Origin: Bdellovibrionales bacterium | Lineage (GTDB): Bacteria > Bdellovibrionota > Bdellovibrionia > Bdellovibrionales > JAUICD01 | Length of the DNA stretch: 64,000 bases | Direction of reading: 5' to 3' | NCBI GenBank assembly: GCA_965197425.1 | Contig: CBDANC010000014.1 | Span: 64,001-128,000, forward strand | Shown here: positions 1 to 64,000 of the stretch, piece by piece | Position numbering within the stretch: position 1 is the first letter of the stretch | Layout: each line of letters opens with the position of its first letter | Made by a program: the position numbers and the translations under genes | The notes under the pieces: generated by a model | Seen by the model: the letters and a program-made list of their open reading frames with translations, nothing else | Databases searched by the model: none | Told to the model about the DNA's origin: nothing

Positions 1-374
1 CGAGAGCAGTTTTTTAGAAGCTCAGGTAGTTTATCTGCTAGTTCTTGCTTCTCAAAACCTGCATCTACAGCAAAGCAATCAGACACAGCATCTGGTCCAA
101 ATCTAAATCCTTCCCACTGTTCTTTAACTTTGTCTTTTTTCCGTACAAACAACAGTCTTTCAGGTGATTTTCCTGGCCTAAACACAAAAACAGATTCTGG
201 TTCCTCAAACCCAGTCATATAAAAAAAGTTGCTATCAACTCTAAACTTATTATTAACCTCAAAGTTTCTTATACTCTCGTGTCCGGAAACTAGAATTAAA
301 GCAGCATCACCTATAGCTTCAGATATTTTTTTTTGTCTTTTCTCAAAAACTTTTTTGTCTTTTATTTCAATCAT
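1..374 (-). CDS. pepP: Xaa-Pro aminopeptidase, N-terminal part (runs off window start)
   Basis: Not in the ORF track. Manual translation from ATG 374 gives MIEIKDKKVFEKRQKKISEAIGDAALILVSG...FRVDSNFFYMTGFEEPESVFVF...QWEGFRFGPD, matching the aminopeptidase P N-domain; GGAG RBS upstream. Confidence 0.85.
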   Translation of the reverse strand, partial: MIEIKDKKVFEKRQKKISEAIGDAALILVSGHESIRNFEVNNKFRVDSNFFYMTGFEEPESVFVFRPGKSPERLLFVRKKDKVKEQWEGFRFGPDAVSDCFAVDAGFEKQELADKLPELLKNCS

Positions 375-398
375 AATGACTTCTCCACATTCTATTTT

Positions 399-1169
399 TT
401 ATGTTTCAAAAAACCCTTTAAAATGTCCGTCTAAGATTTGTTCCAACTCTCCTTTTTTTGCAAATGATCCTAGGTTCTTTTTAGAAGATATCAGGAGGGC
501 TTTAAGTTTATTCTCAGAGTATTCTAGGCCTTTTACCTTTACATAGTTTCTTTTATCTTGATCTTTTATATCGTCTGCTATTTGAAATGCAAGACCAAGG
601 TTTTTGGAAAAATTTCTCAAAAGTTCTGTTTGTTTATTGTCTGTATTACAGATCATGCACACCCCTAGTACACAACATTGTATAAGTTCACCAGATTTTA
701 AATTACAAATTTTCTCTATATCACGATCTGTATCCTCTTGTATATCTAGTGATTGACCATAGATCATATTATTTACACAGTCCGACACCTTGTTTACAAG
801 GTTAGTATCATAATTTTTAGATAGCAGCAAAAAAGCTTCGGTCAGTAAAACATCTCCTGCAAGTAATGCTAAACCTTCCTCAAATTTTTTATGTAAGCTA
901 GGTTTTCCTCTTCTTGTATCTGAATCATCCATGGAAGGTAGGTCATCGTGAATCAGTGAGTATGTATGTATAAGTTCAACTGAAACTGCAAATGGAATAA
1001 CTGATTTTTCTAATCCACCCAATAGTCTACAAGTTCTTAAACATAGCTCCGGCCTAAATCGTTTTCCTCCCGGAATTAAAGCATACTGTACCGCTTTGTA
1101 GAGATCAGAGTCTTTATAGCTTCTATCAGAAAGCCAGTTTTTGATCCACTCGTCTATCAGATCATGCAT
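399..1169 (-). CDS. ispA: Polyprenyl (farnesyl/geranylgeranyl) diphosphate synthase
   Basis: GGKRFRP, LIHDDLPSMDD..RRGKP and FQIADD motifs; xseA-xseB-ispA order. Confidence 0.93.
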   Translation of the reverse strand: MHDLIDEWIKNWLSDRSYKDSDLYKAVQYALIPGGKRFRPELCLRTCRLLGGLEKSVIPFAVSVELIHTYSLIHDDLPSMDDSDTRRGKPSLHKKFEEGLALLAGDVLLTEAFLLLSKNYDTNLVNKVSDCVNNMIYGQSLDIQEDTDRDIEKICNLKSGELIQCCVLGVCMICNTDNKQTELLRNFSKNLGLAFQIADDIKDQDKRNYVKVKGLEYSENKLKALLISSKKNLGSFAKKGELEQILDGHFKGFFET

Positions 1170-1387
1170 TAGGATTGCTTAAAGTCTTCTGTTTTAGGAT
1201 TATTATTTTTGTCCACACCAACCAGGGTTTTTACTTTATTCTCAACCTCTGATAATTGTTTGTTACATTCTTTGGACAGTTTTATTCCTTGTTCAAACAA
1301 TTCAAAGGATTTATCCAAAGAAAGCTCTCCCGTTTGCATTTTTTCTACTATTTCCTCTAGTTTTTTTACTTTTGCTTCAAAGTCCAT
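1169..1387 (-). CDS. xseB: Exodeoxyribonuclease VII small subunit
   Basis: FE...LEEIV..M..GELSLD.S..LFEQG pattern; adjacent to xseA. Confidence 0.95.
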   Translation of the reverse strand: MDFEAKVKKLEEIVEKMQTGELSLDKSFELFEQGIKLSKECNKQLSEVENKVKTLVGVDKNNNPKTEDFKQS

Positions 1388-2646
1388 GTACTCTCCTTTA
1401 ATTCTTTTACCTCTGATATAATTTCACCAAAAGCTACTGTGCTATTTATCTTTTCACCTAATTTTATTGAATCTATTGATTTTACAATACCCCCATCCAT
1501 GTTTTTTGTGATCGAGTAACCTCTTGTAAGAGTTTTTAATGGGCTAAGAGAGTTTAAAATATCAATTAACCCGTTTAACAATCTTTTACTATCTTTTATA
1601 TTTCTAACCACTGCATCTTCCAATCGTTGATATAGATCATCTGTTTTTTGAGAAAGTTCCAAAACTTTTCTTTTTGGATGAACCAACATTGTAATGGTTT
1701 TATTCAAATTATCCATTATTGATTTAACTTTTGTCTGCATAAAGTGAACCAGAGCTTGCTTTTTTGAATGAAGTTCTTTTTCTAAATCAAGCTTATTTTT
1801 TACCACAAGCATAGCCGCTGCAGAAGGTGTAGGAGCTCTTACATCTGCTACAAAGTCTGATATTGTAAAGTCTATTTCGTGACCTATACCTGATACAATT
1901 GGAATTTTTGAATTATAAATAGCCCTTGCAACCTGTTCATCGTTAAAACACCAAAGGTCTTCCATAGAACCACCACCTCTAGCAACAATCATACAATCAA
2001 ATTTGCACGCCACACTATTAGCAAGTTCTATTGATCTAATAATATCTTTTGAAGCAGACTCCCCCTGTACCATTGTAGGAAAAATAGTGATATTCAAACC
2101 CTTAAACCGCCTATCTATTACATTGAGTATATCTTTAATGGCAGCTCCAGTGGGTGAAGTTACGATTGCAATTTTACTGGGAAACAAGGGGATTGGTTTT
2201 TTATGTTTGGCTTCAAATAAACCTTCTTTTTTAAGTTTGTCCTTCAATTGCTCAAACTGAATTTTTAGTGCTCCTTCTCCAACAGGATCCATGGTTTCAC
2301 ATATCAACTGATAACTACCAGTGCCTTCATACAAACTCACCCTAGCCTTTACCAAAACTTCCATTCCGTCTTCAGGCCTGAAAACCAACCTAGAATTGTT
2401 ACCTCTAAACATCACTGCCCTTACTTGTGATTTTTTATCTTTTAAGGAAAAATAAAAATGGCCTGATATAGGGGTCTTGAAGTTGGATATTTCCCCTTTG
2501 ACCCACAAAGTGGCAAAGTTGGTCTCTAAACAAGACTTCACTTTTCTATTTAATTCAGTAACAGAAAGAATCAACTCTGAATCTTTATCTTGTACTGGTG
2601 GGGTATCCGCCTTGTTTTTTTGAAGACTGAGCTGGGAAGAGTTCAT
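1366..2646 (-). CDS. xseA: Exodeoxyribonuclease VII large subunit
   Basis: GEISNF...SGHFYFSLKD, RGGGSMEDLWCFNDE, GHEIDFT, APTPSAAA. Confidence 0.97.
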   Translation of the reverse strand: MNSSQLSLQKNKADTPPVQDKDSELILSVTELNRKVKSCLETNFATLWVKGEISNFKTPISGHFYFSLKDKKSQVRAVMFRGNNSRLVFRPEDGMEVLVKARVSLYEGTGSYQLICETMDPVGEGALKIQFEQLKDKLKKEGLFEAKHKKPIPLFPSKIAIVTSPTGAAIKDILNVIDRRFKGLNITIFPTMVQGESASKDIIRSIELANSVACKFDCMIVARGGGSMEDLWCFNDEQVARAIYNSKIPIVSGIGHEIDFTISDFVADVRAPTPSAAAMLVVKNKLDLEKELHSKKQALVHFMQTKVKSIMDNLNKTITMLVHPKRKVLELSQKTDDLYQRLEDAVVRNIKDSKRLLNGLIDILNSLSPLKTLTRGYSITKNMDGGIVKSIDSIKLGEKINSTVAFGEIISEVKELKESTWTLKQK

Positions 2647-2690
2647 TGATATGCTTTTATTACTACCGATCTAAGGGTGTCAAACAAAAG

Positions 2691-2887
2691 AGGGGAACCA
2701 AATAGCCTTGGTAATGTGAGATTCGAAAACCCCACTTCTCAAGAAGTGGGCGCCATAGTGACAACTTCAGGCTTCTCGCTTTTCATGTATAATGCGAGCT
2801 TGCACACCGTTACCAGGGACAGCTCCCTATAAATAATTGTTCGGGTTTTCAATCCACGCACCGTTCCCGAACTATTTAGTATCCCCA
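2691..2887 (-). ncRNA. ssrS: 6S RNA
   Basis: About 197-nt minus-strand rod: GGGGATACTAAATAGT pairs with GCTATTTGGTTCCCC and GATTGAAAACCC with GGGTTTTCGAATC; A/T-rich central bubble then GGGAGC; 3' side GAGAAGCCTGAA...GGCGCCCACTT..AAGTGGG resembles known 6S RNAs; ends approximate. Confidence 0.75.
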
Positions 2888-3145
2888 TATAAATAAATAC
2901 CAAATTTTTAATAAAAATTGAAGTAATTTAAAAAAATGAATCAACTAAAAAATACTACGCTTAGAGCAGCACCAAAACACACAACACTGTTTATAGCTCA
3001 TGTAAAACTCACTTTAACTATTTGATTTAACAACAATTATTATAATTTATGCCGTGTGCTAATGCTTTGTGCTCAAAAAAAATGAATTAAGGGATACTTA
3101 GTGTATAAAAACGATATATGTGCAAGCAATATGTAGGGACAATTT

Positions 3146-4129
3146 ATGGTTGATATTAATTCTGTAAGAAAGGCCAGAGAGGTCATTTTAAGTCATGTAA
3201 AAAACACACCTTGCCTGCGTTCCAAGTATTTATCAAATTTACTAGGCTGTGAAATTTTTTGCAAGCATGAGAACATGCAAGATACAGGTAGCTTCAAAAT
3301 AAGGGGTGCTTTAAACAAGATATCTTCTCTGGATAAAAAAACAAAAGGGGTAGTTACTAGTTCTGCTGGAAATCATGGCCAAGGAGTTGCATTAGCTTCC
3401 CATATTGTAGGCTTCCCTGCTCACATAGTTATGCCGGAGAAAGCAACAGAAGTTAAGGCACAGGCCTGCCAACATTATGGTGCCAATGTAATACTGGGGG
3501 GCAAGATCTACGACGAAGCATATGCTCATGCAATGGAGCTATCAGAAGAACAAGAGCTTACTTTTGTACATGCATATGAAGATGATCTGGTGATAGCAGG
3601 GCAAGGTACAATTGCATTAGAGATCAATGAGACCTTGTCACTTAAAAATGAAGTGGACTGCATAGTAGTACCAATAGGAGGTGGTGGTTTGATCTCTGGG
3701 ATATCTGTTGCGGTAAAACACTTTAATCCAAATTGCAGAGTTATAGGTGTTCAAACTACTATGGCAAGCTCTATGAAAGAGTATTTTCACACAAAAAAAA
3801 TGCCTACTAAAGAAATGATCAACTCACCTTTAGGTGATGGAGTATCGGTTAAAGTGCCCAGCAAAAAAATGTATGAAAAATACTTATCGAAGTTTGTGGA
3901 TGATATAGTGGAGGTAGATGAAAAAGAAATTTCTGATGCATTTGTCACCCTTGTTCAAAGAATTAAAAATATTGTAGAACCAGCAGGTTGTTTATCACTT
4001 GCATCCGTACTTTCAAAAAAAGTTAAGTTGGGAAAGAACAATGTTTTGATCTTAAGTGGTGGAAATATTGATCTATCAGCAATAAAGATGATGATCAATA
4101 TGTACGAAAAACAATCGTGTCAAATATAG
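3146..4129 (+). CDS. Threonine/serine ammonia-lyase (PLP-dependent, no C-terminal ACT domain)
   Basis: ENMQDTGSFKIRGA, SAGNHGQG, PIGGGGLISG, SGGNID. Confidence 0.92.
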   Translation: MVDINSVRKAREVILSHVKNTPCLRSKYLSNLLGCEIFCKHENMQDTGSFKIRGALNKISSLDKKTKGVVTSSAGNHGQGVALASHIVGFPAHIVMPEKATEVKAQACQHYGANVILGGKIYDEAYAHAMELSEEQELTFVHAYEDDLVIAGQGTIALEINETLSLKNEVDCIVVPIGGGGLISGISVAVKHFNPNCRVIGVQTTMASSMKEYFHTKKMPTKEMINSPLGDGVSVKVPSKKMYEKYLSKFVDDIVEVDEKEISDAFVTLVQRIKNIVEPAGCLSLASVLSKKVKLGKNNVLILSGGNIDLSAIKMMINMYEKQSCQI

Positions 4130-4130
4130 A

Positions 4131-5234
4131 TCATGCCGCTTTTTTTAGTTTGCTTTTTGGAAAAGGTATTTTGTTGTCTATAATTTCATTCATATAACTG
4201 GGTAGATTTCCTGTTGGCTCAATGTGCCCTATGAGCCTACCACCTTCTCCTCTTTTTAGATTCGTAAGTTCATATATGGGATTCATTTCATAACAGTTAT
4301 CTTTGTTATATCCCTTAACTTCCATTATGCTTTGAACTCTTCTTGAACCATCTGAAAATCTGGAAATTTGTACTATTAAATCTATTGCAGAGCCTATCTG
4401 TTGACAGAGTGCTTTTTGGCTTATTTTAGCGTTAGATCCCATTGCAAGCGCCTCTAGCCTCAACAGGGCATCCTCTGCAGCATTTGAATGTATAGTACCA
4501 AAGCACCCCTTGTGCCCAGTGTTCATTGCATTTATCAATTCCAAAGCCTCTGCACCTCTTACCTCACCTACTATTATTCTATCAGGTCTTAGTCTTAAGC
4601 TACTTTTCACTAGGTCATATATACTAACTTCTCCTTCACCACTTTCATCAGCCATTTGTGTTTCAAAAAATACTGCATGTTCATATTCTATGGATAGTTC
4701 CGAAGAATCTTCTATAATTATTATTCTCTGACCACTTGGTACTCTTCCTGCCAATAGGCTAAGTAGAGTTGTTTTACCAGAACCCGTACCACCACTTACC
4801 AAAATATTTTTACCCAGAAATACAGATAGATCTAAAAACTGTGCAGCATCAGAAGTTAGCGTATTGAAATTAATGTAATCTTTTAAAGTTATTTTTTTCT
4901 TGGAAAATTTTCTTATTGAAACAGTTGTACCATTTCTAGCACAAGGAGGGATCACAGCGTGAACTCTATAACCTTCTGGTGGTGGAAGCCTAGCATCTAG
5001 TGCAGGATTTTTTTCATCAATAGTTCTTCCAACACTTTGTGCAATATTATTCACCGCCGCTCTTAAACTATCTTCATCAGGAAAGGCGTTTTCTGATCTC
5101 TGTATCTTACCACTTTTTTCAAAAAACACCTCATTAGGTCCATTGATCATAACTTCCGTAACAGACTCATCTTCTAGTAGGTCTTTTATAGGCGCAAGAA
5201 AATTATCAATTGCTTCTTTGAATACATTGCTCAC
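4131..5234 (-). CDS. CpaF/TadA-family secretion/pilus ATPase
   Basis: GGTGSGKTT, SLRLRPDRIIVGEVRGAEA, NTGHKG...TIHSN; start placed at GTG 5234, overlapping the upstream TAG, with GGGAG RBS. Confidence 0.9.
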   Translation of the reverse strand: MSNVFKEAIDNFLAPIKDLLEDESVTEVMINGPNEVFFEKSGKIQRSENAFPDEDSLRAAVNNIAQSVGRTIDEKNPALDARLPPPEGYRVHAVIPPCARNGTTVSIRKFSKKKITLKDYINFNTLTSDAAQFLDLSVFLGKNILVSGGTGSGKTTLLSLLAGRVPSGQRIIIIEDSSELSIEYEHAVFFETQMADESGEGEVSIYDLVKSSLRLRPDRIIVGEVRGAEALELINAMNTGHKGCFGTIHSNAAEDALLRLEALAMGSNAKISQKALCQQIGSAIDLIVQISRFSDGSRRVQSIMEVKGYNKDNCYEMNPIYELTNLKRGEGGRLIGHIEPTGNLPSYMNEIIDNKIPFPKSKLKKAA

Positions 5235-5527
5235 TAATGCACTAACTCCCTGGAATAAAAATCTACGTATTCTTTCGCAACTTGAATTGCAAGCAAGCAA
5301 AGTGTACTTTCATCATACAATCTTAGTTCGTCAGCAAGGTCTTTATAACTACCTTCACATGTATTTACAGTTTTTATTGCGGAATAAAATTGGGTCGACA
5401 GATCGGTGCTATCTTTGTCATCTTGCCAGTCCTTTTGTAAAGTAGGATCTATAAGTCCCATGTGATATAAAGCATCAAAGACTCTTTGCAAATCACCATG
5501 AATATACATCTCAAACTCCCGAACCAA
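5234..5527 (-). CDS. Small hypothetical protein coupled to the CpaF-like gene
   Basis: 97-aa ORF whose stop overlaps the next start (TAGTG); real start may be ATG 5509. Confidence 0.7.
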   Translation of the reverse strand: MVREFEMYIHGDLQRVFDALYHMGLIDPTLQKDWQDDKDSTDLSTQFYSAIKTVNTCEGSYKDLADELRLYDESTLCLLAIQVAKEYVDFYSRELVH

Positions 5528-5541
5528 TATTTCTATACTAT

Positions 5542-5569
5542 AGTTCGGTTTTATTTGAGTCTGACTTTA
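5542..5569 (-). promoter_or_regulatory. Sigma28 (FliA)-like promoter
   Basis: TAAA-N16-ACCGAACT just upstream of the 97-aa ORF; same spacing at three other sites. Confidence 0.5.
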
Positions 5570-5633
5570 CATAACTGAAGAGCTAAGATCTTGGGTGTGT
5601 GGCTGGCTGTGGAATAATCAATCAGGTGTTGTG

Positions 5634-6194
5634 TTATCTATAGTTTATAACCATATCTCCAACATCAATTTTGATCTCAGAGTTTATGCTCTTTACAAAA
5701 TCTACAAAACTATTGAGAGGGTATCTGTTCCACTTGTTAATTAAGAACTCTGTACCAACTCTATACACACCTTCTTTTTCTACATGCCTTGTGTGAGCAA
5801 CTTTTGTGTTGAAGGGAAAATAAGTATAATTGTTCAAATAAATTCTAATTCGAATAATTTCATTTTTGTTAAAACAACCGCTTTCCTGTGACATATCAAA
5901 TGCCAGACCTTTTTTGGATAAGTCGTAGAGAACAACTTCTTGTAGTCCTTTATTGGGAACTTGCACATATGCACTAAAATACTCCGTTAGAATCACCCTT
6001 TTTGCCTTTCTTCTATCCTTCATGGTCCTCTGTTTCCTCTCTTTTTCTATACAAACAACACTACCTTCCGACTTAGCTGAATTGCTAAGTTCAGTTTTCT
6101 CTATTTCTTTTCTTGTCTTTTTCGCGAAATCAACGACTACAAGATTGTCCAAAACACCCCCCAAACTATACCAACCTCCTGCTAGGACCGACAC
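5634..6194 (-). CDS. PilZ-domain protein
   Basis: DRRKAKR (RxxxR) and DLSKKGL (DxSxxG) motifs, C-terminal YRVGTEF; real start probably somewhat downstream. Confidence 0.85.
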   Translation of the reverse strand: MSVLAGGWYSLGGVLDNLVVVDFAKKTRKEIEKTELSNSAKSEGSVVCIEKERKQRTMKDRRKAKRVILTEYFSAYVQVPNKGLQEVVLYDLSKKGLAFDMSQESGCFNKNEIIRIRIYLNNYTYFPFNTKVAHTRHVEKEGVYRVGTEFLINKWNRYPLNSFVDFVKSINSEIKIDVGDMVINYR

Positions 6195-6195
6195 A

Positions 6196-6223
6196 CCTTC
6201 GGAGTTTTACCACACAATCTTTA
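6196..6223 (-). promoter_or_regulatory. Sigma28 (FliA)-like promoter
   Basis: TAAA-N16-TCCGAAGG upstream of the PilZ gene. Confidence 0.5.
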
Positions 6224-6275
6224 GTATAAAGTAAAAGCCTCTACAAAAAATACTATAATTTTGTAGATCTCATAC

Positions 6276-6301
6276 TTTGTACCGTATTTTTGTACCGTAT
6301 T
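6276..6301. repeat. Perfect 13-bp tandem direct repeat TTTGTACCGTATT x2
   Basis: Copies at 6276-6288 and 6289-6301; preceded by inverted repeat TCTACAAAA...TTTTGTAGA. Confidence 0.85.
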
Positions 6302-6486
6302 GATACAACTTTTATTTTTTTATACCCCAAACCTCACGGAAAGGCAGATTACTACTAAAAGTTTGTATTGACTAAAATCAAAATTCGAAAGAAATTTTCA
6401 TACTAAGGTCTTGGATTCATTTATAGGTGGCGTATCTGATACCCCGGATTTTATCTTCTAAACATTTTTAAACAAAAGGAAGGTTT

Positions 6487-7008
6487 ATGAGTTTTGCTAA
6501 TGCTTGCATGTCTGTGGACGTAAAAATTGCTCCTCAATTTACAAAGGTATTAATTACCCAAGTAAAGGGACAGTTGTGGACAAAGGATTATAGCAAAAGT
6601 GATGTAGGAGATGTATTAAGGCATAATGATAAGCTTGAAACAAATTTGATGAGTGTAATAAAGCAGAAGAAGTTTGAAGATTTTAACAATGCAAAATCCT
6701 ACATAGAAAAGTTAAGTGATAAATTTTTAGAATTTACTAACACAACAGGCATAAAGTATTTTAACTATGGCATTGAGAAAATAGAACCTGTATTTTTGAA
6801 AGGACAATTAAAAGCTAATTATGAGCTCTTAAAAACACAAATAATAAAGAGTCAAAGAAACTCAGGTTTCTTCACCAAAGCAAAAAGAAATCGTCTTCTA
6901 GATAATGGGATGATTCAAACTGACTATAACTACTTAGCAGAACGGTTAGAAACTGAACTGAAAGAAGATCTAGAAGCAGAACTTAAAAATAATAACTACG
7001 AATTCTAG
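6487..7008 (+). CDS. Hypothetical protein
   Basis: 173-aa ORF with AAGGAAGG RBS; no recognised motif. Confidence 0.75.
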   Translation: MSFANACMSVDVKIAPQFTKVLITQVKGQLWTKDYSKSDVGDVLRHNDKLETNLMSVIKQKKFEDFNNAKSYIEKLSDKFLEFTNTTGIKYFNYGIEKIEPVFLKGQLKANYELLKTQIIKSQRNSGFFTKAKRNRLLDNGMIQTDYNYLAERLETELKEDLEAELKNNNYEF

Positions 7009-7115
7009 GTGCCTACGGCACGGGTACTTGTGGCTACGCCACTGCTCATAAGTCAGTTCGTTGCTATAATACTACTAATGTTCAAATGCCTCCACCTGCA
7101 AGGTGGCACCTGATT
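7007..7115. repeat. Dispersed intergenic repeat, left module (triloop mini-hairpins)
   Basis: GTGCC-TAC-GGCAC, GTGGC-TAC-GCCAC, CCACCT-GCA-AGGTGG; 7084-7115 matches 56780-56811 at 27/32. Confidence 0.75.
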
Positions 7116-10100
7116 TTATCTGTCTTTTCGAAGTATTTTTAGTCCCAAGTTTATTATGTCGTTTCTTATGCATAAAAGAGCAGGCAAAGCAAACAGTGTG
7201 AGAGTAGTTGCAAACATCAATCCCCACCCCAATGAAAAAGCAAGAGGACCGGTGAATCCCGACTCACCCCCAATACCATAAGCCATTGGAAGTATACCTC
7301 CAACGGTCGTAATTGTAGTTAGTATTACCGCTCTTAACCTGGAAGTTGCACCTTCTATTATCAAAGATCTTTTTCTTATTTTTCCACCGTCAGTAATTTT
7401 ATTTATTTTATCCACCATTATCAGTGAGTCATTTACTGCAACACCCACTGTTCCAATAAATCCGATCATAGCCAATAAGCCCATGTCTAGATCATGGAAA
7501 TATAAAGCCCACAACACACCCACCAACGCAAACGGTGCAGGCAAAATAACCAAAAGTGGCTGAGTCAGAGAACCTAAAATTAACGCTAGCACAACCAAAA
7601 TACCAACCATGCAATAAAATACCACTTTCATTGCCCATTCTCTATTTTTCTTCTCCTGCTCATCTCCGAACTCCACAGCAAATTCATAATCTCTGTTTTT
7701 GGAAATAAAATCCTCTAAAGCTCCATCAAGCCTGGACATAACTTGCTCTGGTGTAGCCACATTTCTATCCACTTTAAAATCGACAATTAATTCTCTCTCT
7801 CCACTCATATGCCTTATTTGCTGAAGGGTTCTGGTATTTACCCAATTACCTATGAGATTTAATGGGATTGAAATTCCTTTGCTACTTTTTATTGTGAAAT
7901 CTTCAAGCTCTCTTATGTCCTCGGGTTCTTCTATGTTAGCCAGCTCAGAGTATATTTCTGTAGTTTCTCCATCCATCCTAATGTAGCCAATCAAATCCAT
8001 ACTCAAATATGGTCTTATCTGACCCGTTACATCTCCTCTGCTCATCTCATATCTGGCAAGCCTTCTGTTATCAGGAGAAAACTTCCACTCCTTTTGGTAT
8101 CTATCAGGATCATCCACAAACCTCTCTATCCCCTCTACATTGGTTCCTATGGCTACAATGCTTTGCTCTAGGGAATGAAAATCTAATCTCTCGTTTCCTC
8201 TTACTTTTACAGATACAATATCTTGTTTGTCTTCTTCTTGCCCCCAACGAATAGCTTCTGCCGCCAGTCTTTCCATATTGTCATGTTTTAAACCAGCCAA
8301 AATTGGCTTTACTTCCTCTAAGACTTGCTTTTTTATCCTGCTTGGGTTTGTGATATTTTTATCCACCCTCAGTCTGATTACAGAATACCTTGTACCTCGT
8401 CTCCATCTACCATCAGCCCACATACCACCTATTGTAGTACTCATTGCCTCGATACCCTTATCTAAAAAAGGCTTCAAAGCTTCATGTACAGGGTCTAAAT
8501 CTTCTTGAGTCGATCTCAATGACTTGTTTTCTTTAAATACCGCATATACATTGATTTGCTCAGGGCCTATGTTGAGCCTAAATCTCTTTTTTACCCTGTC
8601 GTTGGTGTAATGGAGGGTAAATACAAATAGCCCAGTTAAAAAAAGCAGCAACAAATATCTATAGCCCAGCATAAATGTTAAAAGCCTTTTATAGAGCTTT
8701 TGAAACTTAGAAAAAAGATTGTCTATTGGAGCTTTTTTGTATTGCTTTACAAAGTGAGATAGATGGTTTGGGAGAACAAAAAAACTTTCAAGCCAACTGA
8801 AGATAAGCGTCAAGATCACAACCACTGGCAGGGCAAATAGCATATTGCTGATTTCATTTTTTAATAAAATAATTGGGCTAAACGCAATAATTGTGGTCAG
8901 CACAGTTCCTGTCACCGGTATAATCAGGCTTACAACCGCATCTACAGCAGCCTTCTTAGGAGCCATGCCTTCTTCTAAGTTGGAAGTATATTTTTCTGAG
9001 ACAATGATGGCATCATCAACCAAGATTCCAAGTACCAAAATTAAACCAATCATAGATAGAAGATCTATGGAAATTCCAAAAAGAGGCAAAAGCGCAATAG
9101 CACCCAGGTACGCAATGGGTAAACCTAGTGTGGTCATTAGTGCAACTCTAGGACTTAAAAATATAATCAAAATGATAAGTACTAACATTAAGCCAAACAG
9201 ACCATTTGACTTCATCACATCTAGTTGTTGCTTTATAAATCTAGGAGTGTCGAAAGATATCTCTGCCGATATCTTTTCACTCTTAACTTCATCATTAAAG
9301 TTTTCTAGGACACCCTCTACTTGTCTTTGTAACTTTAAAGCGTCGGAAGCTAAGTCCTTTCTTACTCTAAGAGTAACTGCGGGTTGACCATCTCTTAACC
9401 TTATGTATCTATCATCAGGCAGATCATATTCAACATGAGCAACTTGTCCTAACTTAAGTTCATTTCCTATTGTGTTAGTAGCTATTGAGAGATCTTCAAA
9501 ATCATCCAGGGATTTTATACCGTCATCTAAGTTAATAGAAATACTCTCTTCGTCAGTTCTGAACTCACCTATTGAAGTGAATCTTAATTTTTCAAAAATT
9601 ACACTTTTTATGTTGGCTACGCTTAACTCAGCATTGTCAACGGCTTCTTTGTTAAAACGCACATATATGTGCCTGGGTTGCATTCTATTATCTACCCTAG
9701 CAACACCTCTTACCCCCCCTATTCTTCTCTCAAGTCTTTTTACAATGCGTCTGTGATCAGAAGACTTTTCATCAATCCCAATAATGTTTACTGCCATCAA
9801 TAGAATGCTGTCTATTTTCCTTCTGGCAATCTCTATTCTTTCTATTGATGTTGGCAAGTTGGCCCTTAAGCCATCCACTCTTGACCTAACCAATTCTAGA
9901 GATTCTTCTATGTCAGGGTAATCTAGAAAATATTTTAAGATAATATCAGTTCTGCCAACTCTACTATTAGATGTCATTTCCTCCACACCAGGCAGACCCC
10001 TTAGAGAATCTTCTATTGGAAAAGTGATCCATTTTTCTATGTCAACAGGTGAGGCGCCAGGAAGTCTTACCTCTATTTCTATAGATTGAAATTCAAGCGG

Positions 10101-10217
10101 CGGCAGCACATCTCTTTTTATGGTGAATATGGTGTACAAACCAACAACACACATAAACCCAGCAACAAGGTTTACTGTAAACGATCTATTAACAAAATAT
10201 TCTACTAACCACTTCAT
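7116..10217 (-). CDS. RND-family efflux permease (AcrB/AcrD/AcrF family)
   Basis: 1033 aa; GILVDDAIIVSE, GVAVNDSLIMVD, RLRAVILTTITT. Confidence 0.93.
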   Translation of the reverse strand: MKWLVEYFVNRSFTVNLVAGFMCVVGLYTIFTIKRDVLPPLEFQSIEIEVRLPGASPVDIEKWITFPIEDSLRGLPGVEEMTSNSRVGRTDIILKYFLDYPDIEESLELVRSRVDGLRANLPTSIERIEIARRKIDSILLMAVNIIGIDEKSSDHRRIVKRLERRIGGVRGVARVDNRMQPRHIYVRFNKEAVDNAELSVANIKSVIFEKLRFTSIGEFRTDEESISINLDDGIKSLDDFEDLSIATNTIGNELKLGQVAHVEYDLPDDRYIRLRDGQPAVTLRVRKDLASDALKLQRQVEGVLENFNDEVKSEKISAEISFDTPRFIKQQLDVMKSNGLFGLMLVLIILIIFLSPRVALMTTLGLPIAYLGAIALLPLFGISIDLLSMIGLILVLGILVDDAIIVSEKYTSNLEEGMAPKKAAVDAVVSLIIPVTGTVLTTIIAFSPIILLKNEISNMLFALPVVVILTLIFSWLESFFVLPNHLSHFVKQYKKAPIDNLFSKFQKLYKRLLTFMLGYRYLLLLFLTGLFVFTLHYTNDRVKKRFRLNIGPEQINVYAVFKENKSLRSTQEDLDPVHEALKPFLDKGIEAMSTTIGGMWADGRWRRGTRYSVIRLRVDKNITNPSRIKKQVLEEVKPILAGLKHDNMERLAAEAIRWGQEEDKQDIVSVKVRGNERLDFHSLEQSIVAIGTNVEGIERFVDDPDRYQKEWKFSPDNRRLARYEMSRGDVTGQIRPYLSMDLIGYIRMDGETTEIYSELANIEEPEDIRELEDFTIKSSKGISIPLNLIGNWVNTRTLQQIRHMSGERELIVDFKVDRNVATPEQVMSRLDGALEDFISKNRDYEFAVEFGDEQEKKNREWAMKVVFYCMVGILVVLALILGSLTQPLLVILPAPFALVGVLWALYFHDLDMGLLAMIGFIGTVGVAVNDSLIMVDKINKITDGGKIRKRSLIIEGATSRLRAVILTTITTVGGILPMAYGIGGESGFTGPLAFSLGWGLMFATTLTLFALPALLCIRNDIINLGLKILRKDR

Positions 10218-10266
10218 TGATTTATCTATATTATTGTTTTACCAATATCATTATACTATCCATATG

Positions 10267-11676
10267 TTATTCCGTACAATAATTTGGCAACTTGTTATTG
10301 ATGACTAAATGATTAAGGCTTTCTGTAAAAAATTGAGCCTCTGAAACAACCAAGTCTATTAGCTCTCTATTTAATTTATTTCTAATTAGTAAGTAAGCTT
10401 CAAACTCTATTTGACCTAGTTTTAGTTTATTAAATGCTAATCCCAATTGTTCCTTTGAATTTTTAGTAACCTCAGTAAGGGTAGCAATTTTTGTTTTAAG
10501 ATTTTTTAGATTAGTATATATGACAAGTTTTTGCTGTTCTAATTGTTGTTTTCTAAGTTTCAAATTTAAGTTTGCTATTTCATAGTTAGATAAAGATTGG
10601 TTTACTGATTCAAAAAGTTTTCTGCTATAAATAGGCCACTTTAAATTCATCCCAACCATAACATAGTTATCATTTACTTCGTTAAATGTATTTTGTCCCG
10701 CTTTTAATATTAATCCAACATCTGGTTTTTTCCATGAAGGCAACAACTTCACCTCAAGCTCACTTGCCTTGACCCTTAGTTCATATGCTTCAAGCTGATC
10801 TTCAATATCCGTAGTAGCAAAACTTTCGATTGTTAGAGGTTCCAATAATTTGTGAATCTGGTTTTTGGATAACAAAGCCATTGTCTCTTTCTGTAATTCC
10901 AAATTAGCCTGTATTTCTATAAAATTTTGTTTTGTTTCTAAAAAGTCTGTCTTGGCAGATAAAAAAGCATCACGAGTTATAAGTCTTCGATTGTAAGCAC
11001 GGGTAACTGCATCCAGAGCTACTTTTGCATCTTCCATGGTTTGCTTATTTATTTCCAGCGTTTTTTGTAATACCAGAGTATCCATGTACTTTTTTGTTTC
11101 TACCTGACACAATCCAGCCTTAAAATTTTCTAACATAATTCTTTCTGCATCTAATAGATGCTTTGATTTTCTAATCCTTATTCTATCATCCCTTCCAAAT
11201 GCATTGTTGATCAGCTGTTGTGTATACTGAGCAAAATAATCTTCCCTGGAATCTATATTGCTATATGATAAATTAAACGAACCCCCAAACCCAATACCCT
11301 GTAAAAGTGAGACATTAGAGTTTATGGTATTAGAGTCTATAATATTAGAATTAATGTCAGAAACCTTATCAGACCTACTACTATCCCCAACTATCTCCGA
11401 AATAAAACTAGCCTTATCAGACAAATACTGGCTTTGTACTATCTTTAACTGCTGCTTGCTAACTTTAAAACTTAGATCATTTTTCAAAATACCCTTAAGA
11501 TATTTATCTATAGTAAACTCCTCGTTTACATCAATGGAAGATTGATCCTCCGGTTTACTAACAGGAGCATTTTCTACATTTACACTATTAGTACCTACAT
11601 TATCTGCATCTGCACTCTCAGCACCTACAGTTTTGTAAACACAAATTATTATTAGAATTAAAAATAGTTTTTTCAT
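10267..11676 (-). CDS. TolC-family outer-membrane efflux protein
   Basis: Signal peptide, coiled-coil repeats, GMNLKWPIY strand; directly upstream of the RND permease. Confidence 0.75.
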   Translation of the reverse strand: MKKLFLILIIICVYKTVGAESADADNVGTNSVNVENAPVSKPEDQSSIDVNEEFTIDKYLKGILKNDLSFKVSKQQLKIVQSQYLSDKASFISEIVGDSSRSDKVSDINSNIIDSNTINSNVSLLQGIGFGGSFNLSYSNIDSREDYFAQYTQQLINNAFGRDDRIRIRKSKHLLDAERIMLENFKAGLCQVETKKYMDTLVLQKTLEINKQTMEDAKVALDAVTRAYNRRLITRDAFLSAKTDFLETKQNFIEIQANLELQKETMALLSKNQIHKLLEPLTIESFATTDIEDQLEAYELRVKASELEVKLLPSWKKPDVGLILKAGQNTFNEVNDNYVMVGMNLKWPIYSRKLFESVNQSLSNYEIANLNLKLRKQQLEQQKLVIYTNLKNLKTKIATLTEVTKNSKEQLGLAFNKLKLGQIEFEAYLLIRNKLNRELIDLVVSEAQFFTESLNHLVINNKLPNYCTE

Positions 11677-12788
11677 AACGGTTTTGTATCTTTACTGTCT
11701 TTAACGATCTTATAAATATATCCAGAATCTGTTGAAAAGTATATTTCACCAGTTTCCGGTTTTTCCTCTACATGTCTTAGACGATCTTCTATCTCAAGTC
11801 TGCTTTCATCCACAACTTGATTATCTTCATTTAGTTTCAGTTTATTTAGGTGGTCAAATTTAAGTGCAGTGGAAAAGAGATCTCCTTTCCAACTTCTAAA
11901 CATTTTTCCAGAGTAGACCATAAGGGAGCTAGGAGCAATTGATGGTGTAAAATATTTTACAGGTTGCTCCAAGCCTGTCTTTCGAGCTGGTCCTATTGAT
12001 GGACCCCAGTATTCTTTTCCATATGTGATAGTAGGCCAACCGTAATTTTTTGATTTTTGTACAACATTTATTTCATCACCACCTCTGGGTCCGTGTTCCT
12101 GCTCCCAGAGTGTATTGCGATCCCTGTCGTAATATAAACCTTGAGGATTTCTATGACCTAAACTCCATACAGCTGAATCAAAAGGGTTATCAGAAGGTGT
12201 TGTGCCGTCTTCATTGATCCTTAGAATTTTTCCTAAATGTGAATCTAGTTTTTGTGCGTTTCCTCTTTCACCTCTATCTCCAACTCCAAAAAATACTTTT
12301 CCATTTTTTAGAACAATCCTAGATCCGAAATGTCGACCACCAGTCCCCGGAGGGTTTGATCTAAATATAATGGTATTTGTTACCTTATCTTCAAGAAGCG
12401 TTGCCTTGGAGATCACAGTCCCAATACCTTCCCCATACCTCAGAATATAAGAAAAAAACAAAAGTTTATTAGTCGAAAAGTCAGGATGAATCTTTACATC
12501 CATTAAACCCCCTTGACCATGCTCCAATGTGTTTTCAAACTTATGAATTTGCTTTAGGGAGTCAGCACTTTTGATAAGCACCTTTCCGGATTTTGTGGTA
12601 ATAATAATTCTGTTATCAGGCAAAAAATCAAACCCCCATGGTATGTCAGAAATTTTAACCACTTCAATAATTTTAAATGTTTCACCTGAAAAAGAATAAT
12701 TCCTCTCAATAGCTCCTGAAGCACAAGAAATTCCTGCAGTAAAGGAAAAATAAAAAATAAGAAATGAAACCTTTTTCTTCAAAATCAT
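11673..12788 (-). CDS. PQQ-dependent sugar dehydrogenase (aldose dehydrogenase family)
   Basis: GQGGLMDV, HFGSRI, GHRNPQGL, EHGPRGGDEIN, NYGWP, PSIAPS. Confidence 0.92.
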   Translation of the reverse strand: MILKKKVSFLIFYFSFTAGISCASGAIERNYSFSGETFKIIEVVKISDIPWGFDFLPDNRIIITTKSGKVLIKSADSLKQIHKFENTLEHGQGGLMDVKIHPDFSTNKLLFFSYILRYGEGIGTVISKATLLEDKVTNTIIFRSNPPGTGGRHFGSRIVLKNGKVFFGVGDRGERGNAQKLDSHLGKILRINEDGTTPSDNPFDSAVWSLGHRNPQGLYYDRDRNTLWEQEHGPRGGDEINVVQKSKNYGWPTITYGKEYWGPSIGPARKTGLEQPVKYFTPSIAPSSLMVYSGKMFRSWKGDLFSTALKFDHLNKLKLNEDNQVVDESRLEIEDRLRHVEEKPETGEIYFSTDSGYIYKIVKDSKDTKPL

Positions 12789-12834
12789 ACAGGAAAATTA
12801 ACACAATCAAGTTTAATACAAAAGAAAAAAACCC

Positions 12835-12960
12835 CAGGGTGAGGCTAGTGAGTACAAAAACAACGGGACTTGTTACGTTTTTTTGTACGAACGCCTGTTT
12901 CCAGGCAAGCACTCTTTAGCTGTGTATTTACTCAGCAACAGAACTAATTTATAAACCCTG
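12835..12960. repeat. Multi-hairpin intergenic segment, possibly a divergent member of the dispersed repeat family
   Basis: Stems CAGGGT/ACCCTG, GTACAAAAA/TTTTTGTAC, GCCTG/CAGGC; 12837-12864 matches 22565-22592 at about 21/28. Confidence 0.45.
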
Positions 12961-12989
12961 ATTGCTTAGAAGAATAGAATTTTACTACC

Positions 12990-13880
12990 TTAAAATAAAA
13001 CGTGGGCCACTCCTTCATGGTTTTCAACAATTTTTATTGCTTTTGTATTAGAAAATGTCAGCATATACGCATGATGAATACTAAGAACTAAATCTTGCAA
13101 TTTATCATCTTTCTCCAATTCTTCAATATGTAATCCTTTTTCTTTACATTTTTTAATACCTATATGACGATTATGAAAAGAATCTTCATTCATATCTTCG
13201 CCCAATGCTTTTACGATTTTTTCAGCTTTCGTTTCATAATCATCTTCATCACTAGATAACATACCTGTTTTAATCCAGTCTTTTACTAATTCACGAGTAA
13301 AGTGAATGACTTTGTCTGCATGAACAATAAGGGTAGGGTTGTATTTTTGAAAAAGTATAGGCCATATATTGCTATGCTGAGGCCGTTTTTTTATATCTTC
13401 TATAGCTGTTTGAAAAGATTTTCTAATACTATAAGCGGGTAACCCGCCTATTTGTGGATCAATAGATCCAAGTGAAGAATGTTTTCCCATGTGTATAAGC
13501 TTTGAAGAACAAGCTATCATTGTGCCAGCAGATTGTGCTAATTGAGGAACGAATACCTCTATATTTATTCCAAACAAGTCTCTTAAATATTGTACTATTT
13601 TTTCTGTGGCTTCTATCCCTCCGCCTGGGGTATGCAAAACTAGGTCTAATCCAATATTTCTATCTAGCCCCTTTACCACAGACATAAGGGCATGAATATC
13701 AGCATCATTAATCATCATATTATACTGGTTAGGTAGTTGCGATTTCTGTAACCAGCCTGAGTAATAACAAACGATATTTCTTTCTCTACACTTGTGAAGT
13801 AAACTTAAATATTTTCTTCTAGTTACATCAACGCTATAACCAGACTGAATCTCTTGTAATATTTCGTTCCAAGAAGGCAT
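12990..13880 (-). CDS. ClpP-class (SDH/S49-like) serine protease
   Basis: LDLVLHTPGG, AQSAGTMIA, SSLGSIDPQ. Confidence 0.88.
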   Translation of the reverse strand: MPSWNEILQEIQSGYSVDVTRRKYLSLLHKCRERNIVCYYSGWLQKSQLPNQYNMMINDADIHALMSVVKGLDRNIGLDLVLHTPGGGIEATEKIVQYLRDLFGINIEVFVPQLAQSAGTMIACSSKLIHMGKHSSLGSIDPQIGGLPAYSIRKSFQTAIEDIKKRPQHSNIWPILFQKYNPTLIVHADKVIHFTRELVKDWIKTGMLSSDEDDYETKAEKIVKALGEDMNEDSFHNRHIGIKKCKEKGLHIEELEKDDKLQDLVLSIHHAYMLTFSNTKAIKIVENHEGVAHVLF

Positions 13881-13886
13881 TTAGCT

Positions 13887-14102
13887 TTAAATAAATTTTC
13901 CTTGTTTAGTTGTCCCTGCTAGTTTTATCTTAGGACTTTTTTGGTCAGAAAAATTGTTTTTAAACACCTCTTCAACAATAGCCCTACCGTATTCCTCAGG
14001 AGTTTTAGTCGGTGGATCTTCAAAGGGGATATTATATTTCCTGTAAAAGCTATATACCTGTTTTTCGAAATCCTTAGCCTTTTTGTTCTTTTGTCCAGTC
14101 AT
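13887..14102 (-). CDS. Small hypothetical protein upstream of the protease
   Basis: About 71 aa from ATG 14102; 6-bp gap to the protease gene. Confidence 0.6.
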   Translation of the reverse strand: MTGQKNKKAKDFEKQVYSFYRKYNIPFEDPPTKTPEEYGRAIVEEVFKNNFSDQKSPKIKLAGTTKQGKFI

Positions 14103-14164
14103 AAAAACTCTAGCCATAATACAATTTTTAAACAGGCAAGTCAATGCCAATAGATGGTGATTAG

Positions 14165-16231
14165 CTATATTGATGAAATAATATCATTAAAAGTTTTAGA
14201 GGGCCTCATAGCCTTAGATACTTTATTGTGATCAGGGTTATAATATCCCCCTATATCAACTCTTGTACCCTGTACTTTTAAAAGCTCATCTATTATTTGC
14301 TCTTCGTTTTTAGCCAATGCTCTATAGGCTTCAGTAAATTTTAAATTTTCTAGAAGATACAGTGTCCAATAAAAATGACTTCCTCTTATATCTAACTCTC
14401 TTACATTTCTTTTAGGGAATTTATTTTCCCTTATTAACTTGTAGTTGGCTTTCCTGATAGCATTAGCCAACTCAACCAAATCTTTATTATGCAAAGCCAA
14501 ATCATTCATAAGCTCTGAAATTGCCAAAAACTCCCCCAGAGAGTTCCATCTTAGATGATTTTCTTCCAAAAATTGTGCTACATGCTTTGGAGCAGACCCT
14601 CCAGCTCCTGTCTCGTATATCTTTCCGCCCGATAAAAGGGGTACAGTTGAGAGCATTTTAGAGCTAGTACCAGCTTCTAGAATGGGGAATAGATCAGTGA
14701 TATAATCTCTCAAAACATTTCCCGTAGCACAGACAATATTTTGACCCGATTTTATTCTTTCAAGAGTTTTTAAAGTAGCGTCCTTTATATTAAGTATTTC
14801 AAAATCTTTGTTTTTTAGTTTGTCTATTAAAATTTTATCATGCGACCTTTTATCATCCAGACAAACTATAGTCTCTTCTTCAGATCTCTCTATGAGATTA
14901 ATCCAATCTGAAATTGCAATATTTTTTGTAACACAAGATCTAACTATGTCATCCGACTGCAAGTTGCACTTAAGCAAAACACTTTGCTTCTCATCGATTA
15001 TCTCCACAACTCCATCAATATCTGCTTGAAAAGTTTTGTCATGTGAACCATATTCTTCAGCCTTCATTGCCATGAGACCTATATTAGACACACTCCCCAT
15101 TGTGGTTGGATCAAAACCCTTATTTTTTTTGCAAAATTCAATTGTCTGCTTGTATAGCTCAACATAACTTCTGTCTGGAATGATACATTTCACATCCAAC
15201 GAATTGCCTTTAGTGTCTGTCATCTTACCTGAGTCTTTTATTAAAAATGCCATTGAAGAATCAATAATCAAACTATTGGGGCTCTCTATACAGGTAACAC
15301 CTTTACCTGCTGAAGCTAGTGGAGAAGATTTTTGTAAATAATCCTCTATTACCTTTAATAGTTCTTTATTTTCTTTCTTTTTAAATTCAGATAATCCATT
15401 GGCAAAATTTATTTTAGAAAATCTTGATTCATTAGTCTCAACAATTTCATTAAGATAAGCTTTTACAAATTCACCAAAAATAATAGGATCAGAAACCTTC
15501 ATCATAGTGGCCTTTAAGTGAATTGATAATAAAACACTATCCTCCACGCTCTGTATTTGTGTTTTAAAAAATGTCCTTAATTTGTTTATATTCATGAAAG
15601 TTAGATCTATAACATCGCCTTTTTCTACCTCCATTGTTTTTATTTCTTTATTGTTAAAAATAAGCTTTAAGGTTTCACTTTTTACGGCTTCAATAGACTT
15701 TTCATTGTCATAGAAATCCCCTTCTTGCATGTGTGATACATGTGTTTTGGAATTTTCACTCCATTGTCCTATTAAGTGTGGATTTTCCTTTGCATGATCT
15801 TTTATGATTTTAGGTATATACCTTATGGAGTTACCTTCCCTAATAACCGGGTTTACAGCACTTCCTAAAACTCGGGAATACTTCTGTTCATCTTTTGATG
15901 TACCACTTGCTATTCCATCTGATTTAGGAAAATCAGGTATATTAAATCCTTGCTGTTGAAGCTCCAAAATTGCGTCTTTTAGCTGAGGCACAGATGCACT
16001 GATATTGGGGAGTTTTATCAAAAATGCATCTTTTTGCCTTACAAGTTCTTTTAAGCTTAAAAAATCATCATTTAGTAAGTCAAACTCGGCCAATACTCTT
16101 GCTGCAAGTGAAATGTCTTTTAATTCAATTTCAAGGTCATAGTGACTAAACACACTCTTTAGTATTGGCAAAAGTGATTGGGTAGCTAAAGCAGGTGCTT
16201 CGTCTGTCTTGGTATAATATATTTTTTGCAT
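14165..16231 (-). CDS. icd: Monomeric NADP-dependent isocitrate dehydrogenase
   Basis: [50 protein letters not shown]. Confidence 0.95.
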
Positions 16232-16328
16232 TTTAAATTAAGGATAAATAGAAATCCATAAAAACTTAACTGAACAAAAATTATATGAGTGGGTTATAAA
16301 GTCAATATACTTTTTAAAAAATTTTAGC

Positions 16329-16808
16329 TTATTTATTCTTAAGTTTTATAAAAAACTGATTTAAAAGTTCTTTTACCTTCTCCTCTAATATCCCTTGAGT
16401 AAATGCAGCCTGGTGGTTTAATCTTTTATCCGAAAGAATGTCGTATAATGATACTAAAGCTCCTGCCTTAGGATCCCTAGCTCCAAACACAACATGAGAA
16501 ATTCTGGCATTTACAATCGCACCTGCACACATAATGCAAGGTTCCAGTGTTACATACATAGTGGCATCTGTTAATCTCCAGTTTTCTATTTTTTTACAAG
16601 CGCTTTGTATTGCTAAAATTTCTGCATGGTGTGTTGGGTTGTATTTTGTTTCTTTAGTGTTGTGAGCTTTGGATAATAATTTGTTATTTTGAACCACAAC
16701 AGCACCTACAGGTACTTCGTTTTTTTGTAGTGCTTTTCTTGCCTCCGAGATAGCAAGCTCCATCCACTTAATATGAGGGGCTAATGTATACGCATCTTGC
16801 TTTTTCAA
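16329..16808 (-). CDS. tadA: tRNA adenosine(34) deaminase
   Basis: EVPVGAV, HAE, YVTLEPCIMCAGA. Confidence 0.93.
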   Translation of the reverse strand: MKKQDAYTLAPHIKWMELAISEARKALQKNEVPVGAVVVQNNKLLSKAHNTKETKYNPTHHAEILAIQSACKKIENWRLTDATMYVTLEPCIMCAGAIVNARISHVVFGARDPKAGALVSLYDILSDKRLNHQAAFTQGILEEKVKELLNQFFIKLKNK

Positions 16809-16906
16809 AAATATTTTTCCTAATCGTTTTAAAAGAGTAAAAAAACTTGTTTCAAATCAAGTAAAGTAGTAGGTGTAAGAAAAACTTAAGTCAAACTTTT
16901 TAGCCT

Positions 16907-17818
16907 ATGAATGAAATTATCCTAACTGATGTATTAAATGGACTATCCCTTACTAAGAAGAAGGGATTGACATTTGACTTGGCTATTTGTGATCCACCTT
17001 ACAACATAGGCAAAAGGTTTGAAAAAAAATCAAACTCAATGTCACATGAAGATTACTTGGAATGGACAAAAAAATGGCTTTCAGGTGTATCTCTTGTATT
17101 AAAACCTCATGGTCTTATCTACATTTATGGATTTGCAGAAATCTTAGCTCATATTTCGGTACTTTTTCCAAAGGAAAACCAAAGATGGTTGGTTTGGCAC
17201 TATACAAATAAAACTGTTCCAAGCTCTAAGTTTTGGCAAAGATCCCATGAATCCATTTTATGTTTATGGACTTGCGAAAAACCAAACCTGTTAATTGATC
17301 AAATCAGAGAGCCTTACACCAAAAACTATCTAAGGTGTGGGGGAAAAGTAAGAAAAGATGTGCAATCCAGATTTGGCAACAATTTGACAAAGTATCAAGT
17401 ACACAAAAGAGGGGCTTTGCCTAGAGATGTAATCAAAATTCCTGCTTTGGCAGGGGGCGCAGGGTACAAAGAACGATGGTTTAAATGTGAAGATTGTGGC
17501 GATATATACCCGCCAAATCAACTAAAGAATCATTTTGATCATCAAACCTGGAAACACCCCACCCAAAAGCCTTTTGGATTAACAGAACGCCTAATTAGCT
17601 CTGTGGTTAGACCTTACGATACTAAAGCCTCCATTCTCATACCATTTGCAGGTTCTGGATCAGAGTGTATTGTAGCAAGAAGACTAGGGATAAACTTTCT
17701 GGGTTTTGAAAAATACCCCCCCTATGCACAGTTTGCCAACAGATGGCTTGATACATCTTCTTACCTAAAGCCGATTAAACCTAGTAAATTTGAACACATA
17801 CCACAGAATCAATACTAG
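16907..17818 (+). CDS. Orphan N6-adenine/N4-cytosine DNA methyltransferase (beta-class motif order)
   Basis: DPPY near the N-terminus, HPTQKP, PFAGSGS near the C-terminus; no adjacent endonuclease. Confidence 0.9.
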   Translation: MNEIILTDVLNGLSLTKKKGLTFDLAICDPPYNIGKRFEKKSNSMSHEDYLEWTKKWLSGVSLVLKPHGLIYIYGFAEILAHISVLFPKENQRWLVWHYTNKTVPSSKFWQRSHESILCLWTCEKPNLLIDQIREPYTKNYLRCGGKVRKDVQSRFGNNLTKYQVHKRGALPRDVIKIPALAGGAGYKERWFKCEDCGDIYPPNQLKNHFDHQTWKHPTQKPFGLTERLISSVVRPYDTKASILIPFAGSGSECIVARRLGINFLGFEKYPPYAQFANRWLDTSSYLKPIKPSKFEHIPQNQY

Positions 17819-17841
17819 AAGAATCAGGGAAGACTCTGTGA

Positions 17842-18051
17842 AACGGGATCGGCATCGTGTCCAAAGCTGGGCAACCACTAGGCAAAAAGTAACTGGTGTT
17901 GTATTACACCTTACAGAGCTGGGCAACTCTAATACTGAAAGTACCTTGGCTACATTTGTGCCTTGCACTGCATTTTGCCTAGGCAACTTTCAGTTTTAGC
18001 GAAGACCTTGATGAACAAATCCACTTATTTTTGCCTCGTTCGGAAGACCTT
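17842..18051. repeat. Dispersed intergenic repeat, right module, with a second unit nested inside (about 17891-18012)
   Basis: CTGGGCAAC at 17867 and 17919, GAAGACCTT at 18001 and 18043; flanks align with 56843-56935. Confidence 0.8.
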
Positions 18052-18119
18052 GTGCTTATAGGCCAGGTGTAGTAGAAGGCAGTTGCAGTTATAAGTTTTC
18101 ATAAAGGTGGTGATACTAA

Positions 18120-18326
18120 TTGACTTACATGAAAATAGGAGATGGCGATAACTTTGAACAATGTTTTAGAAGGTTCAAAAAGTTAGTTGAAAAAGCCGGT
18201 GTTTTATCTGACATGAAAAAGCACGAGTGTTACGAAAAACCAAGTGTAAAAAATAAGAAAAAACGTATGGCAGCCAGAAAGAGAGTTTTGAAAAAAATAA
18301 AAAAGGGTCATGATCAGAGTTTTTAA
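18120..18326 (+). CDS. rpsU: 30S ribosomal protein S21
   Basis: RRFKK...G....K.HECYEKPSV; rpsU-yqeY-dnaG-rpoD context. Confidence 0.93.
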   Translation: MTYMKIGDGDNFEQCFRRFKKLVEKAGVLSDMKKHECYEKPSVKNKKKRMAARKRVLKKIKKGHDQSF

Positions 18327-18328
18327 AA

Positions 18329-18778
18329 ATGGATTTTATTGAAAAAATAGATTCTGAGATAAAGCTTGCAATGAAAGCTAAGGATATGAAATCTCTAAGT
18401 GTGTTGCGATATCTAAGATCTCAGATTAAAAACAAAGAAATTGAGCTTAGACCAGAAAGCATTAAATCCTCTGACATTTTTCAAGTGATAAGAAAGCTAG
18501 TGAAACAACAAGAGGGCGCTTTAGAGCAATTTAAGTCTGCTGACAGATCGGAGCTTGTAGAAGGTGCCAAAAATGAAATTAGCATCTTTAAAAAATTCTT
18601 ACCAAAGGAATTAGGAGAAGAGGAACTAGGACAAGTGGTAAAACAAGTTATAGCGGAGCTAAATGCCACCTCACTTAAGGATATGGGTAAAGTTATGAAG
18701 ACAGTCTTAGCAAAAACAAATGGAATGGCTGACCCCAAAAAAACCAGTGCTATTGTAAAACAAAATCTTGGTGTCTAG
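18329..18778 (+). CDS. yqeY: GatB/YqeY-domain protein
   Basis: AMKAKD...LR, KDMGKVM. Confidence 0.9.
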   Translation: MDFIEKIDSEIKLAMKAKDMKSLSVLRYLRSQIKNKEIELRPESIKSSDIFQVIRKLVKQQEGALEQFKSADRSELVEGAKNEISIFKKFLPKELGEEELGQVVKQVIAELNATSLKDMGKVMKTVLAKTNGMADPKKTSAIVKQNLGV

Positions 18779-18779
18779 A

Positions 18780-20504
18780 ATGCAAACTGATTTAAAAGAA
18801 CAGGTCAGAGAGGCTAGTAATTTGGCTTCTCTGGTATCGGAGTTTGCCACTTTAACCAAATCAGGTAGTCGTTTAAAAGGACTGTGTCCTCTTCCTGGCC
18901 ATGCTGAAAAAACACCAAGCTTTACTGTATCCGAAGACCTCGGTCTCTATTACTGCTATGGATGCAGAAGAGGTGGAGATGTATTCTCTTTTGTAAGCGA
19001 AATGAAATCCCTTAACTTCAAAGAAGCACTAGAGTTTTTAGCTAATAGAGCCGGAATTTCCATTCATCAACCAAGTTATACAGATAAAACTTATGCTAAA
19101 CTTATAAAAATTAATTCTCTTGCTAACGAGTACTTTAAACATAATTTAAACAACCTTTCTTCAGATCATCCTATAAAAGTTTACTTAGAAAAACGAGGAA
19201 TACTAGATATGGTTAAAGAGTTTGATCTGGGTTTTGCCAAAGATAGCTGGACAGCACTACTAGATCACCTAGATAAGCATGATCTTAAGCTTGTAGAAAG
19301 TTTAGGCCTTATAAGAAAAAACAAATCAAACAATTATTATGACCTGTTTAGAAATAGAATTATCTTTCCAATAAAAGACTCAAACAAAGTCCTTGGATTT
19401 GGAGGCAGGACAGTATCAAAAGATGACAGCGTTAAATATCTAAATAGTCCTGAATCTAAGTTGTTTTATAAAAAGAAAATCTTATATGGAGTTAGCAATG
19501 CCATTAGTTCTATCAGAAGAGAGGATAGGGCTATTGTGGTAGAAGGGTATATGGATGTAATCAGCATGCACAAGCATGGATTTAAAAATACTGTTGGGAT
19601 CATGGGTACAGGTCTTACCGATGAACAGGCCATCGTGTTAAAGAAATATACAAAAAATGTGGTTTTATTGTTCGATTCTGATGAAGCTGGCATGATGGCA
19701 TCTACAAGGGCATTACCTGTGCTTTTAAAAGCTGGGCTATATCCTAAAATACTAAAACTTCCTTGTAAAGATCCGGACGAAACTTTGCAAAAAAAGGGAG
19801 CAAACTGGCTGAGAGACAACATGGGTCAGTCTGAAGATCTGTTCAAATGGCTTTTAATTGGCAAAATGAAAAAGAACAACAGAGTTCTCACTATCTATGA
19901 TAGAGAGCAGATTTTTAATGAAATAATAGAGCTAAGAAAGCATGTAAGAGACCAGAGCCTCATGTATAGCTTCGATAAAATGCTTGAGGATATTTTGGAA
20001 ATACCCAGACATATCGTAGCAAACAAAGGATTTAGGAGTAGATTTCAACCCAGAAATTACACAAAACCTGATTCCAAGAAGGTATCCTCCACTCCTAAAC
20101 ATGAGTTGGTACTTGCCTCAATTTTGTTGTTAAAACCCGAATATGTGAAAAAGTTAGATGGGATTCAAGACTCACTTTCATGCAAAAACATTACACACAT
20201 AGTAAAAAAACTACAAAATCTAAGTGGACATGACAAGTTTAGTGTTGATACTCTGATCCACAGCTTAGAACCTAAACCAGATGGTCTTATAGGTTGTATG
20301 ATGGATTTGAGTACTAATTTAGACGCTAATAAAATTGATGAGTTGTTTTGTGACTGTGTTTCTAAAGTAAAGGCACGATTTTTGAAGCATAGATCTAAGT
20401 TGGTTTTAAACAACATAAACTATGACAACAGGGATGAGAAACTTAGACAATTTAGCAAGCTTCAGATTGAAAGACATGGTCTATCCAAAGCAGATTTTAA
20501 ATAA
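18780..20504 (+). CDS. dnaG: DNA primase
   Basis: CPLPGHAEKTPSF zinc domain, FRNRIIFPI, KYLNSPE, VEGYMDV, DSDEAG. Confidence 0.97.
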   Translation: MQTDLKEQVREASNLASLVSEFATLTKSGSRLKGLCPLPGHAEKTPSFTVSEDLGLYYCYGCRRGGDVFSFVSEMKSLNFKEALEFLANRAGISIHQPSYTDKTYAKLIKINSLANEYFKHNLNNLSSDHPIKVYLEKRGILDMVKEFDLGFAKDSWTALLDHLDKHDLKLVESLGLIRKNKSNNYYDLFRNRIIFPIKDSNKVLGFGGRTVSKDDSVKYLNSPESKLFYKKKILYGVSNAISSIRREDRAIVVEGYMDVISMHKHGFKNTVGIMGTGLTDEQAIVLKKYTKNVVLLFDSDEAGMMASTRALPVLLKAGLYPKILKLPCKDPDETLQKKGANWLRDNMGQSEDLFKWLLIGKMKKNNRVLTIYDREQIFNEIIELRKHVRDQSLMYSFDKMLEDILEIPRHIVANKGFRSRFQPRNYTKPDSKKVSSTPKHELVLASILLLKPEYVKKLDGIQDSLSCKNITHIVKKLQNLSGHDKFSVDTLIHSLEPKPDGLIGCMMDLSTNLDANKIDELFCDCVSKVKARFLKHRSKLVLNNINYDNRDEKLRQFSKLQIERHGLSKADFK

Positions 20505-20627
20505 GAGGTTTTGCTTGTTTAATTTTAAACATGACTTGTTTTAGTTTTGATCATAACTTCCGATGCTAGAACTCTGAGTCCTTGTTTTGTTGTCTAGTGT
20601 TGGTGTTAACATTTTTGAGGATAATCT

Positions 20628-22418
20628 ATGGGTAAAACTATGACTTTAAAAGAACAAATTAAAGCGGTTGCTTCCGAGCTAACTAACCTGCGTGGTATTT
20701 ATAAAAAAAAAGGTAAGTTGTCAGTAGATGAAATCAACGAAGCTCTTCCTTTAGAAGTGGTATCTTTTCGAGCCATTGATTGGCTTATGGACTCTTTGCT
20801 TAAAGCTAATGTCAAAGTTTTAAGTCCTGGCATAGGTAGATCTGCTAAATCAGAAAGTGGAGAATTTAGTTTAGGCTCTCATGAAGAAGAGGAAGAGACT
20901 CCTGAGGTACCAGAAGATATAAAGAGCAATGATCCTGTTCGTATGTATTTAAGAAAAATGGGTGGCGTATCCCTTTTAACTCGTGAAGGTGAAGTACAAA
21001 TTGCTCAGAGAATTGAAAGTGGAGAGCGTCAGATTGTAAGATCGATGTTGATGTCTCCTTTAGGTACGGAAGAGATAGCACAATTAGGTCGGAGACTTGA
21101 CGATGGAAAAATTAAAATTAAGTCGTTGTTTAGAGGTTTAGAGGATGAAGATGCTCAGTATGATGAGTCTGAGTACATTGAGAAAATTCATAATTTAATT
21201 GATTATGTAAAAAAATATCAAAAAGGTGTAGCTCCTATTTTTGACACCCTTCTAAAACACTATGAGGATCTAGAGAAACGAAATAAAGCTCAGGCTGATT
21301 TAGAAGTCCTCAATAAGAAGTTAATGGAGAAATTTTCTGGTGTTAACTTTAATCGTAAGGTCATAAATCGTATAGTTGTGAAATTTAAAAATTTAGTTAA
21401 CAGAACTGTGGAACTAAGAATTAGAAAGAAAAAGGCTGTAGAGAGAACTTTTTCTAAGGATCTAGAGAGTCTAAAAAAGCAATATGAACTTGTTCAAAGA
21501 GATGACAAGGAGATTGGTAAATTGCACAGAAATACTGGCTTAAGTTTTGAAGCTTTCCAAGCTTATGTGAGGCAAGCTGTTAACGCAGAAAAAAGGTTAG
21601 ATAGGCTTTATAGGGAAACTGGAATGAGCCATAGCTGGCTTAAGGATATCTATCTTTCTATGTGGAAAGGTGGAAAGGCCGCAGATATTGCAAAAGCTGA
21701 GTTGGTTGAAGCTAATTTACGTCTAGTTGTTTCGATTGCAAAAAAATACACCAATCGTGGTTTACAGTTTTTGGATCTGATTCAAGAAGGTAACATTGGA
21801 CTGATGAAAGCTGTTGATAAGTTTGAATACCGAAGAGGTTATAAGTTTTCTACTTATGCAACTTGGTGGATTAGACAAGCTATTACTCGTGCCATTGCAG
21901 ATCAAGCTAGAACAATCAGAATTCCTGTTCATATGATTGAGACCATAAATAAATTGGTGAGAACATCCAGGCAACTTGTGCATGAGTTGGGTCGTGATCC
22001 TTTACCAGAAGAGATGGCTGAAAAGATGGAGATGCCTGTTGATAAGGTTAGGAAGGTTTTAAAAATTGCAAAAGAACCTATAAGTTTGGAAACTCCTGTT
22101 GGTGAAGAGGAAGATTCTCACTTGGGTGATTTTATAGAGGATAAAAAGGTTATTAATCCATCTGATGCCGTTTCAAGTTTAAATCTAGCAGAACAGACAA
22201 GAAAAATTTTAGGGGCATTGACTGCAAGAGAAGAAAAAGTTCTAAGAATGAGGTTTGGGATAGGAGAAGAAAGTGATCATACTTTAGAAGAAGTTGGTCA
22301 GGACTTCAATGTTACCAGAGAGCGTATAAGACAGATTGAGGCAAAAGCTCTAAGGAAACTAAGGCACCCTTCTCGTTCCAAAAAGCTGAAGTTTTTTTTG
22401 AACAATAACAACAAATAA
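20628..22418 (+). CDS. rpoD: RNA polymerase sigma factor RpoD
   Basis: [57 protein letters not shown]. Confidence 0.98.
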
Positions 22419-22495
22419 AGGCCCATAGCTTAGTTGGTTAAAGCATCCGGCTCATAACCGGAGGATCCGAGGTTCGAGTCCTCGTGGGCCTACCA
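22419..22495 (+). tRNA. tRNA with CAT anticodon, probably tRNA-Ile2 (lysidine)
   Basis: AGGCCCA/TGGGCCT acceptor stem, CCGG-CTCATAA-CCGG anticodon arm, GTTCGAGTC T-arm, encoded CCA; directly after rpoD, like ileX. Confidence 0.92.
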
Positions 22496-22500
22496 ATTCA

Positions 22501-22559
22501 TTAAAGCATCCGGCTCATAACCTGCGGGGTCCTAAGTTCGAGTCCTCGTGGGCCTACCA
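22501..22559 (+). repeat. Degenerate duplicate of the 3' 58 nt of the tRNA (att-like scar)
   Basis: First 22 and last 24 nt identical to tRNA 22438-22495, middle diverged; no 5' acceptor strand. Confidence 0.9.
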
Positions 22560-22560
22560 T

Positions 22561-22591
22561 TAAAGGTGAGCCTAATGAGGTAAAAAACAAG
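22561..22591. repeat. Truncated, inverted copy of the dispersed repeat terminus
   Basis: TAAAGGTGAGCCTAATGAGGTAAAAAACAAG matches reverse complements of 60612-60642 (27/31) and 56907-56937 (26/31). Confidence 0.75.
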
Positions 22592-22602
22592 GTTTTTGAG
22601 TC

Positions 22603-23050
22603 CTATTTTTTGGCTCCGTGTTTTTTAAGCAAACTAACAATATCATTTTTGTTAGCCAATCTTGCATGATCAAGCGGTGTTTTTCCTCCCCCGTTTTTTA
22701 TATTTATATCGGCTCCATGTTTTATAAGAAGAGCTGCTACCTTGACATGCCCTACATCTGCTGCCTCATGAAGGGGAGGAACATAAAATCGCATATCAGA
22801 AATACGGAACGGACAGATATTTCCATTCACATCAGCTAGGCGTTTTATTAAAAGTGCAACTAAATCCACATCATCACTTCTTACTGCATCACAAAAAGAA
22901 CTGTTAAATTTATAGTTCTGTAAGCGTAAGTTAGATTGTTTTACTGATTCAGGCGATGGCGGAGGCGAGTTGGCTGTTTTGGGCTCATCTGTAAAGACAA
23001 ACCTAAGATGTAGTTAGTAGTACACATAATGCAACCGATAGATACCTCAT
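22603..23050 (-). pseudogene. Frameshifted secreted ankyrin-repeat protein
   Basis: GAGGAGG RBS and ATG 23050 give MRYLSVALCVLLTTS-stop; another frame continues FVFTDEPK... into ankyrin repeats (PPLHEAA..GH, GKTPLDHA). Confidence 0.7.
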
Positions 23051-23401
23051 TATGTCCCTCCTCTTGTACTATCTACAGTAAATATCTAACGAATCACCTT
23101 GCAGGTTATTTTAACATGTGTTCTTTTTGATTCAATTCAAAACCAACACACAAGAGAAGATATAGGATACTTTGGGCCTATAGAGAGACAAAAAATTCCA
23201 TTGTTATACTATCAGTAATCCCTCGCTACTAACTGGACTAGTAGTAACCTTGTATTTCATTGACTACAGGGTCAGGTAAAAGTTTACAAAACCAAGGTAA
23301 ATTTTCTAAAAAGTGACAACTAAAGACATTGTTAGGTTAGTATAACCCCCAGTTGATTTCATAAATATCTATCAGGAAGTACAAAGCTAGGGAGCACTAG
23401 A

Positions 23402-24985
23402 ATGACTGCCAAAAAACCCATCGTAGTAATGACTATAATGACTATCTTGTTTCAGGTGTCAGTGTTTGCCAGCGAGGGTTGTGTTAATGCTCTAAGCGAT
23501 GGGTATGCAGAAGAACACGAGCACCTAATGAGAGCAGTTTCCGAACGCAATTTCAATAGGATTAGAATGAGCATGGTTTCAGGACTAGATGTGGATGCAA
23601 CAGATCCTAATGACTATACAGCTTTGATGTTGGCGGCAAATCTAGGGGATCTTGAGGTAACAAAGTTACTTGTAAACCTAGGTGCGAATGTGAATGCACA
23701 AGACAACCAAGGTTACACTCCTTTAATGGAGGCAGTACTCGGCAGAAACTTAGAAGTTATGGAGTTTTTGATTGGGCAGGAAGCGGATATAAGCCTTACA
23801 AATAATGAGGGACAAACTGCAATGGCAATAGCAGAGCCTGTTAGTGTAAATGAACAGATAGCTAGTTTTTTAACAAAAAATCAAAGTGATACAGGTTCAG
23901 AAACTTTATTGAGTGAAGTTGAATCGGAAGTAGTGGAAGCAACCATTCCATGGCATGATGCTGAGTTGGTAACTGCAGCTAAACTAGGTGACCTGAATAA
24001 AATTACCCAGTTAATAAAATTAGGAGCAGATCCTGATGCTGCTGACTCTGCAGGGCTTACTGCATTAACCTACGCGGTAATGACAAAATCATGGAAAGTT
24101 GTAGAGTTTCTAATAAAATCTGGAGCAAATATTCAAATGCTAAGCCCTAATCATCCCATTTTAATACTTGCAGCTGCAAAAGGCATGCTAGAAGCAGTCA
24201 GAAAACTAGTAGAATTAGGGGCAGAGGTAAATGCAACTGACCATGGGAGCTATACTGCTCTAATGCTAACAGCTACTACTGGTGATCAAGATGCTGTTAG
24301 GCTGCTAATAGAATTAGGGGCGGACATAGAAGCAAAAACAACAATAGGACAAAACCGAGGATTAAATTCTCTAATGATGGCAGCCGTACACGGTCACCTG
24401 AATGTTGCCAAAGTGCTTGTAGACTCAGGAGCAGATATGGATGCTGAAAATCAAGAAGGATACACAGCTGTAATTCTGGCAGCTACAAAGAAAAAATGGG
24501 AAGTTGTAGAGTTTCTAATAAAATCAGGGGCCGATATTGATTCAGTAACATCCAGCGGTTTTAACCCCCTTGGATTGATGATTTCGGATAGTAATATAGG
24601 TGCTGTTTTAAGGCTTGTAAATTTAGGAGCGAATGTGAATGCTTTTACTCACTTAACCTACACTCCTTTAATGCTAGCGGTTGTCCAAGGAAAAAGATTG
24701 GACACCTTAACCCTCCTAAATTTGAGGGTTGATCCAAATATTCAAGTTGCTAAAACAGGATGGACTGCTTTGATGTACGCTGCTTTTTATGGTTATTTGG
24801 ATATTGCTGATCTACTTTTGAGTCGAGGAGCAGATCCTAGCTTGGAAAATTCCAGTGGTAAGACTGCTCTATCCATCGCAAAAGATAAAGAACACAAGGG
24901 CATAGTTGAACTTTTTAAAAAATATGAAAACATGGAAAAAACATCTAAAGGTGAAAAAGTATGGAAAAGATTATTTTCACAATAG
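23402..24985 (+). CDS. Secreted/periplasmic ankyrin-repeat protein
   Basis: Signal peptide ending VFA; many TALMLAA..G....V..L...GA.VNA repeats. Confidence 0.92.
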   Translation: MTAKKPIVVMTIMTILFQVSVFASEGCVNALSDGYAEEHEHLMRAVSERNFNRIRMSMVSGLDVDATDPNDYTALMLAANLGDLEVTKLLVNLGANVNAQDNQGYTPLMEAVLGRNLEVMEFLIGQEADISLTNNEGQTAMAIAEPVSVNEQIASFLTKNQSDTGSETLLSEVESEVVEATIPWHDAELVTAAKLGDLNKITQLIKLGADPDAADSAGLTALTYAVMTKSWKVVEFLIKSGANIQMLSPNHPILILAAAKGMLEAVRKLVELGAEVNATDHGSYTALMLTATTGDQDAVRLLIELGADIEAKTTIGQNRGLNSLMMAAVHGHLNVAKVLVDSGADMDAENQEGYTAVILAATKKKWEVVEFLIKSGADIDSVTSSGFNPLGLMISDSNIGAVLRLVNLGANVNAFTHLTYTPLMLAVVQGKRLDTLTLLNLRVDPNIQVAKTGWTALMYAAFYGYLDIADLLLSRGADPSLENSSGKTALSIAKDKEHKGIVELFKKYENMEKTSKGEKVWKRLFSQ

Positions 24986-25692
24986 TGATTGTATTTCAAA
25001 CCCTGGCCTGTAAGGCTTATTCACAAGTGGATGACAGATATCTTTATTATGATTATGGCTGGAGGTTTCAAGTATCCTTAGGATCAATGCTAGCAAACGA
25101 AATCGACTACATACTCAATAACTCCGATGAGAGTAGAGGAGTAGCTGAGTTTAAAGAAGTGTATCTTCCGTCACTAGGTCTTGGGTTCAGTTACAGGTCT
25201 GAAAATGGTTTGGAATTAGGTTTGGAATTGAGCTCTTTTGATCATGAACTAGAACACACACTTCTTACCGAATATGCAGATGCTGTTTATTTAGCAGGTG
25301 AAAGGCACGTTTTACTTTTGACAACAGGACTTACTTATAATTTTGTAAATAATTCTCATGCCACACCATATGTTTCTGTAGACGCAGGAATATCTAGAAT
25401 AAGCCCTGATATACGTTTGGAGGTTTCAGATAATGAAACTTTTCGGTTCGAAAATGATAAGCCAAGCCATACTAGATCAGGTTCTGCTGGCATAGGTGTG
25501 AATTGGAAAATAAAAGCCGTAAACCTTGGGCTTTTTTACGACTATCTAATCTTGGGCTCTCACAAAACGAAAAGAGAACCGGAGTTACCTGATGAAATTA
25601 TGCAAAGTTCGGGACTTCCAAGTGAAATAAAGTTTGACGGAAGCACCAATCACAGAACCGTATTTCGAGTCTCCTTCCCTTTGTATGACTAA
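24961..25692 (+). CDS. Probable small outer-membrane beta-barrel protein
   Basis: Signal peptide, alternating strands (LGLGFSYR, TPYVSVDAGI, AGIGVNWK), terminal FRVSFPL. Confidence 0.7.
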   Translation: MEKIIFTIVIVFQTLACKAYSQVDDRYLYYDYGWRFQVSLGSMLANEIDYILNNSDESRGVAEFKEVYLPSLGLGFSYRSENGLELGLELSSFDHELEHTLLTEYADAVYLAGERHVLLLTTGLTYNFVNNSHATPYVSVDAGISRISPDIRLEVSDNETFRFENDKPSHTRSGSAGIGVNWKIKAVNLGLFYDYLILGSHKTKREPELPDEIMQSSGLPSEIKFDGSTNHRTVFRVSFPLYD

Positions 25693-25726
25693 AAATATTT
25701 CATAGGCTTGCTCGTTATAAACTATA

Positions 25727-27004
25727 CTAATCAATGACAGGGAGCCAAGATGATCCACCATCATGGGTTATTATGCTGGCCTTTTTATTATTTTCTAACT
25801 GTAGATCAAGTTTGAAAGTGTTCTCCTCATCATTTAAAAAACTAATATTGTTTATACTTAATAGGCCAACATTACTTACACCCTGATACTGAATAGCCTT
25901 TAAGGCTAAATCCCACTTAATGTAGGGTACAAAACTTACTCCATTATCAACACTCTTGTATTGACCTATATACACAGTACCATTCTTGGAAACAGCAATG
26001 GGCAGATTATTATTTTCAAACACTTCTATTTTTTCCCAAAGTTTCCCCCCAGTTGTAGATTTAAACACCCCACCTGCAGACGCAAACATAAGGTTTTTAA
26101 CCCTTGAACTTGTAGCTATATCAAAAATTGTCCTGTTAAAAAGTTCATCAGATGTCCATGACTTTTTATTAAAGTATAAATCAGGAGCAGGAATATTATC
26201 CTTACCCTTTTTTAACAGCTTAGGTTTTGAAATAACTTTTTTATTCATTGCCACCTTACCCCTTGCAGGCAGAGAACTATCCTTGGAATATAATCCGTTA
26301 ATTGGAATAGGTAAAAAACCAGGAAGACTAGTTAAAACTTTACTCTTTAAGTCTTTACCCTTTCTAACATTAGCCCTTGTTGTAGCTATATACCCATAAC
26401 TTCTATTTGTTATAATTCCTCTCACATCCTCCATGTTAATAATTTTGTCTCTGGTTGTAACAATGCGATGTTGTAATACGCTCTTTACATCATGCCAAAT
26501 ATCAGTTTTAACCATCGAGGCAAAGTTAAACTTACTTAGTATAGAATCAATTTCGACAAAGTACTTTTTGTCATCCCATTCTATCTGAACAAAATTATCC
26601 ACAAATCTAATGGCCTTTATCTTTAAGCCTGCTGCTAGTTTCCCTGCTTTGTTGAAAGAACGATTTTTTAAATCTGTTTTTTTGGTTGTAACAATATATC
26701 CTAAATCTCTATCCGATGGGTTAAGATATCTACCTTCTATCCAGGTTATGCCTTTTGGATGCTGGCATTTAAAATTTCCACCCTTCGATCCTAGTATTAC
26801 AACCTCTGTACCTCTGTTTAAGATCATGTTGTTTTTCTTAATGCTCTCTTTTAATATAGCTCTACTCGAAAAATGTAAGTCATAAATTAATACACTACTT
26901 CTAATCCAACCTGATCTTTTATCAGAAAGACTTACACTTACCCAATCTTGGGTATTAGCTTGTAAAGTGGCAGATAATATAGCGGTAATTATCAAAGGTA
27001 ACAT
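25727..27004 (-). CDS. Secreted hypothetical protein with SH3b-like segments and Asp-box-like motifs
   Basis: Signal peptide; ANVRKG segment; STTGGKLW, SVDNGVSF, THDGGSSW. Confidence 0.7.
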   Translation of the reverse strand: MLPLIITAILSATLQANTQDWVSVSLSDKRSGWIRSSVLIYDLHFSSRAILKESIKKNNMILNRGTEVVILGSKGGNFKCQHPKGITWIEGRYLNPSDRDLGYIVTTKKTDLKNRSFNKAGKLAAGLKIKAIRFVDNFVQIEWDDKKYFVEIDSILSKFNFASMVKTDIWHDVKSVLQHRIVTTRDKIINMEDVRGIITNRSYGYIATTRANVRKGKDLKSKVLTSLPGFLPIPINGLYSKDSSLPARGKVAMNKKVISKPKLLKKGKDNIPAPDLYFNKKSWTSDELFNRTIFDIATSSRVKNLMFASAGGVFKSTTGGKLWEKIEVFENNNLPIAVSKNGTVYIGQYKSVDNGVSFVPYIKWDLALKAIQYQGVSNVGLLSINNISFLNDEENTFKLDLQLENNKKASIITHDGGSSWLPVID

Positions 27005-27035
27005 ACAACATCAGTTTTACTTGGCTTTATAGCTA

Positions 27036-27144
27036 TCTCAAAGCATTTGTTTTAATTATGCAATACACCATAACCCTCTCCTCAAAAACCTATTCAAAGA
27101 CCATGCTCTTTCAGGGGTAAGGTTTGAAACTTTATTAATTGTAA
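27036..27144. repeat. 109-bp direct repeat, copy 1
   Basis: Near-identical to 28208-28315; last 62 nt identical. Confidence 0.95.
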
Positions 27145-27509
27145 GGAAAAATATGTATGGACTACAGATGAGCATGTTTTGTTTAATTGTCCAAAGTGTT
27201 GGAAGTTTAATTTAGAAGAGTACAAAAAATGCACATAGCAGCCCTATTTTTATAAATCTCAACTAAAAATGTCTGTGTAGAGAGAGTGTTTTAGTAGTTT
27301 ACGAAGTAATTTCAAAAACTTAGTAATATCATACATTTTGTTGTTCGTTAGCTTTGTTGTACGGATTATCGAACAAGGATGTTTTGGATATTATTCTCTT
27401 ATTCAATGGATTAAATAAATCACCATATTTTTTATCAATATCAACCCTCACACTAAGGACATTAGTGTTAAGGCCAAGCTTTTTTAAAAATAGTTTGTAT
27501 TTTACTTTT

Positions 27510-27537
27510 TAAAGTGATTTTCAAAATTAACCGAATC
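27510..27537 (+). promoter_or_regulatory. Sigma28 (FliA)-like promoter
   Basis: TAAA-N16-ACCGAATC upstream of the 27545 ORF. Confidence 0.45.
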
Positions 27538-27544
27538 CTTCCTT

Positions 27545-28198
27545 ATGGATAGAGAAGTGATCGTCGTGACTAGTAATTCCGACCTAAAATTTAGGATTTG
27601 GAAGAAGTTATGTGATACTATTTTTTTTACCAAAAACCCTGGGAATAACACTACTTTTGCTTTTTGGTGTACCCTGTATGCCTTGTTTTTTGTTTGGGGT
27701 ATAAGCTTCATGAACGATACTAATTTTGAAACCAACCCTTATGGATCATCGGCATCTGTACTCCATTATGTGTCGCTTCCATTTCATGAGGCTGGTCACA
27801 TAATTTTTGCACCGTTAGGAAGCATTATGCATTCATTTGGCGGAACACTCCTACAATTGCTTGTGCCTGTGATTGTTATGATAAGATTTATTAGAAGAAA
27901 AGAAATGCTGGAATCTTCCATATGCCTTTGGTGGTTGGGTTTTAATTTTTTAGATATTTCCCCCTACATATATGATGCCTTTGATAAGAAACTAGTGCTA
28001 CTGGGAGGAGTTACAGGGATGGACAACCCAGACTTTCATGACTGGAGTTTTATTTTAACTTCTACAAACAATATGCAGTATCATGACAGTCTTGCATATT
28101 TGACTGGAAATGTTGGAAAGGGCTTAATCATACTATCAATCTTATGGGGCGGGTTTATCTTGAAAAGACAATTTGATTTGCTAAAACAAGAAGTCTAA
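27545..28198 (+). CDS. Membrane protein with HExxH motif (M50/M50B-like metallopeptidase)
   Basis: LPFHEAGH, GGTLLQL, HDW and several hydrophobic segments. Confidence 0.75.
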   Translation: MDREVIVVTSNSDLKFRIWKKLCDTIFFTKNPGNNTTFAFWCTLYALFFVWGISFMNDTNFETNPYGSSASVLHYVSLPFHEAGHIIFAPLGSIMHSFGGTLLQLLVPVIVMIRFIRRKEMLESSICLWWLGFNFLDISPYIYDAFDKKLVLLGGVTGMDNPDFHDWSFILTSTNNMQYHDSLAYLTGNVGKGLIILSILWGGFILKRQFDLLKQEV

Positions 28199-28207
28199 CA
28201 CTATTTG

Positions 28208-28315
28208 TCTCAAAGCATTTGTTGCAATTATGCAATACACCATAACCCTCCCCCAAAAACCTATTCAAAGACCATGCTCTTTCAGGGGTAAGGTTTGAAA
28301 CTTTATTAATTGTAA
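28208..28315. repeat. 109-bp direct repeat, copy 2
   Basis: Near-identical to 27036-27144. Confidence 0.95.
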
Positions 28316-28448
28316 AAGAAAATAAATTGTGCTTTCTAGATTAGAGAGTATGCTTTAAAAAGCTATAATGTGGTCATGTTAGGCAAGTTTAAAATAACCA
28401 ATATTTTGTGTTATACTTCAAGTTTTAAAAAGTTAAGGAGTGTGTCTT

Positions 28449-29297
28449 ATGGATATTGATCTAATTGGAGTGGTTGGAGCAGGTCAAATGGGTGGCGGCA
28501 TAGCACAGGTATCTGCAAGTACAGGCTTTAAAGTTGTCTGCTTTGACTCAAACAAAGATGCCATTGAAAAAGCCAAAAAAGCTATTCAAAAAAGCTCTCA
28601 AAAACTATTAGAAAAACAAAAGATCACTCAAGACAGTGCAGATAAAATAAAGAAAATTACATTTACTACCAACATACTAGATTTATCTAAGGCTGATTTT
28701 GTTATAGAGGCAGTTTCAGAAAATAAAGATTTAAAAAAAGACGTCTTTGCCTCCTTAGATAAGTTACTGAAAAAAGAAGCCATAATTTGCTCCAACACTT
28801 CCTCTATCTCTATTACCAAATTAGCCTCCGGCACCTCCAGACCTGACAAGATCTGTGGTATGCATTTTATGAACCCTGTTCCATTAATGGAATTGGTTGA
28901 AGTAATAAGAGGTATGCAAACTTCAGACGAAACTTTTAATACAGTAACTGAGTTATCCAAAAAATTAGGAAAAACATGTATAGAATCAAAAGATGCAGCA
29001 GGGTTTGTTGTAAATAGAATTATTATGCCTATGATCAATGAAGCTTTCTATGCCCTGCAAGAAGGCCTGGCAAAAGCAGAAGACATTGATCTAGCAATGA
29101 CACTTGGAACAAATGTACCAATGGGACCATTCACCTTGGCTGATTTTATAGGCCTGGATACATGTCTTTACATTATGCATGTATTACATACAGAATTAGG
29201 CGAGTCTAAAAGACCCTGCCCACTATTGATAAAATATGTAGAAGCAGGCTGGTTAGGAAGAAAAACAAAAAAAGGTGTGTTTACTTACGAAAAATAA
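28449..29297 (+). CDS. hbd: 3-hydroxybutyryl-CoA dehydrogenase
   Basis: GAGQMGGGIA, SNTSS, GMHFMNP, GFVVNR, PMGP..LADFIGLD. Confidence 0.94.
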   Translation: MDIDLIGVVGAGQMGGGIAQVSASTGFKVVCFDSNKDAIEKAKKAIQKSSQKLLEKQKITQDSADKIKKITFTTNILDLSKADFVIEAVSENKDLKKDVFASLDKLLKKEAIICSNTSSISITKLASGTSRPDKICGMHFMNPVPLMELVEVIRGMQTSDETFNTVTELSKKLGKTCIESKDAAGFVVNRIIMPMINEAFYALQEGLAKAEDIDLAMTLGTNVPMGPFTLADFIGLDTCLYIMHVLHTELGESKRPCPLLIKYVEAGWLGRKTKKGVFTYEK

Positions 29298-29305
29298 GGA
29301 GATCT

Positions 29306-30073
29306 ATGAAAACCCTCATTACAGAGCTTATCGATGGAGTTTTTTACATAACAATAAATAGACCCGACTCCATGAATGCCCTAAACCCATTGGTATTTGA
29401 AGAGCTAAATCAAGCATTAGACGATGTGGACAAAGACAAATCTGTAAGAGCCTTGGTTTTAAAAGGACAAGGAAGAGCTTTTGTTGCAGGTGCTGATCTC
29501 AAAGAACTAAATTCAATGGACAACACACAGGCAAAACTATTTGTCCACACAGGACATAATACTTTAAGAAGACTCGAAGTAATGGAAATCCCTGTGATTG
29601 CTCTAGTACACGGATTTGCTCTTGGTGGTGGAATGGAACTTGCCCTAAGCTGTGATATTATAATTGCAGATGAAAAAGCTAAGTTTGGACTACCAGAAAC
29701 AAAACTTGGTTTAATACCAGGACTTGGTGGCACTCAAAGATTAATTAGAAAAATTCCTACTGCCGAAGCAGCTAGAATTATCCTTACAAGCGATATGATT
29801 ACATCCAAAAGAGCCTACGAGTTAGGCTTGGTATCGGAAGTAACTAACAATTTAGAATCAAGTCTCAACACCATGCTAGATAAAATCAAAAATAACAGCA
29901 GTGTTGCAATAAAACATGCTAAAAAAGCAATGATAGAGGGTATAAACTTACAATTTGATGAAAGCTTGTCACTAGAAAGAAAAGAATTTTTAGATTGTTT
30001 TAAAAATGAGGATGCAAAAGAAGGAATGTCAGCTTTTATCTCAAAACGAAAAGCAAAATTTAAAAATGTCTAA
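29306..30073 (+). CDS. crt: Enoyl-CoA hydratase/crotonase
   Basis: NRP..MNAL, AFVAGADL, GFALGGGMELAL, PE..LGLIPG.GGTQRL. Confidence 0.9.
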   Translation: MKTLITELIDGVFYITINRPDSMNALNPLVFEELNQALDDVDKDKSVRALVLKGQGRAFVAGADLKELNSMDNTQAKLFVHTGHNTLRRLEVMEIPVIALVHGFALGGGMELALSCDIIIADEKAKFGLPETKLGLIPGLGGTQRLIRKIPTAEAARIILTSDMITSKRAYELGLVSEVTNNLESSLNTMLDKIKNNSSVAIKHAKKAMIEGINLQFDESLSLERKEFLDCFKNEDAKEGMSAFISKRKAKFKNV

Positions 30074-33000
30074 TACACCTATAAGAATAGTAACTGCTGC
30101 AAGTTTATTTGACGGTCACGATGTCAGTATCAACATAATCCGAAGAATGCTTCAGGATGCTGGATGTGAAGTCATTCACTTAGGCCACAATAGATCTGTA
30201 ATGGAAATAGTAAGAGCTATTTTGCAAGAGTCAGCTCAAGGTGCTTGCATCAGTAGTTACCAGGGTGGCCACATGGAATTTTTTAAATACACCAAAGACC
30301 TACTTGATGAGTTTAATGCTTCTTATGTAAAGATATTTGGCGGCGGCGGCGGTGTAATTATAAAAGATGAAAAAAAAGAGCTTGAGGCATATGGAATAAC
30401 CAAAATTTTTCACCCTGACGATGGGAATCGTATGGGCCTAGAAGGTATGATAAATTATATTGTAAAAGAGTGTTCTTTTGATCTTCTAAAAGAATCACAA
30501 AAAGCAAAAAAACAAAAAATAAAAAAATCAAAACAATTACTTGAAAGAGATTTGGGATTAAAAATTCTAGAAGTTGAATTAAACAAAAAAACACCCAAGG
30601 TTTCAAATATACCTCCCATTTTAGGTGTTACTGGTACTGGCGGAGCCGGTAAATCCTCCCTGGTAGATGAATTACTTCTTAGAATTAGAGAAACTGACAA
30701 AAAAGTGGCCGTAGTATGTGTTGATCCTACCAAAAAGAAAACAGGTGGAGCATTATTAGGCGACAGAATAAGAATGAACTCACTCACCAATGATAATTTC
30801 TTTATGAGATCTATTGCATCTAGAGGATCAGGAAAAGAAATAGCAAATGAACTAAAAGCTATTATTCAAGAAATAGGTAATCATGGATTTGATCTAATTG
30901 TAGCAGAAACATCTGGAATAGGACAAGGAGATACCGCAATAACAGAAGTTGCTGATTTTAGTTTGTATGTTATGACTTCAGAATTTGGAGCCAGTACACA
31001 GTTAGAAAAAATAGATATGATAGATTATGCAGATTTTATTTCAATAAATAAGGCAGATCACAGAGGATCAAAGGACGCACTAAGAGATGTAATAAAGCAA
31101 TACAGAAGATCAAAAAAGCTATTTGATCAAGATAAATATAAAGATGAAACTTTACCTATATTTTTAACACAAGCAGCACAGTTCAATGATCGTGGAGTAA
31201 ATAAACTATTTTATTCTATTATGAAAAAACTTGGATGGAAAACTGGTAAATTACAAGAGTCTGAACTTACAACTATAATCCCTGCTTCAAGACAAGGTTA
31301 TTTGGCTGAAATTGTATCAACAATAGAAGAGTATAGAAAAAAAACAACAAAAAATATAAAGCTTGCTCAAGATCTCTATGCACTTGAAAAGTCAAAAAAG
31401 CTAGATAAAAAAATAGGAGAGTTATTAGATGAGAAAATTAACAAAATCAAAAAAGAAATAGGCAAAGCTGATCTTGAATTACTCTATTCATGGGATGAGA
31501 TAAAAGATAAATATGCTAACGAAGAGTTTTCTTATAATGTGAGGGGCAAAACTTTAAAAGTACCACTTATAACCAAATCTCTAAGCGGACTTTCGATAAA
31601 AAAAATTGTTTATCCAGATATAAGTGATTATGGAGATAGATTAAAGTTTTTAAAATTTGAAAATGTACCTGGCCATTTTCCATTTACTGCAGGTGTGTAT
31701 CCATTAAAACGATCTGATGAGATGCCTAGGAGACAATTTGCCGGCGAAGGAACACCAGACAAAACAAATAAAAGATTTCATTATCTATGTAAAAACGATA
31801 AAGCAAAGAGACTTTCTACAGCATTTGACTCTGTGACTTTGTACGGAGAAGATCCAGAGGTGAGGCCTGATATATACGGAAAAATAGGAGAGAGTGGAGT
31901 TAGTATTTGTAATTTAGAGGATATGAAACGTCTATATAAAGGCTTTGATCTAATCAATCCACAAACCAGTGTTAGTATGACTATAAATGGCCCTGCTCCA
32001 ATGATACTAGCCTACTTCATGAATACCGCAATAAACTATGAGGTTGACAAAAAAGAAAATGAACTTGGAAGAAAATTAACCCCGGAAGAATTTCATCAAA
32101 CAAAAAAAATGGTTATATCCACTGTTAGAGGAACTGTTCAAGCAGATATTTTAAAAGAGGATCAAGCTCAGAACACTTGTATTTTTAGCATTGATTTTGC
32201 TCTAAAAATGATGGGTGATATTCAGCAATATTTTATTGATAATGATGTTCGTAATTTTTATTCCGTCAGTATTTCTGGCTATCATATAGCAGAAGCAGGT
32301 GCTAATCCAATAACCCAAGCAGCATTCACTTTAGCAAACGGTTTTACATATGTAGAATATTATTTATCCAGAGGAATGAATATAGACGACTTTGCTCCTA
32401 ACTTATCATTTTTCTTTTCAAATGGATTAGACCCAGAATATTTAGTAATTGGCAGGGTAGCTAGACGAATATGGTCTGTGGTAATGAGAGATTTATACGG
32501 AGCTAATGAAAGATCTCAAAAATTGAAGTACCACATTCAAACAAGTGGAAGATCACTGCATGCACAGGAAATAGATTTTAACGATATAAGAACTACTTTA
32601 CAGTCCTTAATTGCCGTCTATGATAATTGCAACAGCCTACATACTAATGCATATGATGAGGCTATAACAACACCTACTGAAGAATCTGTCAGAAGAGCTA
32701 TGGCAATACAAATGATCATTAATCAAGAGTTTGGTGGAGCAAAAAATGAAAATATAAATCAAGGTAGTTGGTTTTTGACAGAACTTACTGATTTAGTTGA
32801 AGATACTATTTTAAAAGAATTTATGAGTTTGCATGAAAGAGGTGGTGTGCTTGGGGCCATGGAAAGACAATATCAGAGAGGTAAAATTCAAGATGAGTCA
32901 ATGTACTACGAACACCTTAAGCATTCTGGATCGTTGCCCATAATTGGAATTAACACTTACATAGATCCTAACAAATCTGAAAAACAAGAAGTAATAGAGC

Positions 33001-33227
33001 TAAGGCGTTCAACTAAAGAAGAGAAGGATTCTCAACTAAAAAATTTAAATTCCTTTAAAGAAAAAAATAAGGACAAGGCAGCTTTGGAGTTGGAAAACTT
33101 AAAGAAGACGGCTCTTTCTAATGGAAATATTTTTGAGGCACTGATGTCTGCCTCTAGACATTGTTCCCTAAAAGAGTTATCTCATGCTCTATATGAAGTT
33201 GGTGGTGGTTACCGTCGCCAGATATAA
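30066..33227 (+). CDS. icmF: Fused isobutyryl-CoA mutase/GTPase
   Basis: N-terminal B12 domain (AASLFDGHD), MeaB-like GTPase (GTGGAGKSS), C-terminal mutase barrel (LSTAFDSVTLYG, HIQTSGRSLH). Confidence 0.93.
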   Translation: MSNTPIRIVTAASLFDGHDVSINIIRRMLQDAGCEVIHLGHNRSVMEIVRAILQESAQGACISSYQGGHMEFFKYTKDLLDEFNASYVKIFGGGGGVIIKDEKKELEAYGITKIFHPDDGNRMGLEGMINYIVKECSFDLLKESQKAKKQKIKKSKQLLERDLGLKILEVELNKKTPKVSNIPPILGVTGTGGAGKSSLVDELLLRIRETDKKVAVVCVDPTKKKTGGALLGDRIRMNSLTNDNFFMRSIASRGSGKEIANELKAIIQEIGNHGFDLIVAETSGIGQGDTAITEVADFSLYVMTSEFGASTQLEKIDMIDYADFISINKADHRGSKDALRDVIKQYRRSKKLFDQDKYKDETLPIFLTQAAQFNDRGVNKLFYSIMKKLGWKTGKLQESELTTIIPASRQGYLAEIVSTIEEYRKKTTKNIKLAQDLYALEKSKKLDKKIGELLDEKINKIKKEIGKADLELLYSWDEIKDKYANEEFSYNVRGKTLKVPLITKSLSGLSIKKIVYPDISDYGDRLKFLKFENVPGHFPFTAGVYPLKRSDEMPRRQFAGEGTPDKTNKRFHYLCKNDKAKRLSTAFDSVTLYGEDPEVRPDIYGKIGESGVSICNLEDMKRLYKGFDLINPQTSVSMTINGPAPMILAYFMNTAINYEVDKKENELGRKLTPEEFHQTKKMVISTVRGTVQADILKEDQAQNTCIFSIDFALKMMGDIQQYFIDNDVRNFYSVSISGYHIAEAGANPITQAAFTLANGFTYVEYYLSRGMNIDDFAPNLSFFFSNGLDPEYLVIGRVARRIWSVVMRDLYGANERSQKLKYHIQTSGRSLHAQEIDFNDIRTTLQSLIAVYDNCNSLHTNAYDEAITTPTEESVRRAMAIQMIINQEFGGAKNENINQGSWFLTELTDLVEDTILKEFMSLHERGGVLGAMERQYQRGKIQDESMYYEHLKHSGSLPIIGINTYIDPNKSEKQEVIELRRSTKEEKDSQLKNLNSFKEKNKDKAALELENLKKTALSNGNIFEALMSASRHCSLKELSHALYEVGGGYRRQI

Positions 33228-33246
33228 AATTAGTTATGTAGTTGAT

Positions 33247-35544
33247 TTAGCGGTTATCAAAGGCAAATGTGTTATTTGAATTAATCAACTTTGTCTGTTT
33301 TTTACTAGCACTTAAATTATTAACATCTGACCAATCTTCTTTGTATATAGATTTTGAACTAGATTTGATCTCTATTGGCTTAGATAAAAATGCAAGTGCA
33401 TTATTATTTATCTTTTTAGAGTACAAAACCTTGTATATGTTGTAGTGCTTTATTACTTTTTTTACATATCCTCTTGTTTGTTTAAATGGAATATGATCTA
33501 TAAATTCATCCATATGCAGGCTATTAAAATTACCAAGCCATCTATGTATTCGGTGAGGCCCTGCATTGTATGCAGCAGACGCAAGAGCAATATTATTATC
33601 AAACTGTTTTAAAAGTCTCTGTAAATATCTTGCAGCAAACTTAATGTTTAAAGCTGGATCTTGTAATTGTTGTGATTCAAAAGATGGCATGCTGAGCATT
33701 AAAGCTATTTTTTGTCCAGTGTATGGCATTATTTGCATAAGTCCCATTGCACCTACAGGCGAGATAGCATCTTTTCTGTAATTGCTTTCTGTTTTCATGA
33801 TTGCCCAAATTAATTCTTTTTCTACATTAAATTTGTCTGAAACATCTAAAACATGCTCTTCATAAGCTTTAGGATAGGTGTTTTGCCAAATACCTCTGTT
33901 TGTTGCAACAGGGCTATGACCCATGTCTTCCTCTAGATATATCTCACCAACATAACTAGCTCTATTAAAAGCATTAATTTTATTGTAATGAGCCATAAGC
34001 AACCTTAGATTATCCTTGTCTACAGAACTCTTTTCTATGAAGTACAACTCTTCTTTTGCAAGATCGTAAAAGCCTAAACTTTCCAAATTATTTGCTCTCT
34101 CAAATCTATTTTTAAGTTTGTCGTCAGCCAGTACAACAGATGTATGCACAGTATTATCTTCTATATTATTACTGCTCAATGTCCTAGAGCCCCCGCCTAA
34201 ACTAGAAAAAGAGAAAAATCTTACCTTCTTTAATCCTTCCAACCTACTAGCCGCCGCCAAAGAATAAAAGTCATGGCTGTTATTTGATAACTCTTTTAAA
34301 ATTTGTTTTGCTTCCTCAGCCCGATCAGTTTTCAAATAGGATAAAGCTGAATAGTATTTAATTTTTCTCTCGTCTTGGCCACGGTTTGTTATAATTCTAT
34401 CAAAACCTTCTAATGCACTTTCATAATTTCCACCAAGATAGTTAGCCCAATACTTATACCATTGTGCTTTTCTAGTTAGATGTTTATTTTTTGTTCTAGT
34501 TATTAAATTAGCGAACTTATTTGAAGCTAGATTATATTGCCCACTTTGAAAATTTACAAAAGCACTGTTAAAGAGAGCCTTCTCTTTAAGTCTTCTAGAC
34601 ACTCTTGTTGTGCTTATGTAGTCATATGTCTGAGTTGATTCTTCATGTGAGCCTAATCTAGACTGTATGGTGGCAAGCAAGTTTAAGTAGTGATACTGCG
34701 TGTTTTCACCGTAGTGTTTTGATAACAGATCGTATGCCTCTTTCACAAATCCATCTTGCACTAAGTAATTAGCCAGTAATATATCCAACTCAAATTCAGA
34801 TTTTTTATTTTCCAAAAGGGCTATTTCTTCCCTGGCTCTTTTGGAAAACCCTTCGTACTGGAATCTTTTTATTCTTTTTCTTTTATCATCTAAACTAACA
34901 TTACACCTAAGAGGTATGTCTTCTACTTTTATCTTACTAAAATCAATATCCCAATTATCTATTAATTCGTGGGTTGGATATTTTGTATAAAGTCTTTTTG
35001 CCCACCTACATGCTCTCCATGCACTTTTTTGTTTTGTATCAATGCCTGTTAATCCCCATAGAACTTTTGGATAAAAATTTCTATTGTTTCTCATTGATCT
35101 TTCTAGGTGTACTAGATGCTTTCTTGCCTCTCTGAGCTTGTTTCTTTTTATTAAACTTTCTGCTAGGTAAAACTTGGCCTCATTTTTTTTAGAACTTTCT
35201 GGCTTCATTTTGATAACTTTTTTTAGTAAAAATTCTGCATTTTTATATTTGTTTAAATTTAGATAAGACACTCCTTCATAAAAATATATGTAGTCATCTA
35301 GATTAATTTTTTCACCATAGGCTATGTCTAGTTTATCTATGGTTTGTTGGTATTCAGCATTTTGGTAGTGAGCAAGCCCTAGGCCAAAATTTCTAAATCC
35401 CTTGTGTGCTTGCTCGTTTATTGAGGTGAGTGCTTTAGAGTATTCTTTGCTGTGATAATGCCTCTTAAACTCTACAAAATCATCCCCAGCAGCTTTGTGG
35501 ATGAAAAAAATTATTAATAGCAAAAAGAAGTTTCGCCAAATCAT
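33247..35544 (-). CDS. slt: TPR-containing soluble lytic murein transglycosylase
   Basis: TPR-like N-terminus; IMKTESNY, GAMGLMQIMP, AAYNAGP. Confidence 0.88.
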   Translation of the reverse strand: MIWRNFFLLLIIFFIHKAAGDDFVEFKRHYHSKEYSKALTSINEQAHKGFRNFGLGLAHYQNAEYQQTIDKLDIAYGEKINLDDYIYFYEGVSYLNLNKYKNAEFLLKKVIKMKPESSKKNEAKFYLAESLIKRNKLREARKHLVHLERSMRNNRNFYPKVLWGLTGIDTKQKSAWRACRWAKRLYTKYPTHELIDNWDIDFSKIKVEDIPLRCNVSLDDKRKRIKRFQYEGFSKRAREEIALLENKKSEFELDILLANYLVQDGFVKEAYDLLSKHYGENTQYHYLNLLATIQSRLGSHEESTQTYDYISTTRVSRRLKEKALFNSAFVNFQSGQYNLASNKFANLITRTKNKHLTRKAQWYKYWANYLGGNYESALEGFDRIITNRGQDERKIKYYSALSYLKTDRAEEAKQILKELSNNSHDFYSLAAASRLEGLKKVRFFSFSSLGGGSRTLSSNNIEDNTVHTSVVLADDKLKNRFERANNLESLGFYDLAKEELYFIEKSSVDKDNLRLLMAHYNKINAFNRASYVGEIYLEEDMGHSPVATNRGIWQNTYPKAYEEHVLDVSDKFNVEKELIWAIMKTESNYRKDAISPVGAMGLMQIMPYTGQKIALMLSMPSFESQQLQDPALNIKFAARYLQRLLKQFDNNIALASAAYNAGPHRIHRWLGNFNSLHMDEFIDHIPFKQTRGYVKKVIKHYNIYKVLYSKKINNNALAFLSKPIEIKSSSKSIYKEDWSDVNNLSASKKQTKLINSNNTFAFDNR

Positions 35545-35566
35545 GAGCAGTATGGTAACAATTCTT

Positions 35567-36952
35567 ATGGCATCATTTAAGTCAAAATATAGATATGTTT
35601 GTCAAAACTGCGGTGCTGAGAGATCAAAGTGGGAAGGTAAGTGTTCGGAATGTGGTCAGTGGAACAGTTTTGCTCAAGAATTATCAACCAAAACTTCAGA
35701 TCAAAAAAGATACTTTGGTCTAGATAATGCCCACAATGAAACGATAAAAACGACTAACATACCCAGAGAAAACTTGGATAAGTACTCTTCTGGCTCCAAG
35801 GAATTAGACAGAGCATTAGGTGGAGGCATTGTGCAGGGTAGCTTCATTTTGGTTGGTGGAAGTCCTGGTATTGGAAAATCCACCTTGTTGTTGCAGATGT
35901 CAGGTAACCTAGCTAAGGCTAAAAAGAAAGTACTCTACATCTCTTCAGAAGAAAGTGTCACGCAGACTGGAATACGGGCGGAAAGGTTAAATGTATCAGA
36001 AGATAAAGTGGAAATAGGTAGCATAAATAATCTAGAACAAGTTATAAACACTATGGTTAAGAAAAAACCTGATGTATTGATATTAGATTCAATTCAAACA
36101 GTTTTTTTGCCTGAGATTCTCTCTGCTCCTGGAAGTGTTTCACAGGTAAGAGAGTGTGCGGGTCAACTTTTAACAATTTCTAAACAACATAACATAACTG
36201 TTTTTTTGGTAGGTCACATTACTAAAGACGGACACCTTGCTGGCCCGAAGGTTTTAGAACACATGGTAGATACTGTACTATATTTTGAAGGTGACTCTGA
36301 CTATCAATATAGACTTCTAAGATCACTTAAAAATAGGTTTGGTTCTGTCCAAGAGTTAGGTGTATTTGAAATGAACCAAAACGGTCTATTGGATGTAGAT
36401 AATCCATCAAAAATGTTTTTAGATGGAAGAGTACAGTCGGTGGGAAGTGCAATAGCAGTATCAATGGAAGGTACAAGACCGTTGCTATGTGAGGTGCAAG
36501 CCCTATCTGTTAGAACCTATTCAAATATACCAAAGCGAACTTCGGTTGGAATAGATCCTAACAGGTTATTTATTGTTATGGCTGTTTTGGATAAATTTCT
36601 AAAGACAGACTTTGCTTCAAAGGATGTATTTGTCAATGTGGTATCTGGCCTTAGGATAAGAGAGCCTGCAGCTGATCTGTCCGTATGTGCTGCTCTTTTG
36701 TCTTCTGATATGAACAAGTGTTTACATAACAACATGTGTTTTTTTGGTGAAGTAGGTCTTACTGGACAAGTTAGATCTGTACCATATTCACTTTTTAGAT
36801 TTAAAGAGGGTAAAAAGTTAGGATTTGATAAATTTGTAACTTCTGGAAGCAGTGAAAAACAATTTTCTAAGGAATCATCTAAAAACGAACTAAACTCTAT
36901 TAGCTTCATCTCTCATATTGATGAATTAAAAGATATACTGTTTAAGTTGTGA
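35567..36952 (+). CDS. radA: DNA repair protein RadA/Sms
   Basis: CQNCG..KWEGKCSECG, GSPGIGKST, KNRFG. Confidence 0.96.
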   Translation: MASFKSKYRYVCQNCGAERSKWEGKCSECGQWNSFAQELSTKTSDQKRYFGLDNAHNETIKTTNIPRENLDKYSSGSKELDRALGGGIVQGSFILVGGSPGIGKSTLLLQMSGNLAKAKKKVLYISSEESVTQTGIRAERLNVSEDKVEIGSINNLEQVINTMVKKKPDVLILDSIQTVFLPEILSAPGSVSQVRECAGQLLTISKQHNITVFLVGHITKDGHLAGPKVLEHMVDTVLYFEGDSDYQYRLLRSLKNRFGSVQELGVFEMNQNGLLDVDNPSKMFLDGRVQSVGSAIAVSMEGTRPLLCEVQALSVRTYSNIPKRTSVGIDPNRLFIVMAVLDKFLKTDFASKDVFVNVVSGLRIREPAADLSVCAALLSSDMNKCLHNNMCFFGEVGLTGQVRSVPYSLFRFKEGKKLGFDKFVTSGSSEKQFSKESSKNELNSISFISHIDELKDILFKL

Positions 36953-37001
36953 CAAGAGTTTTTACTTTGACTAACGATTAAGTTTTATATAGCAATACTT
37001 T

Positions 37002-38183
37002 ATGGCTGATGGATTTAGAGATGTGTTTGTAGTGGGAGCTAAACGAACTCCATTTGGTTCTTTTCTAGGATCACTAAAAAATGTTAGCAACACGAAGTTA
37101 ACAGTAAGTTGTTCCAAAGCAGCAATAGAGCAAGCCAAGATTAAACCTGATAACATAGATCATGTAGTGGTAGGTAATGTAATTCAATCTGGATCTGATG
37201 CCATTTATTTACCAAGACATGTGGGTTTAATCTGTCAAATACCTAAGGAAGTTCCAGCTTTAGGTATAAACAGATTATGTGGCAGCGGTTTTGAGACATG
37301 GGTTCAGGCAGCAAATCTCATTAGGCTAGGTGATGCGGAAGTTGTGCTTTCCTGTGGAAGTGAACAAATGTCACAAATACCTTATGTTGTAAGGGGTGCA
37401 AGGTCTGGCAACAAGATAGGTAATACTGAAATTGAAGATGTATTAATCTCATCACTAACAGATCAGTACATAGGAGATCCTATGGCTGTTACTGCTGAGA
37501 CTCTTGCACAGCGATATAAAATATCTCGTAACAAAGCAGACCAGTATGCTTATCAATCTCAAATGAGATATAAAAAAGCCTTCGAAGGCGGTGTATTTGA
37601 TTTGGAAATTTCTAAAATAACAGATGATAAAGTATCTCTTAGTAAGGATGAGCATCCAAGGGGCGATACAACGATGGAAGGTTTAAAGAGCTTAAAAACT
37701 TTATTTAAAAAAGATGGGGTTATAACTGCAGGTAATGCATCTGGTATAGTTGATGGAGCATGTAGCACTGTATTGGCCTCACAAGAAGCCATAGATAAAC
37801 ATAATCTAAAGCCCATGGCCAAAATAGTAGGTTACGCTTCATGTGGTTGTGATCCTAAAATTATGGGTATCGGTCCGATTTATGCTATGAAAAAAGCACT
37901 AAAATTATCTAACCTATCTTTTGGTGACATGGATTTAATTGAGGTAAATGAAGCTTTTGCACCAGTTGTCTTAGCAGCACAAGAGGAATTGGATTTAGAT
38001 ATGGATATTACAAATGTAAATGGTGGTGCAATATCTGTAGGACACCCATTGGGAGCTACTGGTGTTAGAATTATGAACCATTTGGTTTACGAGATCATTA
38101 GACAAGACAAGGAGTTTGCCATTGGATCTGCCTGTATAGGTGGAGGTCAAGGAATAGCTATCATCATCAAGAGAGTAGTATAA
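37002..38183 (+). CDS. Acetyl-CoA C-acyltransferase (thiolase)
   Basis: NRLCGSG, NEAFA, GHPLGATG, CIGGGQG. Confidence 0.95.
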   Translation: MADGFRDVFVVGAKRTPFGSFLGSLKNVSNTKLTVSCSKAAIEQAKIKPDNIDHVVVGNVIQSGSDAIYLPRHVGLICQIPKEVPALGINRLCGSGFETWVQAANLIRLGDAEVVLSCGSEQMSQIPYVVRGARSGNKIGNTEIEDVLISSLTDQYIGDPMAVTAETLAQRYKISRNKADQYAYQSQMRYKKAFEGGVFDLEISKITDDKVSLSKDEHPRGDTTMEGLKSLKTLFKKDGVITAGNASGIVDGACSTVLASQEAIDKHNLKPMAKIVGYASCGCDPKIMGIGPIYAMKKALKLSNLSFGDMDLIEVNEAFAPVVLAAQEELDLDMDITNVNGGAISVGHPLGATGVRIMNHLVYEIIRQDKEFAIGSACIGGGQGIAIIIKRVV

Positions 38184-38301
38184 AAGTAAATCAATTGTTA
38201 ATTAACAAAGTCACAAACATTAATTTTTGCTCTATTATACCCGATAGGACATGGGTGTTTTTAATTATTTTTAGATATGCTGTAGATATCTGGGTAAAAC
38301 A

Positions 38302-39723
38302 GTGGCGTCATTTTCAATCTTAAAAGTTTTTTTCTTTGTTATCATTACCCTGGTAATATCCTCACTGTTTTTGTTTCTTGCATTTTGCGATCAAAAAAAA
38401 CATATTTTAAAATTAAAAAATTTGATTATAAAGTATAAAGCGAGTCTAAAAAAATATAGCACTATAATTAATATAGAAAAAGAAGTAGATAGATTATCTA
38501 ATAACAAAAACAAACTTGTCGAAGATATAAGTGAACTTGGTTCTGACTACAAAAAGTTAAAGAGCATAAGAGACATTTACTATGAAGATGTTGATCTTAT
38601 CTCTCAAGGTCATTATAAAATGCACTACGACTTTGAAAAATCTGAACGATACAAAGAAAGATTAAATAAAATTAGAGGAGAACAAAAAAACCTTATAAAA
38701 AATAAAGAAGCTATAGTATGTCCAACTTCATGGGCAGTTGGGCAATCAGAGAAAGATGGAAAACAAATGATTAATAGAGTTATAAAATTAGGATTAAATG
38801 CCTTTAATGTTCAAACAGATAATGTGATTTTAAAAGTCAATCACAACAACATTCATAGTTCAGAAGAAAGGGTAGAAAATATTTATGAAAAAATAAATAA
38901 ATTATTAAACCCTCTTCATTGTGAAATTACAGACAAGTTTTATCAATTAAAACTTGAAGAGCTCTACTTAGCATTTGAATATAAGGAAAAAGTTTTTGAG
39001 GAAAAAGAGGAACAAAAAGAAATTAAATTAAGAATGAGAGAAGAAGCAAAGGCTAAAAAGGAATACCAACAAGAGATAGAAAGAGCTAAAGCAGAAGAAG
39101 TTAGATATAACCAGGCATTAGAAGAAGCAAAACAAAAACTAGAAGAAGCAACCGAAGAAAAATTTAGCGAGTATAAAGAACACATAAACAATTTACAAAA
39201 AAAATTAGATGAAGTCCGTGCTAAAGAAAGAGCACTATCCCAAGCACAACTAACTTCCAGAGGTCATGTATATGTTATTTCAAATGAAGGTTCATTCGGT
39301 GAAAATGTTTTTAAAGTAGGTATGACAAGAAGACTTGACCCTATGGAGCGCGTAAAAGAACTAGGAGATGCTTCTGTTCCATTTGGTTTTGATGTTCATG
39401 CTATTATTTTTAGTGAAGAGGCGCCTAAGATGGAAAAGGAACTGCACCGAATATTTGATACTTATCGAATAAATAAGATTAATAACAGAAAGGAATTTTT
39501 CAGAATTGATCTAGATTATATCGAAAACGCTTGTAGACAACTGGGAGCTAAGGTTCAATTTACTAAATTGGCAGAGGCTTATGAATATAAAGAGTCTTTA
39601 AAGATAGAACAAGAATTGAAAAAGGAATCCTTTATAGAACATGAAAATGCAAACAATGGTGTAGGTCAGGATACAAAATCAGAAGATTTAATAGCAGATG
39701 AAATTTTGAAAAAAGTAAGTTAA
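38302..39723 (+). CDS. TM + DUF4041 + T5orf172/GIY-YIG-like nuclease (SNIPE/PD-lambda-1-like antiphage protein)
   Basis: N-terminal hydrophobic helix, coiled coil, GHVYVISNEGSFG...KVGMTRRLDPMERVKELGDASVPF...NNRKEFF. Confidence 0.85.
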   Translation: MASFSILKVFFFVIITLVISSLFLFLAFCDQKKHILKLKNLIIKYKASLKKYSTIINIEKEVDRLSNNKNKLVEDISELGSDYKKLKSIRDIYYEDVDLISQGHYKMHYDFEKSERYKERLNKIRGEQKNLIKNKEAIVCPTSWAVGQSEKDGKQMINRVIKLGLNAFNVQTDNVILKVNHNNIHSSEERVENIYEKINKLLNPLHCEITDKFYQLKLEELYLAFEYKEKVFEEKEEQKEIKLRMREEAKAKKEYQQEIERAKAEEVRYNQALEEAKQKLEEATEEKFSEYKEHINNLQKKLDEVRAKERALSQAQLTSRGHVYVISNEGSFGENVFKVGMTRRLDPMERVKELGDASVPFGFDVHAIIFSEEAPKMEKELHRIFDTYRINKINNRKEFFRIDLDYIENACRQLGAKVQFTKLAEAYEYKESLKIEQELKKESFIEHENANNGVGQDTKSEDLIADEILKKVS

Positions 39724-39805
39724 AGCTAAACTCCTAAACAATTAAACAAAGATTTCTTTGTACAACCACTATATTAATGTTAAAAGAGTATTGTTCTGAG
39801 GACTC

Positions 39806-41047
39806 ATGGAAAGTATAAAGAAAATTGATCCTGAAGTTCACAACGCTATATCTCTTGAAAAAGATAGGCAACTAACTGGGCTTGAGATGATTGCATCTGA
39901 AAATTATGTTTCAAGTGCTGTTATGGAAGCTTCAGGCTCTTGTCTTACTAACAAGTATGCAGAAGGATACCCTGGTAAGAGATACTATGGAGGGTGTGAG
40001 TTTGTAGATATTGTAGAAAATTTGGCAATAGAAAGAGTTAAAAAACTTTTCAATGCTAATTTTGCAAATGTTCAACCACATTCTGGATCTCAAGCAAACA
40101 TGGCAGCCTATATGGCCTTGATCGAAAACAACTCCACTATACTAGGAATGGATCTATCTCACGGTGGCCATCTAACTCATGGATCAAAAGTTAATTTTAG
40201 TGGAATATTTTTTAATGTATCTTCATATGGTGTAGATCAAAACACAGGTCTCATAGATTATCATAAGTTGAAAACTAAAGCTCTCGAATGTAATCCTGAT
40301 CTAATTATTGCAGGATTCAGTGCTTACCCTAGAGAACTTGATTTTGATAAATTTAGAGAGATTGCAGATTTATGCGAAGCTAAACTGCTAGTTGACATGG
40401 CTCACTTTGCAGGCTTAGTAGCTGGTGGTGTACATGATTCCCCAATGAAACAAGCTCATGTTATTACATCTACTACACATAAAACTCTAAGAGGACCTAG
40501 AGGTGGATTTATTTTAACTAATGATGAAGCTACCTACAAAAAGATCAACTCAAAAGTATTTCCAGGTATACAAGGTGGCCCACTTGAACATGTGATTGCT
40601 GCAAAAGCTGTTTCATTTAAAGAAGCACTAGAACCTTACTTTAAGGATTATGCTAAAAGAATTATTTCTAATGCAAAACATTTAGCAGACAAACTTTTAT
40701 CTGAAGATTTTAAACTGGTTAGTGGTGGTACTGATAATCACTTAATTTTAATTGATCTAAACAACAAAAATGTAACAGGAAAGCAAGCTCAACAAGCCTT
40801 AGACTCAGTTGGAATTACGGTGAATAAAAACACAGTTCCTGGTGAAACTAGATCACCATTTGTAACAAGTGGTGTTAGGTTAGGAACCCCTGCTTTAACC
40901 ACAAGAGGTATGGGTCACACTGAAATGGAAATTATAGCAAAGCTTATTTCGAGTGTAATAAATAACTTGGAAGATGAAAAAAAACTTAATAATGTTAAAA
41001 AACAAGTAGAAGAACTTACAAAAAACTTTGAATTATTTAAAAGCTAA
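39806..41047 (+). CDS. glyA: Serine hydroxymethyltransferase
   Basis: [32 protein letters not shown]. Confidence 0.98.
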
Positions 41048-41087
41048 TATGTTTTTCATAGTATTTTAAGTATAAAATAGCTTCCAT

Positions 41088-41921
41088 CTAGAAATGTTCT
41101 GGAAATCTAGTTAAATCCAGGTTATGAGACGCATAATACAGTAAATCTGCTGAACATTTATCTACTTTATCTTCAAGTATCTTTATTATCTCAATCAGAT
41201 CTCTCGATTCAGTAGTCTTAAAAAAACTATTACTGTCATCAAGTGAAATAGTATTTTTTGTGCTATCCCCTCGATTCCATTTGTCAATAGCTCTACTTTC
41301 TAGTTCTTCACACTTAGTTTCATTCAAGATAAAACCCGTATATTTACTAGGGTCATCTTTAAAAAAGCTTTTCAACAACTCAATGTTTCCGTGTATGAAC
41401 ATATTTCTTATTTCATAGTATATAGAAGTATATAAACCATACTTTTGTCTCAATAATCCAACTGGTCTTAGAACTCCATAACCATCCTTAACTAAAACAG
41501 AAAAAAAGTTACTACTGTAATACTTTTTGTTGGTATTTTTATTTTTTACTTTTTCAAGCTTAATGTCGTATAGAGTATCTACAGCAACACCTATGTTGTC
41601 GTACTGGCCTCCCCAAACTGTTGCTAAGTATCCACCAACAACATTTATACGCATGTGCATAAAGTTGATATCCTGATTGTTAAATTTTATATGCCATTTC
41701 TTGTCCTCTTTTTCCATGTACGGGAGATTCTTTAAAGATTTAATCTGATTTAGTGATGATAATCGAACGCTATCAAATTTCATGGCATATTCTAGATGTT
41801 CAATTATCCTAGAAATATTACTCACAAATTCATCGTGCAAACTCTCTCCCTTGCTTCGAACCTCCACTATTTTGTTCTTGAAACTCTTTATTTCACCTTC
41901 TAAATATTTATTCATCGCCAT
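41088..41921 (-). CDS. Hypothetical protein with HEPN-like RxxxxH motif
   Basis: YYEIRNMFIHG; overlaps the upstream STAND gene stop; HEPN call rests on the motif only. Confidence 0.6.
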   Translation of the reverse strand: MAMNKYLEGEIKSFKNKIVEVRSKGESLHDEFVSNISRIIEHLEYAMKFDSVRLSSLNQIKSLKNLPYMEKEDKKWHIKFNNQDINFMHMRINVVGGYLATVWGGQYDNIGVAVDTLYDIKLEKVKNKNTNKKYYSSNFFSVLVKDGYGVLRPVGLLRQKYGLYTSIYYEIRNMFIHGNIELLKSFFKDDPSKYTGFILNETKCEELESRAIDKWNRGDSTKNTISLDDSNSFFKTTESRDLIEIIKILEDKVDKCSADLLYYASHNLDLTRFPEHF

Positions 41922-44900
41922 GCTCTTCTTTGTGCCAGGCTAGTTCCTGGTTCATCCTAGTTTTTGCCTCTTCAAATTTTAGGTTATAAAATTCCTTGAT
42001 AAATTGATGTTTTTCATTTTCGTATTTATGTCTAGCCCAATCTACATCTTGTTGCCATTTTAAACTAAACTCCCCGTATATACCAGACCACGACTCAATC
42101 TTTGCGTTGTTATGTAATGACCACAAAACATTATTTCTATATTTCCCTACTAAATAACCATCAAATTTTCTATAAATTGTATCTGCAATATTTCTCCATT
42201 CTTCACTGCCCTCCCCACAAAAACCTGCGTATCTAGACCAAATAGTAATGTTCTCTATAGGTTCATCATCTTTTAATTCTTTTATCTTTTTAATCACTAC
42301 TTTAGGAACATATTCATTATTCACATTAAATTTTTCAAACCATTTAGGAAGTTCATAACCCAAGAAAGTTCTACTGTTATTTAGTTCTGTCATTATCTCT
42401 TCAAAGCAACCAACAACTTCATCATCACTTCGATCTTCGTATGGAGGAGATCTAAATATTGGAAACAGGTCGATACTTATAGATATTGCATCAAAAAAAT
42501 TATCTCCGTCTTTATTAACAATTTTTAGCCGTTCGAATAGAAGTTTTTTAAAATCAAAAATATCTGGATGCCACTTATCTTGTCTTTCCACAACGATATT
42601 AAGCAGGCTGTAGTTGACCGAGTTGATGTCTCCCAAATTAGGTATTTTAGAAAACACTTCAAATATAAGCTTTAACATATTTATATACAAAGTATCAGTA
42701 ATATCACTAACCAGCAGTCTATCAATAACAGAGTTTACAATATTAGTAGAATCTTTTGATTTACTGTTTTCGATAACATTTATTAATACGTCCTTGTACT
42801 TATCAATGTATTGTTCTACACACTCTTCTGAGTTACTCAGTAGAATATTGGTTAATATATGAATAAATACAACTGTCCTTTTGACTTCATCAAATATTGC
42901 TTTTTTATCTAACAAATATTTTAATTCCAATTCTGATGTTTCACCAAGGTTTTTTTTACTTTTGCTATAAACGAAGTCCAAAAATCTTATTAGTTCTAAT
43001 TTGTTGTTCATATGTTTTGCTTCACACTCTAAATACAGCTTTTCTTTATCTTCTAACAGTTTTAGCACATCCTCTTTTTTTTCCTTCTTTCTCAAATCTT
43101 GAAGCTTTCTAGTTATTATGTTTCTAATGAAATCTCTTAATCCTTCATGGCTTGAACATATAGCGTTATTGATAAATTCTTGTATAACTTTGTCATCAAA
43201 ATTAGGTACAAAAAAGTAATCACATAAATAATCTGTACAAAAAGAAAATTTATCCCTACCAATAGTATCGATCCCGTCTAAAATATGTCTTTCTATTTTA
43301 GATGCTTTACCTCTCAATAGAGGTTCGAATCGATCATTTATTTGTTCTTCAATATTATATGGTGCAGGGTAGACACAGATGTTTGTATAAAATTTATTGC
43401 TACTAAAATTCAAAAAAATACCTTCGCATTTATCGGCAATTTTTTTTAAATCAGTATCTTTACAATATTTGCAATACCAATCCCAAATGTTTCTAGCCTC
43501 TCTAAAATCTGTTGATGTAACCCATGGTTCTTGTATTTTTTCATACAGTTTATTAAACACCTCAATATTTAATTGTCTGTAATAATCTAGGACATCTTTT
43601 GGAATTTTATCAATGCTAGGAGCATTGATAAGTTGATGTATGTCATGGACAAATTGATCAAACAGTTGTAATATAATGGTTTTGCTACCCTGCTTAGTAC
43701 CTTCGCCTAATGTGTCCCACATCTCATTGATAATATCCCTCATATGTTTGTAATTTTCTGATCTCGGATGTAAACATGTACGTTTCATAGTCAATGTCTG
43801 TTCTTTAAAAGAATATTCTGTTCTAACTATTGCTATTAGTGGTTTAATCAATTTTTGATAGAAATCAACCTTTGGATTTTCATCTTCCTTCAATCTTCCT
43901 ATATATTCCAAAGCCTGTGATTGAAAATCTCTTTGATACGATTTCAGAATATTAGGACCACCTACAATCATGGTTGATATAACAGATGATGCTGAATGAG
44001 AACCTATATAACTATTTTGTTTTTCTATTCCTAGTAGTTGTATTGCAAGATTAGTAATGTTTTTTCTGACGCCATCATCGACAGAATACCGTGCAGCTTC
44101 CAGTAACAGTTCTGGTAGTTTTTCCAGAACATCGCTTTGATTAAGCTCCCTAAACATATACTCTTCCTTAATAGGAGATAGATTACAGTTTTTTAGTACA
44201 GATTGGACTAGCTCTACTATTTTACTTGGATATGGTGCTGCAAAATGTTTTGCAATATCAACAATGCTGAATAGTTCTTTTATATTCTTAGTTGTTTCGG
44301 CTAGCTTAACAACTTCACTTACAAAGTTATAAAGAATTCTAGACTGGTTTTTAAAATTGTATTCATGGTTTTGATACCAATCAACTTTAGCTAGAGTAGT
44401 TATTACCTTCTCCAGATCTGGAACAAAATAACCATCTTTTTTAATAACATCATCCAACATATTTTCGACTAACTTACCAAAACTAGATGATTTCGAGTCA
44501 GAACCTTCACCTGCGTATACAAGTGAATTAAATATTATGTGATCTCTAATTACATCAGGTTTCATCTTTAAAAGACCACCATATCTTTTGAGAATTCTAA
44601 TATCTTCTAAAGAATTTATGTCATCGGTTATGTCATCACATTTAATTTGGTTTGCAATAAATCTCTGCTTATCCTTCCCATCGTCAGGAACAAATTTAAC
44701 ACCACTATTGTCATCAAAACTCAATGCTCCTCTATTCATATTATCAACCCTAATTTCTCCGTAAAGGGACATCCAATTTAGAACTTTTCTTGTTTTTTCT
44801 GATTTTCCTTTTAACATCTGATCTACATATTGTTTTGCAATACCAATTTCATCTCTAGGAAGATCTTCTAATCTTCCGCCTTTTTCCATTATGCTTAGTG

Positions 44901-46008
44901 CAACATGAAGGAAAATTGGGTGACCTCCAGTATATTGATTGAGATAGTTTTTGAGATCCTCTTTGGAGTATGGATAAGATTCCAAATTATTTACTTGTTC
45001 GTCTATTAGAGAATTGAAAGATTCTTTCTTCATTGGTTCTAATTTAACACGCTCAACAATCTTTTTGATTTTATAGTCTTCAAAAAAATTTATAATTTTC
45101 TGATCATACCTGCTAAGTGCAATGATAAATTTCCACTTTTTAATTCTTGAACCTGGGTTAGTAAGTTGTCCCATTAACCTTTGTAAAAATTCGATACTTT
45201 CTGGCTCATCCATTAGTATGACATGGTCTATATCTGGTGCAGCTATACCGGGAAAATCTTTGTTATATGCAAGTGTTGCCACATTTGCCCAATATACTTG
45301 TTTGCCTTCTTGTGCGTACCTGCCCTTTGATAAAGCTCTATTGCCAGCTTCTATCAAAAATCTAGACTTTCCAACTCCTCCCTCTCCCGTGACCAAAAGA
45401 ACTTTTTTATCACTACGGAAAAATGTATCTGCCTTTTCCAGTTCTTCTTCTCTTCCATGGTATTCAGATTCATATTCATCCTTATTCTCCCTGACAGAGT
45501 TGTACTCATTGAGACTAGTTATAGCATCATCAAGTGTAAGATAGGATGCAGGGCTATCTTTAAAAAAGATATTGTATATTAAAGAGTGTAATCTTATTGG
45601 TTTTTCTAACTCTTCACCACTTCGCAATTCTGCTTTTATTTTCAATTCACTAAAGAGTTGTCCTATTTGCTTGTTCCACTTGTTTTCATTATTCTTGTTG
45701 ATATATGAGTTTGTCATCAAAACCCATTTATTTACCTTCGACCAAGTATTATGATAGGGGTGAGTTTTATCATCCTTTATTTTTTTAATTTTTTTCAGTT
45801 CTTCTTTTGCATCTTTAATTAGATCTCCAGAAGATTTGTGAAACTTAAATTGATATACTGTGAGTCCATTCTCTGATATGGCATCAATTGCACCATCTTT
45901 TCCATCACTCCTATAGATTTTTATAGATTTATCTTGATAATTCAGTATGGTGCTACAGAGGCTTTCAAATGTTGGCCAGTGTTTTATTTTACTCCAATCT
46001 ATTTCCAT
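41908..46008 (-). CDS. Mrr-like nuclease-STAND NTPase (Avs/NLR-like)
   Basis: FESLC...GKDGAID...VYQFK N-terminus; Walker A GEGGVGKS; Walker B VILMDE; TGGHP (GxP); long helical C-terminus. Confidence 0.8.
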   Translation of the reverse strand: MEIDWSKIKHWPTFESLCSTILNYQDKSIKIYRSDGKDGAIDAISENGLTVYQFKFHKSSGDLIKDAKEELKKIKKIKDDKTHPYHNTWSKVNKWVLMTNSYINKNNENKWNKQIGQLFSELKIKAELRSGEELEKPIRLHSLIYNIFFKDSPASYLTLDDAITSLNEYNSVRENKDEYESEYHGREEELEKADTFFRSDKKVLLVTGEGGVGKSRFLIEAGNRALSKGRYAQEGKQVYWANVATLAYNKDFPGIAAPDIDHVILMDEPESIEFLQRLMGQLTNPGSRIKKWKFIIALSRYDQKIINFFEDYKIKKIVERVKLEPMKKESFNSLIDEQVNNLESYPYSKEDLKNYLNQYTGGHPIFLHVALSIMEKGGRLEDLPRDEIGIAKQYVDQMLKGKSEKTRKVLNWMSLYGEIRVDNMNRGALSFDDNSGVKFVPDDGKDKQRFIANQIKCDDITDDINSLEDIRILKRYGGLLKMKPDVIRDHIIFNSLVYAGEGSDSKSSSFGKLVENMLDDVIKKDGYFVPDLEKVITTLAKVDWYQNHEYNFKNQSRILYNFVSEVVKLAETTKNIKELFSIVDIAKHFAAPYPSKIVELVQSVLKNCNLSPIKEEYMFRELNQSDVLEKLPELLLEAARYSVDDGVRKNITNLAIQLLGIEKQNSYIGSHSASSVISTMIVGGPNILKSYQRDFQSQALEYIGRLKEDENPKVDFYQKLIKPLIAIVRTEYSFKEQTLTMKRTCLHPRSENYKHMRDIINEMWDTLGEGTKQGSKTIILQLFDQFVHDIHQLINAPSIDKIPKDVLDYYRQLNIEVFNKLYEKIQEPWVTSTDFREARNIWDWYCKYCKDTDLKKIADKCEGIFLNFSSNKFYTNICVYPAPYNIEEQINDRFEPLLRGKASKIERHILDGIDTIGRDKFSFCTDYLCDYFFVPNFDDKVIQEFINNAICSSHEGLRDFIRNIITRKLQDLRKKEKKEDVLKLLEDKEKLYLECEAKHMNNKLELIRFLDFVYSKSKKNLGETSELELKYLLDKKAIFDEVKRTVVFIHILTNILLSNSEECVEQYIDKYKDVLINVIENSKSKDSTNIVNSVIDRLLVSDITDTLYINMLKLIFEVFSKIPNLGDINSVNYSLLNIVVERQDKWHPDIFDFKKLLFERLKIVNKDGDNFFDAISISIDLFPIFRSPPYEDRSDDEVVGCFEEIMTELNNSRTFLGYELPKWFEKFNVNNEYVPKVVIKKIKELKDDEPIENITIWSRYAGFCGEGSEEWRNIADTIYRKFDGYLVGKYRNNVLWSLHNNAKIESWSGIYGEFSLKWQQDVDWARHKYENEKHQFIKEFYNLKFEEAKTRMNQELAWHKEEHGDE

Positions 46009-46119
46009 AAACTTCCATCTCTTTTAACACAATGAGGCTTATATCTCCAACCATATTTCACGGTATGACTGAAAATGAAATATAAAGATATTAGATCAAA
46101 ACCATAACAAGACAGTAAA

Positions 46120-46425
46120 CTATGCTACGTCTCTATAGATCAAACGAACTTTCTGCCCAGTTGCACCAAGAACTCTGAATAGAACATCCAAGGAAATTCC
46201 ACAACTATCGGCATTTAATATTTTTGTTATTCTAGCCCTTGAAGTCTTAGATAATTTAGCCAGCTTCGTAACCGAGATTCGTCTCTTCTTAACAATAGTA
46301 ATAATTTTTTTAACAACACTATGACGAATTTCCCATTCCACGGCATCAGAATATGTTAATCCAAGGTCACTAGCCAAATCTTTAGGCCTACTACTAACAA
46401 TGATCTTCTTTTTATTCCTTTGCAT
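46120..46425 (-). CDS. XRE-family HTH regulator/antitoxin-like protein
   Basis: LAKLSKTSRARITKILNA...ISLDVLFRVL; start placed at ATG 46425. Confidence 0.8.
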   Translation of the reverse strand: MQRNKKKIIVSSRPKDLASDLGLTYSDAVEWEIRHSVVKKIITIVKKRRISVTKLAKLSKTSRARITKILNADSCGISLDVLFRVLGATGQKVRLIYRDVA

Positions 46426-46535
46426 CCCCAAACTTGCTACCTTTAATAAAAGGTGTATCATATTTGGTACATACGTCAAATAAATTTTTTATTTTATTAA
46501 CTGACAGTCATTACAATTAGGTGTAAAAAGTATAT

Positions 46536-47567
46536 GTGAAAAAACTGAATTTATTAATAATATGTGGTGGGATGTCTTGTGAACATGAGGTTTCCATTCA
46601 ATCCGCCAGAAGTATTATAAAAAACTTAGATAAATCAAAGTATGATATTACCCTCGTTTGTATAGATAAAAAGGGTGTCTGGTACTGGATTAATGACATA
46701 GAATCTATTTTTAATTATCCAGACTATAAAACTATCCCATCTGAAAAACTAGGTGATATAGTATCATTACAATTTTCAAAACCTACTATGATATGTTCTG
46801 AAAACAAAACCAAGAAAATAGATGTAGCATTCCCCATACTACATGGATACCTGGGTGAAGATGGAGCCATACAGGGTATGCTTAAAGTAGCTGATATTCC
46901 GTTTGTAGGAGCTGATGTCTTAAGTTCTGCAATGTGTATGGACAAACACATTACAAAAACCATTGCCAGCTCACACAATATTCCTACCTCCAAATATATA
47001 GCCGTAAATAAAAATTCTACCTTTGATCTGAACTCCTTAAACTACCCTGTTTTTGTAAAACCCAACAACGCAGGTTCTTCTGTAGGAATAAGTAAAGTTA
47101 AATCTAAAGATAACCTCAAGAAAGCAATAGCAGAAGCTTTAAAATATGATTCTTTAGTTTTAATTGAAGAGTGTGTGGAAGGGCAAGAATGTGAGATTGC
47201 ACTTTTAGGAAATGAAGATGTAAAAGCATCAAGCGTGGGCGAAATTATACCAAGAGGACATGAGTTTTACTCTTATGAGGCAAAATATTTAGATAAACAA
47301 GGAGCAGACTTGATAATCCCTGCTAATCTTAGCCAAGATACAGAGAATAAAATAAAAGAATGTGCAATAAAGGTTTATAAACTATTAAATTGTCGTGGCA
47401 TGGCCAGAGTTGATTTTTTTATCAAAAAGAACGGAGATGTGGTTTTTAACGAGATAAACACAATTCCAGGTTTTACATCTATCAGTATGTACCCAAGCCT
47501 TTGGTTACACAAAGGGATTAAATACAAAGATCTGTTAGATCACCTAATTGAGCTTGCCAGAGTTTAA
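46536..47567 (+). CDS. ddl: D-alanine--D-alanine ligase
   Basis: GGMSCEHEVS, LHG..GEDG, GSSVG, EINTIPGFT..SMYP. Confidence 0.96.
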   Translation: MKKLNLLIICGGMSCEHEVSIQSARSIIKNLDKSKYDITLVCIDKKGVWYWINDIESIFNYPDYKTIPSEKLGDIVSLQFSKPTMICSENKTKKIDVAFPILHGYLGEDGAIQGMLKVADIPFVGADVLSSAMCMDKHITKTIASSHNIPTSKYIAVNKNSTFDLNSLNYPVFVKPNNAGSSVGISKVKSKDNLKKAIAEALKYDSLVLIEECVEGQECEIALLGNEDVKASSVGEIIPRGHEFYSYEAKYLDKQGADLIIPANLSQDTENKIKECAIKVYKLLNCRGMARVDFFIKKNGDVVFNEINTIPGFTSISMYPSLWLHKGIKYKDLLDHLIELARV

Positions 47568-48569
47568 TTTTTTATCCTTATCTATAGGTGAAGGACCAAA
47601 CTTCTCCCATAAATAAGCTGATTCACAAATTGTTTCAAGGTTGTGTTTTGGTTTCCAATTCAGCTTGGTTTTTAGCTTTGTTGAATCTGCTACGAGTTTT
47701 GCAGGATCACCTTCTCTTTTACTAGCAGATTCTATCTTGAACTGTGAACCTGAAACTTTCTTCATCATATCCAAAACTTCTAACACACTAAACCCTTCAC
47801 CATATCCACAGTTGTAAATATTTGATTTCTCTTTATCCAAACTTTTTAAGGCTACAACATGTGCATCTGCCAAGTCTTCTACATGTATATAGTCTCTAAT
47901 ACATGTACCATCTTTGGTAGGGTAGTCTGTTCCTAACACCGTTAGTTTATTTAGTTTTCCCAAAGCAGTTTTTGCTACTAAGGTAATAAGGTGATTTGAG
48001 CCTTTATGATCCTGACCAAGACTTCCATCTATTGCAGCTCCTGCAACATTAAAATATCTTAATATTACGTATTTAAAATTTATATCCTTACCAACAACAC
48101 TGTTAGTAAAATCCTGAATCATTTTTTCATCCATCATTTTAGAATTGCCATATGGATTTATGGGGTTGAGAACTGTGTCTTCTGATATTGTATATAAGTT
48201 GGGCTGTCCGTACACCGCTGCTGTTGAAGAAAAAATCAATCTATTTATTTTATACTCTCCACATTTTTGTAAAAGTGTAAGTGTATTAAAAGAATTGTTA
48301 CGATAATATTTATAAGGATTACCTACTGATTCACCTACAGAAATTGATGCTGCTACATGAATTACTGCATCTATTTTGTGTTCCGAAAAAATACAATCTA
48401 ACAGATTAACATCACCTACATCACCTTCATAAAATGTAGATTTTTTTGGGATGGCCCACTTATTTCCGGTGGATAAGTTATCTATAATAATAAGATTTGC
48501 TATGGGGTTTAGTTTTTTTGATATATAGGATCCAATATACCCAGCCCCACCTGTTATAAGAATATTCAT
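47544..48569 (-). CDS. galE: UDP-glucose 4-epimerase
   Basis: TGGAGYIGS, SSTAAVYG, YGNSK, LRYFNVAGA, DGTCIRDYIHV. Confidence 0.95.
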   Translation of the reverse strand: MNILITGGAGYIGSYISKKLNPIANLIIIDNLSTGNKWAIPKKSTFYEGDVGDVNLLDCIFSEHKIDAVIHVAASISVGESVGNPYKYYRNNSFNTLTLLQKCGEYKINRLIFSSTAAVYGQPNLYTISEDTVLNPINPYGNSKMMDEKMIQDFTNSVVGKDINFKYVILRYFNVAGAAIDGSLGQDHKGSNHLITLVAKTALGKLNKLTVLGTDYPTKDGTCIRDYIHVEDLADAHVVALKSLDKEKSNIYNCGYGEGFSVLEVLDMMKKVSGSQFKIESASKREGDPAKLVADSTKLKTKLNWKPKHNLETICESAYLWEKFGPSPIDKDKKLNSGKLN

Positions 48570-48745
48570 ATTTAGTTCTCTATTTTAATTCATATTTAAT
48601 CCTTAACCAAGGCTAAAGAAATAAAATAATATCCATCCTACCAGGAGTGTCTATTTTAAGTACATCCCTTCTTATACTAAGAAGATTCTAAGCTTAATGC
48701 TTGTGAAAAGTTGAGCATTTAATATATTCTAATGCGGGAGAGCAA

Positions 48746-49063
48746 ATGATAATTACCAATATAGAAATTATTCCTGGATATGAAATTGTCGAACATTATG
48801 GACTGGTTGAAGGGAGTACCATTAGGTCAAAACATGTGGGTCGTGATATAATGGCAGGATTTAAAAATATTTTAGGAGGGGAACTAAAGGGATACACAGA
48901 GCTTTTAAAAGAAAGTCGAAGAGAAGCTCTAGAGAGAATGGTAAAAAGTGCAGAAGATTTAGGTGCTAATGCAATAGTGAATGTACGATTTGCCACTTCC
49001 ACCATAACTAGTGGAGCTGCAGAATTCCTTGCGTACGGCACTGCAGTTCGGGTATCTCAGTAA
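48746..49063 (+). CDS. YbjQ (UPF0145) family protein
   Basis: GGELKGYTELL..SRREAL.RM...A..LGANAIVNVRF. Confidence 0.92.
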   Translation: MIITNIEIIPGYEIVEHYGLVEGSTIRSKHVGRDIMAGFKNILGGELKGYTELLKESRREALERMVKSAEDLGANAIVNVRFATSTITSGAAEFLAYGTAVRVSQ

Positions 49064-49530
49064 TGGTAGATTTAACAATTATACTATTATTAGTTACTGT
49101 AGGTTACATAAGTGGTACTCTTGTAGAGAAAAGACACTACAGGGCTTTGGCTAAGGCAGAGGAAGAACTGAGTAGCATACCTGTTATCACAGCATCCTGG
49201 AAGAATACCGTTAAAGATTCAGAAACAGGTATGTTGTTGGGGGGCTCTGTGGTACTTGGCTCTGATCATTTTAAAACCCTTGCGGCCGCTTTGATAAATA
49301 TAGTGGGGGGCAGGGTTACAGTTTATGAGAGTTTACTCGATAGAGGTAGAAGAGAAGCTATTATAAGAATGAAGCAAAACGCAAGATGGTGGGGCGCAGA
49401 GAGAATAATAAATTTAAGAATAGAAACATCCAGAATAGCTTCCATAGGCATGCACGGAACACCTTTTCCCTGTGTAGAGGTTCTTGCCTATGGTACTGCA
49501 CTGAAAAGCAAAAATGCTCTACAAAAATAA
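49063..49530 (+). CDS. Membrane-anchored YbjQ-like protein
   Basis: N-terminal TM; GG....YESLLDRGRREAIIRMK; EVLAYGTA. Confidence 0.85.
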   Translation: MVDLTIILLLVTVGYISGTLVEKRHYRALAKAEEELSSIPVITASWKNTVKDSETGMLLGGSVVLGSDHFKTLAAALINIVGGRVTVYESLLDRGRREAIIRMKQNARWWGAERIINLRIETSRIASIGMHGTPFPCVEVLAYGTALKSKNALQK

Positions 49531-50329
49531 ACCGTCTAAAACCAATTATAATGTATCCAAAACCAATTACTTATTGCAATTTTTTCGTCTAGTCTTAGCT
49601 GTATTTATACTTACTCTGCTCTTATATATTTTTATAAACCTTGTGCTTGGTATTTTAGTAAAAGGCATCGATCCAGAGAGAGGAATGTTGTTAAGAGAGA
49701 GAATCACTTCTTTCTCAGATGATCTAGCAGGGACTGACAAACAGTTGACTGAACATGCATCAAGACTATGGCAGCCTTTTTCAGAGCATGATGCCTTTCC
49801 TCTAGTGAAAATGTTTGGCCTTGGAGAAGAAGAAGAGTCACAAAACGCATTTGTTCTACCAGGGGGATTTATTTTTATAACTAAATCTTCACTAGTTAGA
49901 ATGAATTCCGAAAATGAACTGTCATTTGTGCTGTGTCATGAGCTAGGTCATATAGTCAAACGACATATACAAAAGAGACTCGGAACCAATCTTATTTTTC
50001 TTATATTTTCTATTTTGACTGTGAATGATAGTTCACTAGTTTTACTTATCGACCGAACAGTTAACCTACACTTTTCTAGACAAGATGAATATGAGGCTGA
50101 TGAATTTGCTCTTACATGCCTTGACACATACTATGGACACACAAACGGAGCAACCCACTTTTTTGAACGATTAAAAAATCTTGAGCATTACAAAAATGAA
50201 AAAACAGAACTCATGTCAACACACCCAGACATAGATAACAGAATCTCCAGAATACTGGACTTAGTAAAACAAAAGGGCTTTAAAAGCGATTTACCACTAA
50301 AACCACTAACGATCACCCCAGATGACTAA
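49514..50329 (+). CDS. M48-family metallopeptidase
   Basis: NAFVLPGG, HELGH, FSRQDEYEAD, STHP. Confidence 0.9.
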   Translation: MLYKNKPSKTNYNVSKTNYLLQFFRLVLAVFILTLLLYIFINLVLGILVKGIDPERGMLLRERITSFSDDLAGTDKQLTEHASRLWQPFSEHDAFPLVKMFGLGEEEESQNAFVLPGGFIFITKSSLVRMNSENELSFVLCHELGHIVKRHIQKRLGTNLIFLIFSILTVNDSSLVLLIDRTVNLHFSRQDEYEADEFALTCLDTYYGHTNGATHFFERLKNLEHYKNEKTELMSTHPDIDNRISRILDLVKQKGFKSDLPLKPLTITPDD

Positions 50330-50440
50330 ATTTAAAATCTATATCTTTACCTACTATACTATTTAGAAAATCAAACGATTATTTTTTCATCCATCACTTT
50401 AGAATTACCACACGGATTTATGAGCCTAAGGCTGTGTCCT
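50330..50440 (-). pseudogene. Frameshifted internal fragment of a galE copy
   Basis: INPCGNSKVMDEKII / DFLNSIVGKDIDFKF versus galE INPYGNSKMMDEKMIQDFTNSVVGKDINFKY (48071-48180). Confidence 0.85.
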
Positions 50441-50536
50441 GGTATAACTAAAGCTAACTGTTCCCCACCTTTTGGCCGAGCGGTTGCTTAACGCTCTAAG
50501 TGTCATATATTTTCCTTCAGTAATGCCCATCAAACC

Positions 50537-50701
50537 TTACTTTGTTTTTTTCTTTTCCTCTAAGACATTTGTAACATGTCTTACACCATAAAGCTTTCTA
50601 AATTCATCAAGGAATTGTAGTATTTGATATGGAGATAGTTTTTTGCAATACTCTAAATATTCCTTAGTAAACATCTGTAATCCCTTGTTACTCTTTCTCA
50701 T
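50537..50701 (-). CDS. Small protein downstream of the nucleotidyltransferase (antitoxin-like, possibly truncated)
   Basis: 54 aa from ATG 50701, QMFTKEYLEYCKKLSPYQILQFLDEFRKL. Confidence 0.55.
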   Translation of the reverse strand: MRKSNKGLQMFTKEYLEYCKKLSPYQILQFLDEFRKLYGVRHVTNVLEEKKKTK

Positions 50702-50732
50702 TTTTTCACCAAATCCCCTTGAAGAGTGTAGT

Positions 50733-51191
50733 TTAAATATTCTCCAACATTTTAGCATCTATTAAGTCTTGTTCTCTTGTGCTTTGTTTTTTCATCTCAA
50801 TCAAATGTTTTTTAGATAACACATTAATTTTTGTATCATTAACTAATATTTGTGTAATCATATTTTTATTAAAAGCATAATTAATAACAATATCAACTAC
50901 TTCTAGTGGATTTTTAACATTAACAAAATTCCAAGCTAGCATATTTTTTTCTTTTATATAGTATTCTCTTTTCTCAAATAATTTTCGCGGTGATATTGAC
51001 TGGATTGGTGTTAGACCTATTTCCTCTAGTGCCTGTTTTGTTAATTCTAAATATTTTAGATCCCATTCAAGCACTAAATCCAAATCCACAGTACCCCTAA
51101 CAACACCGTGCAAAGCCACAGCATGTCCCCCAACAATTGCATATTGTATTTTATACTTACACAATTGATCAACTACTCGTTTAATGAACAT
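50733..51191 (-). CDS. Small nucleotidyltransferase-fold protein
   Basis: YAIVGGHAVALHG..RGTVDLD and C-terminal K...REQD..D. Confidence 0.82.
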   Translation of the reverse strand: MFIKRVVDQLCKYKIQYAIVGGHAVALHGVVRGTVDLDLVLEWDLKYLELTKQALEEIGLTPIQSISPRKLFEKREYYIKEKNMLAWNFVNVKNPLEVVDIVINYAFNKNMITQILVNDTKINVLSKKHLIEMKKQSTREQDLIDAKMLENI

Positions 51192-51281
51192 ATACAGAAA
51201 TATAATATAATATGTAAAGTGTATCAAGCATAGAGATGTAGTTTGCTAAACTTCATAGATATAAAATCTAACATGGAGACA

Positions 51282-52754
51282 TTACTTTAGATCAACATAA
51301 TACAACGGTGAAAAATCACCATTTAAAGGAGGTTCGTAGTTTAAAACCCTTTTATTTACAATAGCTACATCTGTATTGTACCACAATGGAATAACAGGTA
51401 GCTCATCATATACAATTTTTTGAACTTCTAAATAATATGCTATTCTAGCATCTAAATTTTCAATTTTTCTGCCACTATCAAGCAGATCATCCAACTTTTT
51501 GTTGGAGTAAAATCCTCTATTTCTTCCTATAGGAGGAAGTTCTTTAGAATGAAACGCTACTCTGTAAATATCAGGATCACTAGCCCCTACCCACCTCATA
51601 ATAGCAGCCTGAAAGTTGGCAGATTTAATGTCACCATAAAAAGTACCCCATTCAAAACTCTGAACCTCTGTGCTGAATCCTGCCTTATTTAGTTGATTAG
51701 ATATAACTTTACCATTTTCTACAGCACTAGAGTTGCTCGAAGTCTTTATGATTATCTCTTTTGTAAGATCACCTATCATACTTTTTGCCCTGGCTAAGTC
51801 ATAACCTATAACTTGTAATTTAGAATTAAAAAATGGATTTCCAGGAGTTAATATAGAGGTGGCAGGTACTCCCAACCCAGATAACTTATATTTTATAATA
51901 GAATTTATATCTAGAGCATAGGCCAACACCTGCCTCATTTCCTTTGTAAAAATGGGGTCTTTTAAATTTAACAGTAGGTAATTCATTTTTAATCCAGGAT
52001 ATTTATGAATATAAAAATCTTCACTATCTAAAAACTTTTCCACTTTATTAGCAGGCATATCAGACTGAACAATATCTATTTCTCCTTTTAAAGTTTTTAA
52101 AAAAAGAGTACTCTCATCTCTTATCACTTTAAAAGAAATACTATCTATTTTTGGCTTAACAATATTATGATCTTTCCTTGCTTTTAAAATTATCTCATTA
52201 GGAGTTTTTTTCTCAAAAATAAAACTACCTGTACCTATTAAATTGTCTGAAGTTTTACCTGATAATTTTTTAGATAAAATTTTAACAACACTTAAATCTT
52301 CTAATAAAGTTGCACTAAACTCTGAAAGCTCTAAAACAACTTTGGGATTTTCTATATCAGAGAAATCTGCTTTTATATTTTTTATTACACTTAATGATTT
52401 TTTAAATGGCACATCATCTCTTCTATATTGCTCAAAAGTGAACAAAATATCTTCCTCTGTAACCATGTCTCCATTTGAAAATTTAAGACCAGGATAGAGA
52501 TCAAAAGTATAAGTTAGGTTCTTATATTGCCATGCTTTAGCCGCATCTTCTTGAATTTTTAACTTAGGCCCCAACCTAACAAGTGAATTAAAAATAAGAT
52601 TAATAATTCTCTGTCCATTTGCATCTGTAGCATATCTTGGGTCTAAAGTTTTTGCCTCAGATGTTAGTGCAAATACAATTCTCTTTTCAATTATCTTATC
52701 TTTCTTAGTACAAGCAACGATAAATATCAAAACAAACAATATTCTTAACATCAC
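51282..52754 (-). CDS. ABC peptide-binding lipoprotein (SBP family 5)
   Basis: Lipobox IVAC; LDP, LIFNSLV, GTGSF, ELPVIPLWY. Confidence 0.9.
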   Translation of the reverse strand: MMLRILFVLIFIVACTKKDKIIEKRIVFALTSEAKTLDPRYATDANGQRIINLIFNSLVRLGPKLKIQEDAAKAWQYKNLTYTFDLYPGLKFSNGDMVTEEDILFTFEQYRRDDVPFKKSLSVIKNIKADFSDIENPKVVLELSEFSATLLEDLSVVKILSKKLSGKTSDNLIGTGSFIFEKKTPNEIILKARKDHNIVKPKIDSISFKVIRDESTLFLKTLKGEIDIVQSDMPANKVEKFLDSEDFYIHKYPGLKMNYLLLNLKDPIFTKEMRQVLAYALDINSIIKYKLSGLGVPATSILTPGNPFFNSKLQVIGYDLARAKSMIGDLTKEIIIKTSSNSSAVENGKVISNQLNKAGFSTEVQSFEWGTFYGDIKSANFQAAIMRWVGASDPDIYRVAFHSKELPPIGRNRGFYSNKKLDDLLDSGRKIENLDARIAYYLEVQKIVYDELPVIPLWYNTDVAIVNKRVLNYEPPLNGDFSPLYYVDLK

Positions 52755-54094
52755 AGCACACCAACTAATTTATCCATAAAAGAGAGTGCATACTTATTCC
52801 CATTGTAAATTATAACAAATACCAAGTCTGATTTACCCACATAACCTGCTATACCGTATACATTGTTCAACTGCCCTGTCTTTGCTCTTATATTTTGAGA
52901 CATTTTTCTGTTTTTTAAAGTTCCATCAAGACCACCTATAGGCAGTGCTGACATAAATTCATAATTATATTTTAAACTCTTATAGGCAAGTAAAAGTCTT
53001 GCAAGTGACATAGGCTTAAAACTATTTTTATGAGATAAACCTGACACACTTTTTATAATAAAATCATTTGCGTTTAAGTTTTTGAAATTTTTGTTTATAT
53101 GCGATTCTATAGCTCTAATACCTTGGCCTATGTTCCCTCTTTTTGCTCCTATTTTTAACGACAAATGTTTTACTAACATCTCAGAAATAAAATTATTGGA
53201 AAACTTCATCATCATTTTTACTAGTTCACCAACGGTAGCACTAGGAGAGGTTGCAACAAGAGTTGCTGTTTTAGTAACTTTTCCCCTTTTTACTTCTCCA
53301 TCAATACTAATATCCCTTTGGGCTAAAAAAAGTTTTAGGTTTTGACCACCCCAAAGATTATCTGTAATTGGTGCATAATAGGCCTTTTCTTTGCTTTTAA
53401 TACCTACATTACCACTGACAGTGACCCGGCCTTTAGAAAATGAAGCACTTACTCTGGATGCTTTCTTTGAGGTTTTGGTTTTATTATTTACTTTTAAATG
53501 TGCACTGTGTGGATCAATAGATATTAACGCTTGCTTACCTAATTCTGATGGCTTTACAAAAACATTTAGTGAGTTCCAATTAAATGACAATCCAAAAGTC
53601 AGAGAATCATATGCCCTACTAACTCTTGGTGTACTTCTACCTGGATCTACATACTTTTCGTTAAATATGTAGTCATCTACAATTATATCACCTTCTACTT
53701 TCTTTATCCCTTGCCTTGTAAACTCATTAACTAAATACCACATTCTTTCTGAGGTAAAAGAAGGATCTCCATCACCTTTAATATACAAATTTCCGCTAAG
53801 AACTCCATCTATAGGTTTTTTATCTATAAAAAGATTGGTATTAAAAGTGTAATTGGGAGAGAAGTAATCCAGTATGGCTCCTGCAACAGGTATCTTTGTT
53901 AATGAGGCTGGTATTTTAAATTGATCTCCGTTTAGATTGTATAGAGTTTTTCCTTCGTTATCTAGAACTACAATACCAATGTGTCTTTTTTTAATGGAAT
54001 GTTGTTTTAAAATATTATCTATGGGTTTTTCTAAATCTTGAGCTGCTAAAGCAAAGCTTTGGTTAAATAAAATTAAAAAAGCAACAAATTTCAT
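52751..54094 (-). CDS. dacB: D-alanyl-D-alanine carboxypeptidase/endopeptidase PBP4 (S13)
   Basis: PASLTK (SxxK), GDGDP, SNN (SxN), AKTG. Confidence 0.92.
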   Translation of the reverse strand: MKFVAFLILFNQSFALAAQDLEKPIDNILKQHSIKKRHIGIVVLDNEGKTLYNLNGDQFKIPASLTKIPVAGAILDYFSPNYTFNTNLFIDKKPIDGVLSGNLYIKGDGDPSFTSERMWYLVNEFTRQGIKKVEGDIIVDDYIFNEKYVDPGRSTPRVSRAYDSLTFGLSFNWNSLNVFVKPSELGKQALISIDPHSAHLKVNNKTKTSKKASRVSASFSKGRVTVSGNVGIKSKEKAYYAPITDNLWGGQNLKLFLAQRDISIDGEVKRGKVTKTATLVATSPSATVGELVKMMMKFSNNFISEMLVKHLSLKIGAKRGNIGQGIRAIESHINKNFKNLNANDFIIKSVSGLSHKNSFKPMSLARLLLAYKSLKYNYEFMSALPIGGLDGTLKNRKMSQNIRAKTGQLNNVYGIAGYVGKSDLVFVIIYNGNKYALSFMDKLVGVL

Positions 54095-54639
54095 TTTAAC
54101 TGATCCGAAACCGCAATGTATGGCAAGTTTCTGAAATAACCTTGATAATCCATTCCATACCCCACAACAAATGAGTTTTCTATATTAAAACCTACGAAAT
54201 CTATTTCTAGTTTTTCTGTATGACATTCTGGCTTAGATAATAAAATCACAGAACAAAGTGATTTAGGCCCCCTTACTTTCACAAGTCTTTGGAGGTAGCT
54301 TAGGGTTTTACCTTTATCGACTACTTCATCTACAAGTATAACATGTTCATCTTTAATTTTGGTTGTCATATCTGCATCTAACACAATATCTCCTTTAGCA
54401 GTAGTTCCACCGAAATACGAAGATGCTTTTACGAAATCACATTTTATATCTATATCCATTGCTCTTATTAGATCTGTGTAAAAAAATATAGCTCCCTTCA
54501 AAGTGCATATTACTAAAGGTGTCTTGCCTTTGAATTTATTAGAAAGTTTACCTGCCATCTCACACACCTTACTTTGTATTTTATCAGCCGAAATTATAGG
54601 TTTCAAAGTAGGTTCTATGTCTTTAATATTGTTCATCAC
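54091..54639 (-). CDS. hpt: Hypoxanthine phosphoribosyltransferase
   Basis: LKGA, SSY.G, VILVDEVVDKGKTL, FVVGYGMDY...RNLP. Confidence 0.92.
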   Translation of the reverse strand: MMNNIKDIEPTLKPIISADKIQSKVCEMAGKLSNKFKGKTPLVICTLKGAIFFYTDLIRAMDIDIKCDFVKASSYFGGTTAKGDIVLDADMTTKIKDEHVILVDEVVDKGKTLSYLQRLVKVRGPKSLCSVILLSKPECHTEKLEIDFVGFNIENSFVVGYGMDYQGYFRNLPYIAVSDQLK

Positions 54640-54684
54640 CTTTCCTAAGTTGTTTGATGGTAATTAAAAAGATTAGTTTTAATT

Positions 54685-55803
54685 TTATAGAGGTTCGTAT
54701 TCCACAAATATTACAAAGTCTCTGCTATTTGTCAAAAACTCTCCTTGATTGATAAACCTAGCAATTAGGTTGGGCATTAGATTTAATTCAACCATTGAAA
54801 GTTCTCTTCTAGGTATAATATTAGATATAAAAAGAGCATCTCCTCTGTTAATACTTTGCATACTTGAGATGATATTCTGTCTACTTGTGTTCAAAGAGAT
54901 GACTGGTATTACAGTTTCTTGAGGCGAATTTTCTAATTCTAAATTTGTAGGTTGAATATCGGCAACATCGCTTGCAAGCTCAGTTCCATTGACTGTTGGT
55001 AATCCATCGACTTCTTCTGCTCCTAATTCTTCAGGAATTGCTACTTCGTTAGAAGGTGGAGACTGAGCGGGAGCACTTTGTATGGCCTCTACTGAAACAA
55101 AAGTTGCTCTACCTTGCAGAGTCACAGACTCCGGTGAAATACTATCTACTTCTAATCCAAAGTTTAAACCCGCACTCTCATCAGATTCAGGAAGTACCCT
55201 AGATATGTTGAATATTTTGGCCACTCTTGTAGGGCTAACAGGAACAGACCAGGTATCGAGATTAATGATATTTATTGTATCTGTAATACCAGGATCACTT
55301 GAGGTAAGGTAATTAGCCAGGTTTGAAACTATGCCACTATCGGAATCAAGCATATTAGCGTTTTGTAATACAGGGCTTGTACTGGCCAACAACACATAAT
55401 AAATGTTTAGATCACCAGACTCAAACGATGGTACCACAACTTCAGCAACCTTCTTGGCTGCTGCTAGCTCTGTAACAGTAGGGCTTGTATTAGAACTATC
55501 AAAAGCTGGACTGATAGGTAGTGCTACTTCACCTAAGTTGTTGTAGGTCTTAGAACCTGAGAGTTCCATGGCTTTCTGCTCTGAAACATGTTCTTTCACC
55601 GCAGAATAAATGTAAAATGAACTAATAGCCACAGTAACAACCAACAAAATCATATAGGTAACAGGCCCACGTAAAATAGAAGACAAAGATCTTTTAGGAA
55701 CATAAGATTTCATGTCAATGCCACAGCTGGCACAGTAACCATCGTCAGGCTGACTAAAGCCACAGTTCGGGCAAGTGATCATAATTAGTGAATTATATAT
55801 CAA
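54685..55803 (-). CDS. Zinc-ribbon membrane protein, hypothetical
   Basis: CPNCG...CASCG N-terminus, one TM helix, acidic Ser/Pro-rich remainder. Confidence 0.75.
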   Translation of the reverse strand: MIYNSLIMITCPNCGFSQPDDGYCASCGIDMKSYVPKRSLSSILRGPVTYMILLVVTVAISSFYIYSAVKEHVSEQKAMELSGSKTYNNLGEVALPISPAFDSSNTSPTVTELAAAKKVAEVVVPSFESGDLNIYYVLLASTSPVLQNANMLDSDSGIVSNLANYLTSSDPGITDTINIINLDTWSVPVSPTRVAKIFNISRVLPESDESAGLNFGLEVDSISPESVTLQGRATFVSVEAIQSAPAQSPPSNEVAIPEELGAEEVDGLPTVNGTELASDVADIQPTNLELENSPQETVIPVISLNTSRQNIISSMQSINRGDALFISNIIPRRELSMVELNLMPNLIARFINQGEFLTNSRDFVIFVEYEPL

Positions 55804-55855
55804 TTATGCTACATTTTTTAACACTTTATTTGACGCATACAGTTTAGTTTAATAG

Positions 55856-56740
55856 TTGTTAGAGATGCTACACAAACCAGTCTTATTAAGAGAAATAATA
55901 TCAAGTCTAAATGAAATGAATAAACCTTTAAGTATTTTAGATGCCACTTTCGGAAGAGGAGGTCACTCTAAATCCATATTTGATACATTAGAGAATGTGA
56001 ATGTAACCGCAATTGACAGAGACTTGGAATCTGTTTTGTTTGCCAAAAATAATTTTGAATATATGAACCCTGATAACTTTAGCATTCATCACATGAACTT
56101 TTGTGATGCTTATACCTTAAAAAAATACTTTGATGCAGTTATTGTAGATTTAGGTATGAGCTCCACACAACTTGATAAAGCAGATAGAGGTTTTAGTTTT
56201 AGATTAAATGGTCCTCTTGATATGAGAATGGATCAATCTCAAAAACTAACAGCATCATACCTGGTGAACAATCTAAGTTACAAACAACTCTGTGAGCTCT
56301 TTAAAGAATATGGAGAGGTAAGAAGTCCACAAAAAGTAGTGAATGCAATAATACATCATAGAAAAAAGAAAAAAATAGAAACCACTTTAGAGCTTGCGGA
56401 TATTATATCTTCTCATACATCTTGGAAAAGATCAGGTCATCATCCTGCCACCAATTTTTTTATGGCATTAAGGATACGGGTCAATAGTGAGCTAGATAGT
56501 TTGTCAGATTCCATAGAGTCTTTTATAGATATGCTAAACCCTGGCGGACGTCTTATGGTTATATCTTTTCACTCTCTAGAAGATAGAATTATTAAATTTA
56601 TTTTTAAAGATCATAATATGGGCAAAAGAATTAACAAAAAAGTAATAAAACCAGATAACAATGAGATAAAAGATAACCCAAGGTCCAGAAGTGCAAAACT
56701 GAGGATTTTTGAAAAGTGCCTTACAGGCACAAGTATTTAA
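55856..56740 (+). CDS. rsmH: 16S rRNA m4C1402 methyltransferase
   Basis: HKPVLL, DATFGRGGHS, GPLDMRMD, FHSLEDR, NPRSRSAKLR. Confidence 0.96.
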   Translation: MLEMLHKPVLLREIISSLNEMNKPLSILDATFGRGGHSKSIFDTLENVNVTAIDRDLESVLFAKNNFEYMNPDNFSIHHMNFCDAYTLKKYFDAVIVDLGMSSTQLDKADRGFSFRLNGPLDMRMDQSQKLTASYLVNNLSYKQLCELFKEYGEVRSPQKVVNAIIHHRKKKKIETTLELADIISSHTSWKRSGHHPATNFFMALRIRVNSELDSLSDSIESFIDMLNPGGRLMVISFHSLEDRIIKFIFKDHNMGKRINKKVIKPDNNEIKDNPRSRSAKLRIFEKCLTGTSI

Positions 56741-56940
56741 ATTGCAGTGTACAAAGCATAAAGTCAGTACTCCTACCGTAAATGCCTCAGCCTGCAAGAC
56801 GACACCTGATTGCCCACTAACTTACACATGTAGTCCTTTAGTAACGGGATCAGCATCAGTGTCCAGTACTGGGCAACAATGAGCCTAAAATAAGTGAACA
56901 AGTCCACTTGTTTTTAGCCTCATTAGGAAGACCTTTATAC
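56715..56940. repeat. Longest (composite) copy of the dispersed hairpin repeat
   Basis: 56715-56811 resembles 7007-7115; 56843-56935 resembles the flanks of 17842-18051; terminus resembles 60566-60646 and inverted 22561-22591. Confidence 0.8.
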
Positions 56941-56976
56941 TTGAAAACTAGACCATTAAAAATGTACTCTATAATT

Positions 56977-57261
56977 ATGGTTGTTGTAAGACCCTTAATA
57001 AGTTTTGTAATTATAATAGTAAGCCTTCTTACGGTTGTATTTTTTAGAATGGAAGTAAGAAGACTTGGCTATGAAGTATTCAAACTCACTCAAGTTGAAA
57101 AGCAAGAGTTAGATAAATATAGAAAGAAACAAATATATTTTTCTAGATTAACTAGATCAGATAGAATAGAGGAGCTTGCGAATAAAAGACTTGGCTTAAG
57201 TCATGCTAAACCAGGTCAAGTTGTTCAATTAGTAGCAGGCAGTGCTGCTATTGAGAGATAA
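56977..57261 (+). CDS. ftsL: FtsL-like cell division protein
   Basis: One TM plus coiled coil, RIEELANKRLGL; lies between rsmH and ftsI. Confidence 0.75.
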   Translation: MVVVRPLISFVIIIVSLLTVVFFRMEVRRLGYEVFKLTQVEKQELDKYRKKQIYFSRLTRSDRIEELANKRLGLSHAKPGQVVQLVAGSAAIER

Positions 57262-57267
57262 TATCAA

Positions 57268-59169
57268 ATGTCCAGACTTACTGTTTTAGTCCTACTTTTT
57301 GTGTTTGTTTGGCTAGGTCTTTTTGCTAGATTGGCATATGTACAAATACTACCTAACAAAAAGCTCGAAAATTTAAAACACAAACAATATGAATCAAACA
57401 TTACTTTAAACGCTGTAAGAGGTAATATTTTAGATAGAAATGGTATAGAACTAGCTAGTTCTGTATCTGTTTATTCATTATTTGCAGATCCACATATAAT
57501 TAAAAATCCAAAAACACTTAGCAAAAAAATTTCCAAAAAACTAAAACTTCCTTATAGAAAAATTTTAAGACAATTAAAAAACAAAGATTCAAGATTTGTT
57601 TGGATAAAGAGAAAGTTAGATTCCTCTATAAGGAATGAAATAAAATCATGGAGAGAGCATGGACTGGGATTTATTGAAGAGTCACAGAGAATTTATCCAA
57701 AGGGAAGTGTTTTAAGTCAGGTACTTGGTTTTGTGGGGAATGATGGGAAAGGTTTAGAGGGATTGGAAGGTTATTATGATGAACTACTTTCCGGAAAGAG
57801 TTATAAAACTGCCATTCTAAGAGATGCTAAAAGAAGACCGCTTTTGGGAGAAAAGAGTTTTTTCTTTGAACGGCCAGAAGGTAAAACTATACAGCTTACT
57901 GTTGATCAAACTTTACAGTATAAGCTTGCCCAAGAATTAGATAGCACTGTTAGAAAGTTTGATGCAGATTCTGCTGTAGGTGTTATTTTAGATGTTAAGA
58001 CATCGGAAGTTTTAGCAATGGGAAACTATCCTTTTTTTGACGCAAATTTAGCATTAAAAACTCCAGGCAATTTAAGGCGTAACAAAGCTGTTACAGATGC
58101 ATTCGAACCAGGCAGTACATTCAAACCATTTACAATAGCTGCAGCATTAGAAGAAAAGTTGGTATTTCCTACAGAAAAATTCGACTGTCACGAAGGAAAA
58201 ATGGAAGTAGACGGACATACAATATCAGAAGCAGAAGGACGTGAGTTTGGTAATCTTACTGTAATAGATATTTTAGCAAAATCATCCAATGTATGTGTAA
58301 GCAAAATTGCTCTTAAGATGAAAGATCAAGTTTTTAGAGAGTACATAGATCTATTTGGTTTTGGTCACAAAACAAATGTGGATTTTTGGGGGGAGAGTTA
58401 TGGCATTTTACCTAAAACTCCTTGGAAAAAGGTAAAATCTAGTACAGTTGCGTTTGGACATGGGATAAGCGTTACTCCAATTCAAATAGCAAATGCATAT
58501 GCAATGTTAGCTAATGGAGGTGTTCTCAACAAACCCTACATACTACGTCATGTATTGGACTCAAATGGCAACATTGTACAAGACAACACTAAAAGTACCA
58601 TATCTAAGCGGGTGTTAAGCAAGAAAACTGCAAAACAGTTAAAACTAATGTTGATGGCAGCCACAAGCAATGAAGGCACAGGTAGCAAGGCTAAAGTTAT
58701 TGGATATCATGTTGCAGGTAAGACTGGAACAGCACAAAAGGTATCTGGGAAAGGCTATTCTAAAGACGAACATATATCCAGCTTTGCAGGTTTTGTGCCT
58801 GCTAATAACCCAAAGTTTGTGATATACATTGCTATCGATAATCCTAAAATAAAATACTTTGGATCAGAAGTGGCTGCGCCTGTTTTTTCTAAATTAGCCT
58901 ACCATGCCTTGTTACATAATGGGATAGAACCAGCTATAATTTTAGAAGAGCAGTTATATGAACCAGAAGAAGTTTCTAGAAAAATAGCATCCAAACCAAC
59001 TGATAAGTTACCCAAGCTAGAAGGCCTTTCGCTAAAAGAGGTTATGTATTTGTTAAAAGATATGGATATAAAAACTACGGTTGTTGGAACCGGTACTGTA
59101 GTGAGCATGAAGCCAAAAGCAAACACTCCACTTTCTGAAATCAAAAATTTATACTTATTTTTAGAATAA
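57268..59169 (+). CDS. ftsI: Class B penicillin-binding protein with C-terminal PASTA-like domain
   Basis: RGNILDRNG, EPGSTFK, SSN, GKTGT. Confidence 0.92.
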   Translation: MSRLTVLVLLFVFVWLGLFARLAYVQILPNKKLENLKHKQYESNITLNAVRGNILDRNGIELASSVSVYSLFADPHIIKNPKTLSKKISKKLKLPYRKILRQLKNKDSRFVWIKRKLDSSIRNEIKSWREHGLGFIEESQRIYPKGSVLSQVLGFVGNDGKGLEGLEGYYDELLSGKSYKTAILRDAKRRPLLGEKSFFFERPEGKTIQLTVDQTLQYKLAQELDSTVRKFDADSAVGVILDVKTSEVLAMGNYPFFDANLALKTPGNLRRNKAVTDAFEPGSTFKPFTIAAALEEKLVFPTEKFDCHEGKMEVDGHTISEAEGREFGNLTVIDILAKSSNVCVSKIALKMKDQVFREYIDLFGFGHKTNVDFWGESYGILPKTPWKKVKSSTVAFGHGISVTPIQIANAYAMLANGGVLNKPYILRHVLDSNGNIVQDNTKSTISKRVLSKKTAKQLKLMLMAATSNEGTGSKAKVIGYHVAGKTGTAQKVSGKGYSKDEHISSFAGFVPANNPKFVIYIAIDNPKIKYFGSEVAAPVFSKLAYHALLHNGIEPAIILEEQLYEPEEVSRKIASKPTDKLPKLEGLSLKEVMYLLKDMDIKTTVVGTGTVVSMKPKANTPLSEIKNLYLFLE

Positions 59170-59185
59170 AACCTTAGAGTTTACT

Positions 59186-59225
59186 AAAAAAACTAGAAAT
59201 GCTGGCATTTTTGAGCTAGTTTTTT
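59186..59225. terminator. Probable intrinsic terminator after ftsI
   Basis: AAAAAACTAG...AAATGC-TG-GCATTT...CTAGTTTTTT inverted repeat. Confidence 0.45.
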
Positions 59226-59246
59226 CATTAATCTATAGGAATTGCT

Positions 59247-60467
59247 ATGATATTTGTAATTTTAATTTTAATAAGTGTTTTGGTTTGGGGTTTTATATTT
59301 TTTAATAAAACAAACAACAAGCTAGAAAAAGAAAACAGAGAGCTTAGAGAAAAAAATGCCATATCAGAAACTCAAAGAACACATCTAGAAGAAAAAATAC
59401 AGGAAGATAAAAAACTTCAGGATAGTGTTAAGTCTGAGTTTAAAAACCTGGCTAACGAAATTTTTGAAGAAAAAACCCAAAGATTCAAAAAAACATCCAA
59501 AGAAAATATAGAAAATATACTAGGGCCTTTAAAAACCCAGATCGAAAAATTTGAAAAGGAAGTAGGAAATAAGTATGCCAATGAAGAAAAAGAAAGATAC
59601 TCTTTGAAAAAAGAGGTTAGAAATTTAGTCACCACAAGGGAAGCTCTGGCAGAAGAAACAAAAAAACTTACTAGTGCATTAAAGTCTGATATAAAAAAAC
59701 AGGGAGTTTGGGGAGAAATAAAATTAGAAAGAATTTTAGAACACTCTGGCCTAGAAGAGGGTAGGGAATACATTCTTCAGGGAAAGGGCATGGGTCTGAA
59801 AAGCAAAGAAGGTGCCCAACAACTGCCAGATGCCATCGTGAACCTTCCAGAAGAAAAGCATATAATAATAGATTCCAAAGTTAGCTTGAAATCATACTGG
59901 GATTTTATCAACGGAGAAGATAACAAAGAAGTACTAGAAAACCTTTTTTCTTCAGTCAGATCTCATATAGACGATCTAAGCAGGAAAGAATATCAGTCAA
60001 ATAGTAAGCTAACAGCACCTGAATTTGTAGTCCTATTTTTTCCATTAGAAGGGGCACTGAGTCTGATAATGGATATGAATGTCCCAAATCAAAACAAAAA
60101 TTTGTTAGAATATGCATGGGATAAATCTGTTGTTCTGGTGACTCCATCTAATCTAATGGCTACTCTTAAAACAATTGCATCCTTATGGAGACATGCAAAA
60201 TTAAAACAAACCTACCTTGAGATAGCAAAAGAAAGCGGAAACATGTATGACAAGTTTGTTGGTTTTTTAAAAGATCTGCTGAATATAGAGCATCATTTAA
60301 GTAAAGCTCAAGATTCATATGAAAGTGCTGAAAACAAACTTAAAACGGGCAGAGGCAACCTTATAAGCAAAGCCAAAAAAATAAAAGAACTCGGAGCAAC
60401 AACTACAAAATCTATTCCAGAAGAATTTTTAACAGATATAGAACATGTCTCATCAGATAAAGAGTAA
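59247..60467 (+). CDS. rmuC: DNA recombination protein RmuC
   Basis: QGVWGE..LE.IL, PDAIVNLP...IIIDSKVSL, L..GRGNL. Confidence 0.93.
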   Translation: MIFVILILISVLVWGFIFFNKTNNKLEKENRELREKNAISETQRTHLEEKIQEDKKLQDSVKSEFKNLANEIFEEKTQRFKKTSKENIENILGPLKTQIEKFEKEVGNKYANEEKERYSLKKEVRNLVTTREALAEETKKLTSALKSDIKKQGVWGEIKLERILEHSGLEEGREYILQGKGMGLKSKEGAQQLPDAIVNLPEEKHIIIDSKVSLKSYWDFINGEDNKEVLENLFSSVRSHIDDLSRKEYQSNSKLTAPEFVVLFFPLEGALSLIMDMNVPNQNKNLLEYAWDKSVVLVTPSNLMATLKTIASLWRHAKLKQTYLEIAKESGNMYDKFVGFLKDLLNIEHHLSKAQDSYESAENKLKTGRGNLISKAKKIKELGATTTKSIPEEFLTDIEHVSSDKE

Positions 60468-60565
60468 TCTATTTTATATTAAATAAGATCTTAAACCACT
60501 AGACTAGTTTATTATTCTGGACCAATCAATGTTATAGATCTCGTGTGTAAATTCCTTAGCTTTAA

Positions 60566-60646
60566 GTCCACCGGGAAACAACTACTCGGCAAAAAAAGTA
60601 GGTATAGCCTTCTTATTTTTTGCCCCGTTAGGCTCACCTTTATACT
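60566..60646. repeat. Copy of the dispersed repeat right module
   Basis: GTCCA...CAAC, hairpin GGCAAAAAA/TTTTTTGCC, then ACCTTTATACT shared with 56931-56941. Confidence 0.7.
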
Positions 60647-60663
60647 AGGTTATTTTTTTTAGT

Positions 60664-60691
60664 TAAAATGTTCATAAAAACTAGCCGAACA
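60664..60691 (+). promoter_or_regulatory. Sigma28 (FliA)-like promoter
   Basis: TAAA-N16-GCCGAACA upstream of lon. Confidence 0.5.
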
Positions 60692-60711
60692 AAAACTTAA
60701 GAGGCTTTGGT

Positions 60712-63150
60712 GTGAACGACAATAATAATGATATGAAAGACAAAAACAAAGATAATAATAATTCTAAAGAGTTTTTACCACTATTACCTATCAGAGATAT
60801 AGTTGTATTTCCATATATGATAGTACCTTTGTTTGTTTCAAGAGAATCTTCTGCGAAAGCTATAAAAGAAGCCCTGGCAGGAAGCAGAGCTATATTTTTG
60901 ACAGCACAAAAAAAAGTAACAGACGAACAAATTCCAAAACCAGAGTCACTATATACAACAGGTATAATTGCAACGGTTATGCGTACAAGACAACTAGCAG
61001 ATGGGCGTGTAAAGGTATTGGTTCAAGGTGTTTCAAAAGCTAGAATTAAAAGCTTTGATAACAAAGAAGGTTGCATGATGGTTGAGGTAGAAACATCTAT
61101 CGAAACAGAAGTAGATCATATGGAAACCCAACCTTTAATAAGAAACATCAAAGATCAAGTAAACGAAATAATAGCTTATGGAAAAGTAATTTCCCCTGAC
61201 ATACTTAATATACTTGAAGATCTAAAAGCTGAGCCAAACAAAATAGCAGATATAGTCGCTAGTAATATATCTTTAAAAATTTCAGATGCTCAAAAGGTGT
61301 TGGAATCAGATAGTGCTGTAGAAAAACTAAAAATAGTCTGTGAGTATTTAAGTAAAGAGTTAGAAGCTTTGAAAATGCAAATCAAAATTAAAAATACTGC
61401 TAAAGATGAGATTAACAAATCACAGAAAGAATACTTCTTAAGAGAACAGTTAAGAGCGATAAAAAGTGAGCTTGGAGAAGCTGACTCTAAAAGCGAAGAA
61501 ATCAGTGAGCTAAGAGAAAGGGGTATGAAGGCAGGTATGCCTACTGAGGTTAAAAAAGAATTTTCAAAACAACTAAGTAGACTTGAAAAAATGCATCCAG
61601 AAGCCAGTGAGGCATCCATAGTTAGAAACTATGTAGAATGGATAGTAGATCTTCCTTGGGCTAAAAAGAGTGTTGATAACCTAGACATTAAACATGCAAG
61701 AAAAGTTTTAGATCAAGATCACTACGACATAAATAAAGTCAAAGAAAGAATACTAGAATTTTTAGCAGTAAGAAAACTAACAAACAAAGCAAAGGGCCCT
61801 ATATTGTGCTTTGTAGGCCCTCCTGGTGTAGGAAAAACTTCATTAGGAAATAGCATTGCTAGGGCGATGGGAAGAAAATATCATAGAATAGCTTTAGGTG
61901 GTGTTAAGGATGAGGCAGAGATCAGAGGCCACAGAAGAACTTATGTTGGAGCTATGCCTGGTAAGATAATACAAGCCCTAAAAACTACAGGCACTAGAAA
62001 CCCCGTTTTAGTACTAGATGAAATAGATAAACTTGGAAATGATTATAAAGGAGACCCTAGTTCAGCTCTTTTAGAAGTTTTGGATGCAGAACAAAATCAT
62101 ACCTTCAGAGATCATTATCTTAACTTAGACTTTGATCTTAGCAATGTGTTGTTTTTAGCCACCGCAAATGTTGTAGAAAATATTCCAGCTCCCCTAAAAG
62201 ACAGAATGGAAATAATCAATTTAAGTGGTTACACTGAACATGAAAAGTTCATAATAGCCAAAAAGTATTTAATCAAACACCAACTTGTGTTTAATGGGCT
62301 TACAGATAAACAAATAGAATTTACTGATGATGGTATTCAATCTGTTATTTCAAATTACACTAGAGAAGCTGGCCTGAGGAATTTAACCCGTGAATTAGGT
62401 GGGGTTTGTAGAAAAATAGCAACAAAAGTTGTAATGGGAGAAAATAAAGACAAATTTATTGTAACTTCAGATAGGGTAGAAGAACTACTTGGCCCTGCTA
62501 AGTTTTTAAGAGACGAATTAGATCATGAACACGGAATAGGTGTTGCAACAGGATTGGCCTGGACGTCTGTAGGCGGTGAAATACTACACATAGAAGCAGT
62601 AGCAATGAAAGGTAAGGGAAAAATAACTCTGACCGGACAACTAGGAGATGTTATGAAGGAATCAGCTCAGGCAGCACTTGGATACGCAAAGGCTAATGTT
62701 TCTGAGCTTGGAATTAAACCAGAATGGTTCGAAAATCATGATATTCACTTACATATCCCAGCAGGAGCAACCCCAAAAGATGGGCCATCAGCTGGTGTAA
62801 CCATTATAACTGCAATAGTTTCTCTTATCACTAGAAGACCAACCAAAACTAATATATCAATGACCGGAGAGATCACCCTCACAGGCAGAGTCCTTCAAAT
62901 TGGAGGATTAAAGGATAAAGCACTTGCGGCTCTAAGACATGGTTGCAAAAATGTAATAATACCAATACAAAATTCTAAAGACTTAATAGATATCCCTGAT
63001 GAATTTAGAGATAAGTTAAATTTTATGCCTGTTAAGTCAGTAGATGAAGTTTTAAAAGTTGCCCTAGAAAAAGACCCAATAGAACAAGAAATAAAAAATG
63101 TAGTTGAACTAAACGGGGCTAAAACTGATCTAATTGTAAACAACGCTTAA
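60712..63150 (+). CDS. lon: ATP-dependent Lon protease
   Basis: GPPGVGKTS, RGHRRTYVGAMPG, PKDGPSAG. Confidence 0.98.
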   Translation: MNDNNNDMKDKNKDNNNSKEFLPLLPIRDIVVFPYMIVPLFVSRESSAKAIKEALAGSRAIFLTAQKKVTDEQIPKPESLYTTGIIATVMRTRQLADGRVKVLVQGVSKARIKSFDNKEGCMMVEVETSIETEVDHMETQPLIRNIKDQVNEIIAYGKVISPDILNILEDLKAEPNKIADIVASNISLKISDAQKVLESDSAVEKLKIVCEYLSKELEALKMQIKIKNTAKDEINKSQKEYFLREQLRAIKSELGEADSKSEEISELRERGMKAGMPTEVKKEFSKQLSRLEKMHPEASEASIVRNYVEWIVDLPWAKKSVDNLDIKHARKVLDQDHYDINKVKERILEFLAVRKLTNKAKGPILCFVGPPGVGKTSLGNSIARAMGRKYHRIALGGVKDEAEIRGHRRTYVGAMPGKIIQALKTTGTRNPVLVLDEIDKLGNDYKGDPSSALLEVLDAEQNHTFRDHYLNLDFDLSNVLFLATANVVENIPAPLKDRMEIINLSGYTEHEKFIIAKKYLIKHQLVFNGLTDKQIEFTDDGIQSVISNYTREAGLRNLTRELGGVCRKIATKVVMGENKDKFIVTSDRVEELLGPAKFLRDELDHEHGIGVATGLAWTSVGGEILHIEAVAMKGKGKITLTGQLGDVMKESAQAALGYAKANVSELGIKPEWFENHDIHLHIPAGATPKDGPSAGVTIITAIVSLITRRPTKTNISMTGEITLTGRVLQIGGLKDKALAALRHGCKNVIIPIQNSKDLIDIPDEFRDKLNFMPVKSVDEVLKVALEKDPIEQEIKNVVELNGAKTDLIVNNA

Positions 63151-63466
63151 AACTAAACAATCGTTCACAAGCATTACAAGATAATCGAACGACAATCCAA
63201 TTTTTATAAGCTACACTGCAGTGTAAAAATTATCTGTGGGTGAACATCTATGGTGATTAAGTGTTGCTAGTTGTGTTCTTTCATTTAATACTTGCAATAC
63301 TTAAGATTATAATTTATACTTATCGTACCCATAGCTTGGAATGCTGGCCGTCTATCTTAGGGCCCGAGCAGAATACCTGGATCCAGCAAGAAACAGAGAT
63401 TTCTTTAGATGTAAGTTGATCATGCAAGTGCTATAACGTTAGCACAGGTGTGGCGATTAGGTTGTT

Positions 63467-64000
63467 ATGAAAGAGCGTATATTATTATTTGTCTTTTTAG
63501 TTGTAAGTGCTGCTGAGGTTCGTGCACAAGAAGTGGTGGGAAAGCAAAAACTGTTTGTTTTTCCAGATGAAATTAAGGAAAGCTCCGGTCTTTCCATTAG
63601 CAGGAACAATCCAGGAATTTTCTGGACTCATAATGACTCGGGAAATGATCCAATAGTTTATGGTATAAATCCTGAGTCTGGTATTGTAGCAAAAATACAT
63701 CTGTTAGGAGTAGAAGGTAGAGATTTAGAGGATATGGCATTAGCTCCTTGTTCCCTTGAAACACCCACAAAATATTGCTTATTTATAGCTGACATAGGAG
63801 ATAACTTACATGCCAGAGGTACTAGAGATTTAGACTATCCAAAAGTTTATATAGTAGAAGAACCAACCCTAAATGATGATTCGAATGCAGTAGAAGTATA
63901 CGATGTGGAACCTAAGGTACTAAGAATATACTATAGTGATAACAAATCTTATGATGCAGAGGCTTTTGCCATAACAGAAGATTTAGATTTGCTGATAATA
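63467..64000 (+). CDS. Secreted probable beta-propeller protein (runs off window end)
   Basis: Not in the ORF track. Manual translation MKERILLFVFLVVSAAEVRA...KESSGL...WTHNDSG...DLEDMA...IADIGDN. Confidence 0.8.
   Translation, partial: MKERILLFVFLVVSAAEVRAQEVVGKQKLFVFPDEIKESSGLSISRNNPGIFWTHNDSGNDPIVYGINPESGIVAKIHLLGVEGRDLEDMALAPCSLETPTKYCLFIADIGDNLHARGTRDLDYPKVYIVEEPTLNDDSNAVEVYDVEPKVLRIYYSDNKSYDAEAFAITEDLDLLII

Follow-up and report, generated by a model that had tools for sequence, protein, structure and literature searches.

The window, a 64,000-nucleotide stretch from the genome of a Bdellovibrionales bacterium, carries on its minus strand a pair of overlapping genes, to which we refer as the cassette. 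The first gene (41908..46008) encodes an Avs-like receptor of 1366 aa, which consists of a nuclease, a STAND NTPase and a long C-terminal region, and the second (41088..41921) encodes a partner of 277 aa, a predicted HEPN-type RNase. Both ORFs have the coordinates and strand given in the original prediction, the pair is convergent on glyA (39806-41047) as claimed there, and every motif that it had named, KDGAID..YQFK, GEGGVGKS, VILMDE, GGHP and RNMFIH, is found in the two proteins. The STAND protein has a PD-(D/E)xK / Mrr-like nuclease motif, D38-G-x-x-D42 ... Q53-x-K55 (45844..45897), a Walker A motif, GEGGVGKS (45364..45387), and a Walker B motif, VILMDE(P) (45205..45222), all encoded on the minus strand. 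The RNMFIH of the partner (41391..41408, minus strand) corresponds to R172-N173-x3-H177 and stands where a predicted helix, residues 163-176, ends. The overlap between the stop of the STAND gene and the start of the partner gene, which had also been noted, amounts to 14 nt if counted from the first ATG of the partner; an alternative start, ATG 41915, gives a protein of 275 aa and an overlap of 8 nt (ATGAATAA), and it is this 275-aa form that is entered in the protein database. A single contig of run X1 extends across 37500-47500 with zero differences from the window, but since it may itself be the source of the assembly, we do not take it as independent support.

In Pfam, the window STAND protein has AAA_16 and nSTAND matches below threshold only; for nSTAND_NTPase5, the window protein alone stays below the cut-off (E 0.02) and the homologue P0007 clears it (35.3 vs 34 bits). 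The window partner has no Pfam match, PADLOC matches neither of the two proteins, and their NCBIfam matches are weak and unrelated. The look-alikes of the STAND protein found with ESM (0.99) belong to nSTAND3/nSTAND5/Mrr_cat clusters of 1200-1340 aa.

To place the cassette in its genomic context, we compared the window with G001, a genome of the same genus, in which the gene order is thiolase, glyA, a 151-aa ORF and ddl, and the cassette is missing. In the window, the STAND gene, the partner gene and an HTH gene lie between glyA and ddl, and a PD-Lambda-1 homologue lies between thiolase and glyA. Relative to G001, the cassette is an insertion at glyA-ddl. The PD-Lambda-1 homologue (38302..39723, plus strand; PADLOC E 6e-148), which lies outside the cassette and serves as context, is missing in G001 as well, and a contig of run X3 represents the site without it, with 38161 joined to 39806 and 18 other bases. 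From the G001 order and this contig, glyA is thus flanked by two variable slots, one with a known defence gene. The 151-aa ORF that fills the glyA-ddl slot of G001 (L015 6623-7078, minus strand) is without a match in the window genome. The small HTH_37/HigA-like gene (46120..46479, minus strand; Pfam HTH_37 E 3e-7), upstream of the STAND gene and on the same strand, lies inside the window insertion; it is missing from the G001 region, occurs in a single copy in its genome, has no tblastn match at the other cassette loci examined and no adjoining toxin ORF of at least 80 aa. Since GC and GC3 of the cassette are little different from those of its neighbours, composition shows no sign of recent transfer.

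Single-sequence database searches returned two homologues of the STAND protein and one of the partner (61% identity), and the full-length STAND homologues in the protein database have identities of 64, 41, 25 and 24%. In an alignment of 12 STAND proteins, the nuclease residues D38, D42, Q53 and K55 are kept in all 11 homologues having the N-terminus, and G211, G213, K214, S/T215 and R216 of Walker A and D267, E268 and P269 of Walker B in 12/12; of the GxP helical domain, P364 is kept in 12/12 and G362 in 7/12. About 850 aa beyond the NTPase module can be aligned across the homologues, with no match to a TPR profile in Pfam. Among 41 relatives, the STAND is found in the window genome (G000) only (0/40 others), and a 3-sequence STAND profile detected no true homologue besides it in 400 genomes of its own phylum; the four other matches to this profile extend over short stretches only, with E>=1e-5. 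Pattern scans of viral contigs and metagenome contigs yielded no relative, phage records gave no match, and 24 loci from a pattern scan of genome contigs were dropped because their likeness was confined to the surroundings of Walker A. Sequence searches of the PDB gave nothing relevant and no match to any solved Avs chain. A STAND on an Aulosira plasmid (L017 4605-8225, AP018310.1), matched with E 4e-31 and partial coverage, was treated as a more distant family; a weak EAD10 match replaces its nuclease, its C-terminal tail is similar, and the plasmid is without the partner. The window genome also contains a short, broken remnant from the family of the cassette STAND (G000:C13:143554-143769; about 70 codons, 41%, two stops), which sits behind an unrelated 535-aa ORF and is a trace of a second, lost copy.

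The original prediction had made its reading depend on whether the two genes are linked elsewhere, and this linkage is borne out in both search directions. Starting from the STAND, a 5-sequence profile matched 7 of the 401 genomes searched in the phylum to which G417 belongs (E 1e-70 to 1e-130), and the loci with an uncut 3' end (5/5) have an overlapping gene with RN-x3-H directly behind. In G684, the STAND is cut near residue 1152 by an IS-type integrase gene, in G669 it is cut at residue 325 by the contig end, and no partner was found in either genome. Starting from the partner, profile searches matched 6/301 and 7/147 genomes, two samples that overlap each other, and added seven loci to the STAND-first set, six of them with the partner directly behind a full-length STAND of 1335-1340 aa; in one of these six, L092, the partner is frameshifted. 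The seventh, in G1065, is a broken and rearranged partner, and no STAND was found in that genome. Partner queries matched one of 72,556 plasmid records, pAzo01 of 'Nostoc azollae' (E 7e-10), on which both genes are decayed: the STAND runs across the origin, and the partner (RNYFVH) begins directly past its stop. ATGA forms the junction at 10 of 11 genome loci, the exception being L092 with an overlap of 17 nt. P0003 and P0006, which come from one 33,833-nt contig and whose termini (YE-stop; MNE) fit the 8-nt overlap of the window, are presumably adjacent. At L074 (7209-11254), the STAND is split, either truly or through an assembly error, by a TAG after residue 613, a second ORF follows 8 nt on, and the partner is intact. 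The gene pair travels together across distant bacteria as an unnamed cassette, and the claim that no named system has this pairing likewise held for PADLOC, NCBIfam, Pfam and the literature searched, where we found no match.

Over 12 pairs, among them the presumed pair P0003/P0006, the pairwise identities of STAND and partner are correlated (Mantel rho 0.88, p 1e-4), which, since kin share history, we read as joint descent and not as contact. Trees built with FastTree for the two proteins have 4/9 splits in common, each with a support of at least 0.97 in both trees, and the splits that are not shared have a support of up to 0.87 in the partner tree. The cassette is under purifying selection: in the single close pair compared, L084 vs L091, dN/dS is 0.14 in the STAND gene and 0.07 in the partner gene.

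The motif of the partner requires some care, since R-x4-H alone is weak evidence: 69 of the 325 ORFs of 230-330 aa in the window genome carry it, and 8/325 carry RN-x3-H. What gives weight to the RN-x3-H of the partner is that R172, N173 and H177 do not vary across 12/12 aligned homologues, with identities of 16-62% to the query. It is additionally present in the L092 partner and the Nostoc pseudogene partner. The partners are 265-320 aa long and without a P-loop domain. A 12-sequence profile of them matched 308 cluster representatives (clustering at 50%), 257 of them with E<=1e-10, and among the matches listed (150 of 308), nearly all are fragments or proteins of about 250-320 aa that stand alone. 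Three longer proteins, P0064 (1191 aa), P0079 (718 aa) and P0080 (628 aa), carry at the C-terminus that half of the partner which contains the motif, and are possible fusions to a STAND or another sensor. Pfam gave no match for seven members of the partner family, DUF6375 (PF19902) included, and PADLOC gave none for the family.

Of the original assignment of the partner to the HEPN proteins, the motif thus stood, and the fold did not find the corresponding confirmation: fold and profile searches with the partner returned no significant HEPN match. The structure model (pLDDT 76) is a helical bundle, compatible with HEPN, in which the motif closes its helix; an earlier model from two sequences (pLDDT 38) was set aside together with its fold search. 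When the partner was compared by hhalign with a thin 4-sequence HEPN template, the motif alone was aligned, with a probability of 0.13%, and ESM gave a lead only (0.89), to a cluster with 17% HEPN_Cthe2314. The PF18730 profile matched 0/126 genomes, but 0/14 controls as well. We predict that the partner is probably an active HEPN RNase.

We also inspected the neighbours of the cassette at other loci, in a scan of 43 ORFs picked by hand out of 89 candidates, some exchanged by eye. In G669, a full BREX/Pgl set (PglW-X-Y-Z-BrxD-BrxHI) precedes the STAND. Neighbours at further loci are a type IIG R-M and DprA/ShosA (L084), a type I specificity subunit (L091), YhcG/PDC-S02 (L072), PDC-M19A and PDC-M11A (L071), a Schlafen (L074), a conflict nucleotidyltransferase and CHAT (L083) and an MkoA-like helicase (L063); at L082, L093, L092 and L070, the neighbouring ORFs scanned gave no clear defence match. 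A defence-island context is present for many loci, not all. Directly behind the cassette of L092 lies a 1510-aa ORF (8634-13166, plus strand) with no Pfam or PADLOC match, and at L091 the cassette is separated from the type I specificity gene by an ORC-CDC6-like ATPase and a 273-aa gene (14276-16803, minus strand).

A role of the cassette in defence is highly probable. As to how it works, we give about an even chance to abortive infection, in which the triggered STAND would activate both its own DNase and the partner RNase. By analogy with Avs, the C-terminal region of the STAND would recognise a conserved phage protein, and the NTPase would oligomerise on ATP, by which the N-terminal QxK nuclease would be switched on and DNA degraded. 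The triggered STAND would also switch on the co-translated partner, likely through direct binding, and the partner would then act as an RNase. We infer the phage-protein trigger, the RNase activity, the contact between the two proteins and which of them controls the other. From the strict coupling it would seem that the partner is produced in step with the STAND and acts alongside it, and gating of the partner by the STAND is likely. A tentative view, to which we assign slightly less than an even chance, is that an NLR-type receptor controls two nucleases, its own DNase in cis and, in trans, an RNase that belongs to a new HEPN family. If true, a DNase in cis and an RNase in trans would constitute an inflammasome-like recruitment or guard layout undescribed among Avs1-24, in hundreds of sequence clusters.

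We favour activation by the triggered STAND over three alternatives. The control could run in the opposite direction, as in a guard or toxin-antitoxin arrangement: the partner would be a constitutively active HEPN RNase, inhibited by the resting STAND and freed once a phage protein binds, cleaves or sequesters the STAND, such that the RNase backs up against receptor inhibitors. Translational coupling with the larger gene first is in line with such release, as is the fact that an intact partner was never found without the C-terminal half of a STAND upstream. The losses point the same way, with an IS-cut STAND and no partner in G684, a broken partner and no STAND in G1065, and a STAND without an intact partner in L092. 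However, this pattern is known from three draft genomes, and L074 has an intact partner behind a split STAND; we consider release from inhibition unlikely. Still less probable, in our view, is that the partner is a non-catalytic accessory (a chaperone, stabiliser or RNA-binding adaptor) like Avap2, with the DNase of the STAND as the sole effector. In its favour are the precedent of Avap2 in KpAvs2 (PMC11564622), the absence of a significant HEPN fold or profile match for the partner, and the nuclease motif that the STAND keeps intact in its own sequence. Against it, the partner alignment contains just 12 invariant columns in 12 proteins, three of which are R172, N173 and H177, the motif fits the Rx4-6H definition of HEPN (PMC3710099), and the partner has no DUF6375 match. 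Selfish addiction, or a role against plasmids instead of phages, is a very improbable function of the cassette, since the patchy distribution, the IS neighbours and the one decayed plasmid-borne copy that would speak for this are set against just 1/72,556 matched plasmid records and an architecture and neighbours like those of antiviral STANDs.

Characterised Avs receptors are mostly single proteins with one fused effector, and Avap2, the one accessory protein studied, has no role assigned to it. The STAND family described here keeps its DNase motif intact and, even among members of 20-25% identity, also keeps an RNase-motif partner of its own, coupled to it in translation. With this combination it can be put to direct test why an NLR would require an additional effector encoded apart, and whether effectors are activated in trans by bacterial NLRs. 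The partner defines a HEPN-like family (308 clusters, 50% identity) missed by the Pfam and PADLOC copies searched. The Avs4-type likeness that had been proposed holds for the nuclease-STAND layout and does not extend to the profiles, as PADLOC gave no Avs4/AVAST match: in seven family members, no AVAST model was matched at E<=1 (PADLOC 2.0, which we take to include AVAST models). The cassette STAND would work like Avs but has no PADLOC model match, and is therefore not filed as Avs4.

With the QxK-nuclease Avs (Avs4, Avs7, Avs8, Avs11-21; PMC13581612), the cassette shares the N-terminal QxK nuclease, the central STAND NTPase, the long C-terminal region and the location in defence islands. According to the accessible part of that report, these Avs sense a conserved phage protein, which for Avs4 is the portal protein, and respond by cell killing, which QxK mutants of Avs7, 8, 11, 12, 14, 17, 18 and 20 lose. 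Unlike them, the cassette nearly always includes a second gene, which encodes an RNase motif. The catalogue of Lee et al. 2026 (PMC13581612) comprises 589 clades and 684 sensor clusters, and the window STAND may lie within its clades. The cassette further resembles the KpAvs2 operon with Avap1/Avap2, where an Mrr-STAND-sensor is accompanied by a small gene: KpAvs2, an Mrr-STAND, depends on an accessory protein that is bound to it (Bechon et al. 2024, PMC11564622), and Avap2 is bound near its nuclease-NTPase linker. In the accessible part of the same paper, the accessory of the operon belongs to DUF6375 (PF19902) and is often accompanied by a radical SAM gene, and Avap2 is without a known catalytic role and occurs with about 5% of Avs2 homologues. 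In contrast to Avap2, the partner has an invariant RN-x3-H, lacks a DUF6375 match and was found at each locus where the 3' end of the STAND is uncut. Its Rx4H ends a helix in a predicted bundle as in the HEPN RNases RiboL-PSP, MAE_28990 and Cthe_2314 (PMC3710099), and its RN-x3-H form matches 3/4 of the HEPN members fetched, or their R[HD] variants. Whereas the HEPN-STAND links in the accessible part of Anantharaman et al. 2013 (PMC3710099) are fusions, the partner is encoded separately behind a nuclease-STAND. A STAND and a HEPN effector in two genes are also found in the nSTAND2 counter-invader system (Kaur et al. 2021, PMC8195603), but there, as far as the accessible text describes it, both genes are STANDs and the inactive STAND carries the HEPN as a fusion, while our partner is without a P-loop domain. 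PMC12839542 and bioRxiv 10.64898/2026.10.19.760177 deal, in their accessible parts, with different ATPase systems, and in the literature searched, with subscription papers and large supplements outside its scope, the pair of STAND and partner is not described. As judged from its sequence, the cassette is an undescribed two-gene variant of Avs-type receptors, distinct from Avs4.
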